IMG/VR virus record: IMGVR_UViG_3300023257_000007
Location: 1-64,000 of that record
DNA: 64,000 nt
Reading direction: 5' to 3' (one strand)
The translations under genes and the position numbers were made by a program. Positions within the stretch are counted from its first letter, which is position 1. Every line of letters starts with the position of its first letter. Under the pieces are notes generated by a model that worked only from the letters and a program-made list of their open reading frames with translations, searched no databases and was not told the DNA's origin. Shown piece by piece: positions 1 to 64,000 of the stretch.

Positions 1-1137
1 CATTGTACAGACAAATTAAAAAATAAAATTAAACAAGATTTAAAAACCTGTTGCGAAAAAAATTCAATTAAAAGTCTACCCAATAGAAATAAAAACTACT
101 GGTTAATTAGAGGATGGTCTATGGAAGAAACAACACTTAAAATAAACGATATTAATAATTTGAGAAAGAAAATTAAAATTACTATTTTAAATAAAGAATT
201 TTGGATTGAAAAAGGTTTCACCGAAATAGAATCTATCAAAAAAATCTCAAAAATTCAAAGTGAAAGATCCAAGAAAATGCATAAGAAAAGAAAAGAAAAT
301 CCAGAAAATTACAAACCAATACTATCACCATTTACTGAAGAATTTTGGATTAAAAAGGGTATTACAAATAAAGAAGAAATTAATTTTAAAATAAAATCTC
401 AAAGAAAACTTAATGTAGAATTTTGGTTAAATAGAGGACATAACACCAAAGAATCAATTAAATTAGTTAAAAATTATCAATCTGAAAATTCAAAAAAACG
501 TCAAGATAAATGGAAAGATAAAAAACATTTAGTTGATTATTTAAAACAATTTAACACAAATATAGAATTTTATTTAGATAAAGGTTTTTCTATAGAAAAA
601 AGCCAAGAATTATTAAAAGAAAGACAATCAACTTTCACTTTAGAAAAATGTATTATTAAACATGGATTTAAAAATGGTACTTTAATATTTAATAATAGAC
701 AAACAAAATGGAAAGAAAAAGTCTTTAATGAAAATACTTGTATTGCTAATGGTACGAGTATGATATCAGAAAAATATATACATTCTGTGATAAGCAAAAT
801 TAACAATGATAAAATTACAGATCTTTTCAAATATGGAAAAGACGAAAAATTTATTTATGATAATAAATTAAAAAAATGTTACAAATATGATTTAACTTAT
901 AAGAAAAAAATAGTGGAATTTCATGGTGATTTTTGGCATTGTAACCCAAAAATATATAATGAAAATGAAATACACAAAGTAATTAAATTAACAAGCAAAG
1001 AAATTTGGGCTAATGATAAAAGGAAAAAAGATTGTGCTGTTGAGAATAATTATGATATTTTTATAATTTGGGAAAGCGAATATTTACATGATCCTGTCAA
1101 AAGTATTGAAAATACAATAAAATTTTTAGAATTATGA
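1..1137 (+). CDS. Vsr-like (PD-(D/E)xK) homing endonuclease, 5' end outside window
   Basis: Frame is open from base 1 (HCTDKLKNK...YWLIRGWS) into the listed ATG at 121. C-terminal IVEFHGDFWHCNP...IFIIWESEY motif; paralogous to 43142 and 49194. Confidence 0.8.
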   Translation, partial: HCTDKLKNKIKQDLKTCCEKNSIKSLPNRNKNYWLIRGWSMEETTLKINDINNLRKKIKITILNKEFWIEKGFTEIESIKKISKIQSERSKKMHKKRKENPENYKPILSPFTEEFWIKKGITNKEEINFKIKSQRKLNVEFWLNRGHNTKESIKLVKNYQSENSKKRQDKWKDKKHLVDYLKQFNTNIEFYLDKGFSIEKSQELLKERQSTFTLEKCIIKHGFKNGTLIFNNRQTKWKEKVFNENTCIANGTSMISEKYIHSVISKINNDKITDLFKYGKDEKFIYDNKLKKCYKYDLTYKKKIVEFHGDFWHCNPKIYNENEIHKVIKLTSKEIWANDKRKKDCAVENNYDIFIIWESEYLHDPVKSIENTIKFLEL

Positions 1138-1496
1138 AAATTACAATAAAAGATTTATATGATTTTAACTTAGAAACTGACTTAATAAATAAAGGTAAAT
1201 TTAAAGTTAAAACTAAGAATGGTTTTAAAAAAATTGATGCAATTGATATAACTGACATTAGTTCAAAAATTGTGATAAATACAAAAAGTGATAAAATTAA
1301 AACATCACCAGATCATCTTTTATCAAAATTTGACGATTGGATATTTGTCAAAAATTTAAAAATTGGTGATTATATTGATTGTATTAATGGTCCCGAACAA
1401 ATTACCAATATTGAAATTGATGAAATAGTAGAAGAATTATATGATATTCAAGTTGATGGAGAAGAATATTTTGCAAATAACTTTAGAACTCATAAT
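1134..1496 (+). mobile_element. Split intein C-half (gp46)
   Basis: TSPDHLL block B, LYDIQV block F, terminal HN followed by Ser. No N-terminal Cys/Ser block A in this ORF. Confidence 0.85.
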
Positions 1497-3101
1497 TCAT
1501 CTTTACGACAATGTATAGACTTTGCACTATTCCATAAAGTTAGAGGTAAAACAAAAAAAGTTCTTTCAGTTAAGAAACTACCAAATAGACACAATAAAAG
1601 TCTTTATGTTGGATTATGGTTTGATAATTATAAAGGTGATGAAATAGTTATTAAAAAATATCTAGAACCACAAAAATTCGAAATGACAATAAATGAAGAA
1701 CCATTTGAGAAAAAATTCTCTAAAATGACTGATCCTGAAAAAGAAAATCTACTAGGATTTAGTTATAACATATTTCAAAACTTCATATCAATGTCACTTA
1801 ATAACTTCAAAAATTTTGTATCATTATCTAAAGATGATAAAGAAACAGTCCTAAATAAATTATTTAATTTAGAAGAACTAAATTCACTACAAAATATAAC
1901 AAAACAACTAAAAAAAGACTTACAAAAGAACAGATCTAGTGTTTATGAAGAATTGCAAGAGAAAAAGACAAGAATAGATGAATTAAATAATATTATATCA
2001 AAATTAAACTCTAATAATAGTATAAATAAAGTAGAAAGAATCAAAGAGATTAATATCAAATTAGTTGAATATAAAAACAGAAGTGGTATATTAACCAATA
2101 AGAATATCGAAATTAGTAAAGAAATTGAAGTTTATAATCAAAAATTAATGAAATTTGCTAGTAATAAAACACAAGGAGATAGAATGATTACAACAAACGA
2201 ACTTAAAATTGAAAACATAGAAGAAAAATTAGATGCTTTCAATAAAGGAATATGTCCTATATGTGATAGTAATTTAAATACTAATAAACATAAATCAAAA
2301 ATTGGTGAATTTAGTACAACTGTAAAAAAATTAAATGAAAAAAACGAAGAAGTTGAAGAACAATTAATAAAAGTAGTAACACTTGATACAAAATATAGAA
2401 ATAAAAAGAGTACTTTGTATAATGAATTAAGTAAGAATAAACAAGAACTTGATTTAATCAAAGAAAATTTTACTAAATTTAAATTAGAAAAATCTTCATT
2501 AAAACAACAAAACTTTGATTCTATTGATGAATTAAACAAAGAAAAAGAGCTACACAAAAAAAGAGTTAATTCATTATTACCTAATTTTAATAAATATAAA
2601 GATAAAGAACCAATTTATGATGAACTAATTAATATATTTTCAGGTGATGTTATTAGAAATAATATTATTAAAAATATATTAAAATCAGTTAATTATTATC
2701 TTCAAGATTTTTTAACCAAATTAGAATATCCATATGACGTTGAATTGGACATGAATTTCAATGCCATAATTAAAGAAAAAGAAAAAATCGACCCTGAAAC
2801 ATTATCTGGAGGAGAAGATAAAAAAATTAATGTTGCTATTGCTTTATCATATTTGTGTTTAATACTTGATGTTAAACATAGTAATTTATTATTTTTAGAT
2901 GAAATATTTGATTCAATTGACATTGAAAGTGTAGACTTATTATTGAACTTACTTAAAGAAATATCAGAAAAATATAAAATCAATATTATCATTGTTCACC
3001 ATAATGATGTTAATTTACAACATTTTGATAGAATAATTAGAACTAAAAAAGATTTATTTAGTGATATTGAAGAAATTGATTTAGTAAATGAGAAGAATTA
3101 A
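1134..3101 (+). CDS. gp46/SbcC/Rad50-like recombination ATPase, C-terminal fragment preceded by split-intein C-half
   Basis: First 121 aa are Hint-like and end FANNFRTHN|S. Then coiled coil, CPIC zinc hook, LSGGE signature, LFLDE Walker B. Walker A is absent. Confidence 0.88.
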   Translation: MKITIKDLYDFNLETDLINKGKFKVKTKNGFKKIDAIDITDISSKIVINTKSDKIKTSPDHLLSKFDDWIFVKNLKIGDYIDCINGPEQITNIEIDEIVEELYDIQVDGEEYFANNFRTHNSSLRQCIDFALFHKVRGKTKKVLSVKKLPNRHNKSLYVGLWFDNYKGDEIVIKKYLEPQKFEMTINEEPFEKKFSKMTDPEKENLLGFSYNIFQNFISMSLNNFKNFVSLSKDDKETVLNKLFNLEELNSLQNITKQLKKDLQKNRSSVYEELQEKKTRIDELNNIISKLNSNNSINKVERIKEINIKLVEYKNRSGILTNKNIEISKEIEVYNQKLMKFASNKTQGDRMITTNELKIENIEEKLDAFNKGICPICDSNLNTNKHKSKIGEFSTTVKKLNEKNEEVEEQLIKVVTLDTKYRNKKSTLYNELSKNKQELDLIKENFTKFKLEKSSLKQQNFDSIDELNKEKELHKKRVNSLLPNFNKYKDKEPIYDELINIFSGDVIRNNIIKNILKSVNYYLQDFLTKLEYPYDVELDMNFNAIIKEKEKIDPETLSGGEDKKINVAIALSYLCLILDVKHSNLLFLDEIFDSIDIESVDLLLNLLKEISEKYKINIIIVHHNDVNLQHFDRIIRTKKDLFSDIEEIDLVNEKN

Positions 3102-3570
3102 TATTATAGTAGCAATTGGTCAGAACAATGAAATTGGTTGTAATAATAAATTGCCTTGGAATATACCAGAAGATTTAAAAAGATTCAAAGAATTAACATT
3201 AAATCATCCTGTTATAATGGGAAGAAAAACCTTTGAAAGTATTGGCAAACCATTATCAAACAGATTAAATATTGTTATTAGTAATAATGATAATTTCTCA
3301 AGTAAAGGTATAATTAAAATGAATTCTCTTACTAATGCTTTAAAATATATACATCAAGAGGAAGTTTTTATAATTGGTGGTGCTCAAATATATGAACAAT
3401 CTATATATTTAGCTGATAAACTATATATAACAAGAATATTTGATACATTTGAAGCTGATACATATTTTCCAAAAATAGATTTAAAATACTGGAAACTAGA
3501 ACAAATTGAAAGCAACACTAATAAATCTACGTTATCTTACACATTTGAAAATTACATAAGAAAATATTAA
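3088..3570 (+). CDS. folA: Dihydrofolate reductase
   Basis: IVAIGQNNEIG, LPWNIPEDLKRFK, VIMGRKTFESIG, IIGGAQIY motifs. Confidence 0.96.
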   Translation: MRRINIIVAIGQNNEIGCNNKLPWNIPEDLKRFKELTLNHPVIMGRKTFESIGKPLSNRLNIVISNNDNFSSKGIIKMNSLTNALKYIHQEEVFIIGGAQIYEQSIYLADKLYITRIFDTFEADTYFPKIDLKYWKLEQIESNTNKSTLSYTFENYIRKY

Positions 3571-3597
3571 TATATATTATTACTAATATTATTATTT

Positions 3598-4647
3598 ATG
3601 AAAGAAATTGATGTTATAGATAAGTTTTACAGAAATTTACCAACCCCTACTTCTATGTGGAAGTATGTTAATGGTTCATTCATATTGATTAATTTCAATA
3701 ATGAATTAGAATCTATAACCAACAATAATATTGAAAATTATTTAGGTCAAGCATCTTATTCTATTTATGATGATGCTGAAATAACAGAACAAATGAATAT
3801 TTGTTATAATACCAAAGAAGTTGTAAAAAAAGACTATATACTTGACGATAAAACAATAAGAACAACATATGTTTTTGTTGAGCCAGATTATTTAATTGTT
3901 CAATCAGAAGATATTACCAATCAAAAATCTTTAATAAAAAAATTCAAAAACTTAAATGAGGAATACATGGCTCAAAACGAAGAATTAAATCAATTTGCAT
4001 ATTTAGCTTCACATGATTTACAAGAACCATTAAGAACAATTAGTGGTTTTATTTCACTTTTAAAAGTAAGTTATAAAAATGATTTAGATGAAAAATCTGA
4101 AAAATATATGGAATATATAGAAAGTGCTATTGATAGAATGCAGAATATGATTGATGATATTTTAAATTATTCTAAATTAAAGAATGGTATTGAAGATTTA
4201 GATGAAGTAAATTTAAAAGAATTAATACATGAAATATATTTAGATTTGAAGAGTTTGGTTGATGATGGAGAATTAACATTAATAACAGAAAATTTACCAA
4301 CCATTAGAGCTGATAAAAATTTAATGTATAGTTTATTTCAAAATTTAATAACAAATGCTGTAAAATATAGAAGTGAAGAATTACCGATAATTGAAATAGA
4401 TTGGGATGAGAATGAGAATTATTATAAATTTACAGTTAAAGACAATGGAATAGGAATTGAAAAAGAATATAAAAATAAAATATTTGATGTTTTTTACAGA
4501 TTGCATAGCAAATCAAAATATGAAGGTACGGGCATTGGTTTATCAATTTGTAAAAAGATCATAGAATTACATAAAGGTAAAATTTGGGTTGATTCAGTAT
4601 TAGGTATAGGTAGTACGTTTAACTTTACTTTAAAAAAAACAAGATAA
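3598..4647 (+). CDS. Cytoplasmic sensor histidine kinase (PAS-like + HisKA + HATPase)
   Basis: H-box FAYLASHDLQEPLRTI, N-box FQNLITNAVKY, G1 DNGIGI, G2 GTGIGLSIC. Confidence 0.94.
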   Translation: MKEIDVIDKFYRNLPTPTSMWKYVNGSFILINFNNELESITNNNIENYLGQASYSIYDDAEITEQMNICYNTKEVVKKDYILDDKTIRTTYVFVEPDYLIVQSEDITNQKSLIKKFKNLNEEYMAQNEELNQFAYLASHDLQEPLRTISGFISLLKVSYKNDLDEKSEKYMEYIESAIDRMQNMIDDILNYSKLKNGIEDLDEVNLKELIHEIYLDLKSLVDDGELTLITENLPTIRADKNLMYSLFQNLITNAVKYRSEELPIIEIDWDENENYYKFTVKDNGIGIEKEYKNKIFDVFYRLHSKSKYEGTGIGLSICKKIIELHKGKIWVDSVLGIGSTFNFTLKKTR

Positions 4648-4650
4648 AGT

Positions 4651-5019
4651 ATGAAAATACTAATGATTGAAGACAGTGAACCTGATAGAGTATTAATCAA
4701 AGAATCATTTGACAATTGCACTTATTATACTATATTAGATTATGCAGAAGATGCAAGTGAAGCTTTAAATTATTTATCTAAAACAATACCAGATTTAATT
4801 TTATTGGATTTAAACCTTCCGAAGGTTTCTGGATTTGATTTATTAGAAAAATTGAAAAAAAACCCAAAATATAAAGAAATACCTGTAATAATATTAACTG
4901 CTTCGAATAATGTACAATATGTGAAAATGGCATATAAATTATATGCAAATTCTTATATTACAAAACCTATGGATGCAGAGAATTTCTTAAGATATTGGTT
5001 TGAGGTTGTAGAATTATAA
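4651..5019 (+). CDS. Stand-alone response regulator receiver
   Basis: ILMIEDS, LILLDLNLPKVSG, VIILTAS, YITKP. Confidence 0.93.
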   Translation: MKILMIEDSEPDRVLIKESFDNCTYYTILDYAEDASEALNYLSKTIPDLILLDLNLPKVSGFDLLEKLKKNPKYKEIPVIILTASNNVQYVKMAYKLYANSYITKPMDAENFLRYWFEVVEL

Positions 5020-5061
5020 TTTATAATTTAATATATAATTGCATAAAATTAATTTATATTT

Positions 5062-5760
5062 ATGAATAAATTCATAGAATTCATTATTGAAAAATGGGAA
5101 ATCTTTCCTTTATGGTTAAAGTGGGTACTTGGAATTCTAACAACATTAATAACATTCGGGTTAGTTATTAAATATACTTATCCTATAATTAAAGATATAA
5201 GAAATTCTAAAAAGAAATCAGAGTCTTTAGACAAAGGAATGTTATTGAATCATGATTTTTTTCTTGATTTAGATAAAATGTTGAATTATGATATTAAAAA
5301 TATGAATTTTGGTAGTGAAGGTAAAAACTATATAGCAAAACTTTTACTTAAAACCAAAATTAATACTTTTATAAAAAAGACACAAAAATTCATTAAAAAT
5401 ACAAATTTTAAAATATCTGTAAATGATTGTAAAAAATTAATTTTAAATAATATTTATGAATGCATCAGTGAGTATGAAATTAAATTTATGTCTCATGCTT
5501 ACACAAATGAAGAAAAGGAAATATTTAATATTATTTTAAAAAAATTCAACGAAAACCATCTAAAAAACGAAGATCTTATAATAACATCTATCAACGATAG
5601 ATTTGATTCTGATGTATATCAAAACATACACGCTAGATTATGTTATTCATTAGACATGATGGCTATTCCATTTGATTTTTTAATACAAGAAGTGGAATCT
5701 GTTTTCATCGAAATGAATGGTGATTTAGAAGGTAAAAAAATACATAATAGACTAATATGA
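5062..5760 (+). CDS. Membrane-anchored hypothetical protein
   Basis: Single N-terminal hydrophobic helix (WVLGILTTLITFGLVI). Confidence 0.6.
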   Translation: MNKFIEFIIEKWEIFPLWLKWVLGILTTLITFGLVIKYTYPIIKDIRNSKKKSESLDKGMLLNHDFFLDLDKMLNYDIKNMNFGSEGKNYIAKLLLKTKINTFIKKTQKFIKNTNFKISVNDCKKLILNNIYECISEYEIKFMSHAYTNEEKEIFNIILKKFNENHLKNEDLIITSINDRFDSDVYQNIHARLCYSLDMMAIPFDFLIQEVESVFIEMNGDLEGKKIHNRLI

Positions 5761-6116
5761 AAAAAATTCTATTAATAGATGATCATAACTACATGTATGA
5801 TTTAGTCGCAGGAATATTAAAAGAGTATAATATTTCTTATGTTGATAATGTTGATGATGCTTTATTAACACTTAATAATGAAACATTTGATTTAGTGATT
5901 GTAGATTTAATGATGCCTAAGAAAAGTGGTTTCAGTTTACTACCATTATTGAAAAATAAAAATATTCCTAATATCACATTAAGTAATGTTAAGAATAAGC
6001 GAATTAGTAGGGATATATTAAAAATGACAGATGCTTACATTAATAAAGGGGAAATTGATCATCTCAAATCAACTGCAATTAAAATATTAAATGGTATTGA
6101 AATAGAAAAAGTCTAA
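5757..6116 (+). CDS. Stand-alone response regulator receiver
   Basis: ILLIDDH, LVIVDLMMPKKSG, ITLS, YINKG. Confidence 0.88.
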   Translation: MKKILLIDDHNYMYDLVAGILKEYNISYVDNVDDALLTLNNETFDLVIVDLMMPKKSGFSLLPLLKNKNIPNITLSNVKNKRISRDILKMTDAYINKGEIDHLKSTAIKILNGIEIEKV

Positions 6117-6481
6117 GGATCAACTATTTCTTCATTTTTAACAATTACTGGTTCTTCAACCGGTTTTTCAATCGGTATTTCGGGTTCTTTCTTATTTTCT
6201 GCCGTATTTTGTTTAGTTTCGTGATATTTATTTATTCCAAGTAAAGTTAATTGGTGAGTTAAAAGCGAACCAAAAACAATTATTATTTCACTTGACAATA
6301 TATATTTACCAGTAGATAATATAGATGTAATGGCTGTGTAAATTTCTATCCCTAAAAATACAAAACAAAATAAAGATATAAAGAAAGTTATAATATATGC
6401 AATTAATCTTGTAGAACTTTCTTTTCCACCCTTTGGTGAGTTAATTGATGATCTAATTAATGATAAAAATCTTTTAAACAT
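6113..6481 (-). CDS. Two-TM membrane protein, possibly holin-like
   Basis: Two hydrophobic segments after KESSTRL; charged C-terminal tail. Confidence 0.45.
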   Translation of the reverse strand: MFKRFLSLIRSSINSPKGGKESSTRLIAYIITFFISLFCFVFLGIEIYTAITSILSTGKYILSSEIIIVFGSLLTHQLTLLGINKYHETKQNTAENKKEPEIPIEKPVEEPVIVKNEEIVDP

Positions 6482-6493
6482 AATATCTTTTTT

Positions 6494-7075
6494 TTAACTA
6501 TCATATACTTGTTGTGTATGTGAATTCTTTGCACTATAAATATATTCGTGGTCATAAGTTGGATTTACTCCAAACCTTTTAAATGTTATATAAATATCTT
6601 CTAAACACTCCATATCAGCACCACCTACTAATGTAACATTTTTTCCAATTAATCTTCTTATTAATAATACAAGTTCATTATTAACAAAAAACCATTTATG
6701 ATTATGTTTATCATTATAAATTATATATGTATCTGTATCACCAATTTTAAATAATTTACCTGGTCCAAAATCTTTTTGTTGTTTAACAGTCTCTACGTGC
6801 TTTAAAAGTTCATCATCAAACCATTTATGTCCAAATCTTTTTGGAATATTTTCACTGTTTCCATTTTTATTTTTAAACGTATAAAGTGGTTTTAAAGGAA
6901 CTTTATTAGTGTCATATATCTGATAAACTTGATTAAATTCTTTTGCATAATCTTGCAACTTTGATACAAATCCCTGTGGAATATGTTTTGAAAATTCCTG
7001 TTGAACATCAACAATCACTAAAATATCATTATTTATAATTTGTGATTCTATTAAGTTACTAAACTTCTTTATCAT
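6494..7075 (-). CDS. Cysteine hydrolase (isochorismatase/nicotinamidase family)
   Basis: LVIVDVQQEF and VGGADMECL (catalytic Asp and Cys positions). Confidence 0.65.
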   Translation of the reverse strand: MIKKFSNLIESQIINNDILVIVDVQQEFSKHIPQGFVSKLQDYAKEFNQVYQIYDTNKVPLKPLYTFKNKNGNSENIPKRFGHKWFDDELLKHVETVKQQKDFGPGKLFKIGDTDTYIIYNDKHNHKWFFVNNELVLLIRRLIGKNVTLVGGADMECLEDIYITFKRFGVNPTYDHEYIYSAKNSHTQQVYDS

Positions 7076-7313
7076 CTAAAATGTCTTTAATTTCTTTTAA
7101 AACAACTTTATGATTTTCATCTAATTTAGATTCATCTAATTTTTCGATTTCCTCTAACCATATCCAAACTAATTGTTCAGGAGTCAAATCTTCAAATTCA
7201 ATATCGTAGTCTTCAACATGTTTAATTGCAAGACCAATACTCTCATAAATAACATAATCAACATCATCATATGATTCTATAACAATTCCATATTTATTAT
7301 GTTTTTCTTCCAT
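7059..7313 (-). CDS. Hypothetical protein
   Basis: Acidic ORF. Probable start is MEEKH at 7313; the longer upstream part of the track ORF is low-complexity intergenic sequence. Confidence 0.55.
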   Translation of the reverse strand: MEEKHNKYGIVIESYDDVDYVIYESIGLAIKHVEDYDIEFEDLTPEQLVWIWLEEIEKLDESKLDENHKVVLKEIKDILDDKEV

Positions 7314-7405
7314 ACAAATATATATAAAATAAAAATTCTTATGAATTTTAGAAAATTTTGACTTTATTATATTTATATATAAATATAAATAAATATAAAT
7401 ATAAT

Positions 7406-7642
7406 ATGAAAAAACAAAAAACATTTACAATTGATATGGATATTTGGGAAAAATTTAATGAAATAAGCAAACAAAAATCTATCAATAAATCTTTATTAAT
7501 AGAAAATCATTTAAGAGATATCATTTATTTAAACGAAAACCCAAAACATTTTATTATCGTTGGAGATGAAATAAAATTATTAAAATATTCATTAAATGAA
7601 AATGAAATTTATATATTAGACGCAAAACCAAATATAAAATAA
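7406..7642 (+). CDS. Ribbon-helix-helix DNA-binding protein
   Basis: MKKQKTFTID...WEKFNEISKQKSINKSLLIE pattern; TAATG overlap with the next gene. Confidence 0.65.
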   Translation: MKKQKTFTIDMDIWEKFNEISKQKSINKSLLIENHLRDIIYLNENPKHFIIVGDEIKLLKYSLNENEIYILDAKPNIK

Positions 7643-9219
7643 TGATATTAACCAAATCAGTCAAAGTTAAAGTGCATTCATCTATGGTAAAATACTATCA
7701 GAGTAAAGGATATGAATGCAAATATAAAGATATAATTGATATTAAAGTAAAAGATCTAAAACAAAAAAGTACAGTAATTGTCGAAGTTGAATGTGATATA
7801 TGTGGTGAAAAGAAAAATATACCATTGTTTAGATATAACAACAATTTTAATAATAAAAATATGTATGTTTGTTCAGCTTCTTGCGCACAAACAAAAATAA
7901 AATTAACTAAATTAGAAAATCATGGAGATGAAAATTTTTCAAATATTAAAAAACGAAAAGAAACATGCAAAGAAAGATACAACAACGAAAATTATAAGAA
8001 TATTGAAAAAAAGAAAGAGACAAATATAGAAAGATATGGAGTTGAACACGTGATAATGAATGAAAATATAAAAAATAAAAGACTAGAAACATATAAAAAA
8101 TTATATGGTGAAGAGCACCCAATGAAAAATAATGATATAATTCTAAAGAAAAAACAAACATCTAAAAATAAACATGGTGATAAAAATTATAACAACATAC
8201 AAAAAACACTCAAAACAATTAAAAATAAACAACTTCAAAATATTGAAAAATATAATATTAAAGCTATCAATTATCAAGATTTTCTTTTTGAAGTTGAATG
8301 TGATAAAGGACACAATTATAAAATATCATTCGATTTATTATACAAAAGACATAAATATAATGTAGAAAAATGTACAATATGTAATCCTATTGGAATCAAA
8401 TATTCAAATAGTGAGTATAATTTATTACAATTCATTAAAGAAAATTATAATGGTGAAATAATAAAAAATTCAAGAAAAATAATAAAACCGTATGAATTAG
8501 ACATATTTTTACCAAATTTAAATTTAGCATTTGAATATAATGGATTATGGTGGCACAATGAATTATATAAAGATAAAAATTATCACAAAACTAAAAGTGA
8601 TTTATGTGATAAAAATAATATACAATTAATACATATATGGGAAGATAACTGGATTTATAAACAAGATATAGTTAAATCTATGATATTAAATAAATTAGGT
8701 AAAACACTAAATAAAATATATGCAAGAAAATGTGAAATTAGAGAAATTAAAAATAATGATTTAATAAAACAATTTTTAAACAATAATCATATACAAGGTT
8801 TTGTTGGTTCGAGTGTAAAATTGGGTTTATATTACAATAATGAATTAACTTCTTTAATGACTTTTAAAAAAGATAATAATAATTTTGAATTAAACAGATT
8901 TTGTAATAAGTTAAATACTAATGTTATTGGTGGTGCATCTAAATTATTTAAATACTTTACTAAAAATTATAACTTTTATGAAATAAAAACATTTGCAGAT
9001 AGAACTTATTCAAATGGAAACTTATATTTTAAGATGAATTTTAAAATAGGTAAATTTATAAAACCAGATTATTATTATATTGTTAATGGTATTAGAAAAC
9101 ATAAATTTAATTTTAGAAAACAAAAAGATAACATAAAAACAGAACATGAAATTATGTTAGAAAAAAATATTTATAGAATATATGACGCAGGTAAATATAG
9201 ATTTACCTACTCATTATAA
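7642..9219 (+). CDS. Hef-like free-standing homing endonuclease
   Basis: CxxC ribbons, ERYGVE repeats, ELDIFLP..LAFEYNGLWWH nuclease motif, conserved GGASKLF C-domain. Confidence 0.8.
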   Translation: MILTKSVKVKVHSSMVKYYQSKGYECKYKDIIDIKVKDLKQKSTVIVEVECDICGEKKNIPLFRYNNNFNNKNMYVCSASCAQTKIKLTKLENHGDENFSNIKKRKETCKERYNNENYKNIEKKKETNIERYGVEHVIMNENIKNKRLETYKKLYGEEHPMKNNDIILKKKQTSKNKHGDKNYNNIQKTLKTIKNKQLQNIEKYNIKAINYQDFLFEVECDKGHNYKISFDLLYKRHKYNVEKCTICNPIGIKYSNSEYNLLQFIKENYNGEIIKNSRKIIKPYELDIFLPNLNLAFEYNGLWWHNELYKDKNYHKTKSDLCDKNNIQLIHIWEDNWIYKQDIVKSMILNKLGKTLNKIYARKCEIREIKNNDLIKQFLNNNHIQGFVGSSVKLGLYYNNELTSLMTFKKDNNNFELNRFCNKLNTNVIGGASKLFKYFTKNYNFYEIKTFADRTYSNGNLYFKMNFKIGKFIKPDYYYIVNGIRKHKFNFRKQKDNIKTEHEIMLEKNIYRIYDAGKYRFTYSL

Positions 9220-10003
9220 ACCAACTAACTTGAGATTCACCTTTAATTTTCTCTTCAACCTTCGTTACCAATTCTTTCCCTTCAGAAATCATGTCGGCTG
9301 CGTTATATTGAAAATTACCTGGCATTGGCATATTAAATCTACCAACTACTTCACCCTGTCTAACTTTTGACAAACCTATAACATAATCTTTAAACATATA
9401 AAGATCAAATAATTCTTCTTGTTGGACTCTCAAATAAACTTCTAACATTAAATCAACTGGATATCCACCTTCATCAACATTCGTAAGAATCTTAAGTTGT
9501 TTATTAAAATGATTAAATGAGAACATTAACGTAGGTTTATTCATTTTATTAAGTTCATCAGAAAAAGCTGAAATAACAGAACGATAAACACCTAAATCAC
9601 CAACAGTTGTAACAAAAGATGTTAAAAATGGTTGGTTAGTCACACCAAGATTAATTGAAAGATGTGGTGCTTGAATTCCTAATCTAAATAAACTTGGATC
9701 ATCTATTTTAACTATTCTAGTTATATTTTCTACTTCTTCAGGTAAAATAAAATATTTATGTGCAGTGTAACAATCATGTGATAAACACTCATGAGGTAAC
9801 CAGTAATAAGATTTTTGAACTGCAAATTGATAATTTTTATAAAACCATTCTAATGCATGTTCTTTAATTATTCTTTTTATTTCTCTATCTGGTAAAATTT
9901 TAGGAAATAATCCAGAAATAGTTAATTCTTGATTAACAATATCAACTAATTGCTCTAATGTTATTTGGCCATCATAATTTTGTCCACCTGCTGTATTATA
10001 CAT
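9203..10003 (-). CDS. Neck/head-completion protein (T4 gp13-like)
   Basis: Size and pattern (ALEWFYKNY, YFILPEEVENI) resemble gp13-type neck proteins; recognised by eye. Confidence 0.5.
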   Translation of the reverse strand: MYNTAGGQNYDGQITLEQLVDIVNQELTISGLFPKILPDREIKRIIKEHALEWFYKNYQFAVQKSYYWLPHECLSHDCYTAHKYFILPEEVENITRIVKIDDPSLFRLGIQAPHLSINLGVTNQPFLTSFVTTVGDLGVYRSVISAFSDELNKMNKPTLMFSFNHFNKQLKILTNVDEGGYPVDLMLEVYLRVQQEELFDLYMFKDYVIGLSKVRQGEVVGRFNMPMPGNFQYNAADMISEGKELVTKVEEKIKGESQVSWFIMSR

Positions 10004-10104
10004 ATTTACATATTTATTTTCTATTATTATATATTAAAAAAAATTTTTCTTAATTCTGGTGTTTTTAAACCTAACCTTTTAATATATAAAGATAAATTAA
10101 ATAT

Positions 10105-11751
10105 ATGTTATTAACAAAGAATATTAAAATTAAAATAAATAATAGGTATATAAAATATTATCAAAATCTTGGATATCAGGTAAAAGGCGGTCAAGAATGT
10201 GAAATAAAAATAGAAGATTTATCAAAAAAAAGCCACGCTTTTGTTGATGTTAAATGTGATATATGTCAAGAAGAAAAAACAATTAAATATTATAATTATA
10301 CTGAAAATATACTAAATCAGGGTTTTTACACTTGTAAAAAATGTAAACATCATAAGACAAAAATCACAAATCTAGAGAAATATGGTGTAGAATGTACATT
10401 ACAATCTGATGATGTTTTAGAAAAGATAAAAAATAAAAACATAGAAAAATTTGGCACAGACCATTATTCAAAAACAAATGAATTTAAAGAAAAAATAAAA
10501 GAGACAAATCTAGAAAAATATGGTGTTGAAAGTAATATGCAATCAATCGAATTTAAGGAAAAATCTATATTATTTAATCTGAAAAGTTACGGTGTTGATC
10601 ATTATTCAAAGACTAATGAATTTAAAGAAAAAGTAAAAAAAACAAATTTAGAAAAATATGGTGTTGATCATTATTCAAAAACTGATGAATTCAAGGAGAA
10701 GTTGTCTAAAAACCATTTTTTAAAACTTAAAAAAGAAAACAACAATCTTAAAGAGATAAATGGTGATGAATATGTGATATATTGTGATAAATGTGATAAA
10801 GATTATACTATTCATAAATGGTTATATAAAAATAGAAAAAAGAAATATAAAACTAATACTTGTTTATATTGTAATCCTATAAATTCTTCTAAATCTGGAA
10901 TGGAATTAAAATTATTAGAATTTATAAAAGATAATTATAATGAAAAAATTGTTTATGGTAATAGAAAAATTATACCACCTAAAGAATTAGATATTTATTT
11001 ACCAAATTTAAAATTGGCATTTGAGTTTAATGGTGTATATTGGCACAACGAATTAAACAAACATAACAAATATCATTTAGAAAAAACAGAAAAATGTCTA
11101 GAAAAAGGAATACAATTAATTCATGTTTTTGAAGATGATTGGATTTATAAACAAGATATAGTAAAATCTAGAATTTTGAATTTAATTGGAAAATCTAAAA
11201 AAATATTTGCTCGAAAATGTGAAATTAAATTAGTCAATGATAATAAAGTTATTAGAAATTTTCTAGATGAAAATCATTTACAAGGGTTTGTAGGGAGCAA
11301 AATAAAATTGGGTTTGTATTATAATGATGAATTAGTAAGTTTAATGACTTTTGGAAATTTGAGAAAACCTTTAAATCAGTCAAAAAAGGATGGGTCATTT
11401 GAATTATTAAGATTTTGTAATAAATTGAGCATTTATGTTATTGGTGGTGCTTCAAAATTATTTAATTATTTCTTAAAAAACTATGAAATTTGTGAAATAA
11501 TAAGTTATGCGGATAGAAGTTGGAGTAATGGAAATTTATATGAAAAACTTGGTTTTGAATTTATACATAAAACACAACCTAACTATTATTATATAATAGG
11601 CAATCTTAGAAAACATAGATTTAATTTCAGGAAAGATAAATTAATTAAAGAAGGTTTTGATTCAAATAAAACCGAACATGAAATAATGTTAGAAAGGGAA
11701 ATATATCGAATATATGATAGCGGTAGTTTAAAATATAGTTATTTAATATAA
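10105..11751 (+). CDS. Hef-like free-standing homing endonuclease
   Basis: Paralog of 7642; KTNLEKYGV repeats; ELDIYLPNLKLAFEFNGVYWH. Confidence 0.8.
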   Translation: MLLTKNIKIKINNRYIKYYQNLGYQVKGGQECEIKIEDLSKKSHAFVDVKCDICQEEKTIKYYNYTENILNQGFYTCKKCKHHKTKITNLEKYGVECTLQSDDVLEKIKNKNIEKFGTDHYSKTNEFKEKIKETNLEKYGVESNMQSIEFKEKSILFNLKSYGVDHYSKTNEFKEKVKKTNLEKYGVDHYSKTDEFKEKLSKNHFLKLKKENNNLKEINGDEYVIYCDKCDKDYTIHKWLYKNRKKKYKTNTCLYCNPINSSKSGMELKLLEFIKDNYNEKIVYGNRKIIPPKELDIYLPNLKLAFEFNGVYWHNELNKHNKYHLEKTEKCLEKGIQLIHVFEDDWIYKQDIVKSRILNLIGKSKKIFARKCEIKLVNDNKVIRNFLDENHLQGFVGSKIKLGLYYNDELVSLMTFGNLRKPLNQSKKDGSFELLRFCNKLSIYVIGGASKLFNYFLKNYEICEIISYADRSWSNGNLYEKLGFEFIHKTQPNYYYIIGNLRKHRFNFRKDKLIKEGFDSNKTEHEIMLEREIYRIYDSGSLKYSYLI

Positions 11752-12345
11752 TCCCATTTTTTTTGCATTGTGAAGGTCTGGATTTTCTTTCCAAAACCAT
11801 TCCCAATATTTTTCTAAATTATCATAAGGTAATTGGTTATTTTCACAAAAAAACTCTTTTAATCCTTTTGGTAATTCAGGTAATTCAGTTAATTGGTTAT
11901 TATAACAATTTAATACTTCTAACCCTTTTGGTAATTCAGGTAATTCAGTTAATTTGTTATTACCACAATATAAATATTTTAATCCTTTAGGTAATTCAGG
12001 TAATTTAGTTAATTGGTTATTATAACAATATAAATATTTTAACCCTTTTGGTAATTTAGGTAATTCAGTTAATTGGTTATTATAACAATATAAATATTCT
12101 AACCCTTTTGGTAATTCAGGCAATTCAGTTAATTGGTTATAACGACAAAATAAATATTTTAATCCTTTTGGTAATTCAGGCAATTCAGTTAATTGGTTAT
12201 AACAACAAAATAATTTTTCTAATCCTTCTGGTAATTCAGGTAATTCTGTTAAATTTAATCTAGCTAAATCTAATGTTTTGCCATCATCACTTAAATGGTC
12301 TTTAATTAATTGGTTTTCTGAATATGTTTTTAAATATCTCATCAT
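11743..12345 (-). CDS. Leucine-rich repeat protein (IpaH/SspH-type 20-aa LRR)
   Basis: Seven LPELPKGLxYLYCxxNQLTE repeats. Confidence 0.9.
   Translation of the reverse strand: MMRYLKTYSENQLIKDHLSDDGKTLDLARLNLTELPELPEGLEKLFCCYNQLTELPELPKGLKYLFCRYNQLTELPELPKGLEYLYCYNNQLTELPKLPKGLKYLYCYNNQLTKLPELPKGLKYLYCGNNKLTELPELPKGLEVLNCYNNQLTELPELPKGLKEFFCENNQLPYDNLEKYWEWFWKENPDLHNAKKMGLY
11831..12250 (-). repeat. Coding tandem repeat, ~7 x 60 bp
   Basis: Units recur every 60 bp (11861, 11921, ... 12221) and encode the LRRs. Confidence 0.92.
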
Positions 12346-12438
12346 AATTTATTATTTTACTTTTAATCGGTCAAAGATAAAATTATATATATTAAATAAT
12401 GACTCTTCGTTCTTTACTTGACGACCATTCAATAATAT

Positions 12439-12801
12439 TCAATCTTTATTTTTCTCCCAAACATACCTACTTTTCTTAGAATCATTTAAACCACTGAATT
12501 GTATTTCATCCCCAATTACTTCTACATCAAAAGTAACTAAATTAGTTTCTTTTTTTCTCTCTACAAATTTTTGCAATTCTTCATATTCAATCCCACTTTC
12601 TTCTAAGAATTTATCTATTTTTGTTTTTATTCTTGTAACTTTTGGGTCATCTTTATAATTTCTTAACCAAGTCATCATTTTATCTATTAAACCACCAAAT
12701 TCACCAGAACCTTTTCTATATTCTCCAAATCTTTGAATTTCAGGTTCTTTTTCATCCAACATTTCTTCTGTTAAAAAATTTTTAAATTTTTTTAATTCCA
12801 T
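12439..12801 (-). CDS. Hypothetical protein with CTS-like N-terminus
   Basis: MELKKFKNFLTEE start. Confidence 0.7.
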   Translation of the reverse strand: MELKKFKNFLTEEMLDEKEPEIQRFGEYRKGSGEFGGLIDKMMTWLRNYKDDPKVTRIKTKIDKFLEESGIEYEELQKFVERKKETNLVTFDVEVIGDEIQFSGLNDSKKSRYVWEKNKD

Positions 12802-13760
12802 TTTGCTTTTGGTAAATGTTTTTTAGCATAGTTTGACCATACTCTTAATAATTTTTCTCTATCTTTTTCTATGACCATATTTCTATCAACTAAACTATCT
12901 AAATTTTCACCAAACACATCATTTAAAGTTCTTTTAGACCATTTAGCTTTTTTATACATACCTCTAACTAAAGAAGGTATTTCATCTTTTAAAAGATAAT
13001 ATAAATAAAATCTTTCAGGGTCATCATATATTTTCTGTCTCAATTCTAAACTCGTACCATGTACTTTACCTTTCAATCTATTAACACCATCTTGTGTTAA
13101 ATGTTCAGATTCATGTCTAACAACATCATGTAATTCAGATATCATATCTTGATATATTTTAGGTTCATCTTCTGGATTTATAATAATAGTAACATGTATT
13201 AAACCATCATTATAATAATCATCAACATTAACTATTTCTTCATTAATACAATATGCATCAATTATAAAACCTTTACTTTTAAAAAATGTAACATCACTTT
13301 CATCAAAATTAACATCACCATTAACATTTCTTTTTATATCTAATAAAACAGAAACCTTTTTCATTGTACCCGTATAATCACCAAGTTTAAATTGATTAAA
13401 ATCCTCTTCATCTTCACCATCATAATCTTCTTTAGATTCTTTAATTTCTGATAATATATCATCAACTAAAATACCAACCATTTTATCATATTTACCTTCA
13501 TTTAAAAAATTATTAAACCTATATAATTTATTTTCATTATTTTTAGAATATAATGTTTTCAAAATATCTCCTAATCTTTCTTTTCCTTCCGCCATATCAT
13601 CTGCAAAATCACAATCTTGATATTTATCATTATAAAAATATTTTAAAATAAAAGGTCTAGCTTTATCCTCATATGGTTCAATAAAACCGTATAATTTTGG
13701 ATTTTCAGTAACTCTCAATTCCAATTTATCTTTACCTATATATCTTTCTTCAATATTCAT
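12792..13760 (-). CDS. Hypothetical protein with HExxH (zincin-like) motif
   Basis: VVRHESEHLTQ. Confidence 0.5.
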   Translation of the reverse strand: MNIEERYIGKDKLELRVTENPKLYGFIEPYEDKARPFILKYFYNDKYQDCDFADDMAEGKERLGDILKTLYSKNNENKLYRFNNFLNEGKYDKMVGILVDDILSEIKESKEDYDGEDEEDFNQFKLGDYTGTMKKVSVLLDIKRNVNGDVNFDESDVTFFKSKGFIIDAYCINEEIVNVDDYYNDGLIHVTIIINPEDEPKIYQDMISELHDVVRHESEHLTQDGVNRLKGKVHGTSLELRQKIYDDPERFYLYYLLKDEIPSLVRGMYKKAKWSKRTLNDVFGENLDSLVDRNMVIEKDREKLLRVWSNYAKKHLPKAKWN

Positions 13761-13761
13761 A

Positions 13762-14664
13762 CTAAAACATTACTCTATCATCGGCTACATCACCAACACT
13801 ATTCCATTCAATTTCATCAACAACTCTTTTGTAATCATACTCATTAATAGGAATTTCTATATTAGTATTTGCAAGTTGTATTTTATTTCTATATATATGT
13901 AATTGTTGACCGTTTATTTCAATTACAATCATATCTTCATTTTTTGGCATCCATGTTCTTAATTTTGAATCCTTTATATTTGTTAAAGTATTAAGTAAAT
14001 ATTCTTCTTTATTATTCTTAAAATGTTTTTTATCTGAATATTTAAGAAATAATCCAACTAAATATGGAATACCTTCAACCATTAACCAACCACCAACTAT
14101 TCCAATACCTGAAGCAATTAATCCAGTACTCATAGGATCAAGAAATTCTTTTACTAAATATTTTTTTTCTACATATTTAGTTAATTCTGGTGCAAAATCT
14201 TGAGATTCTTGTTTATAATTCAACCATAATTTTACATATTTAGGTATATCTGTTTCCAATTTAGGACCTTTTTTATGCTCATTATCAAATAGAGTAATTA
14301 TTTTGAATAAATTAGCTTGCCATTCACCTTCTTCCTTCTTATATTGATATTCAGTATCAAATGCATCATTTTCAACATAATCCCCATAATGTCCTACTTG
14401 AAACTCATTTAAGAAGTAATCAAATCTTAATAAACGGTTTTCATTTTTACTACCGTGATGTGATTCCATTTTATTTTTAAATATATTCATAGCTGTTCCA
14501 TAAATTTTTTCATTTTTATCTTTACCTTTATCAGATTTAGGACTTTTTGATGGTGTACCATATTGTTTCTCTGCTAATTTTTTAGCAGATTTCCATTCTC
14601 TCTCTGCAATTTCAACTGAAACATTATATTTCTTTGCAAATGATTCTACGGCTCCTGTTGGCAT
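13762..14664 (-). CDS. Hypothetical protein with one TM segment
   Basis: Long ORF; hydrophobic GLIASGIGIVGGWLMV. Confidence 0.65.
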   Translation of the reverse strand: MPTGAVESFAKKYNVSVEIAEREWKSAKKLAEKQYGTPSKSPKSDKGKDKNEKIYGTAMNIFKNKMESHHGSKNENRLLRFDYFLNEFQVGHYGDYVENDAFDTEYQYKKEEGEWQANLFKIITLFDNEHKKGPKLETDIPKYVKLWLNYKQESQDFAPELTKYVEKKYLVKEFLDPMSTGLIASGIGIVGGWLMVEGIPYLVGLFLKYSDKKHFKNNKEEYLLNTLTNIKDSKLRTWMPKNEDMIVIEINGQQLHIYRNKIQLANTNIEIPINEYDYKRVVDEIEWNSVGDVADDRVMF

Positions 14665-14692
14665 AATTATTCTATTTATTTAATCATATATA

Positions 14693-16504
14693 TTAATTCT
14701 TAAAAATGTATTTATAATTACCACTATTATATATTCTATAAATACCTCTTTCTATCATTATTTGATGTTCACTTTTATCTAAATCAAAACCTTCTTTAAC
14801 CAACACGTCTTTTCTATATCCAAACCTATATTTTCTCACACCATCTACTACATAATAATAATTTGGTTTAGAAATATGAGATAATTCAAAACCTAAATTT
14901 TCATATAATTTGCCATTTGAATGTGATCTATCTGCATAACTTATTATTTTTTTAAAAAAATAATTTTTAGTAAAATGTTTAAACAATTTTGAAGCACCAC
15001 CAATAACATTAGTATTTAACTTATTACAAAATCTTATAAGTTCAAATTCACCTTCTACACTAGAAGAATTTTGAGACTTTCTTTTTTTACCAAAAGTCAT
15101 TAAAGAAACTAACTCATTTTCATAATAAAGACCTAGTTTAATACTAGAACCAACAAAACCTTGTAAATGATTATCATCTAGAAATTTTCTTATCAATTTA
15201 TTATCTTCAATAACTTTAATTTCACATTTTCTTGCATAAATTCTATTTGGTGTTTTACCTATTTTGTTTAATATTATGGATTTAACTATGTCTTGTTTAT
15301 ACAACCAATCATCTTCCCAAATATGTGTTAGCTGAACACCTTTTTTAAAACAATTATCTGTTTTATTTAAATGATAATTATTATCTTTATTTAATTCGTT
15401 ATGCCAATACAAACCATTAAATTCAAAAGCTAATTTCAAATTTGGTAAATAAATATCTAATTCTAATGGTTTAATAACATCTCTATCTGATGTTTCAATG
15501 ACACCAGTATAATTTTCTTCAATAAAACTTAATAATTGTATTTCTAATCCTGATGTGTGTTGATTAATTGGGTTGCAAATAGTACACAATTCAGTTTTAC
15601 ATTTAACTCTATTTGAAAACAAGGATGAATTAATAATATAATCATGTCCTTTATCACATAATATTGTATATTCTTTATTATCAAAATCAATATTCAAAAA
15701 ATTTAAATAACTATAATTACTTAAAAGATATTTTTTAGTTCTTTTTCTATTATTCTCTTTAATATTTTTTATAACTTTTTCTGTTTGAAAATAATTTTCA
15801 ACACCATATCTTTCTAAGATTGTAGTTTTTCTTTTTTCTTTTAATTCATTAGAATATGATGGATTTTCAACACCATAATTTTCCATTAATGATTTTATTG
15901 ATTTCTCTCTAATTTCTTCTGATTGTTGAGGATACTCTACACCATACTTTTCTAAATTTGTTTTTTTAATTTTATCTTTTATTTCTTCTGATTCAAACGG
16001 ATTTTCAACACCATATTTTTCTAGATTTGTTTTGGATATTTTATCACGTATCTCTTTATTAGATAGAGAAAATTCAACACCATACTTTTCTAGATTTGTT
16101 TGTTTTTGCTTTCTTTTTACACACTCATTTTGAGTAAAATGTTCGACACCATATTTTTCCAAACTTGTTTTTTTAACTCTATCAACATATTCCTCAGTCT
16201 GTGTATAATATTCACTGCCATATTTTTCAAATGTTGTCTTTTTAACTTTTTCTTGAGCACACTTAGAACTACAAGCATAAAACCCACCATTATTAATATT
16301 TTTAACATATTTTTGATACATTAAATCCTTTTCATTATTACAAAAATCACATTTTACTTTTATTTTTACATGACTACCATCAGATAAATATTTAGGATGT
16401 ATATTTAAAATATCTCCCAATTGTACATCTTTCGAATATTCTTCTTTTAGTTTACTTAAATTTCTTTTTGTTACTTTAATTAATGTTTTTTCTGTTAAAA
16501 TCAT
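14693..16504 (-). CDS. Hef-like free-standing homing endonuclease
   Basis: Paralog of 7642/10105 with more KTNLEKYGVE repeats. Confidence 0.8.
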   Translation of the reverse strand: MILTEKTLIKVTKRNLSKLKEEYSKDVQLGDILNIHPKYLSDGSHVKIKVKCDFCNNEKDLMYQKYVKNINNGGFYACSSKCAQEKVKKTTFEKYGSEYYTQTEEYVDRVKKTSLEKYGVEHFTQNECVKRKQKQTNLEKYGVEFSLSNKEIRDKISKTNLEKYGVENPFESEEIKDKIKKTNLEKYGVEYPQQSEEIREKSIKSLMENYGVENPSYSNELKEKRKTTILERYGVENYFQTEKVIKNIKENNRKRTKKYLLSNYSYLNFLNIDFDNKEYTILCDKGHDYIINSSLFSNRVKCKTELCTICNPINQHTSGLEIQLLSFIEENYTGVIETSDRDVIKPLELDIYLPNLKLAFEFNGLYWHNELNKDNNYHLNKTDNCFKKGVQLTHIWEDDWLYKQDIVKSIILNKIGKTPNRIYARKCEIKVIEDNKLIRKFLDDNHLQGFVGSSIKLGLYYENELVSLMTFGKKRKSQNSSSVEGEFELIRFCNKLNTNVIGGASKLFKHFTKNYFFKKIISYADRSHSNGKLYENLGFELSHISKPNYYYVVDGVRKYRFGYRKDVLVKEGFDLDKSEHQIMIERGIYRIYNSGNYKYIFKN

Positions 16505-16598
16505 AGTTTGAACCTTATTTTTTGTTCGGCTACATAAACCTTTTCCTTATATATATTAAAATACATAATTGGTTTTTTAATATTAATATATAATTCAT

Positions 16599-18050
16599 AT
16601 GAAGAAATTTAGTGAAAAATACATTAATGATTGGAACATACTACAAAATGCAATTATTGGTTTTGAATTTGAATTTTATGCTGATAAATCATACTATAAA
16701 TTATTAGAACATTTAAATAATGTTTTAAAACCAGTTAAAGTTAGTGGATTTAAAAGATACCATAGTTCTTTTACACCGACAGACAAACATTGGAAAATAG
16801 AACCGGATCTATCCCTAGGATATGAGGGATGTGAGATCATCACCGGACCATTACCATATGTGAATTCAAAAATATATCTATTAAAAATATTAAAAACAAT
16901 AGAAACATACGGTAAAACAGATGAAAAATGCTCTATTCACATTAATATATCATTTGATAAAGATAAAACAGACAAAACAATAGAACATCTTAATCCGTTA
17001 AAACTCATATTAGAAATTGATGAAGATTTTATTTATAAATGTTTTCCAGATAGAAAAAACAATTTTTATGCTAAATCAATAAAAAAATTAATACCTTTTA
17101 AAAATTATCATTTTGCAGACAGAGCAACAGAATTATTACAAAATAGTTTAGAATTACCAAATACTAAATATTACGGTGTAAACATTCAAAATGTTCAAGA
17201 AGGAAGACTAGAATTTAGATATATTGGTGGTCAAGATTATGAAAAGAAAACAGATGAAATATTACAATTAATGGATTATTTTATATTATTATCTTGGAAA
17301 TGTACAAAAGCTGAATTAGAAGAAGAAGATAGAAATGCTCTAAAAAATTATCTATCAAAAAATATTAATCAATTTAAAAATTATTCTAAATATGAAAATT
17401 TTATAGCTGAATTTCCTTCAATTACATTACAAGTTGATAAAGATTCCGATTTTAATATGGTAAAAACACATTATGATAAAATCTATAACGAACTATATGA
17501 TATAATCACAAATATTTATAATTTAAATGATTGTATTATTAATTATGATACAGAAGAACATAAAATTGAATTAGTTGAAGCTTCAGTAAAATCTATTTTT
17601 GATATTAAAAATATCAATATAATTAATTGTGTTATTGATGGTGGTTCTTTCAATAATGTACATTTTGTAAATTGTGATATAAAGAATGCACATATTCATA
17701 ATTCAACATTAACTCAAACTAATGCATTTAATACTAAAATAGAAACATCAAGAATTGATTATATGAGTGAAGTTAAAAACTGTTACTTATTTAACTCATT
17801 CTTAGATGGTCATATGGATGGTGGTATTTTTAGATCAGGTAAAATTGGAGAATATGGAAACATGGAAAAAAATGTTAAAATTATTACTGATATTAACAAC
17901 TACTTTGGTGTGCAAAGAAATGATATTAATTTTAAAGATAAAATGAGAATGGTGGGTTATGTAGGTAAAAAACACCAAGATAAGAAAAAATTCTTCAATA
18001 ACAACCAATTTCCACACAATAATAAAGAAAGACATACTGATATGTTTTGA
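16599..18050 (+). CDS. Putative amidoligase (COOH-NH2 ligase superfamily)
   Basis: IGFEFEF, WKIEPDLS, EIITGPL, CSIHINIS, KYYGVN, RLEFR motifs. Confidence 0.7.
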   Translation: MKKFSEKYINDWNILQNAIIGFEFEFYADKSYYKLLEHLNNVLKPVKVSGFKRYHSSFTPTDKHWKIEPDLSLGYEGCEIITGPLPYVNSKIYLLKILKTIETYGKTDEKCSIHINISFDKDKTDKTIEHLNPLKLILEIDEDFIYKCFPDRKNNFYAKSIKKLIPFKNYHFADRATELLQNSLELPNTKYYGVNIQNVQEGRLEFRYIGGQDYEKKTDEILQLMDYFILLSWKCTKAELEEEDRNALKNYLSKNINQFKNYSKYENFIAEFPSITLQVDKDSDFNMVKTHYDKIYNELYDIITNIYNLNDCIINYDTEEHKIELVEASVKSIFDIKNINIINCVIDGGSFNNVHFVNCDIKNAHIHNSTLTQTNAFNTKIETSRIDYMSEVKNCYLFNSFLDGHMDGGIFRSGKIGEYGNMEKNVKIITDINNYFGVQRNDINFKDKMRMVGYVGKKHQDKKKFFNNNQFPHNNKERHTDMF

Positions 18051-18064
18051 AAAACATTATAATT

Positions 18065-18448
18065 ATGAAACATTTGAAAACATTTGAAGGGTTTTTTTCT
18101 GAGACTAAAAATAAGTTTAAAGAACAATTGCAAGATTATAAAACATTATATACAAGTTTCTTTGAAAAGAAACATATGGAATTAACTAGACAACTTTATA
18201 TAAAAACAAACCAATTACTTATTAACAAACCATATTCTATTAATATGAAAATAGACAATAAAGATTATGTGTTACATGTTCATTTAGGTGATGTTTATAT
18301 ATCTACCGGAGATGAAATTAAACGGGAAGATAATCTTGAAATTCGAATGCCTAGTATAAAGAATAATAAACTATTAAAGAAAGTATTAAATTATCTAGAT
18401 AATCTTAACCAAGATTTTATTGAAGGAAAGAAATTAGGCTTATTATAA
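18065..18448 (+). CDS. Hypothetical protein, CTS-like N-terminus
   Basis: MKHLKTFEGF...KKLGLL; ATG at 18065. Confidence 0.75.
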   Translation: MKHLKTFEGFFSETKNKFKEQLQDYKTLYTSFFEKKHMELTRQLYIKTNQLLINKPYSINMKIDNKDYVLHVHLGDVYISTGDEIKREDNLEIRMPSIKNNKLLKKVLNYLDNLNQDFIEGKKLGLL

Positions 18449-18462
18449 AATAAATATAAACT

Positions 18463-18846
18463 ATGAAACATTTAAAAACATATGAAAATTTCTTTGATTC
18501 TGAAAAAAGATTCATTTATTTCGACACACTTGATAGAGAATCAGATCAAGAAGTAATTAATCGTTTACAAGATTTAAATTATACAGTATTTTTTGATGCT
18601 AAAGAAGGTTCCGATCTAATGCTACCAGAAGGATATAAAGTAACTTTATGTTTTAATGGTTATGAACATGGAGATGGAACACCAATTACTGGTAAAGCTT
18701 ATTGGGTAGATGAAAATGACGAAGAATTCAAAGAAAAAGAGTGTGTGGTAGTAAAATATGATCCAGAAGAAACTTGGGATCAATTAGAAACAATTATAAA
18801 CAATATCAAACAATTACACACAAATAAAGCATTATTATCAAATTAA
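18463..18846 (+). CDS. Hypothetical protein, CTS-like N-terminus
   Basis: MKHLKTYENF. Confidence 0.75.
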   Translation: MKHLKTYENFFDSEKRFIYFDTLDRESDQEVINRLQDLNYTVFFDAKEGSDLMLPEGYKVTLCFNGYEHGDGTPITGKAYWVDENDEEFKEKECVVVKYDPEETWDQLETIINNIKQLHTNKALLSN

Positions 18847-18875
18847 AAAAGATCAGGTAGCGAATCTGATCTTTT
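18847..18875. terminator. Bidirectional intrinsic terminator
   Basis: AAAAGATCAG / CTGATCTTTT perfect stem between convergent genes. Confidence 0.8.
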
Positions 18876-18911
18876 AAATGGTCGAAACCATAACAGTCCT
18901 AAAACCGTATA

Positions 18912-19460
18912 TTATTTAAATTTATCTTCAATTATTTCATTTCTAAACTTTCTCCAAAAATCATATATTTTTGGTTTATCTTCATGTTTTTTAGGATCTA
19001 ATTCATTCACAAATTCTTCAAAAGGAATAATAATATGATCTTTACCTATATAATGTAAATTGACTGTATCTAATTCTTTAATATCAGGATTAATTTTTAA
19101 TTTGTATTTTCTTTTGACTTCCTTATATTTTTTAATTTCACTTTCTAACTCTTTAATATCATCCTCTTTAGATATAATGTCAATATCTATATTTTTAATA
19201 TCATTTTCTAATCTAGTTTTAACTTTAGGATCACCCCAACCTTTTGTATTCTTATCAATAATTTTAAAATCATTTTTTAATGTATTCATTATAGTATGAT
19301 AATAACCATAAATTTTAAGTTTATCATAAACATCCATATTATCAATTTCTCTATAACAGTTCTCAACCCACTCATGTTCACCCCAATCTTTACCTATGAG
19401 TTTAACATCATAATTTTTCATTTTTTCATTTAACTCTGAATATCTCTTAATTTTGATCAT
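18912..19460 (-). CDS. Hypothetical protein, CTS-like N-terminus
   Basis: MIKIKRYSELNE. Confidence 0.7.
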   Translation of the reverse strand: MIKIKRYSELNEKMKNYDVKLIGKDWGEHEWVENCYREIDNMDVYDKLKIYGYYHTIMNTLKNDFKIIDKNTKGWGDPKVKTRLENDIKNIDIDIISKEDDIKELESEIKKYKEVKRKYKLKINPDIKELDTVNLHYIGKDHIIIPFEEFVNELDPKKHEDKPKIYDFWRKFRNEIIEDKFK

Positions 19461-19499
19461 TATCGCGTATTTGTATTTTTATGCCAAATTTAATTTTCT

Positions 19500-20438
19500 C
19501 TATTTTGCATTTGCATTTTTTCCTTTATAACCCATTGGTATTCCACTACTATAATCACCATTCATAACTTTAATTGAAGTTAATAAAAGATTAAATTCTT
19601 CTTTATTTCTCACAATTTTAGTAATTGATGGAACTAACCATGGACTAATATCTTTAATACTCCAACCATCATTTAACCAAATAAACATATTCATATTTGC
19701 ATAAGCTGTTAATTCAGCTTCACCCCATGTACCCATTCCAGCACCAGCGTTAGTTGAAATTAAATTAGTATCACACTGCATAATTATTCTTCTATCAGGA
19801 CTTGTCATTGTAGCATTTCCTGTTTTTTGCCAATAATTCCAAAGTTCATCTTCTTCAGAACCTGGTTCCATTTCATTAAATCCACCAGATTTCCAAGTAT
19901 CTAAAGCTTTTTTGAAATCACCTTTAAATCTTACTAATTCATTTCTCATTGGATTAAGAACAAGTGGTTTTGGAAATTTAGATTTATCAATTTTACCAGT
20001 TTTACCAAGTTTTATAATATCTTCACCAGTGACAACATGATCCATTCCGAAAAAGTTTTCAGTATCTTCTCTCCAGTGTTTAACTTCTGAATCTGGTTTT
20101 GTTTTATCAATACCACCACCTAAGTAAATACCTTCTACTGATTTAATATTTGAAAAATCAGTAGGGTCTACAATATTTAATATATCTACTTTTTTATCAA
20201 TTTCTTTTTCATTCAAGTTAATCAACCAATTCAAAGCCTTCTTATTTAACCATGTTTTAAATTTATCAAATAAATCTGTAAAAACATTTTCATTTAATTG
20301 TTCTGTAACAGGCAAAGATCTAAGAGTTTCTTTCAATTCTCTTCTAGCCATTAATGGCATACTAAGAATCTGATCCATATATTCATCATCTATACTCTCA
20401 TTTAACTGATAAAAATTATCAAATCTTTTTATTTTCAT
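19500..20438 (-). CDS. Nucleoside 2-deoxyribosyltransferase/nucleotide N-glycosidase-like protein
   Basis: IYLGGGI...LVLNP...CD...GAGMGTWGE flavodoxin-like pattern; paralog of 21966. Confidence 0.55.
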   Translation of the reverse strand: MKIKRFDNFYQLNESIDDEYMDQILSMPLMARRELKETLRSLPVTEQLNENVFTDLFDKFKTWLNKKALNWLINLNEKEIDKKVDILNIVDPTDFSNIKSVEGIYLGGGIDKTKPDSEVKHWREDTENFFGMDHVVTGEDIIKLGKTGKIDKSKFPKPLVLNPMRNELVRFKGDFKKALDTWKSGGFNEMEPGSEEDELWNYWQKTGNATMTSPDRRIIMQCDTNLISTNAGAGMGTWGEAELTAYANMNMFIWLNDGWSIKDISPWLVPSITKIVRNKEEFNLLLTSIKVMNGDYSSGIPMGYKGKNANAK

Positions 20439-20453
20439 TATTTGTCTTTTTTC

Positions 20454-21257
20454 TTAATAACCTTCTCCAGTTGTTTCTAAACCATTTAATGTATCAACTG
20501 ATTGCCATCCCATTCCAAATCTATCAACATACTGACCAAACGTTGTTATATCATTCATATCTCTTACTCCACCAGATGCTTTAATCTTCATATTTTTAGA
20601 TAGTAAGTTGGGATTATCTTGAATAACATCATGCATAATTTTAACTTTATTAATCTCTGCACCAACTGGCACTTTACCAGTGGATGTTTTAATAAAGTCT
20701 GCGCCAGCTTCTAAACAAGCCAAAGTTGCAACTATTGTTTGTTTTTCAGTCAATAAACCTGATTCAACAATAACTTTAAGTGTAATTGGTTCCCCATCTT
20801 TATTATCATTTTCATGACAAATATCAACCAATGATTCAATTTCTTCAACTAATATGTCAAATTTTTCCATTGGTAAATCACCATCATTATCAGTATCTAC
20901 CCACTCTTTTTTAAGAAATTTATAATTTATAACCATATCAACTTCATCAGCACCATCTTTAATTGTCTCTTTTGTTTCTGATTCTTTGTGTTCTAATGTA
21001 TAAACTCCTTCTGGAAAAGAAATTACAGTACATACTAAAACATCTGAATCAGCTAAAATTTCAGCTGCAATAGAAACATGTTTTGGCATAACACAAACAG
21101 ATTTAACACCAAAATCTTGTGCTTTTTCACATAATTCAATAATATCTTCATCAGAAGCATCATTATCAAGTAATGTATAATCTATCATCGGATTATATTT
21201 ATCCATGTTATTAACATTTTCATTAATTGAGTTGATAAATTTTTTGTAGTTTTTCAT
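20454..21257 (-). CDS. deoC: Deoxyribose-phosphate aldolase
   Basis: IDYTLL, CTVISFPEG, GADEVDMV, LKVIVESG, FIKTSTG, IKASGGVR. Confidence 0.95.
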   Translation of the reverse strand: MKNYKKFINSINENVNNMDKYNPMIDYTLLDNDASDEDIIELCEKAQDFGVKSVCVMPKHVSIAAEILADSDVLVCTVISFPEGVYTLEHKESETKETIKDGADEVDMVINYKFLKKEWVDTDNDGDLPMEKFDILVEEIESLVDICHENDNKDGEPITLKVIVESGLLTEKQTIVATLACLEAGADFIKTSTGKVPVGAEINKVKIMHDVIQDNPNLLSKNMKIKASGGVRDMNDITTFGQYVDRFGMGWQSVDTLNGLETTGEGY

Positions 21258-21272
21258 TATATATTTTATTTT

Positions 21273-21716
21273 TTATATTAATCCTATACTTTTTGCATTT
21301 TTGTTTGCATCTTCACCAAGTTCTTTATGCATTTCTATATCTTTAAGAAGATCATCATTTGATTTTGGTATTCTACTTTTTTTAACTTGATCAACACATA
21401 TATTATATATCTTTTTAACTTTCTGTCTTGACACATTTAAATCTCTATTATTATATTTAAAAGATACGTCCCATGTTCTATTTTGCCATCTTTCATAATG
21501 CATAACAACTCTCATACCAAAGACATTAAAATAATAAGTTCCATATCCTACAATTTCTTCTTCAGTATACGGTTCTTTATAATTAAAATCACAATGATCT
21601 ATTTTAAAAGTACCACCGTTAAATTGTTTTTTAATTTCTTGATATATTTCATCAAGTATAACATCATCATTTACTAGTGGTTTACCAAAACCTTCATATG
21701 TCTTTAAATATCTCAT
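21273..21716 (-). CDS. Hypothetical protein, CTS-like N-terminus
   Basis: MRYLKTYEGF...KSIGLI. Confidence 0.7.
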   Translation of the reverse strand: MRYLKTYEGFGKPLVNDDVILDEIYQEIKKQFNGGTFKIDHCDFNYKEPYTEEEIVGYGTYYFNVFGMRVVMHYERWQNRTWDVSFKYNNRDLNVSRQKVKKIYNICVDQVKKSRIPKSNDDLLKDIEMHKELGEDANKNAKSIGLI

Positions 21717-21964
21717 ATATATGTTATTATTGCACTTATTATATCTTTATTTATATATTTCTTAACTTCGTATTTTTTCCTATATTTTATTATATCCTTC
21801 ATCAAATAATCAATTGCTGACTCACATCTAAAAAATATTTCAACATAATATCTATCATGCCAATATTTTAATTCATATAAATCATTAGTAAATCCAACAT
21901 CATATAAATAATTCTCAATCTCCCATTTTAATGAAGTAGAATCTATATATATCGTTGTTTCCAT
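21713..21964 (-). CDS. Hypothetical protein
   Basis: Tightly packed ORF in the operon. Confidence 0.55.
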   Translation of the reverse strand: METTIYIDSTSLKWEIENYLYDVGFTNDLYELKYWHDRYYVEIFFRCESAIDYLMKDIIKYRKKYEVKKYINKDIISAIITYI

Positions 21965-21965
21965 A

Positions 21966-22883
21966 TTATTGATTTTGTTTCTTTATTGCATCCAACAATA
22001 TTCTTAAATTTTCATCACCAACAACCAATTTTGTGATAGAACCCATTAACCATGGAGATATATCTTGTACTCTTTTTTCTCCTTGATTAAATTCTTCAGA
22101 TTGAATCCACATAAATGTATTTATTTGTCTCATTGGTGTCATTTGCAATTCACCTTGTGTTCCTGAACCAGCAACATTATCAAATTTAACTAAATTAGTA
22201 TCACAAATATTTAATACTCTTAAATCATATGCAACAACTTTTCTATTAAAAAAATCACCAAGTTTTTGAAAATCTTCTGATATAGTCATATCATCCATTT
22301 GACCTGTTTTCCACATTGTATAAAGTCTTTGATATTCTTCATCATCTCGAATAACTTCATTTCTTAAAGGATTTAAAATTAGAGGATTTTTATAATCAGA
22401 TTCATTCAACTTACCAGTAATACTCAAATTAATTAAATCAGGACTGTAAATAATATGAGGATTTTCACCATTAACATCATAATGTCCTTCTGACGTTCCA
22501 CCAAAATATTTTTCTACATATGATCTCCAATCATCTTTTCCAACAGGAGCTTTATCAATACCACCACCTAAATATAGTTTAGTAACTGGTTTAAAACAAT
22601 CACTCAAATCTGATATATCTATCATATTAAGAACTTTTAATTTCTTTGTTAATTCTCTTTCATTTCTATTAATTAACCATTTCCATGCTCTTCTAGATAA
22701 ATAATCATTAAATTGATTCCATAATCCAGAAAATAGAGATTCATTAACAGATTCATCAACTGATTGTAATATTATATTTTTAAGTTCTTTGATTTTATTT
22801 ATAGGTAATCCTGCACTTAGAATATCATACATATATATCTCACCCTGATTAGATTCATTAATAAATTCACCATATTTTTTCAT
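21966..22883 (-). CDS. Nucleoside 2-deoxyribosyltransferase/nucleotide N-glycosidase-like protein
   Basis: LYLGGGID...DWR...LILNP...CD...GSGTQGE; paralog of 19500. Confidence 0.55.
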   Translation of the reverse strand: MKKYGEFINESNQGEIYMYDILSAGLPINKIKELKNIILQSVDESVNESLFSGLWNQFNDYLSRRAWKWLINRNERELTKKLKVLNMIDISDLSDCFKPVTKLYLGGGIDKAPVGKDDWRSYVEKYFGGTSEGHYDVNGENPHIIYSPDLINLSITGKLNESDYKNPLILNPLRNEVIRDDEEYQRLYTMWKTGQMDDMTISEDFQKLGDFFNRKVVAYDLRVLNICDTNLVKFDNVAGSGTQGELQMTPMRQINTFMWIQSEEFNQGEKRVQDISPWLMGSITKLVVGDENLRILLDAIKKQNQ

Positions 22884-22940
22884 TCTAAGTTGATAATTTT
22901 ATCTTATATATTAAATATATAAAATAAAAAATTATCCTCA

Positions 22941-23486
22941 ATGATAACTAATTTTAAAAATTTCATAATTGAAAATAATTTACCAAAAGGTACATGGGTT
23001 AAAGCCACTGAAGATGAACTTGACGAATATAATGATGAAATTCTAGATATGATTAATAAAACATACAATTACTTAGGAGGATATCCAGGAATTGATACAC
23101 CAGATGATATTAACTTCAATAAAGCAGATGAATGGGAAATTATAGATTTAACTGGTGATGATGAACCAGATGCGGTCTCAGCTGATAAAATAAAACTACA
23201 TGGTAAAAAATATACACTCGGAGCCAATGATGGTGAAAAACAATCAAAGATAGAATATATACAAATGATGATTGATAGGTTACATAAACCTGGCAATTAT
23301 GTAGAATGTTCATATAAACTAGCCAATTTCTTAATAAAAAATAATGCACCTATTGTAACAGACAAAAAAAATATAGAAAAAATATTAAGCAAAGAAGTAA
23401 AAATGGTGAATAATGGTTGGTATGAAAGAGAAATAAATGGAAAACGTAAACTTAATATATTATTAGGTAAACCTCTTGTAAAATAA
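22941..23486 (+). CDS. Hypothetical protein, CTS-like N-terminus
   Basis: MITNFKNFIIE. Confidence 0.7.
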   Translation: MITNFKNFIIENNLPKGTWVKATEDELDEYNDEILDMINKTYNYLGGYPGIDTPDDINFNKADEWEIIDLTGDDEPDAVSADKIKLHGKKYTLGANDGEKQSKIEYIQMMIDRLHKPGNYVECSYKLANFLIKNNAPIVTDKKNIEKILSKEVKMVNNGWYEREINGKRKLNILLGKPLVK

Positions 23487-23556
23487 TTTGTTTTACTTGA
23501 AAATTTTTTGTACTTTTATTTATAAGAAAGTTTTAGATTTTAAAAATATTAAAGAA

Positions 23557-24084
23557 ATGGATTATTTGAAAACATATACAGAAAAACAAGAAGACAAACC
23601 AACCTATAAAATATATGTAGATTTAGATGGTGTGTTATGTGATTTTAATGGAAGATTTAAGAAAGATATAGATCAAATAGGACCAGAAAAATACATAAAA
23701 AAATATGGAGTAACTAAAATGTGGCAAGAAATCGAAAAACGTGGTATAGAACATTGGAGTAACATGGATTGGATGTCTGATGGTAAAAAATTATGGAAAT
23801 TTATTACAGAAAATTTTAACGATATAGAAATATTAACTGGTTCACCTTGGGGTAAAGCTGGTCAATATGCTCACAAAGGTAAAGATATTTGGTGTAAAAG
23901 AGAACTAGGTAATATTAAAGTCAATCATAAATCAAGTAAACAAAAATATAAATTTGCTTCTGAAAATCACATATTAATTGATGATATGAAAAGAAATACT
24001 GATATGTGGAAAGATGCTGATGGTATTGCAATAAATCATAAATCTACCAATAAAACAATTAAAATATTAAAAAAATATATTTAA
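23557..24084 (+). CDS. HAD-family 5'(3')-deoxyribonucleotidase-like protein
   Basis: IYVDLDGVLCDF, EILTGSP, ILIDD; ATG at 23557 (MDYLKTYTE). Confidence 0.8.
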   Translation: MDYLKTYTEKQEDKPTYKIYVDLDGVLCDFNGRFKKDIDQIGPEKYIKKYGVTKMWQEIEKRGIEHWSNMDWMSDGKKLWKFITENFNDIEILTGSPWGKAGQYAHKGKDIWCKRELGNIKVNHKSSKQKYKFASENHILIDDMKRNTDMWKDADGIAINHKSTNKTIKILKKYI

Positions 24085-24087
24085 TTG

Positions 24088-25284
24088 TTAAAACTTCTTC
24101 CATTTAATTTTATCCAAATAAAGTCGATCAAATTCATCTTTTGAAAAAAACTTATCTAACTTTAATTTCCCATATATATTTGGATTCTTGGCTTTTATTA
24201 CTAATTCATTCAAATCTGTTATATCATCAAATGTTTTCTTAGCTTTATATTTATCTGATTTCCCTTCAATTATTTTATCTATTAATTTATTCCATAAAAA
24301 CACACCATATCCTCTATTCAACATTTTCAAAGCTTTAGAAACACCTTTAGAGTCTCTATCATAAAAGAATTTTAAATCTAACCCCTCATCTGCCTCTGTT
24401 AAGAAATTTAACAAATCATTATCATTATTAGCTCCTACCAAACCTATAGAATTAGGATAGAATAGACTATCTAGAAAACCTTCAAATATAGTTACAGTAT
24501 TTTCAAAATTAACATTTAATATGTTATAAAAGTGAGATATTTTATTATAAGAAATAGCTTCAGATTCATCTAACATTTTACCTGGATTCATATAGTTATA
24601 CAACTCTTCAAATTCAACAATTTTATAAAATCTCTTATCAGCGTCTTTTTCTAAATTACGCAACTGAATACCTAACAATTTTTCATTATTTCTATTTAAC
24701 AAAATCATCACAGGACTTTTAAATACGACTTTACCATCTCTCATTTTACGGTATAGTCCTTGATAAATATGTTCGTGGTTGTGTATTTGTCTAGTATATT
24801 TCAAATATTGATATACGTGTGAATTAGTTTGTACGGGTTTAATATCTATTAACCAACTATTTTTACGATTATTCATATATTTAACCCATTCTTCAATATC
24901 AATAAGTTTATCTAATACTGTATAATTATATTCGGTTCGATTATACTTTGTACATTGATCAATATGTTTATAAATTTTAATCTTTTCATCCATATCAATT
25001 TCTATATTAAATAATTCACATAACTTTACAAAAGACATTCTTTCGTCGCAGTTGAAACAAATATATCTTAGACTATCTAGGTATAAATTTCCTCTTTTCT
25101 TACTAGCAACTTTTTCGCTATCTCCACAGATTGGACAAGCAAAATTAAGTCTACTGGGATTAGAATGATTTGGAAATCTCTTTATTTTTTGTTTTTGTGT
25201 TAATTTGTGTTCTTTGTCTAGAATGTCTTGTATTTTACTTTCAATACTTTCTAAATTAACACCAATATCTTTTTTTTCTGCCAT
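24088..25284 (-). CDS. DNA primase (T4 gp61-like)
   Basis: FACPICGDS zinc finger with CFNC; Toprim IFEGFLDSLF and FFYDRD. Confidence 0.85.
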   Translation of the reverse strand: MAEKKDIGVNLESIESKIQDILDKEHKLTQKQKIKRFPNHSNPSRLNFACPICGDSEKVASKKRGNLYLDSLRYICFNCDERMSFVKLCELFNIEIDMDEKIKIYKHIDQCTKYNRTEYNYTVLDKLIDIEEWVKYMNNRKNSWLIDIKPVQTNSHVYQYLKYTRQIHNHEHIYQGLYRKMRDGKVVFKSPVMILLNRNNEKLLGIQLRNLEKDADKRFYKIVEFEELYNYMNPGKMLDESEAISYNKISHFYNILNVNFENTVTIFEGFLDSLFYPNSIGLVGANNDNDLLNFLTEADEGLDLKFFYDRDSKGVSKALKMLNRGYGVFLWNKLIDKIIEGKSDKYKAKKTFDDITDLNELVIKAKNPNIYGKLKLDKFFSKDEFDRLYLDKIKWKKF

Positions 25285-25360
25285 AATAAATTTTAAAATT
25301 AAACTTTTTAGATCATTATATTTATAATGTATAAATAATGAAGTTTAAAAAATTAATATT

Positions 25361-25483
25361 ATGTTAAAAAGTCTAATCTATGGTGCTGCTATCGTGTCAA
25401 CAATTGTAACCATACTAATAATCAATAAAGTAGAGTCAAATTCATATAAAAAAGGTCTTGAAGATAAAAATGAAAAAAGATGA
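25361..25483 (+). CDS. Small membrane protein (40 aa, not in ORF track)
   Basis: MLKSLIYGAAIVSTIVTILIINK...; overlaps the start of the next ORF. Confidence 0.4.
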   Translation: MLKSLIYGAAIVSTIVTILIINKVESNSYKKGLEDKNEKR

Positions 25484-25712
25484 TATAAAAATAAAAATAT
25501 CAGAACTTAATAAAATATTTGAAAATGCTCAGAAAGAAATAGAATATATTAAAAGTATATGTATTCACGAAGATTATAAAATATCATTACATAACTTTGG
25601 ACAATTTGAAATTGTACAAAGAGTTTGTATATATTGTGGCAAATCACTCGGTGATCCAAATGATAAAGAATTAGATAATTGGAAAAAATATAATTTGGCA
25701 CAAAATTTGTAA
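25470..25712 (+). CDS. Hypothetical protein with Cys/His zinc motif
   Basis: CIH...CIYC. Confidence 0.55.
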   Translation: MKKDDIKIKISELNKIFENAQKEIEYIKSICIHEDYKISLHNFGQFEIVQRVCIYCGKSLGDPNDKELDNWKKYNLAQNL

Positions 25713-25730
25713 TATTAACTGTAAAAAGTT

Positions 25731-26060
25731 ATGAAATTCTTTTACCTAATATTACTATTTTTACTATCCCTCACAATTTCCGCACAAAAAATTTACAAAG
25801 TTGATTATAAATATGATGCAGATATAAAAGTATATGTTGCTGATTATAAATATGATGCAGATTTGATTGTTTATATCGTAGATTATAAATATGATGCAAA
25901 TAAAGATGGTTTATGGTATTTCGTAAATTATAAATATGATGCAGATAAGACAATTTATTTTGTAGATTATAAATACGATGCAAATTTAATAATTTACTTC
26001 TGTGATTATAAGTATGATGTAGGTTGGAAAAATAAATCTAAAATACATTTATTAAGATAA
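25731..26060 (+). CDS. Secreted repeat protein (DUF6150-like)
   Basis: Signal peptide followed by six YKYDA[D/N] repeats. Confidence 0.7.
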   Translation: MKFFYLILLFLLSLTISAQKIYKVDYKYDADIKVYVADYKYDADLIVYIVDYKYDANKDGLWYFVNYKYDADKTIYFVDYKYDANLIIYFCDYKYDVGWKNKSKIHLLR

Positions 26061-26072
26061 ATATATAATTTA

Positions 26073-26276
26073 ATGAAATGGGATAAATTTATTGATGATA
26101 CTTTCCAACTTAAAGAATGGGATTATATAGATCCTAAAATAATAAATTACATTAAAGATAATTTTTTGACACTTAATAAAGATAATGTTAAAAAGTTACA
26201 TCTTCCCAAAAAATTAACACACCATATTTCAATTAGATTAGAATATTTAGAAGAATTTTCTAATATTAGACCTTAA
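26073..26276 (+). CDS. Hypothetical protein
   Basis: ORF track; co-directional with neighbours. Confidence 0.5.
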   Translation: MKWDKFIDDTFQLKEWDYIDPKIINYIKDNFLTLNKDNVKKLHLPKKLTHHISIRLEYLEEFSNIRP

Positions 26277-26651
26277 TTAATATTCTCAAAGAATTCTTTA
26301 ACAGGTAATAATATATAACGTGTGCGCGCGCATGCGTATATAAAAAAATTTTTCAAAAGATTAAAATTTTTAAAAATTTTATTTCATTAATATTATCTTT
26401 AACGGTAATACTTATTTTCCTAAGAATAAAGAATTTTCAACTTATTGAATTTTTTAGTATAATTAGTATAATCTTTTAATTTTAGAAAAAAGTGACTTTT
26501 TAAGTCAAATATATAATTTTCACACTTTTATAAATTTTTAAAATTTTTAAACTTTTTAAAATTTTGAAAGTACAAGAAAATAGATTACGAAAAAATAATA
26601 TTTTTTTAAAGATTTTTCGAAATCAAAACGTTCTTTAAAATATTGTAAAAT

Positions 26652-27895
26652 ATAGTCTGTGCTTGGGCAGACGTTCATCTTCGGATGGAGCAGATAAAAC
26701 ATCGTAAGGTGTCGAAAGAGAGGAAGGTCACTTATTCTCGCCAATAGTCTTCGGATTATGGTCAATCTAAGCAAGTCTCATTTTTGTCTTGACCAACAAG
26801 ACAGCCTCAATAGAAAGGGGATAAGATGAAACAACGTGAGTAACGATCTTTGGTAAGAATAAGATGGCTCAATTGCCCGCAAGGGGAACAAAAGTTATCA
26901 AATATAGAATGGGGACATTCCAATATCGTTTAATCCACTCATTAAGTGTTCGTTGATAGATAAGAGATAGAATAGTAGTTCGAATGTGGAAAGTTAGAGC
27001 ATTATTCAGTTTCAAAGGTGTTGAAAGATGTCTTAACAAACGGCACAGTAAGTCCTCCGGGCTGAAACGCATACGAAGGGTCGTATTTTGTAAGGTGAAA
27101 CTTATGAATCGGTGGACAGGCACTTTGTGGTGATATCATTTTTTATTAGCTCACAATGGTAGAGCAGTAGTATTCTAACTAAAGGTAGATGGTTCAATTC
27201 CATCATAAAAAAAGCAAAGTCCCTGTCCGTCTGTTAAGTAAAGGTGCTTAAAACTTTACACTTCGGTGAATAAAGTGGATTCAAAGCTCGCAAGGTAGAG
27301 AATCTTTGATACAGTAGCCTCAACTTTTAACCCTAGCAGGTTATTAACGCCACGATAGTGGTGAGTGTACGCAAAATATCGAGTAACTTAATAGTACTAG
27401 TGATGTAACCACATAAAAAGTTACAGTACAGCTGGTGTACATAGTTGCCTTTCGAGGGATTATGTGGACAATTCAGGAACGAAGAATAGCAACTCTTTGA
27501 TAATCTGAAGAAAGCAAAACATATAATAAACTGTGTGTTTTACCAGTATGACAGTTTTTAGTCTCAAAATTGTTTCTCTATCAAGATAAAAACCTTGACG
27601 TGGTGATAGAGCTTTAAACTAATATTTATCAAATGTGAAAAAAGTAGTAGAAATTAAAAGACGCAACACGCAGCCCGTTCTCTGCGCTACTTCACAAAAA
27701 TGTGAACGATAAAAATCTTCACATTTAAATACACCAAGAATAACACCATCACTGTAGCCCTAAAGGAGTGATGTTGTCGCATAAAAACGATTAGTGTTAG
27801 TGTGTGTTTGAGAAGACGACGGGGGATTTCACAAAAGTAACATGAATCAAGTAGTGTGAAATAAGAAATTCCTCCAAGTTTTCTCGGAAAATTTT
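26652..27895 (+). ncRNA. Giant structured non-coding RNA (GOLLD/ROOL-like), ~1.25 kb; boundaries approximate
   Basis: No plus-strand ORF, GC clearly above flanks. UUCG hairpins at 26674, 26744, 27259, 27448; GNRA hairpins at 26699, 26876; embedded tRNA-like domain; abuts a tRNA array. Confidence 0.75.
27140..27212 (+). tRNA. tRNA-like domain embedded in the giant RNA (degenerate anticodon arm)
   Basis: TTTTTAT/ATAAAAA acceptor, GCTC/GAGC D-stem, GATGG-TTCAATT-CCATC T-arm, 6-nt anticodon loop. Confidence 0.65.
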
Positions 27896-27975
27896 TTTAT
27901 GCAAGAAATAATTTGTATATTGTCAAAAATAGAGAATAAATATTTAATATATAAAAAATAGTAAAAACAGAAACA

Positions 27976-28062
27976 ATGAATAATACTTTTAAACATAATA
28001 GTTCATCTTTTCATAAGTGGTTTAGCCGCTTCGGATCGGGAATGTTATGCCTTAAAAGTTAA
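27976..28062 (+). CDS. Leader peptide 1 (28 aa, Phe/His/Trp-rich)
   Basis: MNNTFKHNSSSFHKWFSRFGSGMLCLKS*, downstream of TAATATATA at 27945 and upstream of a terminator. Confidence 0.7.
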   Translation: MNNTFKHNSSSFHKWFSRFGSGMLCLKS

Positions 28063-28091
28063 GATTAAAAAATATTAATCAACAAAGGGAC

Positions 28092-28129
28092 AAACTCGAT
28101 TCTAACAAGATTCGGGTTTTTTGTTTTTT
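28092..28129 (+). terminator. Attenuator terminator upstream of tRNA-His/Trp/Phe
   Basis: AAACTCGATTCT / AGATTCGGGTTT stem plus U-tract. Confidence 0.78.
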
Positions 28130-28151
28130 ATAAACGTTCTTAAAAATATAT

Positions 28152-28227
28152 GGTGGTTATAGTGTTAGTGGTAGCACGGCAGGTTGTGGTTCTGTTAGGA
28201 TGGATTCAAATTCCATTAATCACCCCA
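28152..28227 (+). tRNA. tRNA-His(GUG)
   Basis: Cloverleaf; GCAGG-TTGTGGT-TCTGT; C73. Confidence 0.88.
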
Positions 28228-28237
28228 AATTTAACAC

Positions 28238-28308
28238 AGGTCTATAGTGTAACGGTAGCATAAGTGATTCCAAACCACTTGGTCCGGGTTCAAATCCTGG
28301 TAGGCCTG
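28238..28308 (+). tRNA. tRNA-Trp(CCA)
   Basis: Cloverleaf; loop TTCCAAA; T-loop TTCAAAT. Confidence 0.9.
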
Positions 28309-28377
28309 CGAGAAGTTTAAATATGGTTAAATGAAGGATGGTTAAAAGGTAGAAAAATGAAATATTAATACAAATTT

Positions 28378-28450
28378 GGAACCGTGGTGTAGGTGGTCTG
28401 CACGATACTCTGAAGAAGTATAGGTACCCGTTCAACTCGGGTCGGTTCCA
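28378..28450 (+). tRNA. tRNA-Phe(GAA)
   Basis: GGAACCG/CGGTTCC acceptor; ATACT-CTGAAGA-AGTAT. Confidence 0.88.
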
Positions 28451-28527
28451 CTTTAAACTTTTAAATTTTAATATATATTAATGTGAAGAAAGAACCAGTT
28501 TTAATGAAAAATAATAAAAATTAACAA

Positions 28528-29274
28528 ATGAAAAAATATACACAATTTAGTAAATCTTTAGAAAAAATCAATCAAAATATGGAATTATTTGAAAAAGCTA
28601 TCGATCAAAATCAAAAAGAAAAAATAGATAGATATATTAATGCAAACAATTACAAAAAAGTTCTATCAGAACTAAAACAAATTATTTTTAATTTAAAAAA
28701 AGAAATTAAAAATTCCAATTTTGATGATTTCATTTATAAACAGAACAATAAAGATATAGAAATAATATATAATCCGACTATTCGTGGTATTTTAACCTAT
28801 TTAGATGGTAAAAGAGTAGAATTTGAATATGGAAAAGAAGAGAATCAACAAAAAATCTTAAACACTATCTATATTGATGGTGAAAGAGACCCATTTTTAG
28901 ATATAACTATTCAACCACCATTTAATCAGATACATATTAATAATGGTTTGCCAGTTTTTATGAAAGGTCTAGGATTAGGTAAAAAAGTTTACAAAAAACT
29001 AATTAAAGATTTTGGTTATCTTTCTTCTTTTAAAGGAATAAAACCTTCTATTGAAAGTGATTTGGTTTGGGATACTTTAGCTGATGATAGAGAATTGTTC
29101 ACTTTTGTGAATGATAACAATATCATTTGTTTTTGGAATGAAGTAGATTATGATATTATAATTATTAAATTGAAAGAATTTTACAAAATAAAAGGACAAA
29201 AAATCTTTGATAACGATTTTAAAAAGTTATATAACTTAACTGATGAAAAAATAGAACAAATAATTAATATATAA
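28528..29274 (+). CDS. Hypothetical protein, possible GNAT-like fold, CTS-like N-terminus
   Basis: MKKYTQF start; KGLGLGKKVY resembles the acetyl-CoA loop. Confidence 0.45.
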   Translation: MKKYTQFSKSLEKINQNMELFEKAIDQNQKEKIDRYINANNYKKVLSELKQIIFNLKKEIKNSNFDDFIYKQNNKDIEIIYNPTIRGILTYLDGKRVEFEYGKEENQQKILNTIYIDGERDPFLDITIQPPFNQIHINNGLPVFMKGLGLGKKVYKKLIKDFGYLSSFKGIKPSIESDLVWDTLADDRELFTFVNDNNIICFWNEVDYDIIIIKLKEFYKIKGQKIFDNDFKKLYNLTDEKIEQIINI

Positions 29275-29292
29275 AGAAAATCAATTTTAAAC

Positions 29293-29541
29293 ATGAAAAT
29301 TAAAAGATATAATGAATCATTAATTGATAATGATAATAACACTAGAGAAGATTTCAATGAAGAAATTGATGATCTAATATCAGAATTAAAGATAAGATAT
29401 AATAATTTTAATAATTTAATTGATTCATACAAAATAATAGAAAAAAGTAAAACAGAAGAATGGGAAAAAGTTAGAAATGAACTAAGAGGCGCATTTGATG
29501 GTTTTAAAAATGAATTAATACAAAAAATTAAAAAATTTTAA
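29293..29541 (+). CDS. Hypothetical protein, CTS-like N-terminus
   Basis: MKIKRYNES. Confidence 0.7.
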   Translation: MKIKRYNESLIDNDNNTREDFNEEIDDLISELKIRYNNFNNLIDSYKIIEKSKTEEWEKVRNELRGAFDGFKNELIQKIKKF

Positions 29542-29544
29542 ATA

Positions 29545-29619
29545 ATGATTATAATTAACATAAATAGTAAATCGAAAAAGAATAGTCGTCTGAAAACGGC
29601 TCGGAATTGTATTACCTAA
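29545..29619 (+). CDS. Leader peptide 2 (24 aa, Ser/Lys control codons)
   Basis: MIIININSKSKKNSRLKTARNCIT*, overlapping alternative hairpins. Confidence 0.68.
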   Translation: MIIININSKSKKNSRLKTARNCIT

Positions 29620-29641
29620 ATTTTTAGGTACAAAGAATTAC

Positions 29642-29671
29642 AAACCGAGTCTGAAAAGATTCGGTTTTTTT
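29642..29671 (+). terminator. Attenuator terminator upstream of tRNA-Lys/Ser array
   Basis: AAACCGAGTC-TGAAAA-GATTCGGTTT plus T-tract, ending 3 nt before tRNA-Lys. Confidence 0.85.
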
Positions 29672-29673
29672 AT

Positions 29674-29751
29674 TGGCCATTAGCTCAGTAGGTTTAGAGC
29701 ATCTGCCTTTTAAGCAGAGAGTCCAGGGTTCGATCCCCTGATGGCCAACCA
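29674..29751 (+). tRNA. tRNA-Lys(UUU), CCA encoded
   Basis: Perfect cloverleaf; TCTGC-CTTTTAA-GCAGA. Confidence 0.95.
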
Positions 29752-29753
29752 AT

Positions 29754-29826
29754 GGATCTGTAGCTCAGTTGGTAGAGCTTCTGCCTTTTAAGCAGAAAGT
29801 CCAGGGTTCGAGTCCGACTAGGTCCA
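29754..29826 (+). tRNA. tRNA-Lys(UUU) second copy with mispaired T-stem (possible pseudogene)
   Basis: Same anticodon arm; T-stem CAGGG vs CCGAC pairs at only 2 of 5 positions. Confidence 0.65.
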
Positions 29827-29830
29827 CTAA

Positions 29831-29945
29831 GGCTTATAACAAATAGGTTGTATTTATAGAGCATTTGTCGGGTTACCGCATGTCACTAAAATGTATATTT
29901 TAAGAGTTACTAGAGATATATGAGGTTCGAATCCTTAATAAGCCA
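29831..29945 (+). pseudogene. Elongated tRNA-like element
   Basis: GGCTTAT/ATAAGCC acceptor and TGAGG-TTCGAAT-CCTTA T-arm around an oversized, non-canonical core. Confidence 0.5.
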
Positions 29946-29949
29946 CTAT

Positions 29950-30033
29950 GGAAAGCGTCCGGTTGGACGAGGGGCTACTCTTGAAAAGTAGTAATGGGTT
30001 ACACCATTAGGGGTTCGAATCCCTTGCTTTCCG
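29950..30033 (+). tRNA. tRNA-Ser(UGA)
   Basis: CTACT-CTTGAAA-AGTAG; long variable arm; G73. Confidence 0.92.
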
Positions 30034-30037
30034 CTAT

Positions 30038-30125
30038 GGAAGAGTACCCAAGTTGGTGAAGGGGCTGGTTTGCTAAACCAGTAGGTCTGAAATACGGCGC
30101 GTGGGTTCGAGCCCCACTTCTTCCG
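30038..30125 (+). tRNA. tRNA-Ser(GCU)
   Basis: CTGGT-TTGCTAA-ACCAG; long variable arm; G73. Confidence 0.92.
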
Positions 30126-30173
30126 CAATTAGGTTTGAAACTCAGTTGGTGACCTACTAAGAAAGATATTTCA

Positions 30174-30356
30174 TTAAACTTCTTGCCAATGGTTAACACC
30201 ATTTTTATCAGTTTGTATTTCCCACATATTACCATCATTACCTTTCATTCTAGTTCCTTCATCATGCCATGTTGCACTATCTGTAGGTCCTTTTCTACTT
30301 TCTGAATGTCTAACTGAAGCAGCACTTGCTTCTTTAAAAGTTTTTAAATGTTTCAT
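30174..30356 (-). CDS. Small protein, CTS-like N-terminus
   Basis: MKHLKTFKE. Confidence 0.7.
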   Translation of the reverse strand: MKHLKTFKEASAASVRHSESRKGPTDSATWHDEGTRMKGNDGNMWEIQTDKNGVNHWQEV

Positions 30357-30357
30357 A

Positions 30358-30606
30358 TTATTTAGTCATATATTTTATACCATGTTTTCGTAGTTTTTTA
30401 ACTACTTTGTCATAGTTCACTTCATTTTCATATCCGTATAATATATCCGGGATGAGATCGTCAAGGTGTTCTTCAACCTCTGAAAGAAGTTTAGCACCAG
30501 AATAATCATGTCTCATGTCATAATATACGTCATCTAAAAATTCTTCAAGTTCTATTTTCATATCACTTAATTTAAGTGATTCATTAAAAGTTTTTAAATG
30601 TCTCAT
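30358..30606 (-). CDS. Small protein, CTS-like N-terminus
   Basis: MRHLKTFNES. Confidence 0.7.
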   Translation of the reverse strand: MRHLKTFNESLKLSDMKIELEEFLDDVYYDMRHDYSGAKLLSEVEEHLDDLIPDILYGYENEVNYDKVVKKLRKHGIKYMTK

Positions 30607-30627
30607 TATTTATTTATTTATTTATTT

Positions 30628-30993
30628 TTATAGTAATCCTAATTTATTTGATTGTAGATATTCATCTATTGTAACTCCAATATTTTTTATATACCAATCT
30701 TCTATTGTAATTGGTTTATAAAATGCATTATTATTTACATTAACATCAAAATCCAATATTCCAGAATTTGTCTTATATATATATAAAGATACAATTTCAC
30801 ATTTACTTTCTACTTGATCTCCCCAAGCACAAGAAACTTCATCTTCTATAATTTCGGTTAATTGTTCATATATTGGTAATTCATAATATTTTTCTATTTG
30901 TTTAATGGTAACTTCTAAATTATCATTATTCTTAATATCAGTTATTGTAATATTAAAATGTTTATTTTCTAAATATGTCTTTAGGTATTTCAC
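30628..30993 (-). CDS. Small protein, CTS-like N-terminus
   Basis: MKYLKTYLE...NKLGLL. Confidence 0.7.
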   Translation of the reverse strand: MKYLKTYLENKHFNITITDIKNNDNLEVTIKQIEKYYELPIYEQLTEIIEDEVSCAWGDQVESKCEIVSLYIYKTNSGILDFDVNVNNNAFYKPITIEDWYIKNIGVTIDEYLQSNKLGLL

Positions 30994-31060
30994 ATATTTG
31001 TATATTAAAAATAAGGATTAAAAATATTTTGTATAAAATATAGAACCAGGTTTATTAAAA

Positions 31061-31546
31061 TCACTGTTTTTTCCACCATAGAGTTTGCCAATCAGGATAA
31101 ACAAAACCTTCTGAATCTGGTTTGATTTGCGTATAACTTTCATATCCTTCCATTAAATCTATCGACTCTTTATATTCTTCTCTTTCCGAATTATCCAACA
31201 TCAAATAACCACCCTTCTTTAATTTAGGAAGAGCTTCCTTTACACAGTTAACCCTATCTCTTCCATCTACTAAAATAAAGTCGAAATGTTCATCTGGGAA
31301 AATAGAAACATATACACTATAATCCCTGTTATGTTGATGAAGGGTAACATTTCCGGGAAGGGATTCAGATACTTTTTTAATCCATTCACTGTCATGTTCT
31401 ATACTAATCAAATGACTCACTCGATCAGCTAACCATTTAGTAGAAGCACCTGCACCAAACTCCAAGCAATGCATATCCTTTGTCAAATAAGACTCAAGGA
31501 ACTCAATTTCACCTTCGGTTATCCAAATTATTTTTCTATCAATCAT
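31061..31546 (-). CDS. Class I SAM-dependent methyltransferase
   Basis: CLEFGAGAST, ISIEHD, FDFILVDG, GGYLMLDN. Confidence 0.88.
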   Translation of the reverse strand: MIDRKIIWITEGEIEFLESYLTKDMHCLEFGAGASTKWLADRVSHLISIEHDSEWIKKVSESLPGNVTLHQHNRDYSVYVSIFPDEHFDFILVDGRDRVNCVKEALPKLKKGGYLMLDNSEREEYKESIDLMEGYESYTQIKPDSEGFVYPDWQTLWWKKQ

Positions 31547-31613
31547 AATTTTTATCTATATATATTAAAGAAATTATTTTATTTTCTTAAAAATTTTTGT
31601 ATATTATAACAAA

Positions 31614-31840
31614 TTAATCTAATCGACTATACGCTGATTTTATAAAAAATTAGAGGAAAGTCGGGACAATTTTGCTTAAGGCAGGAGACTTTGGTCGTTC
31701 GTACTGCCGAGGTTGCAACTCAAACAGATCTAGGAGGTGAGCAATTCTATAATGATCGGGTTAGAGGCACTCTTCGGAGAAGTGTAAACACTTAGATAAA
31801 TGTATAGATAAAACAAAATCCCGCTTATGGACTAGGTTAA
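31614..31840 (+). ncRNA. rnpB: Minimal RNase P RNA (~227 nt)
   Basis: CR-I GAGGAAAGTCGGG at 31653, CR-V ACAAAATCCCGCTTA at 31813; the two form P4; P1 closes 31614-31624 with 31830-31840. Confidence 0.85.
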
Positions 31841-31865
31841 TTTTAACTTTTAAATTATTTAAATT

Positions 31866-32150
31866 ATGCAAGATAAATGTAAAATATGTGGTCGTAATGA
31901 AACAACATCATTTCATCATTTAATACCAGTAACATTACATACTAAAAAGTGGTTCAAAAAAAATTACGAAAAAGACTATATGAAATCACACGGTATAGAC
32001 TTATGCAAACAATGTCATAAGGCTATACATAAATTTTGGGATGAAAAAACTTTGGGCAAAAAATTTAATACATTAAAAAGTTTATTAGAAAATCAAAAAA
32101 TTAAAAAACACATTGAATGGGTTATAAAACTAAAACATAATAAAAAATGA
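31866..32150 (+). CDS. Small HNH-family protein
   Basis: CKIC...FHHLIP...LCKQCHKAIH. Confidence 0.75.
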   Translation: MQDKCKICGRNETTSFHHLIPVTLHTKKWFKKNYEKDYMKSHGIDLCKQCHKAIHKFWDEKTLGKKFNTLKSLLENQKIKKHIEWVIKLKHNKK

Positions 32151-32428
32151 CAAAAGACAAAACTAAAGACGAATCTAAAAACGAATCTAAAGAAAAAGAA
32201 GAAAATTTATACTCAATTATTGTATATAATGACGAAGTTAATACATTTGAACATGTTATTGGTTGTCTTATTAAATACTGTAAACATGAATTAACACAAG
32301 CAGAACAATGTACCATGATTATACACAATAATGGTAAATGTGATGTTAAAAAAGGCACATTTAAAGAATTAGAAACTCCTTATTATGCTTTACTTGATTC
32401 TGGGTTATCTGCTGAAATTGAAAATTAA
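32147..32428 (+). CDS. clpS: ClpS N-degron adaptor
   Basis: IIVYNDEVNTFEHVI...IHNNGKC...GLSAEI. Confidence 0.92.
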   Translation: MTKDKTKDESKNESKEKEENLYSIIVYNDEVNTFEHVIGCLIKYCKHELTQAEQCTMIIHNNGKCDVKKGTFKELETPYYALLDSGLSAEIEN

Positions 32429-32510
32429 ATATATGTCTAATAACATATCCTAATTTTTGACTTATTAGAAAATTTCTCGTATATTATTATAAATACTAAA
32501 ACTTCAAATC

Positions 32511-33818
32511 ATGAGAAATATACAAAAATTATCAGAAAAAGAATTAATAGTACATTTAAAATCTATCTATAATAAACAGATAGATATTTATGATAAATTT
32601 GAAAAAACAGGTGAAATTGAACCAATTATTACCGATTTTGATGATCAAGATGCATATAAATATTTTATGCAATATGCAATCTTTAAAACTCACCCAAACG
32701 CAATAGTAAAATTTAAATTTTTTAACCGTGGAAAACATAAATTTCCAGTCGGTTCAGATTATCATATTAAAAAACAAATAGAATCTATGAAAAATCTTAG
32801 ATTCACTCCTGAAATAGAAAGATCATTTAGAAAAAAATTTTCAAATATGAAAGGTGAATCTTATTTTGATGAATCTTTTTATGGTTTTTTAAGAAGTTAT
32901 AGATACGATCCATCTGAAGTTAAAGTAACTCAAACAGGAGAAGATATCGAAATAGAAATAACTGGTTCTTGGTTAAAAACAATTTATTGGGAAACACAAA
33001 TAATGCCGATTTTAACAGAAACTTGGTATATGTTAACTGATCAATATAAAAATATTCATAATTTTGATCATCTATATGATACACACAGAGACAAATATCG
33101 AAGTTTTATAACAGCCGAATCTAATATTGCAGAATTTGGTTTAAGAAGAAGATATTCAAAACTAATACAAGAATTTATCAATATACATTTTATGTGGGAA
33201 TCACCAGCTAGATATATTGGTACGTCTAATTGTATGTTCGCTAGAAAATTTAATGTTAAAGCCATTGGAACACAAGCTCATGAATGGATAATGTTTCATG
33301 CCGCAAAATATGGACCAGAACTAGCAAATAAGATATCTTTAGAAAATTGGGTTAAAGTTTACAGAGGAGAATTAGGTATTGCGTTATCTGATACTTATGG
33401 TACAGACAATTTCTTAAAATCATTTGATACTTTACATAGTAAATTATTTGATGGTGTTAGATGGGATTCTGGTGATTTTAAATTATTTACTGATAAAATA
33501 ATTGGACACTATAAATCATATGGAATTAATCCTAAATCCAAAACAATTGTCTATTCTGATGGTATAAATTCATTTTTAAAAATACGAGATATTATAAGAT
33601 ATGCAAGTGATAAAATTAAATGCACGTTAGGAATTGGTACTTATTTAACAAATGATATTGGTGTACCAACTATGAATATTGTTATTAAAATGACAGAAGC
33701 TAAACCTGAAAAAATGGATTGGAGATATTGTATAAAGACATCTGATTCATCTGGTAAATATACTTATACTGACAAAAAAACATTAAACAGATACTTAGAA
33801 GATTTGAATATAAATTAA
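32511..33818 (+). CDS. pncB: Nicotinate phosphoribosyltransferase
   Basis: TDFDDQDAYK, EFGLRRR, GTQAHEW, SDTY, GVRWDSGD, YSDG, GIGTYLTND. Confidence 0.92.
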   Translation: MRNIQKLSEKELIVHLKSIYNKQIDIYDKFEKTGEIEPIITDFDDQDAYKYFMQYAIFKTHPNAIVKFKFFNRGKHKFPVGSDYHIKKQIESMKNLRFTPEIERSFRKKFSNMKGESYFDESFYGFLRSYRYDPSEVKVTQTGEDIEIEITGSWLKTIYWETQIMPILTETWYMLTDQYKNIHNFDHLYDTHRDKYRSFITAESNIAEFGLRRRYSKLIQEFINIHFMWESPARYIGTSNCMFARKFNVKAIGTQAHEWIMFHAAKYGPELANKISLENWVKVYRGELGIALSDTYGTDNFLKSFDTLHSKLFDGVRWDSGDFKLFTDKIIGHYKSYGINPKSKTIVYSDGINSFLKIRDIIRYASDKIKCTLGIGTYLTNDIGVPTMNIVIKMTEAKPEKMDWRYCIKTSDSSGKYTYTDKKTLNRYLEDLNIN

Positions 33819-33863
33819 ACTAGATAAGAATATAATAATAAAAATAAAAAATAATATAATATT

Positions 33864-34109
33864 ATGGTAAAAAAACAATACATGGGTAAAACAGTGAAAG
33901 AACATTTCGGTTATAAAATAAAACACATGATTCAATTCAGAATGTCAAGAGGACCCAAAGGAAAAGAAATATCTCATCAAGAACCTAGCGGATATTTTGG
34001 TGTATATGCAGGCAAAAATCTATTGTGTGGAAATAAAGAATTCAAAAAAGTAAAAGATGCAGAACAATTTTTATTCAATTATATTAAAAATAAGAAATAT
34101 GAAATTTAA
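33864..34109 (+). CDS. Hypothetical protein
   Basis: Co-directional ORF in the NAD cluster. Confidence 0.6.
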   Translation: MVKKQYMGKTVKEHFGYKIKHMIQFRMSRGPKGKEISHQEPSGYFGVYAGKNLLCGNKEFKKVKDAEQFLFNYIKNKKYEI

Positions 34110-34656
34110 CAACAGACCAAATAAATCAATAAAAAATGATGGTACAACACATTGGATTTCAAGAAGTTGTGCTGTTGTTTCCTATGTATCAGCAAAAATC
34201 GGGAGTGATTTTTATATTTTAGTAGGACAAAGAGGACAAGGCACACCAGACTGTAAAGGTTTGTGGAATTTACCTTGTGGTTATCTAGATTGGAATGAAA
34301 GTGGTAGAGAAGCTTTCTTTAGAGAAATGTGGGAAGAAACTGGTATAAATTGCGAAAAACTTCTAAAAAATTACAAAATTTTTATAAATACAGAAGAACC
34401 TTGGTATATTGATACTAATCCAGACTCACATCTTCAAAATATTTCATTACATTATTCAATTGTATTTGATGCAACTAATTCTATATTACCAGAATTCAGT
34501 ACAGAAAATAGTGAACCTGATGAAGTTGAAAATTTAATGTGGATTAAGATTAAAGACGCTCATAAACTGCATTTTGGTTTTGATCATAAAAAAAGGGTAA
34601 AAGTCTTCAACGAAAAATTTATAATACCATTAGAAAATTCTCTTAAAATATCTTAA
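34099..34656 (+). CDS. NUDIX hydrolase (ADP-ribose pyrophosphatase-like)
   Basis: WNLPCGYLDWNESGREAFFREMWEETG; likely ATG at 34099. Confidence 0.88.
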   Translation: MKFNNRPNKSIKNDGTTHWISRSCAVVSYVSAKIGSDFYILVGQRGQGTPDCKGLWNLPCGYLDWNESGREAFFREMWEETGINCEKLLKNYKIFINTEEPWYIDTNPDSHLQNISLHYSIVFDATNSILPEFSTENSEPDEVENLMWIKIKDAHKLHFGFDHKKRVKVFNEKFIIPLENSLKIS

Positions 34657-34744
34657 TAATTGACATATGTTATATAACATACCAAAAAATATTACAATTA
34701 TAAAAATTTTTCGTATATTTAATTAAACAATAAAAAATATAATT

Positions 34745-35608
34745 ATGAAAAATATAATAAATTACGACAAAGTACTTGAAAATTCAAGATTTTTACTAAA
34801 AGAAAAAATTACAAGAACTAAACTTAAATCATTAGTATTGGGTATTAGTGGTGGAGTTGATTCAGCAATTGTTGCAGCAATTGCTAAACCTATATGTGAT
34901 GAATTAAATATTCCTTTAATAGGAAGATATATTCATATAGAAAGTAATAAGAAAGAAGAAAAAGAAAGAGCTGAAGATATTGGAAAAGCGTTTTGCACTG
35001 ATTTCCAATCAATTGATCTTACAGAATACTTTGATACATTAAAAAATCTAGATGAAATGGATAATGAAGGTTCTCCTTATTCTGAATATGATTATCAATC
35101 AAAATTAATTAGACTTGGTAATATAAAAGCTAGAACAAGAATGATTTATCTTTATAATTTAGCTTCAAAAAATGGTGGTTTAGTATTAGGTACAGACAAT
35201 TTAACTGAATATTATTTGGGATTTTGGACTTTGCACGGTGATGTTGGTGATTTTGGTTTAATTCAAAATCTTTGGAAGTCTGAAGTACATGAATTAACAT
35301 TACATTTAGCTAAAAGTTTAAATGAAAAAGGTAAAGTGTTAGTTGATTGTGCAATGGCAAATGCTACTGATGGTCTTGGAATAAGTGAGACTGATCTAGA
35401 ACAAATTATGCCAGATTGGAAAGAAAGACATAATACAACTGCAAGTGGTTATTCAGAAATTGATAAAAAATTACAATCTTATTTAAAAGATATTAGTAAA
35501 GGAGAAAACATTTCAAAATATAATAATGATCCAGTAATTGAAAGACATAGATCATCTTTCTTCAAAAGAATAAACCCAGAAAGTATAGATAGAGAAGAAT
35601 TAATTTAA
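34745..35608 (+). CDS. nadE: NH3-dependent NAD+ synthetase
   Basis: VLGISGGVDS, GNIKARTRM, GTDNLTE, GFWTLHGD, ATDGL. Confidence 0.94.
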   Translation: MKNIINYDKVLENSRFLLKEKITRTKLKSLVLGISGGVDSAIVAAIAKPICDELNIPLIGRYIHIESNKKEEKERAEDIGKAFCTDFQSIDLTEYFDTLKNLDEMDNEGSPYSEYDYQSKLIRLGNIKARTRMIYLYNLASKNGGLVLGTDNLTEYYLGFWTLHGDVGDFGLIQNLWKSEVHELTLHLAKSLNEKGKVLVDCAMANATDGLGISETDLEQIMPDWKERHNTTASGYSEIDKKLQSYLKDISKGENISKYNNDPVIERHRSSFFKRINPESIDREELI

Positions 35609-35654
35609 ACTTTTAATTATTTTCGAAATATAATTTAAAAATTAATGGATAATT

Positions 35655-35894
35655 ATGCCAAAAAGTAGAAATAAAAAAAATCAAAAGAAAAGATCTCAAG
35701 CAAGAACACAAAGAATTAAAAATCAACAAGTAAAAGCCAAAAAAGAACTAATAGAATTATTCCAAAAAGCCCAAGAAGAATCTTTACAAGAAAAAGCTAA
35801 ACAAACTGAAGCAGACGCAAACGTAGTTGTAGAAGATTTAGATATAGGTGATAACTTAGAACTTGAAATTGATGAAGAAGAAATAAAAGAATAA
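35655..35894 (+). CDS. Small protein, basic N-terminus and acidic C-terminus
   Basis: MPKSRNKK...EEEIKE. Confidence 0.65.
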   Translation: MPKSRNKKNQKKRSQARTQRIKNQQVKAKKELIELFQKAQEESLQEKAKQTEADANVVVEDLDIGDNLELEIDEEEIKE

Positions 35895-35899
35895 AAAAG

Positions 35900-35925
35900 A
35901 AAAACCACTCAATGAGTGGTTTTTT
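35900..35925. terminator. Bidirectional intrinsic terminator
   Basis: AAAAACCACTC-AAT-GAGTGGTTTTT. Confidence 0.85.
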
Positions 35926-35927
35926 AC

Positions 35928-36416
35928 TTATGTTGTTGCGACATAAACTATTAAAGTTTCCGAACTAACTCCATTCCAAGCCTCAATCCAAATTTCATAA
36001 TCTGAAGCTGAACTTAGATGTTTATTAATTTGTATAACCATATTTAAGTCATTTAATGATCTTATTCTTTGCCTACTCCAAGGCATAACCTTATTTTGAG
36101 ATGAATCCAATACTGTTATAAAATACTTTGCAACACCATCAACTAAATCAAATTTTAAGATAATTTCACTATTTGTAACAGAACTTGATGAAATTGTTAC
36201 TGCAGAAGGTGCTAAAAAATATAATTCTTTATTCTCCCATATTTTATCAAATTGAAAATCATTATCAGCAAATTGATATACTGTATCACCACTTTCAATT
36301 ATTTGTCTTCTTATTAACCATTTTCCTTCAGTAGTTAGTACACCTGGATTAGCATAGCCATAATATGTTTCTGTTGCTCCTGTATTCATTCGAAGCCAAT
36401 TTGTTAAATCAATCAT
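35928..36416 (-). CDS. Putative virion protein with FN3/Ig-like C-terminal domain
   Basis: Beta-rich, YEIWIEAWNG; recognised by eye. Confidence 0.4.
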   Translation of the reverse strand: MIDLTNWLRMNTGATETYYGYANPGVLTTEGKWLIRRQIIESGDTVYQFADNDFQFDKIWENKELYFLAPSAVTISSSSVTNSEIILKFDLVDGVAKYFITVLDSSQNKVMPWSRQRIRSLNDLNMVIQINKHLSSASDYEIWIEAWNGVSSETLIVYVATT

Positions 36417-36456
36417 TAGTTAGTTAATTATTTTTTGTTGATTATCTCTTTATATA

Positions 36457-37842
36457 TTAAACTTTTTCTTTATCTATTTCAAAATCTTCCCATCCTTCTT
36501 CACCATCTTCCCATGACCAATCTTTTTTACCACCTTTTTTACCAAAAACAGTTTTCTTCTTTTTCTTTTTCTTATCTTCACCACCCTCATCATCAAATTC
36601 ATCAAATACATCTGGATATAATCTACCATCAGCATCAACTTCATATTTCAAATCAAAATAATCTTTAAAGTTTTTAACATCAGACTTTTGAATAGCATAT
36701 TCTCTATTTAATTCTAATTGTTTTTCTAAATATAAATTTATATCTTTAACCAAACTATTAAATAATATAAGAGTTTGTTGATTAAAAACACCAATTGGTT
36801 TTTTCTTTTTCTTGCTAAATGAACTAAGAATACACTTAAATACATATTCAATTTTATCATTAGATTTAACAAAATCTTTAGTAAGTTTATTTGGTATAAG
36901 TTCCAAATTAATTTTAAATTTATCTTCTTTAAAAAATGATGGAATACCAAAATTCCATTTTTCAATATCTTTCTTAATATCTTTAATATAATCATTAAAT
37001 ATTTTACACACAATCTCAATATATAATTCATCCATTGTTAAAGAATGTAATTTATAATTCTTTAATGCAATTTGTTGAAAATATTCTAAAAATGATAATA
37101 ATATCAAACTATATGTATCTATATATTCTGTGTTATTATTAGATGATAATCTATGATATAAAGGATTTAATAATTCAAATGAATAATCTGTATTATTATC
37201 TATTTTAAATATTATTTTCTCTAAATTATCATTAAATACTTCATCATTCATCAAAAATGAATTCTTTAACTGAGGATTTAGTATTTGATAAAAGAAATAA
37301 GCAAAATTCTTTTCTCCAAAAACATATTCTAAGTCTTTATCACTTGTATTTAAATACAAATCAATTATTTCTAACTGTTTTTCACTTAATTTACCTTTAT
37401 ATAAAACTGGTAAATAATCTACATTAAATAATTCGCCATATTCTTTTAATTCATCATAATTATAAAAATATTTTGAACCTTTTACAATACAAGTTAATAT
37501 TAAACCACCTTTAGGTACAATATTATACTCTATATTTGCAGGTTGATTATCTGGGAAATATTCAAAACAAAACCACCAATTTTTATTTAATAAATCAGTT
37601 ACATAATCTGGTAATTGATGAATATATTTATATGCTTGATTATAAAATTTTTGTGTCGCCAAATCAATAAAATTAAGAGGTTGGCTTCTAAGTGATTTAG
37701 GTTTTATAATGAATTTATCACCAGTCCACTTTATAAAAATTTGAGAACCTTGTATATCTTCATATACAATAAGTTCTTTATCTTTTACAAGATCTATAAA
37801 TTCTTGAGAATTTTCTACGTTAAGTTTTTTAATCATTGTCAT
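36457..37842 (-). CDS. RNA-ligase-fold protein, apparently catalytically inactive
   Basis: YEDIQGS aligns by eye to ligase motif I (EKxxG) with Asp replacing Lys. Confidence 0.4.
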   Translation of the reverse strand: MTMIKKLNVENSQEFIDLVKDKELIVYEDIQGSQIFIKWTGDKFIIKPKSLRSQPLNFIDLATQKFYNQAYKYIHQLPDYVTDLLNKNWWFCFEYFPDNQPANIEYNIVPKGGLILTCIVKGSKYFYNYDELKEYGELFNVDYLPVLYKGKLSEKQLEIIDLYLNTSDKDLEYVFGEKNFAYFFYQILNPQLKNSFLMNDEVFNDNLEKIIFKIDNNTDYSFELLNPLYHRLSSNNNTEYIDTYSLILLSFLEYFQQIALKNYKLHSLTMDELYIEIVCKIFNDYIKDIKKDIEKWNFGIPSFFKEDKFKINLELIPNKLTKDFVKSNDKIEYVFKCILSSFSKKKKKPIGVFNQQTLILFNSLVKDINLYLEKQLELNREYAIQKSDVKNFKDYFDLKYEVDADGRLYPDVFDEFDDEGGEDKKKKKKKTVFGKKGGKKDWSWEDGEEGWEDFEIDKEKV

Positions 37843-37949
37843 ATTTATTTCTATTTTGTTTTTTAGAAATCTTTAACATATATATTAAAATTTTAAATCT
37901 TATTATAGACTTCTTATAAAAAATATATAATAGAAAATAATTATTAAAC

Positions 37950-38372
37950 ATGGGAAAAATGGGAAAATTTATCCAAGCCTTAGCAAATAATGGTTTTGTG
38001 GATTATGAAAACTACATATTAGTTGGTTCTTTTGAAAATGGTAAAATACACATTAAAAACATTAAAACTGAAGAAGAATATATAATTGATGTAAAAGCTA
38101 TTGAAAAACCAGAACCTATTAATATCTTATCAGAAACTGAAAAAAATATAACTGAAGAAATAATAACTGAAGAAGTAACTGGTGATCCTTTAAACTTATT
38201 ATCTGAAGAAGAAGTAGGCGACCCTTTTAATTTACTAACAGAAAATAAGGAAATTATAAAACCCCGTGGTTGGGCATTAAGAAAAGAATATGTTGATTTA
38301 CAAGGCAATGTTTTTCATAAAGGTGTTGAACAACCAAATTTAAAAGGAACTTTACGTCCTAGCAACATTTAG
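37950..38372 (+). CDS. Hypothetical protein
   Basis: ORF with duplicated EEVxGDPxNLL. Confidence 0.6.
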   Translation: MGKMGKFIQALANNGFVDYENYILVGSFENGKIHIKNIKTEEEYIIDVKAIEKPEPINILSETEKNITEEIITEEVTGDPLNLLSEEEVGDPFNLLTENKEIIKPRGWALRKEYVDLQGNVFHKGVEQPNLKGTLRPSNI

Positions 38373-38925
38373 GACATCCTTGTCCTCTTAAATGAGCATC
38401 AGGTCTTTGTAAAAATACTCCATGATTAGGACATTTTATTTTTACTTTTGTTTTATTATTAAAATATTTAACTTCACTATAATTATACTTATTATTATGA
38501 ATTTTATTTGATCTTATTATAAATTCTTCCGTAGTTAATTTATATCTACCACCACATTTAGAACAACCATGTCCACTTAGATGATTTGAAGGTGTTTGCC
38601 AAAATTCACCATGTTTAAGACATATTATTCTCACTTTAGTTTTACTATTTACATAATTAACAAAACTATAATCATATTTATCATCATGAACTATATTTGA
38701 TTTATTAATAAATGATTCTGTATCATCTTTCATATTATTAGTTGCACAAACAGGACAACCTTGTCCTTCTAAATGTTTAGAAGGACTTTGCCAAAATTCA
38801 CCATGTTCAAAACATATTATTCTCACTTTAGTTTTACTATTTACATAATTAACAAAACTATAATCATATTTATCATCATGAACTATATTTGATTTATTAA
38901 TAAATTCAATTAATTTAATTTTCAT
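38359..38925 (-). CDS. Homing-endonuclease DNA-binding repeats without a nuclease domain
   Basis: Three KYDYS..NY...KV.I.C..HG.F.Q....HL.G.GCP.C repeats, then a stop. Confidence 0.7.
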   Translation of the reverse strand: MKIKLIEFINKSNIVHDDKYDYSFVNYVNSKTKVRIICFEHGEFWQSPSKHLEGQGCPVCATNNMKDDTESFINKSNIVHDDKYDYSFVNYVNSKTKVRIICLKHGEFWQTPSNHLSGHGCSKCGGRYKLTTEEFIIRSNKIHNNKYNYSEVKYFNNKTKVKIKCPNHGVFLQRPDAHLRGQGCPKCC

Positions 38926-39031
38926 AATCTTATATATCTATTGTATAGTGTCCTCCTAAACCAGTGAAGTATTGTATAATCAACACTTTTTCAATTTTTA
39001 TTATTAATATATAAAAAGAAAACATAAAATT

Positions 39032-40264
39032 ATGAAACAACAAAAAAATGTAAAAGGTATAATGTCATCAAACAGCTTGACTAATTATCCATACTATAGA
39101 ATAGATGGTGGGTCAATGAGTGGTGAAACATATCTTTTAACATATACACACGCAACAGGTTCTACAATAGGTAGTACTGCTATTGTATCTTATCCAACAG
39201 GGGTAACTTCAAGTGCAACTGTAGTAAATGATGGTGATACTGCAACAGTTACTACTGATACTTACTTATTAGTGAAATTAGTGCCTGGTCAAACAGCTAC
39301 GATCAACGGATATGTAGTTGCAAATATTGGTGGTGACTTCTATTTTAATGGAACAAAATATGATATCGGAGACACATTTGATTATGATGGATTAACATTC
39401 ACATTCATTGGATTTGGTAGCTTCTTATTAGGAGTTGTTGATACAGATTCTTCAGCAGTAACTAGCTTTACAATGGTACCTTCATCAGCTGCAACACATA
39501 CAGTAGGTGACTCTATAACATTAGTAATGTATGACCAAAATAGTGTTGATATAACAGGATTAATTGCACTTTCAGGTGATACAACAACATCAACTTATAC
39601 TGATTCTTGGACACCAACAACAGGTGAACTAGTATTATCCAATGTAACTGGTAATACTGTATCTATTTATTTCTATTATATAACAGATGCTACTATCAAT
39701 GATAAATACGTGATCAATTTTATTGATCCTGTAGTATCAAGTATGACACTTGTACCAACAAGTGGATCTTATGAATCAGGTACAACTGAAACACTAGTAT
39801 TTACAAATCAATCTGGTATTGATATAACTACAAATGTTTCTCTATCAAGTGATACATATTCTTCTGCATATGTAACTGACTTCTCAGCTTCAACAGGAGC
39901 TATTTATTTCGGAGACAAGTTCGGTATTGATGTACCATTAACATTCTATTACAATGGTGATGATTCATTAACTAGCACATTCACAGCAGGTATATCTGGA
40001 TTAACAAGTATTACAGTTACTCCGACTGGTGGAACTTCACATGTAACTGGAACAACGACAGTATTAGCATTCACCGACCAAAACGGTAACGCAGTAGATT
40101 CATTAGATATTACTTTATCTGGTGATACATCAGCATATGGTGTTTACGTACCTTCAACTAGTACAATTAGATACGATAAAGAAGGTGTGATGATAGACTT
40201 TGTATTCTACCACAACTCTGATGATACAATAACTAGTACATACACAGTAGATATCTTTTTTTAA
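39032..40264 (+). CDS. Thr/Ser-rich Ig-like repeat virion protein
   Basis: Three ~90-aa repeats (TSxTxxPxSG...DQNxxDIT...); composition typical of decoration/tail proteins. Confidence 0.55.
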   Translation: MKQQKNVKGIMSSNSLTNYPYYRIDGGSMSGETYLLTYTHATGSTIGSTAIVSYPTGVTSSATVVNDGDTATVTTDTYLLVKLVPGQTATINGYVVANIGGDFYFNGTKYDIGDTFDYDGLTFTFIGFGSFLLGVVDTDSSAVTSFTMVPSSAATHTVGDSITLVMYDQNSVDITGLIALSGDTTTSTYTDSWTPTTGELVLSNVTGNTVSIYFYYITDATINDKYVINFIDPVVSSMTLVPTSGSYESGTTETLVFTNQSGIDITTNVSLSSDTYSSAYVTDFSASTGAIYFGDKFGIDVPLTFYYNGDDSLTSTFTAGISGLTSITVTPTGGTSHVTGTTTVLAFTDQNGNAVDSLDITLSGDTSAYGVYVPSTSTIRYDKEGVMIDFVFYHNSDDTITSTYTVDIFF

Positions 40265-40322
40265 TACGGCTTCGCCTCCCTCAGTTATAACTAACAGTTA
40301 ATCACATTCTTTAATATTTTAG

Positions 40323-40350
40323 AAAATCCCATCAATTTGATGGGATTTTT
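40323..40350 (+). terminator. Intrinsic terminator
   Basis: AAAATCCCATCA-ATT-TGATGGGATTTT. Confidence 0.8.
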
Positions 40351-40364
40351 TAATATATACAATT

Positions 40365-40778
40365 ATGATAACAAAATTTAAAATATACGAAAAAGTGAAT
40401 TTAAAAGATATTGAAGTCAAAATCACGAATATTAATCAAAAACTAATAGATATTCTCATATCAGATTTATCATTAGTTGTGAAGAAAAAAAAGAAAAAAT
40501 CAATTAGACCAGAATCTATTACAGGGTACTTTAAAAAAGAAGAAGGTACTGGAAAAGATTTAAAAATAAAAACAAAATTAATAATATTAATGTCAAATAC
40601 TGATCTTATTGAAGCAACACATTCAATAGAAGGAAACGAAAATAATATTAATATTGAAGTAAATGAAGTTTCACATTATAATTTAAACAACCAAATATAC
40701 ACCGATGATATTCTTATAGAAAAAATATCAGAATATTATAAAGAACATTTAAAATTAAAGAATTGGAAATTAAAATGA
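40365..40778 (+). CDS. Hypothetical protein, CTS-like N-terminus
   Basis: MITKFKIYE. Confidence 0.65.
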   Translation: MITKFKIYEKVNLKDIEVKITNINQKLIDILISDLSLVVKKKKKKSIRPESITGYFKKEEGTGKDLKIKTKLIILMSNTDLIEATHSIEGNENNINIEVNEVSHYNLNNQIYTDDILIEKISEYYKEHLKLKNWKLK

Positions 40779-41182
40779 AATACTTAAAACAATACGAAAA
40801 AAACACAATTAAAAAAGTTTATACCAGTAAACTAGAAGATAAAGATATTTATATTTTTAATTATAATTCAGATTTAATAAATGGTATAACATGTGAACAG
40901 TGTTTTATAAAATGGTCTTCAGATATCATAGAAAATGATGAAGGAATAGAAAAAATTAATGTGAAAATAGAAAATGTTGAATTAAAATTAGATGTTGATA
41001 AATTTACACATTTAGATGTTGAAAACTTTGAAACCAAAAATGAAATAGAAAATCACATTATCACCAAAAAGAAAGAAATAAAATTTGAATTCGAATATGA
41101 AAATATGATTTCATTTCCTTTAAAACCAAAAGGATTAGAAATAGATTATAGAAATATGACTGTTTTAGTAGAATTTGATTAA
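40775..41182 (+). CDS. Hypothetical protein, CTS-like N-terminus
   Basis: MKYLKQYE from ATG 40775 (ATGA-type overlap). Confidence 0.65.
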   Translation: MKYLKQYEKNTIKKVYTSKLEDKDIYIFNYNSDLINGITCEQCFIKWSSDIIENDEGIEKINVKIENVELKLDVDKFTHLDVENFETKNEIENHIITKKKEIKFEFEYENMISFPLKPKGLEIDYRNMTVLVEFD

Positions 41183-41613
41183 CTAACCCAATCAGCAATC
41201 GAATGACTCATAGCACCCATTTCTAAACCAATCAAAGAAGTTATAATATAAAACTTAAATTGTATTATCAAAAATAATACAGGAATTTTAAAGAAAAATA
41301 CTATTAATATTGGTATAATCAATATCCATATTAATCTTATTAATGTACCAATTAAAAATCCATGTGTATATTTAGATCTATGTTTAAATATTCGTTGATA
41401 TGGTATCCAAATAAATCTTAAAAAGCCCCATCTTGTATAAGGTTTGCTATGTATATCTAAATCACCATTAAACATATAACCAGCAAAAAGATAAAATAAT
41501 AACCATATTATTGAATATATTATTGGTACAAACATTAAACTTGTACAAAAAATAATGATAGAGGTCATAAAAGTAATACTATCATGAGATTTTGAATTTG
41601 GCATCTTCTTCAT
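41179..41613 (-). CDS. Membrane metal-binding protein (DUF2227-like)
   Basis: SHD, DLDIHS, HRSKYTHG, SHSIAD with TM helices. Confidence 0.65.
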   Translation of the reverse strand: MKKMPNSKSHDSITFMTSIIIFCTSLMFVPIIYSIIWLLFYLFAGYMFNGDLDIHSKPYTRWGFLRFIWIPYQRIFKHRSKYTHGFLIGTLIRLIWILIIPILIVFFFKIPVLFLIIQFKFYIITSLIGLEMGAMSHSIADWVS

Positions 41614-41836
41614 TATTTAATTTTATATCAAATAAATCTCTAATAACAGGTTCTGTAATTAAAAGATATATTTTATTATAATTTAATGTACTTGGAAATC
41701 TTTCTTCAACTTTAAGAAGATTTTCTTCAGTTGCATTTGTAAAAAATTCACTTAAATCAAGTGTTGATAATGGAACATTATTCATTTCATTCATAAAATC
41801 TAATGTATCGAAATACTTTTCTCTTTCTATTTTCAT
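41582..41836 (-). CDS. Hypothetical protein
   Basis: Overlapping operon ORF. Confidence 0.55.
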   Translation of the reverse strand: MKIEREKYFDTLDFMNEMNNVPLSTLDLSEFFTNATEENLLKVEERFPSTLNYNKIYLLITEPVIRDLFDIKLNNEEDAKFKIS

Positions 41837-42087
41837 TTTGTATAATTTAATTTTTCAATTTTAATGACGTATATTTCTTCACCCAATTCTCTTTTTTCTC
41901 TTTCTTCAGCATTATTAATAGCAAATTTTAAAGTTTTTCCATCTTCAGATGATATTATTTGTGTAGGTTTTAACTTTTCATCTTTAAATATTTTTTGAAG
42001 TTTTTCTGTTATCTCATAATGAAAATCTTCAAATTCCTGCTCTATCACAGAAAAATCTTTTTCTCTAACATAATTAATTTTTTTCAT
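41833..42087 (-). CDS. Hypothetical protein
   Basis: Overlapping operon ORF. Confidence 0.55.
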   Translation of the reverse strand: MKKINYVREKDFSVIEQEFEDFHYEITEKLQKIFKDEKLKPTQIISSEDGKTLKFAINNAEEREKRELGEEIYVIKIEKLNYTK

Positions 42088-42105
42088 TCGTTTTTTCTTA
42101 TTTTT

Positions 42106-43161
42106 TTAAAATCCCCAATCATCAAAGTTTTCAAACTCATCTTTATTTTTTTGAATTGTCTGTTGTATTGAACCACTAAATAAACTATTTAATACCGATA
42201 ATCTTTTATTAATATCTGGTAAACCTACTGGTTCTAAAAACCTATTAGCAATTGCCAAAAATGTTTTTTCAAATTGAGTATCATAATCTATCAATACTCT
42301 TTCTTTTTCAGTTATTTCATACGGATGAAAACTTCTCATATAAGCAAACCTCTCTCCAAGAGTATGGTTACAAAAATACCATTTAACTCGACCACCTTTT
42401 AACAAATCATATTTAGTTTTAAACTCGCTATTTTTATTTAAAAGAAAATTATGTAAAGCGGCGGCTTTAACTGAAAAATGAGCACCTTTAACACAATTAA
42501 CACCAATTTGATCATCAACTACTTTATCTCTATAATTTGATAAAGAAGTCGTCATACTAATATCTTCAATATCAGAGGCTTTAAATTGATTTTTAAGATC
42601 TTTCATAATTTTTAAAACCTCACGTATATTTAACGTATCAGGATTTTTAAATAAATAATTAATAAATTCCCAAACACCACCTTTCTGCTTTTGACCTCTA
42701 ACAAATATTGGTGTTGAAGACCTTACAATATCTACACCTTTTGGAAAAAAATGTTCCATATCTTCATAAAAAATACCATCTTCCCAAACCACATTATTAA
42801 TATAATGTTTCTTTTCAAGATGCATGGCAGATTTATTAACAGTTTCTAATTCAAAATCATGAATATTTTTAACACCATACTTTTTAGCATATTGGTCTAA
42901 ATATTTAACAAATGTGTCTTTTACATACAATCTATCAAGGGTTAATATAAATTCAAGAGGATCACCTTCATAATCACAAGAGTCCATTATTGGTTGAAAC
43001 GACAAATATAAACTATTATGAACTAATAAATTATTAGCAATAAAGGTGTGAGTTTCATCATCAACTTCTATATCATAAACATATTCTTCTTCTCCAAAAT
43101 TACCTACACATTCAATTTCTGAAATTTCAACCAATTCATAATTATAACATATATTTTCCAT
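42106..43161 (-). CDS. B-family DNA polymerase C-terminal fragment with split-intein C-half (49 aa)
   Basis: YVYDIEV...FIANNLLVHN|SLY, then ELE...KKHY and KGVDIVRSS thumb motifs. Confidence 0.9.
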   Translation of the reverse strand: MENICYNYELVEISEIECVGNFGEEEYVYDIEVDDETHTFIANNLLVHNSLYLSFQPIMDSCDYEGDPLEFILTLDRLYVKDTFVKYLDQYAKKYGVKNIHDFELETVNKSAMHLEKKHYINNVVWEDGIFYEDMEHFFPKGVDIVRSSTPIFVRGQKQKGGVWEFINYLFKNPDTLNIREVLKIMKDLKNQFKASDIEDISMTTSLSNYRDKVVDDQIGVNCVKGAHFSVKAAALHNFLLNKNSEFKTKYDLLKGGRVKWYFCNHTLGERFAYMRSFHPYEITEKERVLIDYDTQFEKTFLAIANRFLEPVGLPDINKRLSVLNSLFSGSIQQTIQKNKDEFENFDDWGF

Positions 43162-44314
43162 ATATTTCTTTTATTAATTTTTTAATACTCGGCAAATCAC
43201 TTTCCCAAATAACAATGATATCTATATCATGATCCTTTTTTAGAAGTGATAATTTTTCTTCATCTTTTTTCCATATATCAGATGATAATTCATTACTAAA
43301 CGGATTAGGTTTATCATCATGTTTAAATTTTTTAGGATTAGCATGAAAAACATCACCATTATATTCTATACCTAAATTTAATTCTTTTATATAATAATCT
43401 ATAAAAACATATCGACCAGTAGATAACATCTTACCATATTCTTTATTATTACATTTTTCATAAAAATATGTTTTAAAATCTTTTGATATTTCTTTATCTA
43501 ATTTCCACAAATAATCCTGTGAAGATTTTGATGCTGGATAATTCCTTATCTTAGAATAAAATTGTTGTAATTTAATTAAAGCGTCATTTTTACCGTATAT
43601 TCTTATATAATTAGATAAATTGTGTGCTTTTTGTTTACACAATTCATCCCATTTTAATTTACCATGTTTTAACACATAATATTCTTTACTTTTTGTTTCA
43701 ATTTGTTTTTTAACATAATTTTCATATTTTATTTTACCGAATTTTTTGCCATGTTTTTTTATCAAATTTTCTAATGTAACAGATCTTGATTTATTATAAT
43801 TATCAAAATCATCTTTATTCCAACCATGTTTTTCTTTTTTATATTCAAATAAATTTGATTTTCGTTGTTTATCACAATAGATTTCCCATCTTTCAACTCC
43901 TTCATTTACACCATATTTTAAAATATAATTTTCCTTTGTTCTAACGTAGTTTAAATTCTTCCATATTTCAGATTCTTTTTCTGGTATATTAAATGCATAT
44001 GTTGTTATCTTATTTACCATGTTAAATATTCTAGCCCTATTCTTATTTTTATACTCAGGATATTTTTCTATCAAACAATCTTCACAAACACTTAAATTAT
44101 AAATTTTACCATTCACCGATTTAAATGTTTTATAAGATTTGCCTTTGTATCCAAATTTTCTTACAGTAAATACAGAATTATAATAAAATATTGGACCATT
44201 ACAAATTAAACACTTAACAGAATTTTTATCATAAAAATCTTGAATTTCCTCATAATCATCTTTATTGATATTAAATTTAAATTTTTGTAATTTATTTTTC
44301 ATATGGTGACACAT
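43142..44314 (-). CDS. Vsr-like homing endonuclease inside the fractured polymerase gene
   Basis: GIEYNGDVFHANP...IVIWESD; overlaps both pol fragments. Confidence 0.8.
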   Translation of the reverse strand: MCHHMKNKLQKFKFNINKDDYEEIQDFYDKNSVKCLICNGPIFYYNSVFTVRKFGYKGKSYKTFKSVNGKIYNLSVCEDCLIEKYPEYKNKNRARIFNMVNKITTYAFNIPEKESEIWKNLNYVRTKENYILKYGVNEGVERWEIYCDKQRKSNLFEYKKEKHGWNKDDFDNYNKSRSVTLENLIKKHGKKFGKIKYENYVKKQIETKSKEYYVLKHGKLKWDELCKQKAHNLSNYIRIYGKNDALIKLQQFYSKIRNYPASKSSQDYLWKLDKEISKDFKTYFYEKCNNKEYGKMLSTGRYVFIDYYIKELNLGIEYNGDVFHANPKKFKHDDKPNPFSNELSSDIWKKDEEKLSLLKKDHDIDIIVIWESDLPSIKKLIKEIYGKYML

Positions 44315-45305
44315 CTTTATCTCTATATATCCTTAAAATTTTATCAGTTATTTTCATTTCAGAAGGTTTTACTTCAAATTGTTCACCGTCTCTAAAAACT
44401 ATCATAGAATGATCATTTGTTACGAAAATTTCCTCACCTGTTTTTATTTTAATTTTCCATTTTTGTTTAATAACCTTATGTCTTATAACTCTTTTTACTG
44501 GTGCATAATATAGCTTTTTTTCAGAACACCAATTTAAGATTTTTTCACCAGTTTTAACACTCTCATGTCCCTTCAACGTACTCTCACCCACATTTAATGT
44601 ATTTTCGTTGTAAAATTCTTCTATTGTCTTTTCACCATTATTTGTGATAATTACACTATCCTTGTCAACCGAATCCGTATCACCATAAACACACAATTCA
44701 TCTTTATGAAATTTCGTACTATAAGTTTCTTTATCATCTTTTGTCATTTCTGTAAAACCTGGCATTTCTTCTCTTTCAGAAATCACAGAACCATCAATTT
44801 GTTCAACATTATCTACAAAATTATGAAGATGTCTCTTATATTTAATATTATAAATTTTATCTTCAATTTTAATAGAATCTTTGTGTTCTTCTAATTTATC
44901 AATATCAACATTCCATTCTATTAGTAAATCATGTAAAGTATTATTACCCCTTCCAATTATTCTATTTCTATTATTCATCATATACCAAACATCACTATCA
45001 TCAGTTACAATATACGTAAATTCTAATAACTTATGAACTTCAATATCATGATACCATTCTTCATAAAAATATTTTTCTATTTTATTTAACATAAATAAAA
45101 TTACATCTCTACCATGTGCTGTAATAGCATTTGCAATATCTTTATTAGATACTACAAATTTAGGGTGAGCAAAAGCACCATAAGTTCCGTTAATCACTAA
45201 TTTTAGTGCCAATTGCATTGCTTTATTGTAGTTATATTCTGATTCTACTTTTGCGATTTTCTTTTTAAGATTCTCGATTTTTTTCTTTTTCTCGGCGAAC
45301 GTCAT
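44292..45305 (-). CDS. B-family DNA polymerase middle fragment with split-intein N-half (126 aa)
   Basis: Motif B QLALKLVINGTYG; YGDTD|SVDKDS; TNDHS block B. No exonuclease domain or motif A. Confidence 0.9.
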   Translation of the reverse strand: MTFAEKKKKIENLKKKIAKVESEYNYNKAMQLALKLVINGTYGAFAHPKFVVSNKDIANAITAHGRDVILFMLNKIEKYFYEEWYHDIEVHKLLEFTYIVTDDSDVWYMMNNRNRIIGRGNNTLHDLLIEWNVDIDKLEEHKDSIKIEDKIYNIKYKRHLHNFVDNVEQIDGSVISEREEMPGFTEMTKDDKETYSTKFHKDELCVYGDTDSVDKDSVIITNNGEKTIEEFYNENTLNVGESTLKGHESVKTGEKILNWCSEKKLYYAPVKRVIRHKVIKQKWKIKIKTGEEIFVTNDHSMIVFRDGEQFEVKPSEMKITDKILRIYRDKDVSPYEK

Positions 45306-45341
45306 ATTATTAGATAATTTTTAATTTTAAAAATAAATACA

Positions 45342-46943
45342 TTAAAAGTTTAATGAATATTTTATATTACCACTGTTATATATTCTATAAATACCTCTTT
45401 CTAACATTATTTCGTGTTCACTTTTATTAGGATCATAACCTTCTCTAACTAAAACATCTTTTCTAAAATTATACCTATATAATCGTTTTAAATTTTTACC
45501 ATCAAAATAATGATAATTCGGTTTTGTGTTATGAACGAATTTAAATTCCAATTTTTCATATAGATTTCCTTTACTCCAGCTTCTATCAGCATAAGTAATT
45601 ATTTCACCCGGATTATAATTTCTGATAAAATATTTAAATAATTTTGATGCACCACCAACAACATTAATATTTAATTTGTTACAAAACCTTAACAATTCAT
45701 ACTCTCCTTCTATACTTTTAGACCCCATTAATTTTCTTTTTTTACCAAAGGTCATTAGAGATACTAATTCATCTTCATAATAAAGACCTATTTTAACAAA
45801 AGAACCAACAAAACCTTGAAGATGATTATCATTTAAAAAATTTCTAATCAATTTATTATCTATTATCTCTTTAATTATAGTTTTTCTAGCATATATTTTA
45901 TCAGACTTTCCAATCATATTTAATATTCTAGACTTGACAATTTCTTTTTGGTTAAACCATTCATCTTCCCAAATATGTATTAATTGAACACCTTTTTTTA
46001 AACAATTGTTTGTTTTATTTAAATGATAATCCTTATCCTTATAAAGTTCTGAATGCCAATACAAACCATTAAATTCAAAAGCTAGATTTAAATCTGGTAA
46101 ATAAATATCTAATTCTTTTCCATCCAAGATCTCTTTATCACTTGTTATTATTTCATAATTATAGTTTTCTTTAATAAAATTCACGATTTCTAATTCTTTA
46201 CCTGAAATCTTATAATCTAATGTATTACAAACTGTGCATAATATTGTTTTTTGTATTTTATATCTTTGATATAAATTTTTGCTATTAATATTAAAATAAT
46301 GATCTTTACCACAATCACATTTAACATCTATCGTTCGATCAGTATTTAAAATATAATCTGTTATATTATATTCCGATAATTTAAATAATATATCTTTTTC
46401 CCACCTTTTATATGTTAACAAATAATATGATTCTGTTTGTGTATACCATTCTTTTCCATATTTTTCAAGATTAGTTTTCTTTATTTTCTCTCTAATTTCA
46501 TATGAAGAAAGTATCTCTTCCACGCCATATTTTTCAAGATTTGTTTTTTTAATTTTTTCTTTGACATCTTTATCTAATAATGTACAAGTAACGCCATATT
46601 TCTTGAGGTTTGTTTGTTTTGTTTTATCTTTTATTTCTTTTATGTGTTGTGGATTTTCAACGCCATATTTTTCTAACATTGTATTTTTTCTTTTAATAGA
46701 AGAACATTTTTTACAACTATAAAAACCTTGTCTTTTTTTATTTTCTAAATATTTATGATATCTTAGTTGTTTTTCATCTGAACATATCTCACAAACAGCA
46801 ATTACTTTAACATGTGAATTTTGTGGCAAATCATTAACATCAATGTCCAATGTTTCACCATTATTACAAACATAATTTTTAGATCTATAATATGTTACAT
46901 TACGATATGTTATATTAACATCAATTCTACTATTTTTAATCAT
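45342..46943 (-). CDS. Hef-like free-standing homing endonuclease
   Basis: Fourth paralog; ELDIYLPDLNLAFEFNGLYWH. Confidence 0.8.
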   Translation of the reverse strand: MIKNSRIDVNITYRNVTYYRSKNYVCNNGETLDIDVNDLPQNSHVKVIAVCEICSDEKQLRYHKYLENKKRQGFYSCKKCSSIKRKNTMLEKYGVENPQHIKEIKDKTKQTNLKKYGVTCTLLDKDVKEKIKKTNLEKYGVEEILSSYEIREKIKKTNLEKYGKEWYTQTESYYLLTYKRWEKDILFKLSEYNITDYILNTDRTIDVKCDCGKDHYFNINSKNLYQRYKIQKTILCTVCNTLDYKISGKELEIVNFIKENYNYEIITSDKEILDGKELDIYLPDLNLAFEFNGLYWHSELYKDKDYHLNKTNNCLKKGVQLIHIWEDEWFNQKEIVKSRILNMIGKSDKIYARKTIIKEIIDNKLIRNFLNDNHLQGFVGSFVKIGLYYEDELVSLMTFGKKRKLMGSKSIEGEYELLRFCNKLNINVVGGASKLFKYFIRNYNPGEIITYADRSWSKGNLYEKLEFKFVHNTKPNYHYFDGKNLKRLYRYNFRKDVLVREGYDPNKSEHEIMLERGIYRIYNSGNIKYSLNF

Positions 46944-47047
46944 TTTACAAAAGTCCCATTTTTACCATTGCTTATTATATATTAAAAAACACAAGTGAAA
47001 AATAAATTTATATATATAATAATGAATAAAAATCATTTAGTTTAAAA

Positions 47048-47881
47048 ATGCCTTATAGAGACGAATTATCAGTTAAAAGAGAAATAGTTATGTCAATCAA
47101 TAATATGATTGATAAATATGTTAATCAAGGGATTAGTTTCACTGATCTTAGCAAACATTTAAGGAAAGATTCTGCTCTAACAAATTTAATGAATGATTTA
47201 AAAGGTAAAAACTCAAATTTAAGAAATCCTGGTATTGAATTCTTTAATTCTAATCTAGAATACAAAAATAAAGTTAGACAGTATCTGAACGAAGTTATTA
47301 AAGATAGAATAGCTTTTGAAAAAGATAAAAGCATTCAAAATTTTGAGTCTTTCACTAAAAATGAACCAAATGATATTATGAAACCTAAAAATTTTAAAGA
47401 TTATTTACATATAAATGAAATTAAACTTCCTGTAATGAGATTAGATGAAATACTTGATGATATTGGTAACGCAGGAAATACACATAAAAAAGTTATAGCA
47501 ACATTTTTCAAAACCTACGTTGACTATATAGATCTTGTTGATAACAAGAAACATCATTTTAAAATCAATGATATGTCAGGTGATATAATGGGTAATAATA
47601 GAGTGACATTTGATGCTATTATTTTTAAAAATAATGAAATACAATCAATAGAAAATAATATTATAAAATACGCTTTAGGTGAATTCTACTCACAAATTCC
47701 AGACACATTAAATATATTTGATATTCAATTAAAACCTATGTCTTTTATTAATAAAACTGATTTGATGGAAGTATTTAAAAATATGTTAACATTCGAACAA
47801 ACTATTAATATTATTACTAATATTACTGGTTTTAATTATGATGGTGAAATGGGTGATTTTTTTATTTGGAGTAAAAAATAA
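47048..47881 (+). CDS. Hypothetical protein
   Basis: Long ORF; internal KNFKDYLHINE. Confidence 0.7.
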   Translation: MPYRDELSVKREIVMSINNMIDKYVNQGISFTDLSKHLRKDSALTNLMNDLKGKNSNLRNPGIEFFNSNLEYKNKVRQYLNEVIKDRIAFEKDKSIQNFESFTKNEPNDIMKPKNFKDYLHINEIKLPVMRLDEILDDIGNAGNTHKKVIATFFKTYVDYIDLVDNKKHHFKINDMSGDIMGNNRVTFDAIIFKNNEIQSIENNIIKYALGEFYSQIPDTLNIFDIQLKPMSFINKTDLMEVFKNMLTFEQTINIITNITGFNYDGEMGDFFIWSKK

Positions 47882-47882
47882 A

Positions 47883-48158
47883 TTATAAAACAAACTCTTT
47901 CCAAATCTCTTCTCTTGGTGGTAACACAATTTTATCAATATGTGCAATTATATCTGGAAAATATTTATATTTATAAATATCAGTAATTTTATATTTTTCT
48001 AAAAAATCATCTTGAATAACAAATCTATAATCACCTTTTTTATTAAACCAATATATAATTTCATATAATTCGTTTCGTAAATTCAAAGATAATATAACTC
48101 CGACGCCATTTTCCATTGGGCCTATCCAATCTGTAACACTAAAAGAAATATTATTCAT
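47883..48158 (-). CDS. Hypothetical protein
   Basis: Probable start MNNISF at 48158. Confidence 0.6.
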   Translation of the reverse strand: MNNISFSVTDWIGPMENGVGVILSLNLRNELYEIIYWFNKKGDYRFVIQDDFLEKYKITDIYKYKYFPDIIAHIDKIVLPPREEIWKEFVL

Positions 48159-48214
48159 TATAGAATATCTTTTTTTAATATATATAGTTACATTATAAAT
48201 CAAAATGAAGAAAA

Positions 48215-48592
48215 ATGGCATATAAACCTGTACAAGATTTTAAAGATATCTATATTAGATATAAAGGACACCCAAGTTATAATTCAAAAAAAATTATACA
48301 AGATGACTTAGTTGAAGTTATAGTCCAAAAATTAGAAATGATTTTATTCACAAACAAAGGTGAAGTTATGGGAGATCCAGACATGGGTTGTGATCTTGAA
48401 TATTATTTATGGGAAACAAATCTATCAAACACAAATTTAGAACAAAAAGTTAATGAACAAATTGCAGAATATGTACCAGAATTAGAAGTTATAGGATATG
48501 AATTTAATTTAGAATTAGAAGAAGGTGCAGTGCAAGATATATTGTATCTAAATTTTAAAATAAGAGGTTATAATGTAACATATATAATATAA
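48215..48592 (+). CDS. Baseplate wedge protein (gp25-like)
   Basis: LEMILFTNKGEVMGDPDMGCDLEYYLWE. Confidence 0.75.
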   Translation: MAYKPVQDFKDIYIRYKGHPSYNSKKIIQDDLVEVIVQKLEMILFTNKGEVMGDPDMGCDLEYYLWETNLSNTNLEQKVNEQIAEYVPELEVIGYEFNLELEEGAVQDILYLNFKIRGYNVTYII

Positions 48593-48601
48593 TAAAATTT
48601 T

Positions 48602-57440: not shown

Positions 57441-58031
57441 TTAATAGCCATATTCTAACTTCATTTTCGTTAATACATATTCAGTAATCAAATCCCAAGT
57501 CTTAATTTCATCTAAATCTCCAATACTAACTTTAATAGTTCTTGACAATTTTTCAGCCTTTGAACCATCAGTTGGTGGTTTAGTTGTTTTATAATCACCC
57601 GTATTTAATTCCAATATACAAATATGATATCTTGATAAATTTCCTTTATCTACATGTAAAGATTTATCAATATCTAACTGTTTAACATTCGATAAAACTA
57701 CACCAGCTTCTTCATATAATTCTCTTCTTATACAATTACCCACATTTTCATTAGATTCCATTGTACCTGAAATACAAGTTAAAAAATTAGTAACATTACT
57801 AAATCCCTTAACATCTTTATATTTTAATTGATAAGTTGGTATATATTCACTTCTTAATAATATAAAACCTTCATCTTTAAGTATAGGTAAAACTATGACT
57901 TTATCTGGTTCATCTTTTATATCCCAACCATCATGTTGAATAATACTTAACATTTTACCTTCATAAGGCTTAATCTGCTCCTCTTTTTCTTCTTTCTGTA
58001 CTTGTTTACTATAACTGGTAAATTTTTGCAT
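57441..58031 (-). CDS. NUDIX hydrolase
   Basis: SGTMESNENVGNCIRRELYEEAG Nudix box. Confidence 0.85.
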   Translation of the reverse strand: MQKFTSYSKQVQKEEKEEQIKPYEGKMLSIIQHDGWDIKDEPDKVIVLPILKDEGFILLRSEYIPTYQLKYKDVKGFSNVTNFLTCISGTMESNENVGNCIRRELYEEAGVVLSNVKQLDIDKSLHVDKGNLSRYHICILELNTGDYKTTKPPTDGSKAEKLSRTIKVSIGDLDEIKTWDLITEYVLTKMKLEYGY

Positions 58032-58097
58032 TAATTTTAGACTTTCAGTTTGAAACTATATATTAATATAAAATATCATAAATTTAAATTTAACAAA

Positions 58098-59042
58098 ATG
58101 AAAAGTATTACAAAACAAGAACTATTAGTAATTCTAAAAGAAATTATTACAAAACTCGAAAAAGAAGAAATACCTTACGAAATACCACTTTGTCATATTG
58201 ATAAAAATACTTTCAATTATATAGACTTTATAGTACCAGACAATATAGATGCTGTTACATTTGCAAATATATTAGATTTAACAATATATAAAAATGAAAA
58301 AGATAGAATTCAATTTGAATATAAAGATTTAAGAGTTAATTTTATTAAAAGTAATTTAACTGAATTAAAACCAACATATCATTATTATTCATGGAACATC
58401 TTATATCCAATATTAAATATTATGTTAGAAAAATTAAATCTAAGTTATACTACTCACGGTTTGAAATACATATTTGAAACTAAATCAATATTCATAAATA
58501 AAAATCTCCAGAAAATATTTGATTTCATGGAGATTAGCTTTAAAAATATTTATGGTATTAATATACCAACATTAAATCAAATATTTAATGAAATTATAAA
58601 ATCCTCATATTTCAATTATAATTTATTTACAAAAAAATCTTTTGAAAAACATGATCCAATGTATAAATATAATAAAGATTATTACGACAAGTTTTTAAAA
58701 TATATCAAAGTTATGAAGAATAGTGAATTAAACTTTGATTTTGATTCATTTGATGATTCTACTAAATTTGAAAATATACATTCATTCTTTCCTGAAAGTA
58801 AATTTCTAACTAGAATGTATAAAATATATGCAGAAAAACAAATACCAACGAAAATTTTAGAAAAAATAATGTCTAACAAACAAACACTAGAAGAAAAATT
58901 TGCAACAACTCCAAATATAGGGCAATTAATTAAAAGTAAAGAAAAAGAAATTCAAGATAATAAAATTAAAATGAAAAAACCTTCCTTACGTGATATCAAA
59001 GATATCAAAGAGGAAGGTGATAACATTTTTTGGGAAGATTAA
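58098..59042 (+). CDS. Degenerate nucleotidyltransferase-like protein
   Basis: YIDFIV / RVNFI / YYSWN loosely match phage Pol-beta-fold NTases; ATG at 58098. Confidence 0.3.
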   Translation: MKSITKQELLVILKEIITKLEKEEIPYEIPLCHIDKNTFNYIDFIVPDNIDAVTFANILDLTIYKNEKDRIQFEYKDLRVNFIKSNLTELKPTYHYYSWNILYPILNIMLEKLNLSYTTHGLKYIFETKSIFINKNLQKIFDFMEISFKNIYGINIPTLNQIFNEIIKSSYFNYNLFTKKSFEKHDPMYKYNKDYYDKFLKYIKVMKNSELNFDFDSFDDSTKFENIHSFFPESKFLTRMYKIYAEKQIPTKILEKIMSNKQTLEEKFATTPNIGQLIKSKEKEIQDNKIKMKKPSLRDIKDIKEEGDNIFWED

Positions 59043-59078
59043 AGTTCATAATCTAATTCAGAACCATTAGGAGAAATA

Positions 59079-59327
59079 TTAACCATTCTCATCTTTATCT
59101 ATTTTAATTTTTCCTTCACTCACATCTTTAAAAACTTTTGGGTGATAATCTTTAAACAATTGTAATCTGGTCGTTTCCCATCCAATTGGTGGTAATGTAA
59201 AATCTTCAAAATATGTGTAGCGAATCATACCACATAAATTAGATCCTGCTTTTTTAATAGAGTTATCTTTCAGAGTAACTTCAAATTCTCCATCACCTAT
59301 ATGTTTTATTTTGTAATCGTAATCCAT
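59079..59327 (-). CDS. Hypothetical protein
   Basis: ORF track. Confidence 0.55.
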   Translation of the reverse strand: MDYDYKIKHIGDGEFEVTLKDNSIKKAGSNLCGMIRYTYFEDFTLPPIGWETTRLQLFKDYHPKVFKDVSEGKIKIDKDENG

Positions 59328-59397
59328 TATTTTATTTTTGACATTTTATAAAATGAATCATTTTTCAATGCCTTTTGTATATCTTTTTATTATTTTT

Positions 59398-60429
59398 TTA
59401 AAAATCCCAGAAATCGTCTTTTTCTTCTTCAGATTTGAATTCTGGAAGTCTCATTTTCATTTTTTCAAGTAATATTTCTGGTAAAACCCATTCATCTAAA
59501 TATACAAGTTGAATATTCATTGTAATATTTTCTGTTACTTTATTAGAAACTTCTTGATTTGTGATCTTTTTATAATATATAGCAACATCTTTACATCTTT
59601 CAACAAATTGTTTTGATTTAAAATCTATATTATCAGGATACATTTCTTTATAAATATCATAACATTTTTCAGCACCTATATCTCCAATTCCTCTACCATT
59701 CTCATCATCCCAAACACCATTTTTAACTTTCATCACTCCTTTAACATTATCTCCAGAATCTCCAGAAACTATTTTACAAAATAATGATTTCTCATCATTC
59801 ACTTCTTTAAGTTTAGTATTCATTATCAATTGTTCTAGATAGTTAACAAATTCATCTTCATTTGACAAACTAAATATATCATTTGAATCACCATTAAGAC
59901 CATCTAAGAATATTTTATAATTTTCTGGAACATAAACACGTTGATCATTAAATTTATAATTCCACATAACATTAATATAATTTTTTTCAATATCATAATG
60001 AATTAATTGTTGAATATCAGCATCACTAGATACTATCATATTTGTATAGCCTTGTTTGTTTGATTGTTTAACAATATATGCTAATATATCATCACCTTCA
60101 AGTCCATCTACTTCTATTAAGTTACATCTAGGATTATTTGAAATTGATTGTTTGAAATCGTCATATTCTTTAAACACGAAATCCCAATCAATTGTCTCGT
60201 CTTTTTTTCTTGTGCCTTTATATTCTATATCTAAAAATTCTTTTCTCCAAGACTTTCCTCTATCAGAAACAAAATATATTTTATCAAAAGGGTAGGATTT
60301 TGTTATTTTGTCATAATCTCTTGACATCAATGCTATTAAATCTTCATTAATAGACCTTGATTTTTTTAGTATGAAAACATCTTTATATAAAAGATAGTTT
60401 CCATCTATAATACAACAAGTTTTTATCAT
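59398..60429 (-). CDS. rnh: 5'-3' exonuclease / T4-type RNase H
   Basis: IIDGN, GLEGDDI, SSDADI, SGDSGDNVKG. Confidence 0.9.
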   Translation of the reverse strand: MIKTCCIIDGNYLLYKDVFILKKSRSINEDLIALMSRDYDKITKSYPFDKIYFVSDRGKSWRKEFLDIEYKGTRKKDETIDWDFVFKEYDDFKQSISNNPRCNLIEVDGLEGDDILAYIVKQSNKQGYTNMIVSSDADIQQLIHYDIEKNYINVMWNYKFNDQRVYVPENYKIFLDGLNGDSNDIFSLSNEDEFVNYLEQLIMNTKLKEVNDEKSLFCKIVSGDSGDNVKGVMKVKNGVWDDENGRGIGDIGAEKCYDIYKEMYPDNIDFKSKQFVERCKDVAIYYKKITNQEVSNKVTENITMNIQLVYLDEWVLPEILLEKMKMRLPEFKSEEEKDDFWDF

Positions 60430-60445
60430 TCATAGTTTTTAATTT

Positions 60446-61069
60446 TTAATAGTGAAAACACACTCTAGTTTCAAATTTAACATTATGACCACCAAACGGA
60501 CGGTTCATACTATTTGGATTTTGTATTTCTATAATATGGCCCAATTGCATTATAAAAAATATACTTGCATTGAGTAACTTTTTATTTAATATTTGTGCCA
60601 TTTCTTTTATTAAAATATCTTTATAAATTTTATTATTATGTATTTCAATTATAGATCCATGATCAATTTTTTTAATATGTTGATATGGGTCATAACAACA
60701 ACTTGTTGAATAAGTTTCAATAGTAAATGTTTTACAGTAGTTTGAATAATCAGGAACATTTAATAAAAAATCATTTTCAAAAGACTGATTAATTTTTTCT
60801 TCAATAGGAAACTTATAATGAAAATAAGGTGCATCTATATTAACAACTTTCATATCTTCTATGTTAATTAAAGAGGCTAACTGTATCATAGATTTAACAG
60901 TTTCAATTTTAGTCTCATTTCTATCAGTTATACTATAATATGATGACGGACTCATATTATGAAAATCCATATTTATATATTTATTAATTGATTCAATTAA
61001 CCAAGGTATTTTATGGTCTTCAATTTTCAATTTCTTTATATAATCTTTAATTGATTGTAAATCATTCAT
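60446..61069 (-). CDS. Hypothetical protein
   Basis: Operon ORF. Confidence 0.65.
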   Translation of the reverse strand: MNDLQSIKDYIKKLKIEDHKIPWLIESINKYINMDFHNMSPSSYYSITDRNETKIETVKSMIQLASLINIEDMKVVNIDAPYFHYKFPIEEKINQSFENDFLLNVPDYSNYCKTFTIETYSTSCCYDPYQHIKKIDHGSIIEIHNNKIYKDILIKEMAQILNKKLLNASIFFIMQLGHIIEIQNPNSMNRPFGGHNVKFETRVCFHY

Positions 61070-61079
61070 ATTATTTTGT

Positions 61080-61385
61080 TTATCCTAATACATACTTTTC
61101 AGTAATTGGAACAGGAATTTCAATTGTACCACCTTGATTATCAGAAACTGTTTTAATAATTGTGAAAATTATATCTATACTTTCTAATTTCTCTAATTTT
61201 TTTGAAGTTTGACCATCTTCGACGAGCATTTCTTCAACAACGTAATTAAGTTTTATGCCAGGTTCTTCACCAAGACTTTGGTGTAAATCTTTCTTAATTT
61301 GTTCTACATCAATATCACTATTTAAATCTAATGAATTAATATAATTGTTAATTTGTTTCTTTTTGTGTAATTGCATATTATCCAT
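61080..61385 (-). CDS. Hypothetical protein
   Basis: Operon ORF. Confidence 0.65.
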   Translation of the reverse strand: MDNMQLHKKKQINNYINSLDLNSDIDVEQIKKDLHQSLGEEPGIKLNYVVEEMLVEDGQTSKKLEKLESIDIIFTIIKTVSDNQGGTIEIPVPITEKYVLG

Positions 61386-61393
61386 AACACTTT

Positions 61394-61939
61394 TTATTTT
61401 TTAGGTTTAAAAATCATTGTCATTCTTCTTCCTACTAATTTAGGCATCATTTCCACGATTGAATCATTTTCTAATTCACTAGCTAATCTTAATAATAAAA
61501 TTTCGCCTTTTTCTTTAAAAGTAATTTCTCTGCCTTTAAAAAACACATATGCCTTAACTTTATTGTTTTTTTGAAGAAAATTTCTAATATGATTCAATTT
61601 AAATTGAAAATCATGATTATCAGTATTTGGGCCAAATCTCACTTCTTTCAAACCCATTTGATTTTCTTTTTGTTTTTGTTCAATATCTTTTTGTTTCTTT
61701 TTTATTTCATAAAGAAACTTGTTATAATCAACCAATTTACATACAGGAGGTTTTGCATTTGGACTTATCTCTACTAAATCTACACCATACTCATCAGCTA
61801 AACTTATAGCTTCTTCTAATGTGTATATTCCTTTTTCTATCTCCTCTATATCACCTATTATTCTTACTTCAGTAATTTTACCCCATTGAGATATTTTAAT
61901 ATTAATTCTGTGTTGTTCTTTTTTATTTTGTCTCACCAT
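61394..61939 (-). CDS. infC: Translation initiation factor IF-3
   Basis: HRIN..I...EVRII, VDLVEISPNAKPPVCKLVDYNKF, LKEVRFGP..DNHD, KVKAYVFFKGRE. Confidence 0.96.
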   Translation of the reverse strand: MVRQNKKEQHRINIKISQWGKITEVRIIGDIEEIEKGIYTLEEAISLADEYGVDLVEISPNAKPPVCKLVDYNKFLYEIKKKQKDIEQKQKENQMGLKEVRFGPNTDNHDFQFKLNHIRNFLQKNNKVKAYVFFKGREITFKEKGEILLLRLASELENDSIVEMMPKLVGRRMTMIFKPKK

Positions 61940-62123
61940 ATATTTTTCTAATTCTATTAATTATATTTTTTTCTATTTTTTGTATATCATAATCTAGTGG
62001 TATACCTAAGTTACCATAAAGACTGTTTTTAATTATTTTAAGAGGTGCACCTAAATTACCAATCATTCTTCCTTTATATATTATCAAAGGCGCGCCCAAA
62101 TTACCCAAAACTTTATTCTGCAT
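61923..62123 (-). CDS. Small protein with three GNLGxPL repeats
   Basis: GNLGAPL x2, GNLGIPL. Confidence 0.6.
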   Translation of the reverse strand: MQNKVLGNLGAPLIIYKGRMIGNLGAPLKIIKNSLYGNLGIPLDYDIQKIEKNIINRIRKIYGETK

Positions 62124-62649
62124 AAAATCTACTCCTCAAAATCATTTTAGAATTATTAATATCTACTAAATCTAACGCTATACTTGACACTATTGCATAA
62201 GGTTTAAATAATTTCATATTAATAAGTTTCTCATTAATTTTTTCTACAGTTTCCTCAATTAATAAATTTTCTAAATCTGCAATAATATCTATTCCAACGT
62301 GTCTTAAATCTTCTACCTCATTCATTGGTATTATAATAGAAAATTGATATGTCTCTGTCATATGTTTCATATCAACTGCTCTCTGCATAGGTTCTACTTT
62401 AATACCATCTAAATTTAATTTAGAAAGTATCTTTATGGATATTGGTAATGTGTTATCTATTTCAGTCACATATTTATTATAAATAGGATTTTCAATATCT
62501 CTTGATATATAGGAATTTTTATTCATATCTCTCATTGCATGATATTCAGCATATATAGACATCCATTCCAAATCTTTCTCTTTTATATCTAAATTTTCAA
62601 GTACTGGTTTCCATTTATTAATTGATCTTACTTTATCAATATGTTCCAT
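62113..62649 (-). CDS. Hypothetical protein
   Basis: Operon ORF. Confidence 0.65.
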   Translation of the reverse strand: MEHIDKVRSINKWKPVLENLDIKEKDLEWMSIYAEYHAMRDMNKNSYISRDIENPIYNKYVTEIDNTLPISIKILSKLNLDGIKVEPMQRAVDMKHMTETYQFSIIIPMNEVEDLRHVGIDIIADLENLLIEETVEKINEKLINMKLFKPYAIVSSIALDLVDINNSKMILRSRFYAE

Positions 62650-63626
62650 TAATTATTCATTATATTTTTAAGTTCAGTAATAAAAGATACTAAATGTATT
62701 TCAGGATCTAAAGTTTGATCATATTCAGCATTATACTCTTTACACAATTTAATAAATTCCTGTCCTTTTTTAATAGCCAATGTACTATCTTTCTCTAAAA
62801 GATATTTAAAAAATGGTCTACCTAACAATTTAAGTAAAACATCCGTTTTATCTCTATAATTATCTAATACAAGATAATAATTCTGACCTACATTATTATC
62901 ATTATCCAATATATAGTCATAAAGTTCTAAATTAGTTGAATTTTTTTGTTCTTTTAATATTTCATAATCTCCAATTATTGATACTTCCTGTAAGTCTTGA
63001 ATTGAGGATCTAAAATCTGGAAAATTACTATTGATAATATTCTCTAATATCTGATCATTAATCTCTATTTTTTCAGATTTAGCAACAGTCTTCAAAAAAC
63101 TTAATTGTGATTTTCTAATAAACTGTGATTCATCACTATTTAAAGGTTCAAAATTAATAACATTAAATCTTGATAAAATCGCCATACCTGTTTCATCTCT
63201 TTGAAATTTAGACATACTATTCGCAGTCGCAACAAATCTAACATTATCAGAATGTTCTTCAATAAAACCTCTTAACCCTTCTCTAAATTGTCTAGTTGTA
63301 CCATCAAATTCTTCTAACCACACAGTTTTCATACCTTTATTACCCAGTAAACCATATGTTGTACAGTGATCATCTATCTTTTTTCTAACTGTATCAATAC
63401 CATTTTCAAGTGAACAGTTAATTTTTAAACAATTTGTTCCTTCTGTTAATATTTTTGCGAGTGTAGTTTTACCTATACCAGCACTTCCATAAAATATCAT
63501 ATTTGTTTTAATACCATCTTTAATAAATTTTTCAATTCGTGGTAATAAAAACATTTTTATTTTACCAGATTCTTTAATTAGTGTATTGGGTCTATATTTT
63601 TCCCAAAATAATTTGTCTTTAATCAT
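62649..63626 (-). CDS. Clamp loader ATPase subunit (gp44/RFC-like)
   Basis: FWEKYRP, GSAGIGKTT, WLEEFD, ILSRF, DFR. Confidence 0.92.
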   Translation of the reverse strand: MIKDKLFWEKYRPNTLIKESGKIKMFLLPRIEKFIKDGIKTNMIFYGSAGIGKTTLAKILTEGTNCLKINCSLENGIDTVRKKIDDHCTTYGLLGNKGMKTVWLEEFDGTTRQFREGLRGFIEEHSDNVRFVATANSMSKFQRDETGMAILSRFNVINFEPLNSDESQFIRKSQLSFLKTVAKSEKIEINDQILENIINSNFPDFRSSIQDLQEVSIIGDYEILKEQKNSTNLELYDYILDNDNNVGQNYYLVLDNYRDKTDVLLKLLGRPFFKYLLEKDSTLAIKKGQEFIKLCKEYNAEYDQTLDPEIHLVSFITELKNIMNN

Positions 63627-63686
63627 AATTCATAAATTTAAAATTCTGGATATTATACTTAATAATAAAAAGTTAGTTTAAATTAA

Positions 63687-63713
63687 AAAAGCACCATATT
63701 TCATGGTGCTTTT
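63687..63713. terminator. Intrinsic terminator
   Basis: AAAAGCACCAT-ATTTC-ATGGTGCTTTT. Confidence 0.8.
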
Positions 63714-63735
63714 AAGATTATTTAATATTTAATTT

Positions 63736-64000
63736 CTATGAAATAGGTCCATTTTGATTTTGTGATTGATCTGTAGGGAAATTATATTGATTTTTTTCAG
63801 GTATAAAAGTATCATTTGGAGTTACATCATCTATTTTTTCTTCTGTTTTTATTTCCCAATCTTTTTCTAAATGAAATTCTGATTCATCAACATAAATTAA
63901 ATCATCTAATAATTCATCTGATTTAATACTCATATCTTCTTCTAAGTTAACAACTTTTTCAATTTTATCAAAATTATCAAAATTTTCAAAACCACATTTA
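63736..64000 (-). CDS. Partial hypothetical protein (5' end beyond the window)
   Basis: Frame stays open upstream of the listed ATG to the window edge (KCGFENFDNFDK...). Confidence 0.6.
   Translation of the reverse strand, partial: KCGFENFDNFDKIEKVVNLEEDMSIKSDELLDDLIYVDESEFHLEKDWEIKTEEKIDDVTPNDTFIPEKNQYNFPTDQSQNQNGPIS

Follow-up and report, generated by a model that had tools for sequence, protein, structure and literature searches.

A T4-type DNA polymerase probably spread over three genes in a giant phage from salt-lake metagenomes

Introduction

Fractured genes, in which a free-standing homing-endonuclease gene, often of Vsr-like type, separates the two halves of a split intein in the same orientation, have been described mainly from phage DNA-metabolism genes in environmental metagenomes (Dassa et al., 2009; PMC2677866). 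The host genes named in the sections of that paper drawn on here are gp41, DnaE, NrdA, NrdJ, IMPDH, terminase and DNA ligase, a list without family B polymerase, for which the precedents given in the same sections are the intein-less split of T4-like gp43 and the split intein of Nanoarchaeum equitans (PMC2677866). As summarised there, gp43A and gp43B of T4-like Aeromonas phages are encoded by two cistrons and assemble non-covalently (Petrov and Karam, 2004; Petrov et al., 2006; both via PMC2677866), with a homing-endonuclease gene lying between the two in one case (via PMC2677866).

Split inteins are also known from phage PolB-type polymerases. The Aes123 PolB1 intein (PDB 9HTH) is naturally split and cysteine-less and trans-splices in vitro (PMC11923092), whilst the PolB16 OarG intein, which follows an N-extein ending in ...GDTD, likewise splices and served to define the NX motif (PMC10189870). 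In the Pseudomonas jumbo phages MIJ3 and PA5oct a split intein is present in PolB, with an endonuclease gene between orf153 and orf155 (PMC6892783). A polymerase in three pieces is already annotated in the cultured 225-kb Tenacibaculum phage PTm1 (AP019524; ORF-236 / -239 / -240 / -241), the annotations reading 'intein-containing split DNA polymerase precursor', 'VSR endonuclease' and 'DNA polymerase'; the encoded products are an exonuclease and motif A half of 497 aa, an N-extein with N-intein of 263 aa, the endonuclease of 261 aa and a C-intein with C-extein of 326 aa. Here we describe a locus of the same kind in the giant phage represented by IMG/VR record IMGVR_UViG_3300023257_000007, whose first 64,000 nucleotides are referred to below as the window.

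Results

The original prediction, made from the letters of the window, had placed two polymerase fragments at 42106–45305, one running into an N-intein and the other emerging from a C-intein, and its coordinates and lengths were all confirmed by ORF translations, Pfam and BLASTP (Table 1). The fragment at 44292–45305 (minus strand, 337 aa) starts just ahead of motif B (KLVINGTYG, residues 34–42), matches Pfam DNA_pol_B over residues 5–82 and carries an extein terminating in ...VYGDTD at residue 211, after which it ends in a 126-aa N-intein. The fragment at 42106–43161 (minus strand, 351 aa) opens with a 49-aa C-intein and carries the remaining palm and the thumb after it. In profile searches the N-extein (44673..45305) is supported by matches to phrog_262 and phrog_1918, positions 485–584 of phrog_262 being covered by the 44292–45305 region and positions 619–852 by the C-extein, and the hallmarks of a T4-type family B polymerase (gp43) are present in the form of this motif B, motif C (YGDTD/S, where the slash marks the insertion point) and the thumb. 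The exteins were compared piecewise by BLASTP with a homologue of 566 aa that has no interruption and is encoded by a 735-kb phage (L004:5797-7497): residues 6–212 of the first fragment align with its residues 53–249 (E 4e-32), and residues 49–334 of the second with its residues 248–534 (55% identity, E 5e-116). With one alignment ending at 249 and the other starting at 248, the exteins abut exactly at DTD/S, so that splicing would restore the catalytic YGDTD-S proposed to be rebuilt at the junction.

Table 1. Features of the polymerase locus and its homing-endonuclease genes (positions in the window).
Feature	Coordinates	Strand	Content or basis
N-extein (residues 1–211) of the polymerase C-terminal half	44673..45305	-	Second finger helix and motif B, insertion, motif C to YGDTD
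C-extein, 302 aa and stop, from Ser+1 (SLYLSF...)	42106..43014	-	Remaining palm and thumb, T4-type family B polymerase
N-intein, 126 aa and stop, residues 212–337 of its ORF	44292..44672	-	Pfam Intein_splicing, PDB 9hth, allele alignment
C-intein, 49 aa, residues 1–49 of its ORF	43015..43161	-	Pfam Intein_splicing profile, allele alignment
Free-standing Vsr-like homing-endonuclease gene, 390 aa; start possibly the second ATG, 44302	43142..44314	-	phrog_22677, PTm1 homology
Second free-standing homing-endonuclease gene, 533 aa, DUF7487 type	45342..46943	-	phrog_3339 (E 4e-127), Pfam DUF7487

Block A of the N-intein is SVDKDSVI, and its nucleophile Ser1 (Ser212) stands directly after YGDTD; block B (TNDH) and the NX motif RH (in VIRHKV) are both kept in the LR756500 and PTm1 alleles. 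In the C-intein, block F (YVYDIEVDDETHTF) and block G (NLLVHN) are followed by Ser50 as the +1 residue (fragment residues 28–50), and two non-catalytic cysteines are carried. Pfam Intein_splicing matches the N-intein over residues 218–324 with 36.7 bits (cut-off 35.8 bits), whilst the C-intein alone scores 26.2 bits (E 8e-6, profile positions 120–155), below that cut-off, as would be anticipated when only 49 aa are set against a model of 155 positions. The structure of the Aes123 PolB1 intein (PDB 9hth) also matches the N-intein (E 3.7e-11). The net charge is +3 for the N-intein and −13 for the C-intein. Judged by blocks A, B, F and G, the NX motif and the contiguity of the exteins in the homologue, we assign the element to the class 1 (HINT) inteins, naturally split and of the Ser1/Ser+1 type. 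Trans-splicing has been shown experimentally for the Aes123 PolB1 and PolB16 inteins, and by analogy with these it would be expected of the present intein.

The halves might instead merely hold the polymerase pieces together without splicing, giving a non-covalent three-chain enzyme, given that split-intein halves bind tightly on their own and that natural split inteins are often inefficient in vitro (around 30% for Aes123 PolB1; PMC11923092). We consider this highly improbable, since conservation extends to Ser1, to Thr and His of block B, to the Arg-His of the NX motif, to the closing His-Asn and to Ser+1, which is unexpected in the absence of splicing, since some 175 aa of intein would remain lodged directly behind motif C's second catalytic Asp, and since the allelic Aes123 and PolB16 inteins do splice (PMC11923092; PMC10189870).

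Between the intein halves sits an endonuclease gene that the original prediction had omitted. Its ORF (43142–44314) overlaps that of the N-intein by 23 nt and that of the C-intein by 20 nt, and its product matches phrog_22677 (E 9e-46) and the PTm1 protein annotated 'VSR endonuclease' (32% identity, E 2e-23); the motifs E-[YF]-x-G-D..H.NPK...W-[ED]-S recur in two sister genes of the window. Pfam DUF559 was reached at sub-threshold level only (E 0.002), in two of the four members of this Vsr-like family; a PDB sequence search with the protein and with a family profile gave no match, and the fold model of the nuclease domain was unusable (pLDDT 41.7). By its gene order the layout is that of a fractured gene in the sense of Dassa et al. 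(2009). The 600 kb formed by the joined contigs and the sister contig G002, both described below, hold four Vsr-like ORFs; the downstream ORF opens with a C-intein end (...HN followed by Ser, Thr or Cys) in every case, and an N-intein start is visible in the upstream ORF in three. Fractured terminase and SbcC/gp46-like genes are also found in the window, the former mirroring the terminase case, with its atypically long C-intein, described by Dassa et al. (2009; PMC2677866). The second homing-endonuclease gene lies 36 nt upstream of the 44292–45305 fragment, and DUF7487-type homologues of it sit inside the LR756500 split intein (L051:7605-9308) and next to the candidate exonuclease-half gene on G002 (L180:3467-5071). 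A scan for consensus promoters and terminators gave matches no commoner than in shuffled sequence and was uninformative on operon structure.

An assembly error at 45305–47048, which the original prediction had allowed for, was not borne out: two IMG/VR records are 100% identical across 259,159 bp including the locus, and contigs of several public runs from different studies hold 0.83–0.99 of the sampled words of positions 42000–47100. The metagenomic source, the very high AT content (24% GC), the abundance of repeats and the breaking of contigs at an IS605 element and a dispersed repeat might all favour an artefactual or chimeric split; given the agreement between records and between runs, and the same split in independent relatives, we hold an artefact or chimera to be virtually inconceivable. 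Linear overlap of records G000 and G001 gave 433.7 kb (433,697 bp) of joined contigs. That the two are circular permutations of one complete genome was rejected, the overlap being linear with no terminal repeat, and extension of the joined contigs through end patterns in viral contigs added only one more contig (462 bp). Among public RNA runs, none holds the window locus.

As had been stated for the window, no exonuclease/motif-A gene is present there, and the same is true of the 344.6-kb record and of the 433.7 kb joined: searches of the window's own record with Pfam exo1, with the PTm1, LR756501 and LR756500 halves (including tblastn) and with a motif regular expression gave no N-terminal half. 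The sole exo1 match there is to a DnaQ-like exonuclease of 226 aa that stands alone and was rejected as a polymerase piece. Searching elsewhere, as had been proposed, yielded a 489-aa candidate (L180:2001-3470, plus strand) on the 166.6-kb sister contig G002, with the motifs FFVDIENE and YDFASLYP and matches to Pfam exo1 and DNA_pol_B. An intact polB, the other outcome envisaged, was not found: each of the three pieces occurs exactly once in the 600 kb, where tblastn and Pfam DNA_pol_B revealed nothing further of family B, and Pol III alpha (Pfam PF07733) was not detected in the three contigs, the polymerase search covering family B and Pol III alpha.

The last 1,304 bp of G002 are 99.9% identical to the joined contigs. 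This segment is an IS605-type TnpB element, an overlap that could in principle be common to different genomes. On the basis of complementarity, composition and co-occurrence, G002 probably belongs to the same genome as the window. Its GC content is equal (25.5% vs 25.3% for the joined contigs), the N-terminal half and the C-extein are each 55% identical to their LR756501 counterparts, and the polymerase-half region is found in all four of the runs tested that hold the window locus, with 0–1 differences from G002 in the longest pieces and more in the low-depth X6 contigs. Furthermore, just 20 of its 185 ORFs match the 433.7 kb, mostly as multi-copy paralogue families without collinear orthology, a pattern that would be improbable had G002 been the orthologous region from a related phage. 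These points tell against G002 being a different, co-occurring phage, with the architecture still holding and the true N-terminal half lying in unassembled sequence; we judge that unlikely, even though the sole identical overlap is a mobile element, the CheckV completeness estimates of the contigs disagree (48%, 49% and 58%) and co-occurrence in runs is no proof of physical linkage.

Complex prediction, also proposed as a check, gave an ipSAE of 0.67 (median of three) for the 489-aa half with N-extein residues 1–211, against 0.01 for the best control; 51 of 78 solved complexes and 2 of 108 mismatched pairs attain such a score. At least 78% of the contacts agree between runs and the pLDDT of the partners is at least 57. 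Residues 450–489 of the 489-aa half are modelled in contact with N-extein residues 6–45 (the finger helices), as are the motif A and motif C regions with each other, and the model supports binding of the N-extein by the 489-aa half through two finger helices. The score may stem from the predictor having memorised RB69/T4 polymerase structures, which are single chains, and the N-terminal half of any clade member would probably score similarly.

A survey of IMG/VR with an alignment query found 78 loci, one being this phage's own contig, which was all that a single-protein scan of viral contigs with the 42106–43161 fragment retrieved. Fifty-three of the 78 are uninterrupted (DTDS), 20 start with a C-intein and one has a contiguous intein; with the phage's own contig set aside, a split intein occupies the same site in 19 of the 72 classifiable relatives. 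Near relatives (62–66% identical) include both intein-plus and intein-less alleles, the mixture expected of a homing element. The halves in this clade comprise exonuclease and motif A (about 490 aa) and motif B, motif C and thumb (about 510–570 aa), with the split mapping by alignment to the tip of the fingers, at about RB69 residues 500–525. They are usually far apart: a stand-alone exonuclease/motif-A half of about 495 aa is present at 115/115 scorable loci and lies within 5 kb of the C-terminal half at only five of 78.

The relatives also bear on whether the fragments could be decaying relics of a polymerase destroyed by mobile elements, replication being left to another or a host polymerase. 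Selfish elements do crowd the locus, a 5-kb stretch holding a pair of homing-endonuclease genes, the contig of the window lacks the N-terminal half, and the DnaQ-like exonuclease stands alone elsewhere in the genome. Against this, each of the three ORFs is intact, nothing has been lost from motifs B and C or from the catalytic residues of the intein, the C-extein keeps 55–66% identity to those of relatives from end to end, PTm1, a viable phage in culture, has this layout, as do 19 other IMG/VR loci, and neither another family B piece nor a Pol III alpha was detected in the 600 kb. Decay of this kind therefore appears extremely improbable.

Discussion

The original prediction took the locus for a gp43B-like subunit fractured once more, so that an intact enzyme would depend on three gene products and on protein trans-splicing. 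This reading is supported by the extein junction, the separate half of about 495 aa at all scorable relatives, the gene on G002 and the complex model, splicing and assembly of the subunits being what we infer from them. It is very likely, in our estimation, that a gene has been fractured at motif C of an already two-gene T4-type polymerase and that three products and trans-splicing are needed.

The polymerase was in two genes in this clade of very large phages before any fracture by an intein. A mobile intein would have lodged at YGDTD/S, and a Vsr-like endonuclease gene would then have inserted at the usual endonuclease position, cutting the intein into two cistrons. The three overlapping minus-strand ORFs probably form one transcript with separate translation; the basic N-intein (+3) would pair with the acidic C-intein (−13), and splicing by oxyester chemistry (Ser1, Ser+1, terminal Asn) would yield a 513-aa C-terminal half. 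This half may then join the separately encoded 489-aa N-terminal half non-covalently to form the complete enzyme, with contact through two antiparallel finger helices and the palm.

The fractured polymerase, terminase and SbcC-like genes in the window point to a heavy load of homing endonucleases and inteins on huge-phage core genes. A bolder reading is that, in a phage of at least 600 kb, the polymerase, the large terminase and the SbcC/gp46-like recombination ATPase all depend on trans-splicing after fracture by one Vsr-like endonuclease family, with the polymerase drawn from three cistrons, of which one lies over 100 kb off; to this we give little credence. Were it true, and were splicing efficiency or timing to differ among the three inteins, trans-splicing could be a shared post-translational gate, not a neutral scar, and replication, recombination and packaging would come under common control.

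Amongst described systems PTm1 shares the layout and the identical insertion point DTD/S, with N-inteins about 50% identical and endonucleases 32% identical, whilst the exteins are only about 33% identical. Its N-terminal half is encoded on the same strand, two ORFs and about 2 kb upstream, whereas here that half is outside the 433.7 kb joined. The closest sequenced relatives are LR756500 (462 kb) and LR756501 (735 kb), records without annotation which we take to be huge-phage genomes from the set of Al-Shayeb et al. (2020). In LR756501 the C-terminal half (566 aa, 55% identical) is free of any intein, the N-terminal half being 116 or 618 kb off; LR756500 carries an allelic split intein, but with a DUF7487-type endonuclease gene instead of a Vsr-like one and with its N-terminal half 10 kb upstream.

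The Aes123 PolB1 intein, from a T4-like Aeromonas phage, occupies the same insertion site as here, and both it and PolB16 are Ser1/Ser+1 class 1 inteins of phage PolB-type polymerases, like the present one. The N-intein of about 120 aa with an NX motif (Arg/Lys-His) is a further likeness to this group, from which PolB16 departs by its atypical split and 15-aa N-intein. The present intein is a further natural allele of the cysteine-less PolB inteins now used as protein-ligation tools. The MIJ3 and PA5oct intein resembles it in blocks A, B, F and G (SVDGS..., TEDHS, ...ILVHNS) and tblastn gives 36–37% identity over the N-intein, but the intervening endonuclease is of the HNH type and the phage lineage and host are different. 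The gp43A/gp43B split, as outlined in the sections of PMC2677866 drawn on here, has no intein and its genes are 2–3 kb apart, whereas in the present clade the halves are usually unlinked. The arrangement is already known from cultured and metagenomic phages (PTm1, Aes123 PolB1, MIJ3; Dassa et al., 2009), so the finding is an ordinary one that leaves knowledge of polymerases and inteins unchanged. It contributes, from one of the largest phage-genome classes, a well-documented example in which an essential replicative polymerase would have to be rebuilt from three separately encoded polypeptides, the same in kind as PTm1 and Aes123 PolB1.

Split polymerase ORFs and extein junction

The polymerase locus comprises three overlapping minus-strand ORFs (see table). 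The first of these, fragment 1, starts at the second finger helix, matches Pfam DNA_pol_B at residues 5–82 with motif B as KLVINGTYG, and its extein ends ...VYGDTD directly before the intein start SVDKDSVI.... The junction was located by comparing each fragment separately with the uninterrupted C-terminal half of the 735-kb uncultured phage LR756501 (L004:5797-7497), a single 566-aa ORF reading ...MYGDTDSYYLSY.... Fragment 1 residues 6–212 align to its residues 53–249 (E 4e-32) and fragment 2 residues 49–334 to its residues 248–534 (55% identity, E 5e-116), and the exteins therefore abut exactly at DTD|S, so that the predicted spliced C-terminal half would be 211 + 302 = 513 aa. These alignments agree with the original prediction of a polymerase whose C-terminal half is split again by an intein and whose third piece lies elsewhere, which was right both as observation and as inference; rebuilding of the polymerase by trans-splicing, and the three-product enzyme that would result, are predicted from sequence.

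Fragment 1 residues 218–324 match Pfam Intein_splicing (36.7 bits; cut-off 35.8), whilst the first 49 residues of fragment 2 match positions 120–155 of this profile and end ...NLLVHN|SLYLSF; the predicted 126-aa N-intein, 49-aa C-intein and YGDTD|S junction were thus correct in every number by ORF reading and Pfam. The intein carries the full class 1 set (Ser1, block B TNDH, blocks F and G, terminal His-Asn and Ser+1), together with an Arg-His ‘NX’ motif in the N-intein, known from Ser1 inteins (PMC10189870). The N-intein has a net charge of +3 and the C-intein of −13, fitting the oppositely charged halves of natural split inteins described by Dassa et al. (PMC2677866). Among solved structures the best match was 9hth (E 3.7e-11), the Aes123 PolB1 intein, which is naturally split and cysteine-less, resides in the PolB genes of Aeromonas phages of the T4-like type and trans-splices in vitro (PMC11923092). 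Same-site alleles occur in the huge phage LR756500 and Tenacibaculum phage PTm1, with N-inteins of 118–119 aa and C-inteins of 43 aa.

IMG/VR yielded 78 C-extein relatives, one being the phage's own contig, which we sorted by their state at DTD|S: 53 loci were uninterrupted, 20 (19 if that contig is excluded) had an ORF beginning with a C-intein, one had a contiguous intein and five were not classifiable (one perhaps also uninterrupted). The closest relatives (62–66% identical) include both intein-plus and uninterrupted states, as expected for a homing element.

Features of the polymerase and other fractured loci
Feature	Position	Strand	Description
Polymerase fragment 1, 337 aa	44292-45305	-	DNA_pol_B + N-intein
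Endonuclease ORF between intein halves, 390 aa	43142-44314	-	phrog_22677
Polymerase fragment 2, 351 aa	42106-43161	-	C-intein, then extein
Second free-standing endonuclease gene	45342-46943		DUF7487, phrog_3339; 36 nt upstream of fragment 1
Candidate N-terminal half, 489 aa	L180:2001-3470 (on G002)	+	FFVDIENE, YDFASLYP; Pfam exo1 + DNA_pol_B
Terminase N-extein + short N-intein	48602-49126	+	split after P-loop SRQTGK|C
Terminase locus, Vsr-like endonuclease	49194-50180	+	
Terminase 153-aa C-intein + Terminase_6N	50150-52477	+	block B, end ...ILSHN|T, then Terminase_6N
SbcC/gp46-like 71-aa ORF	directly before window, in G000		short N-intein
SbcC/gp46-like locus, Vsr-like endonuclease	1-1137	+	
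SbcC/gp46-like 120-aa C-intein + extein	1134-3101	+	...FRTHN|S

Endonuclease genes around the polymerase halves

The ORF at 43142-44314, on which the original prediction was silent, shares 23 nt with the N-intein ORF and 20 nt with the C-intein ORF (phrog assignment E 9e-46). The annotated ‘VSR endonuclease’ of PTm1, a gene in the same position, matches it at 32% identity (E 2e-23), and its motifs E-[YF]-x-G-D..H.NPK...W-[ED]-S recur in two sister genes of the window. Direct evidence gives a Vsr fold weak support: Pfam DUF559 matched its family below threshold only, a PDB sequence search with the protein gave no match, and its fold model (pLDDT 41.7) was unusable. The locus has the ‘fractured gene’ layout, in which, according to Dassa et al. 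2009 (PMC2677866), a free-standing, often Vsr-like, homing endonuclease gene lies between split-intein halves.

DUF7487 genes are free-standing, encode ~530–600 aa with a PD-(D/E)xK-like core, and occur in the window also at 14693-16504. At least seven copies lie in the assembled 600 kb, one adjoining each polymerase half; in LR756500 this family supplies the endonuclease inside the split intein.

The separate N-terminal half

Because fragment 1 opens with the second finger helix, the N-terminal domain, exonuclease, motif A and first finger helix must be encoded elsewhere. The window (GC 22–30%, very AT-rich) forms the start of IMGVR_UViG_3300023257_000007 (G001, 348,222 bp; window, first 64 kb), and positions 85476-149475 of another record, G000 (344,634 bp), match it exactly; the two records share 259,159 bp at 100% identity and join to 433,697 bp. 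As originally noted for the window, no exonuclease/motif A gene was found there, nor in G000 or the joined contigs. A stand-alone 226-aa DnaQ-like 3'-5' exonuclease outside the window (G000:343818-344510, -; phrog_25228, E 3.5e-46), the sole Pfam DNA_pol_B_exo1 match in G000, is a separate gene and was rejected as the missing half.

Separation of the halves is a trait of the whole clade and not peculiar to this phage. Stand-alone exonuclease + motif A genes lie 116 or 618 kb from the C-terminal half in LR756501 (504 aa), 10 kb upstream in LR756500 and ~2 kb upstream in PTm1. At 115 of 115 scorable IMG/VR loci the N-terminal-half ORF ends ~100 residues past motif A, without motif B or C; of 78 C-terminal-half loci, only 5 have the N-terminal half within 5 kb. 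By alignment, the break falls near the tip of the fingers, roughly at RB69 gp43 residues 500–525.

A profile scan of IMG/VR found a candidate 489-aa half, flanked on both sides by endonuclease genes, on G002 (IMGVR_UViG_3300022890_000011, 166,601 bp), which is probably a further portion of this phage's genome. In GC, G002 (25.5%) is close to the joined contigs (25.3%), and the candidate is 55% identical to its LR756501 counterpart, as is the C-extein. Of the runs holding the window locus, 4 of 4 examined also have the G002 polymerase-half region in contigs, two of these runs not being flagged as possible sources of window DNA; the longest run contigs differ from G002 at 0–1 positions and low-depth X6 contigs at more. 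Only 20 of 185 G002 ORFs of at least 100 aa match the joined contigs, mostly multi-copy paralogue families without collinear orthology. The last 1,304 bp of G002 repeat, at 99.9% identity, the sequence of the joined contigs where G000 stops, and because this overlap is an IS605-type TnpB element the linkage is only probable. Each of the three polymerase pieces occurs once in the combined 600 kb, which contains no intact polB.

The 388-aa TnpB gene (G001:259161-260327, outside the window; also at the G002 end) matches OrfB_IS605, Cas12f1-like TNB and HTH_OrfB in Pfam, sits in a 1.3-kb repeat at which several assemblies break, and has three copies on G002 (29–100% identical). A dispersed repeat of ~0.5 kb (80–86% identity), coding for ORFs of 180–200 aa, lies at ~11728-12359 and at ~10 further sites across the joined contigs and G002; the G000 contig breaks because its start falls within one copy. 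Public runs with window 42000-47100 are salt-lake metagenomes plus two from marine samples; they come from many studies, with no RNA libraries among them.

Predicted subunit assembly

Modelling the 489-aa protein together with N-extein residues 1–211 gave an ipSAE of 0.67 (median of three runs) against 0.01 for the best control. This mark was attained by 51 of 78 solved complexes, as well as by 2 of 108 mismatched pairs. The model does not discriminate between members of the clade as the real partner. Runs agreed on at least 78% of contacts, with partner pLDDT of at least 57. Modelled contacts join residues 450–489 of the N-terminal half to fragment 1 residues 6–45 (two finger helices), and the motif A region to the motif C region. 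The model supports binding of this half to the N-extein, a result that may in part reflect memory of single-chain RB69/T4 structures. Two checks proposed with the original prediction supported it.

Other fractured genes and known systems

Two further genes are fractured, an SbcC/gp46-like ATPase within its P-loop, GKNGSGK|C (window 1-3101, +, and ~330 bp upstream in G000), and the large terminase (48602-52477, +); G001 has, at ~342.9-344.3 kb, a fourth Vsr-like gene accompanied by a C-intein-like ORF (...LLLHN|C). We take the terminase split also to resemble the AceL-TerL intein. This split is atypical, like the terminase case of Dassa 2009 (PMC2677866).

The three-piece polymerase with a split intein is a further example of an already known arrangement. 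Other split-polymerase inteins have been published or annotated in PTm1, MIJ3/PA5oct (PMC6892783), Aes123 PolB1 (PMC11923092) and PolB16 (PMC10189870), whilst cyanobacterial DnaE and Nanoarchaeum equitans PolB depend on trans-splicing, as cited in PMC2677866.
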